14,298 nt of DNA. Source: Candidatus Jordarchaeales archaeon. GTDB lineage: Archaea > Asgardarchaeota > Jordiarchaeia > Jordiarchaeales > Freyrarchaeaceae. Positions 1-14,298 of the stretch are shown here, one piece after another. The number at the start of each line of letters is the position of its first letter. The stretch's first letter is position 1. A model generated the notes under the pieces. It was not told the origin of the DNA. It did no database searches and saw nothing but the letters and a program-made list of their open reading frames with translations. The translations under genes were made by a program, and so were the position numbers. The DNA lies in contig JAWCFL010000044.1 in the NCBI GenBank assembly GCA_038858525.1, forward strand, positions 1 to 14,298, read 5' to 3'.

Positions 1-735
1 GGGTATTCCTCCTCCCATGTCAAACTCTGACAACTTGAATCCGAGTGTGTCCTCGACTATCTTTACGGTTCTGCTGACTCGGTATGCTCCTTCCTCGAAC
101 ACTTCGACTCTTGGCACTTGGGATGCTATGTGGCAGTGGACGCCTATGGGGTTCACGCCGTCCCCTTTGAGGGCTTCTCTGTAAACCTCCACGGCTTCCT
201 CTAGTGTTACGCCGAACTTGGAGAGTGAGGCTGCTGTCTCGAAGCTTGCGTGTGTTCCCGCGACAACGCCTGAGGAAACTCTGAACGCCACGTTCACCTC
301 CACCCCGCGCTCTCTAGCCACACGTCTCAGTCTCTCCAGCTCGCACACTGAGTCCAAGTTAACGCAGTGTAGACCAAGCTCAGCCGCCGCCTGCAGCTCT
401 CTCAGCGTCTTCGCGGCGCCGTTAAAAATTATCTGCTCCGGCTTAAATCCCGCCTTTAGGGCAGCGAAAAGTTCTCCTTCACTGCTCACTTCCACGTTCA
501 ACCCTAAGCTTCTTATTAGTTTCAGCACTGATATGTTCGAGTTTGCCTTGCTGGCGTAGTAAACGTTCTCCCTGCCGAAGGCGGCTGCGACCTCTTCAGC
601 TCTCCTCCTAATAGTCTCCTCCGAGAAGACGAAGAGGGGGGTTCCGAACTCCTCGGCGAGCTCCACGAGGTCTACTCCGTCGAGGCAAAGGTGGTTGTCG
701 TCATTCACGCTCAAGTTTTCGTTAAACGGAAACAC
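1..735 (-). CDS. lysA: Diaminopimelate decarboxylase-like PLP fold-III decarboxylase, N-terminal 245 aa; continues beyond the left edge of the window
   Basis: Not in the ORF track; translated by hand from GTG at 735: MFPFNENLSVNDDNHLCLDGVDLVELAEEFGTPLFVFSEE...YYASKAN...EVSSEGEL...IFNGAAK...NLDS...FRV...SKFG...HCHIASQ...DMGGGIP. It has the PLP lysine motif (ASKAN), the HxH-S motif and the GGG loop. GGAGGA RBS at 749..744, with an in-frame stop just upstream of the GTG. Confidence 0.88.
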   Translation of the reverse strand, partial: MFPFNENLSVNDDNHLCLDGVDLVELAEEFGTPLFVFSEETIRRRAEEVAAAFGRENVYYASKANSNISVLKLIRSLGLNVEVSSEGELFAALKAGFKPEQIIFNGAAKTLRELQAAAELGLHCVNLDSVCELERLRRVARERGVEVNVAFRVSSGVVAGTHASFETAASLSKFGVTLEEAVEVYREALKGDGVNPIGVHCHIASQVPRVEVFEEGAYRVSRTVKIVEDTLGFKLSEFDMGGGIP

Positions 736-832
736 TATTCAAATCCTCCAACAATCACCATTCCACTAGAAAACATTTTAGTGCGTGTGTTTAAACTCTT
801 TCCCGTGAGTTAAAGTTTCGAGGTTTCTGAAG

Positions 833-2281
833 ATGGACCTTAGAAGAATGTTTGAACCTAAAAGCATAGCGGTGGTTGGTGTTTCGGAAAATTTCCTTAA
901 CCCGGGAACGGTCATCTTCAGGAAGAACCTTCACGAAATGGAGGTTAACACATTTGGGGTTAACCCTAAGGGCGGAGTCATGGATGGACGCGAAATATAC
1001 CGGAAGGTGAGCGACATACCAGTCGACCTAGACCTAGTGGTCATAGCGATCAGGGCTGAGTACGTTAATCCCGTGGTTGAAGAGTGCGGCGAAATAGGTG
1101 TCGGAGGAGTAGTGGTGATCTCGGGCGGTTTCGCCGAGGCAGGGGGGGCAGGCATCGAGAGACAGAGAGAACTTACCAGAATAGCGTTAAAGTATGACTT
1201 GCCAGTTATAGGTCCGAACTGCTTCGGCATATATAGCCCTCCTTACGTTGACACGTTTTTCCTTCCAAGCGAGAGAATGGTTAAGCTTCCACCCGGCAAC
1301 ATAGCGATAATAAGCCAGTCTGGCGGCTTCATGGTTGACCACTTCTTCTCAAGGTTCTATGAGAGGAACCTTGGAATATCGATCGCAGTAGGTGTGGGGA
1401 ACAAGGCAGTCGTTGACGAAGCCATGATCCTGAATTACTTAGAAAAGGATCCCAGAACGAAGACGGTAACCTTTTACATTGAGGGGTTCAGGGAAAGAGA
1501 AGGAGCGAGGTTCCTTGAGGCGGCAAGGTCATGCGCCGAGAAGAAAACAGTCGTCGTTTTCAGGGCTGGAAAAACAGAGACAGCCAAGCGGACCGTAGCG
1601 TCGCACACAGGGCTGATGGCTACTTCACCCAAGCTCTTCTCAGCAGCCCTTAAGCAAAACGGAATAATAGAAGCCCAGTCCGAGGACGAGATAATAAGCT
1701 TCGCGAAGGTCTTCTCCTTCAACCTTAAACCGATAGAGAGAGGCAACGTCGCCATAGTGACTATATCCGGCGGGCACGGCGTGGTCTGCTCAGACCTATG
1801 CGCCGAAGCTGGACTGAAGCTCGTAGAACTAACAGAGGAAGAGCAACAGGAGCTGAGGTCCCGCCTCAAGCCCTCAGCAGCCTATGTTGCCACGCTGAAA
1901 AACCCCATAGACCTTACTGGAAGCGCCACTGACGACGACATGGAAGCCACGCTAAACTTCCTACTAGAAAAAGAGGACGTTGACGCCGTGATAATACTCA
2001 CGTTCCCCTACCCGCCAGCGCTGAGCTTGACTCTGGGACGCCGCCTCTCAAACATCGCCGTGCTCTACGACAAGCCAGTTGTCGCCCACGTTCCATGGCT
2101 ACCCAAGTACAGCATGATAGTTGAGGGCTTCGAGTACAATGGGGTTCCAGTCGCTCATACCATCGCTGAAGTGGTGCAGATGGTCAAGGCTCTATACATT
2201 AAGGGCCAGTTGCTAAAGGCGGCAAGGAAAAGAACACTAGAAGCAGTCATGGAAACCCCCTCTAAGCAATGTGGAGAATGA
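833..2281 (+). CDS. Acyl-CoA synthetase / acetate-CoA ligase (ADP-forming), alpha subunit
   Basis: N-terminal CoA-binding Rossmann domain (FEPKSIAVVG, VNPK, DLVVIA), then ISGGFAE, GPNCFG, SQSGG, GNKA, YIEG, the phospho-His motif SHTG, and SGGHG and NPIDLTG. No fused ATP-grasp beta domain. Confidence 0.9.
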   Translation: MDLRRMFEPKSIAVVGVSENFLNPGTVIFRKNLHEMEVNTFGVNPKGGVMDGREIYRKVSDIPVDLDLVVIAIRAEYVNPVVEECGEIGVGGVVVISGGFAEAGGAGIERQRELTRIALKYDLPVIGPNCFGIYSPPYVDTFFLPSERMVKLPPGNIAIISQSGGFMVDHFFSRFYERNLGISIAVGVGNKAVVDEAMILNYLEKDPRTKTVTFYIEGFREREGARFLEAARSCAEKKTVVVFRAGKTETAKRTVASHTGLMATSPKLFSAALKQNGIIEAQSEDEIISFAKVFSFNLKPIERGNVAIVTISGGHGVVCSDLCAEAGLKLVELTEEEQQELRSRLKPSAAYVATLKNPIDLTGSATDDDMEATLNFLLEKEDVDAVIILTFPYPPALSLTLGRRLSNIAVLYDKPVVAHVPWLPKYSMIVEGFEYNGVPVAHTIAEVVQMVKALYIKGQLLKAARKRTLEAVMETPSKQCGE

Positions 2282-2287
2282 TCTAAC

Positions 2288-2306
2288 TTCTTCCCTTTTT
2301 CCTTTT
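2288..2306 (+). terminator. Pyrimidine/T-tract terminator after the acyl-CoA synthetase gene
   Basis: TTCTTCCCTTTTTCCTTTT immediately after the stop codon, as is typical of archaeal intrinsic terminators. Confidence 0.5.
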
Positions 2307-2310
2307 GACC

Positions 2311-2323
2311 GAAAGGTTTTATG
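2311..2323 (+). promoter_or_regulatory. BRE-TATA promoter candidate for the hypothetical-MEMO1 operon
   Basis: GAAAGGTTTTATG about 50-60 nt upstream of the TTG start at 2373. The same GAAAnn-TTTWAW pattern recurs upstream of other genes in the window. Confidence 0.45.
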
Positions 2324-2372
2324 GGTGGTAAGCGCACTTCATTTATTTTAGTGGTTTGATGGAGGGTGTGTT

Positions 2373-2939
2373 TTGGCGCAGGAAGTCCAGGAGATAATGT
2401 CTCTCTTGAGGAGAGTTGTTTCGACACTTAAGGAAGTCTCGGTTAAGATTAACGAGGCATCATATACTCTCTCGACAGTTGTGGGCATGCTGGAGTCTCT
2501 TAAGCTTCCTGAGGAGCGGAAGGAGGTCAGCGCGGCTGTTGAGGTAACTGAGGGGGCTGCCCCCTCGGTTGCTGGCGTTGAGACCGTTAAAGCGGCTGAA
2601 AGTGAGGCTGGTGCTAAGCCAACCGTGGCTGAGGCTGCCGGGGAGGAGCGGCTTGTTAAGGTCTCCGAAAGGGTGCGCAAGCCAATAGAGGAACGGTTTA
2701 AGAAGCTGGAGTCTCTTATTGAGGAGGGAACTAAGCCGGTTGAGATAGCAGAGGAGCTCCTAAGTATGAAGTCGTGGATTTACGAGGAGTACCCGTCATT
2801 TTTGCCTATAGTTTACCACATAGACATGTGGTCTAGGAAGTTGAAGTCTTATGGTGCTCCAACTCTTTCACCGAGTGACAAGAGTAGGCTTCTGTTTAGT
2901 GTGGCTGAGTGGAAGGAGAGGATGACTAAGGTGAAGTAG
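2373..2939 (+). CDS. Hypothetical protein: N-terminal amphipathic helix, Ala/Glu/Val-rich linker, C-terminal helical domain
   Basis: 188-aa ORF with a GGAGGG RBS at 2361-2366 and strong codon bias. It lies 12 nt upstream of MEMO1. No family recognised with certainty. Confidence 0.8.
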   Translation: MAQEVQEIMSLLRRVVSTLKEVSVKINEASYTLSTVVGMLESLKLPEERKEVSAAVEVTEGAAPSVAGVETVKAAESEAGAKPTVAEAAGEERLVKVSERVRKPIEERFKKLESLIEEGTKPVEIAEELLSMKSWIYEEYPSFLPIVYHIDMWSRKLKSYGAPTLSPSDKSRLLFSVAEWKERMTKVK

Positions 2940-2951
2940 GAGGATTATGCT

Positions 2952-3839
2952 TTGGAGCGGATGCCCGCAGCTATAGGCTTCTACCCAGGTAACCCTGAAG
3001 AGCTAAGGCGAACAATAGCGTCCTGCTTTAAGGATAAGCATGGACCCGGAGAAGTGCCTAAGGTTAACGAGAAAGGAGCTAGAAGGGTTGTGGGCTGCGT
3101 CGCGCCTCACGCCGGCTACTACTACTCGGGCCCGGTTGCAGCCCACCTTTACAAGGCGCTGGCCGAGGACGGCAAACCGGAATGCTTTGTCATGATGGGG
3201 CCAAGCCACATGGGTTACCCTGGAGCCTCCATAATGAGGAAGGGAGTGTGGGTTCTCCCCTTCGGGAAAGCGGTGGTTGACTCTGAGCTTGCAGACGCCG
3301 TCATGAGGAACGCCGATATACTGCTGGACGAGCCGAGGGCGCATGCGAGAGAACATTCACTCGAAGTTCAGCTTCCCTTTCTCCAGTACCTTTACGGCGA
3401 GGTTCGCTTCGTGCCAATAGCCTTTGGACCAACAGATTACGAGACGTGTGTAGATGTAGGCGAGGGCGTAGCTGAGGCTACAAAGGAGCTGGGCAGGGAC
3501 GTTGTGGTCTTGGGAAGCACAGACCTAACGCATTACGGCCCAATGTATGGGTATGCGCCCGCTGGGACATCACCCATCGAAAGGGTTCTAAAGTGGATTT
3601 ATGATACTGATGGAAAAATCCTAGAAAAAATCAAGGTTATGGATTCAAGTGGGCTTTACATCCTCGTCCACGAGGAAGGCTTAACAATGTGCGGCGTGAA
3701 CGCCGTTGCAAGCATGATGGTCGCGGCGAAAAACCTCGGAGCCAAAAAAACTGAAATACTAAAATACGCTACGAGCTATGACATAAGGGGCGGGCGGGAC
3801 GCCATAGTAGGGTACCTCTCAGCGACCCTGACAAAGTAG
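2952..3839 (+). CDS. MEMO1 family protein (AmmeMemoRadiSam system protein B)
   Basis: Motifs GFYP, PHAGYYYSG, GPSH, EHSLEVQLPFLQ, STDLTHYG, MCG, YATS and VGY. GAGGA RBS upstream. Confidence 0.93.
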   Translation: MERMPAAIGFYPGNPEELRRTIASCFKDKHGPGEVPKVNEKGARRVVGCVAPHAGYYYSGPVAAHLYKALAEDGKPECFVMMGPSHMGYPGASIMRKGVWVLPFGKAVVDSELADAVMRNADILLDEPRAHAREHSLEVQLPFLQYLYGEVRFVPIAFGPTDYETCVDVGEGVAEATKELGRDVVVLGSTDLTHYGPMYGYAPAGTSPIERVLKWIYDTDGKILEKIKVMDSSGLYILVHEEGLTMCGVNAVASMMVAAKNLGAKKTEILKYATSYDIRGGRDAIVGYLSATLTK

Positions 3840-3906
3840 CATTTCCCCCAGCTCTGCGAGACGATCTGACGGCTTATTTCTGGATGAGAAGTCTCTATTC
3901 TCCACA

Positions 3907-5011
3907 CTAAAGTTTTGGGTGCTCCCCATACTTGTAATATATTCTGCATGTTCCCTCCGAGCTTACCATGCAGGGACCATAGGGCTTCTGAGGGGTGCAA
4001 GCTCTGCCGAAGAGCCTGCACTCTGGAGGGTATATTTTGCCTATCATGACGAGGTGGCAGTTGCATCCCGGGTTTATGTCCACATGCTTCATTGGGGCGA
4101 ACTCGTATTTTTTCTCGGCGTCCGCATCCTCGAACTTCTTCTTTAGGGTTAAACCTGACTGGGGGATTCTCCCTATGCCCCTCCATTCAGCGTCCGCCAC
4201 GTCGTAAACTTCGCCTATAAGCCGCTGAGCCTTAACGTTCCCCTCCTCCCTAACTACTCTACTATACTCATTTTCGCATCTGGCTTCCCCGTCGCGTAGC
4301 TGCTTTAGGAGCATGAGGACTGCTAGAAGAACATCGTTAGGTTCAAAGCCTGCCACAACAGTCGGCATCTTGTAGGCTTCTGCAAAGACCCTGAAGGCTT
4401 TGACTCCTATTATGGCTGCAACATGCCCCGGACATATGAACCCGTCTATGTGTATGTCGCCTACGCCTAAAAGAAGCTCCATGGCTGGAGGGATCAGCCT
4501 GTGATAGCACATTACACTGAAGTTCTCCGGAACCCCTCTCAGGAGCTCGCTCGCAGTGGTTGGGGCCGTGGTCTCAAAGCCAACAGAGACGAAGACCACT
4601 TCTCTTTCAGGGTTCCTGCGAGCTACTTCAACAGCGTCCGAGACACTGTAAACCACCCTAACATCTCCTCCCCTCGCCTTGGCTTCTAAAAGCGACATCC
4701 TCGTAGCTGGAACCATCATCAAGTCTCCGAACACGGTGAGAACTACTCCTTTAAGGGCGAGCTCAACAGCCCTGTCGAGCGCTACGGTTGGCGTCACACA
4801 AACAGGGCATCCGGGGCCAGCTATAACCTCAACTTCTTCGGGCAGAATGCTCCTTAGGCCAAACCGGCTTATGGTTTGTTCATGCCTCGGGGCCAGTGGC
4901 TGTCCCGCACACGTGCATAAACTTAACTTTCCGGTTTGGCCTAAGCCTTCTTATCTCTTTCGATATCTCCCTTGCAACTTCAGCGCTCCTAAAACGCTCA
5001 ACGACCTCCAA
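3907..5011 (-). CDS. hypD: Hydrogenase maturation protein HypD; predicted spliced CDS join(complement 4902..5011, 3907..4885), 362 aa
   Basis: The 3' part carries GPGCPVC, GFETT, PGHV and the C-terminal 4Fe-4S Cys cluster (GCNC...C...C...CMVSSEGTC). The 5' part, from TTG at 5011 (MEVVERFRSAEV...KFMHVCGT), is in a different frame. Removing the 16 nt at 4886..4901 joins them as MHVCGTHEQTISRFGLRS, giving 1089 nt = 363 codons. The ORF track start at 4797 truncates the gene. Confidence 0.93.
4886..4901 (-). other. Candidate 16-nt bulge-helix-bulge mRNA intron (AGCCACUGGCCCCGAG) in hypD
   Basis: Fold: UGUG/CAUG outer helix, CGGG/CCCG 4-bp central helix, 3-nt bulges ACA and AGG, and a GCC-ACU-GGC inner hairpin. 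Cutting after the second nucleotide of each bulge gives GGG ACG CAU GAA (G-T-H-E). Confidence 0.85.
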
Positions 5012-5023
5012 GCCTTCACCCGT

Positions 5024-5680
5024 CTAAGCTACCCGCCTCCCTCTTCTTATCAATTTTTCCTCCGCCAGCCTAAAGTCATTAGGCGTGTTCACATTAAAGA
5101 AAGTTTCAAGTTCAGGATCCAGTTCCCCTATGACCAGCGTCGAGACGTAGAGAGTTTTGATCCTCTCTATGAACCCCCTCATATCCCTATACCCTCTTCT
5201 TAAGGCTTCTTCGATGGCTTGCAACGCTTTGCCTGCATTATAAACGGCGACCAGAGGCTCAATGTAGCCACTTGGCCACCTTGGCACCACGGCGTCCCAC
5301 CCCTCAGCAATCTCCCTCAAGAATGATAAGACGATGGGCTTCACCAAGGGAACGTCGCAGGGTAAAAGGAGCACATATTCCTCTCTCCGATGAGAAAAAG
5401 CCGTGTAGGCGCCCACGAGGGGGGACTTGAATCCCACATCGACATCAGGTATAACTTCCACGACGCTGGCAAGTCTCTTAGCGTAATCCTTCATGTTGCT
5501 CGAGCCCGCCACCACGAACACGTCACCCGTCAGAACCCTGCACGCTTCTATGACATAGAGGATCATGGGTTTTCCTGCTAGACTCGCCAAGCCCTTCTCT
5601 ACGCCCATTCTGGAAGATGTTCCACCAGCCAGTATGGCTGCCGAGACTCGCTTACTTCCATGCGCCAAGTGCTTCCGCAT
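5024..5680 (-). CDS. mobA: Molybdenum cofactor guanylyltransferase MobA
   Basis: Motifs ILAGGTSSRMGVEK, SPLVG, PCDVP, EPLVAVY and FFNVNTP. The start overlaps the NUDIX stop region, so the exact start is uncertain. Confidence 0.88.
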   Translation of the reverse strand: MRKHLAHGSKRVSAAILAGGTSSRMGVEKGLASLAGKPMILYVIEACRVLTGDVFVVAGSSNMKDYAKRLASVVEVIPDVDVGFKSPLVGAYTAFSHRREEYVLLLPCDVPLVKPIVLSFLREIAEGWDAVVPRWPSGYIEPLVAVYNAGKALQAIEEALRRGYRDMRGFIERIKTLYVSTLVIGELDPELETFFNVNTPNDFRLAEEKLIRRGRRVA

Positions 5681-6083
5681 CCCTCAGTATCTTTTCATGG
5701 TCAAATGCCAGCTTGAGGCTTGCGGCTTCCTTAAGGGTAAACCTTTTTGCCTCCTTCGCGTCTGTAGACGCCCTCAGCTCGCCCTCAACTTCCCTACACA
5801 AGTAAGCTACCGTGACCACGTGTCCCCTCGGATCCCTGTCCGGTTCATCATAGATCCCGATTATCCTCTCAACTTCAACCTCAAGGCCAGTCTCCTCTTT
5901 AACCTCCCTTCTTAACGCCTCCTCAAGCCTCTCGCCGACCTCAACGAATCCTCCGGGAAGGGCGTAATAATCTTTGAAGGGAGGATTCAGCCTCTTAACG
6001 AGAATAATGCTCTCGCCATCCTTACCTATTATCACGGCGTCGACCGTTAGAAGAGGTGTTCTTGGCGGAGGCAATGGCACCAC
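5652..6083 (-). CDS. NUDIX hydrolase (ADP-ribose pyrophosphatase-like)
   Basis: Complete Nudix box GGFVEVGERLEEALRREVKEETGL, plus RDPRGH and the C-terminal LAFDH. Confidence 0.92.
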   Translation of the reverse strand: MVPLPPPRTPLLTVDAVIIGKDGESIILVKRLNPPFKDYYALPGGFVEVGERLEEALRREVKEETGLEVEVERIIGIYDEPDRDPRGHVVTVAYLCREVEGELRASTDAKEAKRFTLKEAASLKLAFDHEKILRDAEALGAWK

Positions 6084-6112
6084 CTCGACTAACCCAGTAA
6101 TACGTTGAAGAC

Positions 6113-7033
6113 TTAAAGCTTCCTAGTTAGCTTCAAACTTGGTAGACGCATCCTTCTCCGCTTCTCCTCGACCAGCGACGCATCACAGAGGGGACAGTAT
6201 TCTAAGCCTTCAACAAGTATCATTGCTCCACATGATGGGCACGTTCTCTCCTTAATCCTTAGCTTTCTGATAAGCTCATCAGTAGCCTTCACCATGTTCT
6301 TATCCTTAACCTGCAGGAACCCCTTTCTCGCCTGTTCAGCTATCTCTGCCGCCTCATCAAAATTGTTCATCTGACTTAACGCGAACGCCATCTCAAACCT
6401 GTTCACGGCTGCATCTCTCACATTCCCTAGCTCGTCAAAAATCATTACCGCTCTTTTTCTTGCATCCACCTCCTCGCTCAGCCACCCCATAACCCTCAAT
6501 GCCCCCGCCATGTTGGTGAACGCCATAGCCTCAACATGCCTCTCCCCGTCCATCTTAGCTTTTTCCATGGCTTCGCGGAAAATCCTAAGTGCATCCTCCG
6601 GCTTGTCGTTCATCAAGTAAGTTATCCCCATATTGCTGAGCACCCTCGCCTCAACTCCTGGGGTCCCCGCCTCCCTAGCTACCTCCAGTGCTTTCTCATG
6701 ATACTTCAAGGCTTCCTCCAGCGGCTTTCTGAGAGAGGAGTAAGCTAACCCCAGTCCGCTATAGCTCCTCGCAACCCCAGGCTTGTATCCGACTTGCTCA
6801 CACAGCCTTAACGACTCCATAAACGTTTTTAGGCTCCTCTTAACTTTCCCGTTCCTATAGAAGGCAACTCCAAGGCTTATCATTGCGTCAGCCAGCCGAC
6901 GTTTATCGTTTTTAAGCATCCTAGTAGCCCTCCGCAAAACCTTCTCGGCTTCGCTTGTTTCGCCCGTTATTAAAAGTCTCTCTCCAAGCTCTAATGGGTC
7001 CACATTTTTCTTAGACAACTTTTCCAGCTCCAT
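6113..7033 (-). CDS. Tetratricopeptide repeat protein with a C-terminal zinc ribbon
   Basis: About 5-6 TPR-like units (e.g. ADAMISLGVAFYRNGK, ARSYSGLGLAY, ARVLSNMGITY, AMAFTNMAGAL), followed by CPSCG...CPLC. Confidence 0.85.
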   Translation of the reverse strand: MELEKLSKKNVDPLELGERLLITGETSEAEKVLRRATRMLKNDKRRLADAMISLGVAFYRNGKVKRSLKTFMESLRLCEQVGYKPGVARSYSGLGLAYSSLRKPLEEALKYHEKALEVAREAGTPGVEARVLSNMGITYLMNDKPEDALRIFREAMEKAKMDGERHVEAMAFTNMAGALRVMGWLSEEVDARKRAVMIFDELGNVRDAAVNRFEMAFALSQMNNFDEAAEIAEQARKGFLQVKDKNMVKATDELIRKLRIKERTCPSCGAMILVEGLEYCPLCDASLVEEKRRRMRLPSLKLTRKL

Positions 7034-7151
7034 TTGAACTCTCCCGGGAAAACAAGTTGTCAGCTAATTTTAAAAATGGCTTCCTTTTAAAGATAGTTTT
7101 TTACGTCTCAGCTTCCTTCTTATTTCTAGGGGAGCGTGTTTGGTGTTGCCC

Positions 7152-8723
7152 ATGAGGGTGCCAGCTGTCATGGTTACGCAGGACTCTGACTCGGCTTCCA
7201 CCTATGTTTCCTTCTCCGAGGAGCCTGATGAGGCCGTTTCCTTCCTAGCCCCCGTTGAAGAAGGAGGACACGGCTTCGACGAGCTCATGGTTGACTTCAA
7301 GGGAAAAATGACCCCTTGCAACCAGGTTGTCAGCATAGTAGCCCGCCTGATAGAGGCAGGGGTCATTCAGAGCTCGAAGGTGAAAGTTACACCGCGGATG
7401 CCCACTGACGACACGGTGGGATTAAGGAGGACCGCCATACTCCACTCTATAATCGAGGCGAACTACACCGCTTATCATCACCTCAACGAGAACGTCGTGG
7501 AGGAGGTCATTCACCCTGTGGGTAGCGACGTGAGAAGCTTGGTGAGAGTTGAGGCAAACTTCAACATAATAAAGAACTATGTCCTCGAAAGCTCGCTTAA
7601 ACCAGTAGAAGTGAAAGACCTGCAATTCATACCGTCACTTGACAATTTCAACTTGCTGGTTAACGCCGCAGACACCATCTCCAGCTATGTTAATGCTCGT
7701 GCTACAATGCTCCCACAAGAGAGCGAGAAGGTTAGAGTCTACTTGGCTAGAGAGAACATCTCAGCCAAGTTCGGGATGCTCCCATCAGCCCTAGCCTTAA
7801 GGCTCGCCCTGTCCAAGCTTAATGACGCCGCTAAGAGTCTCTCGGTGCCTGTCTACCCTATTTTGGAGTGTGGTCCTCTCCCGCTACGCGGGAACCTTAA
7901 TCACGAGTCCAAAGATTCCTTCCTCAGGATGTATGGCGGAGTGACGACGGTAGCGGTTCCGCCGAGCTTAATATATGACTCAGGAAAAAAGGCATCAGAC
8001 CTCGTCAAATCTCTCAAAGACGAGTTGCAGGGTAAATCACCCCCAGAGTTAAGCGGAGAGGAAGAAGCTCAAATTCGGGAACTGATAGTGTTTTTCGCAT
8101 GCGAGTACGCTCGAACAGTTTCAAAGGCAGCGGACGTGCTCATGCGACTTGCCTCACTCGTACCTGAAAGGAGAGAGGCGTCAATAAGCGAGCACCTCAA
8201 TGTAAACATCAAGGAACTGGAACCCCTAAATGTCAGAGGAATAAGCATGGAACTGGAGTCGTTCACAATACCCTCACCAGTAAAGTACACCGCCCTAATG
8301 TATAGCTTTGGCGCCCCTCCAGAGCTGGTCGGAGTTGGACGCGCTCTAAGCTTACTGGAAAAAAAGCGGAAAGGGCTCTTTGAAGGACTCTTCGACCTAT
8401 ATCCTTCCTTAGAGGATGACATATCGTCAGCTTGGAGGTACCTCTGCCTTGAAGCGGCAAGAAAGGTTTTCCCTGAGTCATTCATATCTGACCTGGCTGA
8501 GGATATAAGGCTCATAAAGGAATTTCTCTCCCCTAAAGAGAACTACTCAGCTCCCCACAGAGCCTTGTCCATGATGATCTCCGAGTACGCCGCCCTGAAA
8601 TCCGTGCCTGAGAAGAACTTGAGAGACATCGAGGTTAAAGAGTTCATCAGAAACGAGAAGCTAGAAGACTCTGTCAAACAATTAATCCTACAAGCTGGCA
8701 GAATCAGGGGAGCCCTAGGATGA
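7152..8723 (+). CDS. Archaeal-type phosphoenolpyruvate carboxylase (PpcA) homolog with degenerate catalytic motifs
   Basis: Colinear with the PpcA family as recalled: M-x-VP-x-x-M-x-TQ, DxxGK-x-TP, EVIHP, RVYLAR, YPIL, PLRGNL, YSFGAPPELVG and terminal RGALG. ATG at 7152 is preferred by homology; TTG at 7140 is the alternative. Confidence 0.8.
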   Translation: MRVPAVMVTQDSDSASTYVSFSEEPDEAVSFLAPVEEGGHGFDELMVDFKGKMTPCNQVVSIVARLIEAGVIQSSKVKVTPRMPTDDTVGLRRTAILHSIIEANYTAYHHLNENVVEEVIHPVGSDVRSLVRVEANFNIIKNYVLESSLKPVEVKDLQFIPSLDNFNLLVNAADTISSYVNARATMLPQESEKVRVYLARENISAKFGMLPSALALRLALSKLNDAAKSLSVPVYPILECGPLPLRGNLNHESKDSFLRMYGGVTTVAVPPSLIYDSGKKASDLVKSLKDELQGKSPPELSGEEEAQIRELIVFFACEYARTVSKAADVLMRLASLVPERREASISEHLNVNIKELEPLNVRGISMELESFTIPSPVKYTALMYSFGAPPELVGVGRALSLLEKKRKGLFEGLFDLYPSLEDDISSAWRYLCLEAARKVFPESFISDLAEDIRLIKEFLSPKENYSAPHRALSMMISEYAALKSVPEKNLRDIEVKEFIRNEKLEDSVKQLILQAGRIRGALG

Positions 8724-8741
8724 CGCTTTAGGGGAAAAAGC

Positions 8742-9527
8742 ATGATAATCAAGGAAACATTAGAACTGGTTAGAGAGCGCCTCAGCGGGCTAGAAGTGAT
8801 TGTTGAAGGAGTTGCTGTCGGTCTTTTTTACGCAGGCATCGTAGTGCGTTCAAACCATGGCGTGCATGGTGGAGTAGCCTACGTTTTCAGGGCTGCTCCT
8901 TCATGTATCCCAGTTAAAAATGCTGGCAGCCTCCACGAGCTGGACCCGCTAACCCTAGCTGAACTCTCCCTCTCGCCAAATTTAGCTGAAGCAGCTGTAG
9001 GAGTTGCCGCCATCAATGCTCTATCGCAAGTCGCCATGTGCGAGGACGCGAGATACAGGCCTGTTAACGTTGACGTTACAGACATTGTCAGGAAGAATGA
9101 ACGCGTCGCCGTAATAGGATACATGGAACCCGTCATAAGGAAGCTACTGGGAAAAACGCGTGAAGTAATAGTGTCCGAAATAATCAAAGTAGACAACCCC
9201 ATTGTCCCAATACTCCCCCCAAGCGAAGCCGAGCCCCACATCGAGACGGCTAATGTGGTAATAATAACCGGAAGCACCCTTGTCAACAAAACAATAGACG
9301 AGATACTAAGCACGAAACTTAGGGCAAGGGAGGTAGCCGTAGCCGGGCCGACAGCAAGCATACTCCCGGACATCCTGTTTGATCACGGCGTAACATCCGT
9401 TATGGGCATAGAAATAACAGACCCAAGCAAAATGCTGCGCGTGATAACTCAAGGAGGCGGAACACAGCAACTACTATCAACATGCGCCCGAAAAAAAGCA
9501 TACTTTAAACCAAAACTCATCGAATAA
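8742..9527 (+). CDS. DUF364 / Rossmann-like putative heavy-metal chelation family protein
   Basis: Motifs VGLFYAG, AAVGVAAINAL, VAVIGYM, IITGSTLVNKT and GPTAS match the DUF364 pattern. Confidence 0.8.
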   Translation: MIIKETLELVRERLSGLEVIVEGVAVGLFYAGIVVRSNHGVHGGVAYVFRAAPSCIPVKNAGSLHELDPLTLAELSLSPNLAEAAVGVAAINALSQVAMCEDARYRPVNVDVTDIVRKNERVAVIGYMEPVIRKLLGKTREVIVSEIIKVDNPIVPILPPSEAEPHIETANVVIITGSTLVNKTIDEILSTKLRAREVAVAGPTASILPDILFDHGVTSVMGIEITDPSKMLRVITQGGGTQQLLSTCARKKAYFKPKLIE

Positions 9528-9575
9528 CCGAGAAAAGACGTGGAAAAGAAATTCACTATGACTCCCCCCCAAATT

Positions 9576-9791
9576 TTAACTGTCTCTAATCTCAAGTAGT
9601 GCTACGTGATTTTTCCCCTCTACGAGCTTAAGTAATCTCCCACTTTCCAACTTTACCACTACGTCGCCTTCACCTGAAAACTCGCGTAGCCTCATAAGAA
9701 CATGCAGAAGAACAACGTTTGCTGTCTCATCCTTCGAGGAAGCCACAATGTCACCTGAATCCTTTTCTACTAACAAAACCAACCCTACCAC
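9576..9791 (-). CDS. Small hypothetical protein with a possible roadblock/longin-like beta-beta-alpha-beta-beta-beta pattern
   Basis: 71-aa ORF with a protein-like hydrophobic pattern, convergent on DUF364, with T-rich sequence downstream on the minus strand. The RBS is weak. Confidence 0.6.
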   Translation of the reverse strand: MVGLVLLVEKDSGDIVASSKDETANVVLLHVLMRLREFSGEGDVVVKLESGRLLKLVEGKNHVALLEIRDS

Positions 9792-10060
9792 CCAAGAATT
9801 TCTCTACTTCAGCCAAAATAAAAAGTAAATGGTGAATGCAAGCACCTCGGCCATCGCCATCATGGAACCGGATATCAGCATATTCAGACATGCGACGGTG
9901 CGTCCTTCAAAACCCGGAAAATTAACTGAAACAAGCACTAACCTACCAGGTAACAGTGTGCAACAATTCTAAGTTATTCAAAGTTCTCTCTTTCTGGAGA
10001 AAGGTTAAGGCAAAGCTTAAGGTTTTCGTCTCCCTAATTTTCTTTTTATTGGGTGAGCAC

Positions 10061-10852
10061 ATGAGGCTAAGGAATAAGGTAGCACTGGTTGTTGGTGCTG
10101 GTTCCAGCGGTCCTGGCATAGGCAACGGACGCGCTATTTCGGTTCTCTTTGCACAGGAAGGAGCCAAGGTTATGTGCGCTGACATAAATCTCCTCTCAGC
10201 GGAGGAAACCGTTAGGATGATACGTGAGAAGGGTGGAGAAGCCATCGCGGTTCAGGGTGACGCTACGAAGAGCGAGGACGCTAAACGCATGGTTAACGCT
10301 ACGCTCGAAAGTTTCGGGAGACTAAACATACTTGTTAACGTCGTCGGTATAGCGAGCGGCTTAGGCGTCCTCGAGACAAGCGAGGAGGAGTGGGACAGAG
10401 TCATCACCACAAACCTGAAAAGCGTATTTCTCATGTCGAAGCACGCTGTGCCAGCCATGATCGAGGCGGGTGGCGGCGTCATAATAAACATCTCGTCCGC
10501 AGCGGCCTTCGTGGCGCATCCGTGCTTAAGTTATGGCACAACAAAAGCCGCAATAGTAAACATGACGAGATGCATGGCTATCGACCTGGCGAAGTACAAC
10601 ATAAGAGTCAACTGCATAGCGCCCGGCTTCCTAGACACCCCAATGGTTGCCCCAATAATGACCGACTCTAGACGCGAGTTCCTGAAGCAAGTAATCCCTC
10701 TGGGAAAAATAGGAACTGCCTGGGACACAGCCTACGCGGCCCTATACTTTGCTTCTGACGAGGCATCATACGTGACGGGCGAAACTCTAATTGTAGATGG
10801 AGGACTACTGGCAGCCGGCGGAAGACGCAGAAGCGAAGAAAAACTGGTCTAA
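10061..10852 (+). CDS. SDR family NAD(P)-dependent oxidoreductase
   Basis: GAGSSGPGIG glycine loop, NLKS, catalytic YGTTK, IRVNCIAPG and VDGG. The true start is ATG 10061 with GGTGA RBS at 10052-10056; the ORF-track extension to 9956 is probably non-coding. Confidence 0.93.
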   Translation: MRLRNKVALVVGAGSSGPGIGNGRAISVLFAQEGAKVMCADINLLSAEETVRMIREKGGEAIAVQGDATKSEDAKRMVNATLESFGRLNILVNVVGIASGLGVLETSEEEWDRVITTNLKSVFLMSKHAVPAMIEAGGGVIINISSAAAFVAHPCLSYGTTKAAIVNMTRCMAIDLAKYNIRVNCIAPGFLDTPMVAPIMTDSRREFLKQVIPLGKIGTAWDTAYAALYFASDEASYVTGETLIVDGGLLAAGGRRRSEEKLV

Positions 10853-10869
10853 GATTGGGAGGAAGAAAG

Positions 10870-11184
10870 ATGCGCTCAGGAGATGAAGCGCTAAAGGCAT
10901 TCCAGAAGTTCTCCGAAGATTTCCCTGAAGACTTCCAGAAATTCACCACCTTTGCATCAAAGCCATACATGTTCTTTGACCCAAAAACTAGAGAATTAAT
11001 CATAACGACAATCTTAGCCGCAAAGGGATATGAAAGCGAGTTCAAATTCCATCTCAACGAATTAATGAGAAACGGTTTCACAACGGAAGAACTAAAAAAC
11101 CTTCTACTTTTACTCCTCATATACCTTGGAGCACCAAAGTTCCTACAAGTATTCAGATGGTGCAAAGAAGAAGGAAAACTCTGA
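10870..11184 (+). CDS. Carboxymuconolactone decarboxylase / AhpD-like family protein
   Basis: DPKTRELI...HLNELMRNGFTTEEL...YLGAP pattern with no CxxC. ATG at 10870 is preferred. Confidence 0.75.
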   Translation: MRSGDEALKAFQKFSEDFPEDFQKFTTFASKPYMFFDPKTRELIITTILAAKGYESEFKFHLNELMRNGFTTEELKNLLLLLLIYLGAPKFLQVFRWCKEEGKL

Positions 11185-11292
11185 AACTCTTCATCAACAC
11201 ACCTTTCCTTTTTTGATAAGTAGCCTCCATAACTTAAAACGTCAAAGCGCTTCCCACTTAGGAGATTAACCCCTGGATAGTCTCCAGTAGTT

Positions 11293-11336
11293 TCCATTTA
11301 AACGAGAAAACCGGCAGTCTCCATTTAACGAGAAAA
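11293..11336. repeat. Imperfect direct repeat TCCATTTA(A)ACGAGAAAA x2
   Basis: Copies at 11293-11310 and 11320-11336, in the convergent spacer between the CMD and ferredoxin genes. Confidence 0.7.
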
Positions 11337-11382
11337 AAGAAAAATTGTTGGGAAATAATGTAAATGGTACCTCATATGTGAT

Positions 11383-11595
11383 TTAACAGGAACTGTGTTC
11401 TATTGCTCCCTCAGGGCATGCTTCAACACAGCTGCAGCACTCTACGCAATCTTCGACCCTAACGGCAAACGATTTTCCTTCTTTCAGTTCGAAGACCTCC
11501 GAGGGGCATGCATCGACACATGCGCCGTCTCCGTTGCACTTGTCATGATTTATTTTGATCACTATGTCGCCGGACTTAAACACTTTGACGCCCAT
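11383..11595 (-). CDS. Dicluster ferredoxin, 70 aa, probably [3Fe-4S]/[4Fe-4S]
   Basis: CNGDGACVDACP and CVECCSCVEACP. GAGGTGA RBS upstream of ATG 11595; the ORF-track start at 11667 looks too long. Confidence 0.92.
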   Translation of the reverse strand: MGVKVFKSGDIVIKINHDKCNGDGACVDACPSEVFELKEGKSFAVRVEDCVECCSCVEACPEGAIEHSSC

Positions 11596-11640
11596 CACGG
11601 TCACCTCTTGAGGAAAGAAGTTTGAAAGAACTTTTCTCGT

Positions 11641-11654
11641 AGTTAATATTAACT
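11641..11654. promoter_or_regulatory. Perfect 14-bp palindrome AGTTAATATTAACT overlapping the predicted ferredoxin TATA box
   Basis: Read directly from the sequence. On the minus strand it reads GAAAAG-TTAATATT (BRE-TATA), about 50 nt upstream of the ferredoxin ATG. Confidence 0.55.
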
Positions 11655-11738
11655 TTTCCATGAACAAAGTTAAGTCGCAAGCTTCAGGAAAAATGGTTAA
11701 AATCCTTTTGCCTCACCATTACCATCGGTGAGTAAATA

Positions 11739-12554
11739 ATGAAGCTAGAAGATCTGAAGCTTGACTTTAGCCTTGTTAAGGAACGCATTGAGTCCTTTGT
11801 AAAGAACGTGATAGATAGTGCTGGGGCCGACGGCGCCGTTATGGGGCTGAGCGGAGGAGTGGACTCATCCACCGTTGCTTTTCTCCTTGCTCAAGCCATT
11901 GGACCAGAAAGAGTTCTCGCTTTAATGTTGCCGTCTTCAACCACCCCGAGCCAAGACACTGAAGATGCTTTCGCTGTGGCTAGACTGCTGGGGATTGAAG
12001 TTGAGGTTGTCAACATTCAACCTGTTGAGGACGCCTTCGCTAAAGTTTGCCCACGCTACGACCCTAGAAACCTGTTGGCTTCAGGCAACCTCAAACCACG
12101 CCTGAGAATGGCATTCCTCTACTATTACGCCAACCTTTTGAACAGGCTTGTCGTTGGTACAGGGAACAAGAGCGAGATCATGGTGGGCTACTTCACGAAA
12201 TACGGGGACAGCGGAGTCGACATGCTTCCCATAGGAGACCTTTACAAGACACAGGTGAGGTGGCTCGCCAAGGAGCTGGGCGTCCCGGAAAGAATAATAT
12301 GGAAGCCTCCGACAGCAGGGCTGTGGCCCGGGCAGACGGACGAGGAAGAGATGGGAGTCAAGTATGAAACTCTCGACTTAATTCTCTACGGACTTATCGA
12401 GCTGGGCTACACGCAGGAGAAGGTTTCAGAGGAGACTGGCATACCTATAGAAACTGTAAAAAAAGTAGCTGCGATGGTTGCTAGGAGCGAGCATAAAAGG
12501 AGCCCCATACCAACACCCTCCCTTCAATCACTGCGCAAACCCATAAGCAATTAA
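11739..12554 (+). CDS. nadE: NH3-dependent NAD+ synthetase
   Basis: Motifs GLSGGVDS, GNLKPRLRM, GTGNKSE, GYFTKYGD, PIGDLYKTQV and PTAGLWPGQTDE. No glutaminase domain. GGTGAG RBS. Confidence 0.96.
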   Translation: MKLEDLKLDFSLVKERIESFVKNVIDSAGADGAVMGLSGGVDSSTVAFLLAQAIGPERVLALMLPSSTTPSQDTEDAFAVARLLGIEVEVVNIQPVEDAFAKVCPRYDPRNLLASGNLKPRLRMAFLYYYANLLNRLVVGTGNKSEIMVGYFTKYGDSGVDMLPIGDLYKTQVRWLAKELGVPERIIWKPPTAGLWPGQTDEEEMGVKYETLDLILYGLIELGYTQEKVSEETGIPIETVKKVAAMVARSEHKRSPIPTPSLQSLRKPISN

Positions 12555-12675
12555 TCTTTCTCCATTTTTCTCAACCAACGTCTTCAAGCACCTCTTCTTC
12601 CGGTAAAACCCATAAATGTAACTTGTGCTGGCTCCGTTATGGAGCCCTTTTAATGTGCATTACCTTTTTAGTTTT

Positions 12676-13410
12676 TTAAGAATACCACCTGCCTCCGTTG
12701 ACGTCAATTGTTATTCCTGTCACGTGATCGTTTTCTAAGAGAAATATGACTGCGCTCGCGACCTCGTCCGGCCGCGCTATCCTTCCTAGCGGGACCATCG
12801 TCGCCAGTTTTTCCTTTAATTCATCCGGTATCAGTTTCGTGTCCACTGGCCCCGGAGCCACTGCGTTAACTGTTATGCCGTAGCGTGCAAGCTCAGAGGC
12901 AAGGCTCATCGTTAACCCTATGACGCCCGCCTTCGACGCCGCGTAGTGGACTCCAACCGTCCCACCATTTCTACCCGCTATCGACGAAATATTGACGATC
13001 TTCCCGCTCCTTCTCTCTATCATGTGTTTTGCTACTGCTTTGCAGCAGTTGAAGACCCCCTTCAGGTTAACTTCGATCGTTCTGTCCCAATCCTCCTCAG
13101 TCACTTCTAGTATCGATGGCTTGACGGTAAGTATGCCCGCGCAGTTGACGAGCACATCTATTCCTCCCATCTCCCGTATGACTGATTCAACCATCCCCTC
13201 AACTTCTCTCATCCTTGAAACGTCAGCCTTCACAGCCATTCCTCTGCGCCCAAGCCTCTCCACCTCCTCAACAACTTTTAATGCCTCGTCACGCCTGCCA
13301 AAGTAGTTAACCGCCACGTTGCACCCCCTAGCTGCTAGGCTGACACAGACGCTTCTTCCTATACCGCCGCTCCCACCCGTTACAAGCGCCACTTTCCCCT
13401 CAAAGTTCAA
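12676..13410 (-). CDS. FabG-like SDR (3-oxoacyl reductase family)
   Basis: Motifs TGGSGGIG, NCAG, VNLKG, SS, YAASKAG, VNAVAPG and DVNGG. TTG at 13410 is preceded by GGAGGTGA at 13422..13415. Confidence 0.9.
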   Translation of the reverse strand: MNFEGKVALVTGGSGGIGRSVCVSLAARGCNVAVNYFGRRDEALKVVEEVERLGRRGMAVKADVSRMREVEGMVESVIREMGGIDVLVNCAGILTVKPSILEVTEEDWDRTIEVNLKGVFNCCKAVAKHMIERRSGKIVNISSIAGRNGGTVGVHYAASKAGVIGLTMSLASELARYGITVNAVAPGPVDTKLIPDELKEKLATMVPLGRIARPDEVASAVIFLLENDHVTGITIDVNGGRWYS

Positions 13411-13454
13411 CCTGTCACCTCCCTTCAACACTAACTTTCATGAAGAATTAGGAG

Positions 13455-13468
13455 GAAACTTTTAATTT
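13455..13468 (+). promoter_or_regulatory. BRE-TATA promoter candidate for GH57 within the divergent SDR/GH57 spacer
   Basis: GAAACTTTTAATTT about 45-55 nt upstream of ATG 13510. Confidence 0.45.
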
Positions 13469-13509
13469 TATTAATCTCTCCTAGAGCGTGGAATTGGGAG
13501 GCAAGATTG

Positions 13510-14298
13510 ATGTTCGTATGCTTCCTGTGGCACGTCCATCAGCCTCCCGGCGATAAACGCCACCTCGTGGAGGCCGCGTCTAAGTCATACCAGCCCCTCC
13601 TAAGGTTCTACTTGGAGTCAGGTTTAGATACGAGCTTCAACATTACAGGCGTAACCGTTGACCAAGCCGTGAAGCTCTCCTTGGACTTCGTTCCACTCCT
13701 ACGTGACGGCGTTTCAAGCGGCATCATAGACCTAACCGCCTCAGGATTCTACCACCTCATACTTCCTCTAACGCCTACATGGGAAGTTGAGGAAGACATA
13801 AAGCTCGTCCTCAAGGTTTTCAGGGAGACTCTGAGTTACTCGCCCGAGGGCTTCTTTCCTCCTGAACTGGCTTGGAGCCCCTTCCTTGCAGACATACTTA
13901 GAAGACTGGGCTTCAAGTGGGTGGTGGTCAGCGACAAGGTCTTCAGAATGGCTGACCCCAGGTGCCCCGAAGAAGAGATCTTCTTCCCCTACTGGCTTGA
14001 AGGAGTAAGAGGAAAGCACATTGTAGGCGTCCTTCAACACTACGAGCTAAGCCAAATGCTGTGGGAAATATACGCGGGTAAAAAGACCATTGAGGATTTC
14101 GTCTCCGTTCTTGAGCAGTACTCGCTCATGGAGGAGCGTCTCGGAGAACGCTACCATCCCTATGCAGCCACGAAGCCTCTCCTCGTCGTTTCAACTGACG
14201 CCGAACTTTTAGGGCTCAAGTGGAAGAGGGGGCTTGAAGCACTAAGCCGCATATACGAACTTGCAGAGGACATTTCAGGCCTGAAGCTCTGCAGCGTG
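13510..14298 (+). CDS. Glycoside hydrolase family 57 protein, N-terminal 263 aa; continues beyond the right edge of the window
   Basis: Not in the ORF track; translated by hand with no stop: MFVCFLWHVHQPP...GFYHLILPL...GFFPPELAWS...VSTDAELLG. It shows the HxHQP motif, the nucleophile Glu in PPE and the acid/base Asp in TDAE. GGGAGG RBS at 13496-13501. Confidence 0.88.
   Translation, partial: MFVCFLWHVHQPPGDKRHLVEAASKSYQPLLRFYLESGLDTSFNITGVTVDQAVKLSLDFVPLLRDGVSSGIIDLTASGFYHLILPLTPTWEVEEDIKLVLKVFRETLSYSPEGFFPPELAWSPFLADILRRLGFKWVVVSDKVFRMADPRCPEEEIFFPYWLEGVRGKHIVGVLQHYELSQMLWEIYAGKKTIEDFVSVLEQYSLMEERLGERYHPYAATKPLLVVSTDAELLGLKWKRGLEALSRIYELAEDISGLKLCSV

What the first reader, a model, noticed from the sequence alone, without database searches (positions are those of the whole stretch)
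4881..4911. Canonical bulge-helix-bulge micro-intron interrupting the CGTHE motif of hypD
Seen in sequence: the minus-strand mRNA reads AUG CAC GUG UGC GGG AC^AGCCACUGGCCCCGAG^G CAU GAA CAA. The 16-nt insert shifts the frame exactly between CGT and HE. It folds as outer helix UGUG/CAUG, central 4-bp helix CGGG/CCCG, two 3-nt bulges (ACA, AGG) and a GCC(ACU)GGC inner hairpin. Cleavage after the second nucleotide of each bulge releases exactly 16 nt and re-forms G-T-H-E in frame, giving a normal-length 362-aa HypD. Established knowledge: this is the substrate geometry of the archaeal tRNA splicing endonuclease (EndA), with ligation by RtcB. The well-documented protein-coding case is the short cbf5 intron of Crenarchaeota. 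Inference: this is an mRNA intron in a different gene, implying that EndA splices mRNAs more widely in this lineage. A random indel or assembly error is very unlikely to produce a BHB whose cut sites restore a conserved motif.
Basis: partly seen in the sequence, partly recalled or inferred. Interest (0 to 1): 0.95.

Follow-up and report, generated by a model that had tools for sequence, protein, structure and literature searches.

The report
tRNA-type mini-intron inside Asgard hypD
The only hydrogenase-maturation gene hypD of this Asgard archaeon (Candidatus Jordarchaeum) is interrupted by a 16-base insert shaped like a tRNA intron. Every sampled relative in its class carries an insert at the same spot, so the messenger RNA very probably has to be cut and rejoined by the tRNA-splicing enzymes, which in print is known for the coding region of only one archaeal gene (cbf5).

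Summary
On the minus strand, 16 nt (4901..4886) split the CGT|HE motif of hypD. Bases 4911..4881 can fold as a canonical helix-bulge-helix-bulge-helix. Cutting after the second base of each bulge gives a 362-aa HypD.

It is not an error or a dead gene.
- All 11 species genomes of the class (Jordarchaeum-like and Freyrarchaeum-like families), one other Asgard genome and one metagenome contig carry an insert at the same codon.
- The inserts are 16, 17, 24, 25 or 28 nt long. All keep the 4-bp central helix and both 3-nt bulges. The inner hairpins are unrelated in sequence.
- Both exons are under strong purifying selection (exon 2 dN/dS 0.03-0.06).
- The genome encodes two EndA paralogues and RtcB.
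- I verified five more such introns in four other genes of this genome: cbf5, EF-2, gatE and aIF2-gamma (two).

Column-wise covariation is weak because the core is nearly invariant.

In print, only cbf5 (Crenarchaeota) has a coding-region BHB intron. This scan had already noted similar mRNA introns in this and other archaeal genomes.

Verdict: a real, conserved EndA-type mRNA intron (about 85%), and a new member of a known kind.

The parts
4902..5011 (-). hypD exon 1: TTG start at 5011-5009, 36 codons plus the first two bases (AC) of the Thr codon of CGT|HE
   Evidence: The frame is open from the TAG of the upstream gene. Its translation aligns with the N-termini of uninterrupted HypD proteins. 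Exon 1 dN/dS is about 0.1-0.2. The start codon is inferred.
4886..4901 (-). 16-nt BHB intron (A GCC ACU GGC CCCG AG)
   Evidence: Same-site inserts of 16-28 nt occur in 13 lineage representatives.
3907..4885 (-). hypD exon 2: third base of the Thr codon, 325 codons from HE onward, and the stop at 3909-3907
   Evidence: Pfam HypD E 4e-135. dN/dS 0.03-0.06. There is no in-frame start codon before GTG 4797, which lies beyond both the CGTHE and GPGCPVC motifs.
4881..4911 (-). Complete hBHBh' motif: outer helix 4911-4908 / 4884-4881; central helix 4907-4904 / 4891-4888; bulge 1 4903-4901 (cut after 4902); inner hairpin 4900-4892; bulge 2 4887-4885 (cut after 4886)
4881..4883 (-). UGA that ends the unspliced reading frame, giving a 43-aa product ending ...CGTATGPEA

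Best explanation
hypD is transcribed with a 16-nt intron of the archaeal bulge-helix-bulge (BHB) type. In the pre-mRNA, exon bases UGUG-CGGG and CAUG pair with each other and with intron bases CCCG. This presents two 3-nt bulges four base pairs apart, stacked on a small intron hairpin.

The proposed steps are these. The heterotetrameric (alpha-beta)2 splicing endonuclease EndA cuts after the second base of each bulge. RtcB joins the exons (GGGAC|GCAUGAA). Only the spliced mRNA encodes the 362-aa HypD with its CGTHE motif; unspliced mRNA ends after 43 codons.

Shown here: the sequence, the foldable geometry, the same-site conservation with variable length, purifying selection on both exons, and the enzyme genes.

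Inferred: cleavage, ligation, and any regulatory use.
For: 1. Geometry and frame restoration are exact. Shuffled introns match the geometry in 0.096% of trials.

2. The site is interrupted in 11 of 11 species genomes of the class. It is also interrupted in another Asgard family (G016, 24 nt with an in-frame UGA) and in metagenome contig L059 (25 nt). Lengths of 16, 17, 24, 25 and 28 nt cover all three residues modulo 3. Only exact excision, not one kind of frameshift, can restore CGTHE in all of them.

3. The core is kept while the rest changes.
- The central helix is paired in 12 of 13 sequences, with wobbles CCUG and CUCG.
- L059 pairs a GGU Gly codon with GCCG, a change from G-C to U.G on both sides.
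- The inner hairpins are unrelated in sequence but always stack on the central helix: 3 bp in Jordarchaeum, 6-9 bp in Freyrarchaeum-like genomes, 7 bp in G016, 6 bp in L059.
- C-G / U-A / U.G exchanges occur at the third Jordarchaeum pair, and C-G / U-A at the second Freyrarchaeum pair.
- In the alignment, 93.4% of cells are paired, against 22-52% when the partners are slid.

4. All 12 intron-bearing genome sequences use UGC GGG for Cys-Gly. None of the 18 intron-less relatives examined does.

5. The gene is alive. It is the single copy in the genome. Exon 2 dN/dS is 0.03-0.06 with dS 0.4-2.5 inside the genus. HypC and a [NiFe]-hydrogenase large subunit are present.

6. The machinery is present: two PF01974 EndA paralogues and RtcB. 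Asgard EndA is reported as the (alpha-beta)2 type with the L1 loop linked to broad substrate range (PMC5829648).

7. The lineage is known for extreme tRNA-intron load (PMC11291895; bioRxiv 10.64898/2026.10.13.758758). The same genome has BHB inserts that restore GTLDP in cbf5, GHVDF in EF-2, the GHVDHGKT P-loop in aIF2-gamma (two introns) and the frame of gatE.

8. The insert recurs in contigs from six further samples held by JGI and Logan.
Against: - There is no RNA-level evidence.
- Among the 120 best matches listed, the 12 Jordi/Freyr-type protein clusters (67% identity or more) are 292-340 aa, so none comes from a spliced transcript.
- The fold is not more stable than shuffles (z -0.67). 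The minimum-energy fold shifts the outer helix by one register. In the closest relative it closes the 3' bulge altogether.
- The outer helix is weak: 2 Watson-Crick pairs plus wobbles or mismatches.
- Column-wise covariation is not significant against shuffles (150/500 and 104/500), because the core columns hardly vary.
- G016 has a G.A mismatch in the central helix.
Confidence: 0.85

Rival explanations
1. Translational recoding. The ribosome gets past the insert by frameshifting or by hopping (as in T4 gene 60), with no RNA cutting.
For: The insert sits between two coding frames. It contains a hairpin and is followed by a stop codon, as recoding sites often are.
Against: Insert lengths of 16, 17, 24, 25 and 28 nt would each need a different shift. 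Read-through would add 5-9 residues inside the invariant CGTHE motif. G016 has an in-frame UGA. In Jordarchaeum there are no matching take-off and landing codons (ACA versus GAG-G). What is conserved is the BHB pairing, not a slippery sequence.
Confidence: 0.04
2. A broken gene or two-piece protein. The insert is a tolerated lesion. HypD is either non-functional or is made as separate fragments.
For: Gene callers and public annotation report only 5'-truncated HypD of 292-340 aa in these lineages.
Against: dN/dS is 0.03-0.06 in exon 2 and about 0.1-0.2 in exon 1 across species with saturated synonymous sites. This is the only hypD copy, and hydrogenase and HypC are present. The first start codon of the downstream frame lies beyond both the CGTHE and GPGCPVC motifs. 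The lesion would have to persist unchanged in position across a whole class.
Confidence: 0.05
3. An assembly or sequencing artefact in this metagenome-assembled genome.
For: The genome is a 63-contig MAG. I could not map raw reads.
Against: The same-site insert appears in 11 species genomes, including a single-contig 3.6-Mb genome, and in contigs from independent samples and assemblers. The two closest species share the 16-nt length with one base different.
Confidence: 0.01
4. The RNA is excised, but by something other than EndA/RtcB, such as another nuclease and ligase pair or a guide-RNA-dependent process.
For: Nothing here identifies the enzyme. The outer helix is weak and the intron is very small.
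Against: The conserved features are exactly those EndA reads: two 3-nt bulges separated by 4 bp. Sixteen nt lies within the 11-175 nt range reported for archaeal tRNA introns (PMC2738675). The enzymes are encoded.
Confidence: 0.05

Closest known systems
cbf5 pre-mRNA intron of Crenarchaeota (Desulfurococcales, Sulfolobales; Watanabe 2002; Yokobori 2009, PMC2738675)
   Same: A short BHB-type intron inside a protein-coding sequence, placed within a catalytic or conserved motif. It is cut between the second and third bulge bases. The host has a hetero-oligomeric EndA. Presence across lineages is patchy.
   Different: The gene (hypD) and the phylum (Asgardarchaeota) differ. The intron is 16 nt. 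The motif here is nearly canonical, whereas most cbf5 introns have relaxed motifs. cbf5 splicing was confirmed by cDNA and in vitro cleavage; this one was not. This genome also has its own cbf5 intron at the same Asp codon.
Archaeal tRNA and rRNA BHB introns
   Same: The same hBHBh' geometry and cut rule, and the same presumed enzymes. The size is within the tRNA-intron range. The lineage is already known for more than 90% intron-containing tRNA genes (PMC11291895).
   Different: The substrate is an mRNA, so the exon strands of the helices are also under codon constraint (UGC GGG AC-N / CAY G). Splicing has to compete with translation.
BHB intron in the 5' UTR of Haloferax volcanii HVO_1309 (PMC7714728)
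   Same: An mRNA processed by the splicing endonuclease.
   Different: That intron is 46 nt and lies in the untranslated leader, so it does not interrupt the reading frame. It was verified by circRNA-seq and in vitro cleavage.
Eukaryotic HAC1/XBP1 unconventional mRNA splicing (IRE1 plus tRNA ligase/RtcB)
   Same: Protein-enzyme excision of a short, structure-defined mRNA intron. This changes the reading frame, and a tRNA-type ligase then rejoins the exons.
   Different: The nuclease (IRE1) and the motif (twin stem-loops) differ. That system is regulated by stress. No regulation is shown here.

Membership tests
Archaeal BHB (EndA-type) intron | Two 3-nt bulges on opposite strands separated by a 4-bp helix | tested here: met
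   CGGG/CCCG with bulges ACA and AGG in the window. The central helix is fully paired in 12 of 13 homologous sites; G016 has one G.A mismatch.
Archaeal BHB (EndA-type) intron | Flanking helices h (exon-exon) and h' (intron hairpin) | tested here: met
   The inner helix is at least 3 bp in 11 of 13 homologous sites and is interrupted by one mismatch in the other two (G005, G006). The outer helix has 2 Watson-Crick pairs next to the bulge in all 13, then a variable third position and a G.U fourth. The outer helix is weak.
Archaeal BHB (EndA-type) intron | Cutting after the second base of each bulge yields a functional joined product | tested here: met
   This restores ...CGTHE... and a full-length HypD in all 13 sequences, whatever the insert length.
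Archaeal BHB (EndA-type) intron | Host encodes the splicing endonuclease and an RtcB-type ligase | tested here: met
   Two PF01974 matches (110.7 and 80.6 bits) and RtcB (601.5 bits) in the same genome.
Archaeal BHB (EndA-type) intron | Structure maintained by compensatory change across relatives | tested here: inconclusive
   93.4% of cells are paired, against 22-52% for slid partners. Only 2 alignable pairs change on both sides, and the shuffle control is not exceeded. Support comes instead from non-alignable hairpins that differ completely yet all fold, and from GGU/GCCG in L059.
Archaeal BHB (EndA-type) intron | Excision and exon ligation observed in RNA (cDNA, circular intron, in vitro cleavage) | not testable with these tools
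HypD (PF01924) hydrogenase maturation protein | Full-length match including the N-terminal CGxH motif and GPGCPVC | tested here: met
   Exon 2 alone covers profile positions 29-351 at E 4e-135. The spliced product supplies the missing N-terminus and aligns with uninterrupted homologues.

The most novel reading that the evidence does not exclude
In Jordiarchaeia (and at least one other Asgard lineage), cutting and rejoining of messenger RNAs by the tRNA-splicing enzymes is a routine and obligatory step of gene expression. It would affect many essential genes: translation factors EF-2 and aIF2-gamma, cbf5, gatE, hypD, and others flagged by this scan.

The hypD site would be either an old intron that predates the split of the two families and perhaps of Asgard classes, or a 'proto-splice site' hit repeatedly. 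The exon sequence (CAUG...UGCGGNAC / CAUGA) already supplies half of a BHB.

This would place widespread protein-enzyme mRNA splicing in the closest prokaryotic relatives of eukaryotes.
Probability: 0.6. Interest if true: 0.88.

Novelty: new member of a known kind. Interest (0 to 1): 0.72.

Why it matters
- Printed knowledge holds one archaeal gene (cbf5, Crenarchaeota) with a BHB intron in its coding region and one 5' UTR case. A 2020 paper says so explicitly (PMC7714728).
- A second gene, in Asgard archaea, conserved across a whole class and accompanied by further cases in essential genes of the same genome, suggests that mRNA splicing by the tRNA endonuclease is a regular feature of some archaea, not a curiosity.
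- There is a practical consequence. Standard pipelines truncate these genes or call them pseudogenes: the 12 Jordi/Freyr-type HypD clusters listed from the public protein collection are 292-340 aa and lack the start of the protein through the Thr of CGTHE, and several also lack GPGCPVC. Metabolic reconstructions of Asgard archaea may therefore miss or mis-score such genes.
- It raises the question of how splicing is coordinated with coupled transcription and translation.

Tried and rejected

2. Looking for spliced transcripts through the protein collection: all 12 close clusters are 5'-truncated genomic calls and none is spliced. This gives no information either way.

3. Genome-wide automatic scan of the own genome for BHB motifs that join open frames.
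- It produced 109,462 and then 4,377 candidates.
- Counts for the true cut register did not clearly exceed those for shifted registers (for example 282 against 246-271).
- Stop-free frames and codon log-odds are too weak in this roughly 50% GC genome.
- The filter for 'no spanning ORF' even removed hypD, because of a spurious antisense ORF (4679-5203).
- No count of introns per genome can be given from it.

4. Fold energy as evidence: not significant (z -0.67).

5. Column-wise covariation statistics: not significant, because the core is invariant.

6. Single origin against several gains.
- The HypD tree places the class as one clade (100/99). G016 and L059 sit elsewhere.
- The AU test does not reject all intron-bearers forming one clade (p 0.0585). 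This is left open.

8. The metagenome scan used generic HypD peptides and returned mostly distant, uninterrupted HypD (77 of 83). It was useful as a control and for finding L059.

9. Phylum survey: only the best 150 of 371 matches were listed, so the absence of further intron-bearing lineages is not established.

Full report
**What is there**

On the minus strand the window carries hypD. A first reading frame starts at TTG 5011. It encodes 36 residues ending ...KVKFMHVCG plus the first two bases of a Thr codon, then runs through 16 extra bases into a UGA at 4883-4881. A second frame begins with HEQTISR at 4884 and runs to the stop at 3907. It matches Pfam HypD at E 4e-135 over profile positions 29-351, so only the N-terminal positions are missing.

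Deleting 4901..4886 joins the two frames into a 362-aa protein reading ...MHVCGTHEQTISR.... This aligns residue for residue with uninterrupted HypD proteins of other archaea. The downstream frame has no start codon before GTG 4797, which lies beyond both the CGTHE and GPGCPVC motifs. Exon 2 therefore cannot be translated on its own into a working HypD.

**Shape**

- outer helix UGUG/CAUG
- central 4-bp helix CGGG/CCCG
- 3-nt bulges ACA and AGG on opposite strands
- intron hairpin GCC-ACU-GGC stacked on the central helix

This is the arrangement of archaeal pre-tRNA introns. The 5' exon supplies one strand of the central helix and the 3' end of the intron supplies the other.

RNAfold recovers the central helix, the 5' bulge and the hairpin, but it shifts the outer helix by one register. 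The energy is unremarkable (z -0.67). Shuffling the 16 intron letters in place gives a 4-bp central helix plus a stacked helix of at least 3 bp in 0.096% of 200,000 trials.

One qualification: a cut one base further 3' on both sides would also give CGTHE. The protein therefore does not fix the register; only the BHB cutting rule does.

**Who has it**

The organism is an Asgard archaeon. The closest public records are 'Candidatus Jordarchaeum sp.' and 'Jordarchaeia archaeon'.
- All 11 species genomes of its class carry an insert at the same codon. They form two families: Jordarchaeum-like genomes of about 2 Mb, and a family of 3.5-3.8 Mb genomes that includes a single-contig one and is annotated in public data as Freyarchaeota.
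- The inserts are 16, 16, 17, 17 and 17 nt in the first family and 28 nt in the second.
- One genome of another Asgard family (G016) has a 24-nt insert with an in-frame UGA.
- One metagenome contig (L059) has a 25-nt insert.
- Seventy-seven of 83 other HypD loci checked are uninterrupted, including two complete genomes of another family (f13). The remaining five are contig ends or the bacterial CGGQTH form.
- Contigs from six further samples (JGI and Logan assemblies) repeat the 17- and 28-nt forms.
- The phylum survey listed only the best 150 of 371 matches, so further carriers cannot be excluded.

**Why it is an intron and not a lesion**

1. Lengths of 16, 17, 24, 25 and 28 nt cover all residues modulo 3. 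Only exact excision restores CGTHE in every case.

2. The BHB core is kept while the rest changes.
- The central helix is paired in 12 of 13 sequences, with CCUG and CUCG wobble variants.
- L059 uses a GGU Gly codon and has GCCG opposite, a change on both strands.
- The bulges are always 3 nt. The 5' bulge is ACA or ACU. The 3' bulge starts with A, and its last base (the wobble base of the Thr codon) varies freely.
- The inner hairpins of the four groups share no sequence, yet each stacks directly on the central helix. There are C-G / U-A / U.G exchanges within groups.

3. All 12 intron-bearing genome sequences use UGC GGG for Cys-Gly. None of the 18 intron-less relatives examined does. This suggests selection on synonymous sites for pairing, although the 12 represent only two or three independent lineages.

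4. Both exons are under purifying selection in their own frames. Exon 2 dN/dS is 0.03-0.06 and exon 1 about 0.1-0.2, with dS 0.4-2.5 within the genus. The gene is single-copy. HypC and a [NiFe]-hydrogenase large subunit are present.

The formal column-based count is less impressive. It shows 93.4% of cells paired, against 22-52% for slid partners. Only two pairs change on both sides and there is no excess over shuffles, because the alignable core hardly varies. I therefore rate covariation in the strict sense as inconclusive. The argument rests on length variation, non-homologous hairpins and selection.

**Machinery and context**

The genome encodes two splicing-endonuclease paralogues (open frames of 193 and 198 aa) and RtcB. 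Asgard archaea are reported to have the (alpha-beta)2 enzyme with the L1 loop that goes with broad substrate range (PMC5829648).

The two families are the most tRNA-intron-rich archaea described (PMC11291895; bioRxiv 10.64898/2026.10.13.758758). Neither paper mentions mRNA introns.

Earlier notes of this scan listed other candidate mRNA introns in this genome. I checked four genes myself:
- cbf5 has a 30-nt BHB insert (C1:177182-177211) that restores GHAGTL|DP. It lies between the first and second base of the catalytic Asp codon, the position described for the crenarchaeal cbf5 intron (PMC2738675).
- EF-2 has a 29-nt insert (C4:81118-81146) that restores TPGHV|DFTG.
- gatE has a 30-nt insert with an in-frame TAG (C2:68773-68802).
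- aIF2-gamma has two inserts 16 nt apart. Removing both restores GTAGHVDHGKTTL.

My attempt at an unbiased genome-wide count failed because the background was too high.

**Origin**

On the HypD tree the class is one clade (100/99), so one gain before the two families split is the simplest reading. G016 and L059 sit elsewhere, but the AU test does not reject a single clade of intron-bearers (p 0.0585). Ancient intron with losses, repeated gain, or transfer remain open.

The exons themselves contribute CAUG on both sides and UGCGGNAC. Uninterrupted genes therefore already hold half of the motif, which could favour repeated gain. This last point is inference.

**What is not shown**

The 12 Jordi/Freyr-type clusters listed from the public protein collection are 5'-truncated calls of 292-340 aa, and none derives from a spliced transcript. 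Enzyme identity, efficiency, and any regulatory role (such as an on/off control of hydrogenase maturation) are inference.

**Comparison and novelty**

In print, the only BHB intron inside an archaeal coding sequence is that of cbf5 in Crenarchaeota. A second mRNA case lies in a 5' UTR in Haloferax (PMC7714728; PMC2738675). Searches for bulge-helix-bulge with hypD, and with Asgard, found no report of this.

The hypD intron meets every sequence-testable criterion of the BHB family. It is therefore a new member of a known kind, in a new gene and a new phylum.

Within this scan, similar mRNA introns have already been noted on other DNA: other parts of this genome, the same hypD site in related genomes, a Baldrarchaeia genome and DPANN genomes. 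Those notes served as leads only.

**Verdict**

This is a real and conserved feature, and very probably an EndA/RtcB-spliced mRNA intron (0.85). Interest is 0.72.

Noticed in passing
G000 C1:177182-177211 (+), locus L043: cbf5 of this Asgard genome carries a 30-nt BHB insert with an in-frame TGA. Central helix CACU/GGUG, bulges AGA and AAA. It lies between the first and second base of the catalytic Asp codon (GTL|DP), the same position as the crenarchaeal cbf5 intron.
   Followed up: partly
G000 C4:81118-81146 (+), locus L050 1790-1818: EF-2 is split by a 29-nt insert. Central helix ACGU/GCGU, bulges AGA and AAA, 9-bp stem, no outer helix. Removing it restores DTPGHV|DFTGHV.
   Followed up: partly
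G000 C1:191171-191200 and 191124-191154 (-): aIF2-gamma has two BHB-type inserts (30 and 31 nt) separated by a 16-nt micro-exon inside the P-loop region. Removing both gives ...GTAGHVDHGKTTLVQAL....
   Followed up: partly
G000 C2:68773-68802 (+): gatE has a 30-nt in-frame insert with a TAG. Central helix GACG/CGUC, AAA bulges, 10-bp stem.
   Followed up: partly
window 3907-4797 and the public protein collection (P0003-P0014): Gene callers give 5'-truncated HypD (292-340 aa) in every Jordarchaeum-like and Freyrarchaeum-like record, and a separate 39-56-aa ORF for exon 1. Public annotations therefore lack the start of the protein through the Thr of CGTHE.
   Followed up: yes
window 4679-5203 (+): A 174-aa open frame lies antisense to the hypD 5' region and the intron. 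It is probably spurious, but it defeats simple filters for broken genes.
   Followed up: no
window 2952-5680; loci L134-L136: The gene order MobA-like nucleotidyltransferase - hypD - Memo-like (convergent) is kept in related metagenome contigs. hypD is not next to other hyp genes or a hydrogenase.
   Followed up: no
L059 (Ga0180302_10004193) 375-399: An unnamed metagenome lineage, on a long branch in the HypD tree, has a 25-nt insert at the same hypD codon. A GGU Gly codon pairs with GCCG. This points either to an independent gain or to an old shared intron.
   Followed up: partly
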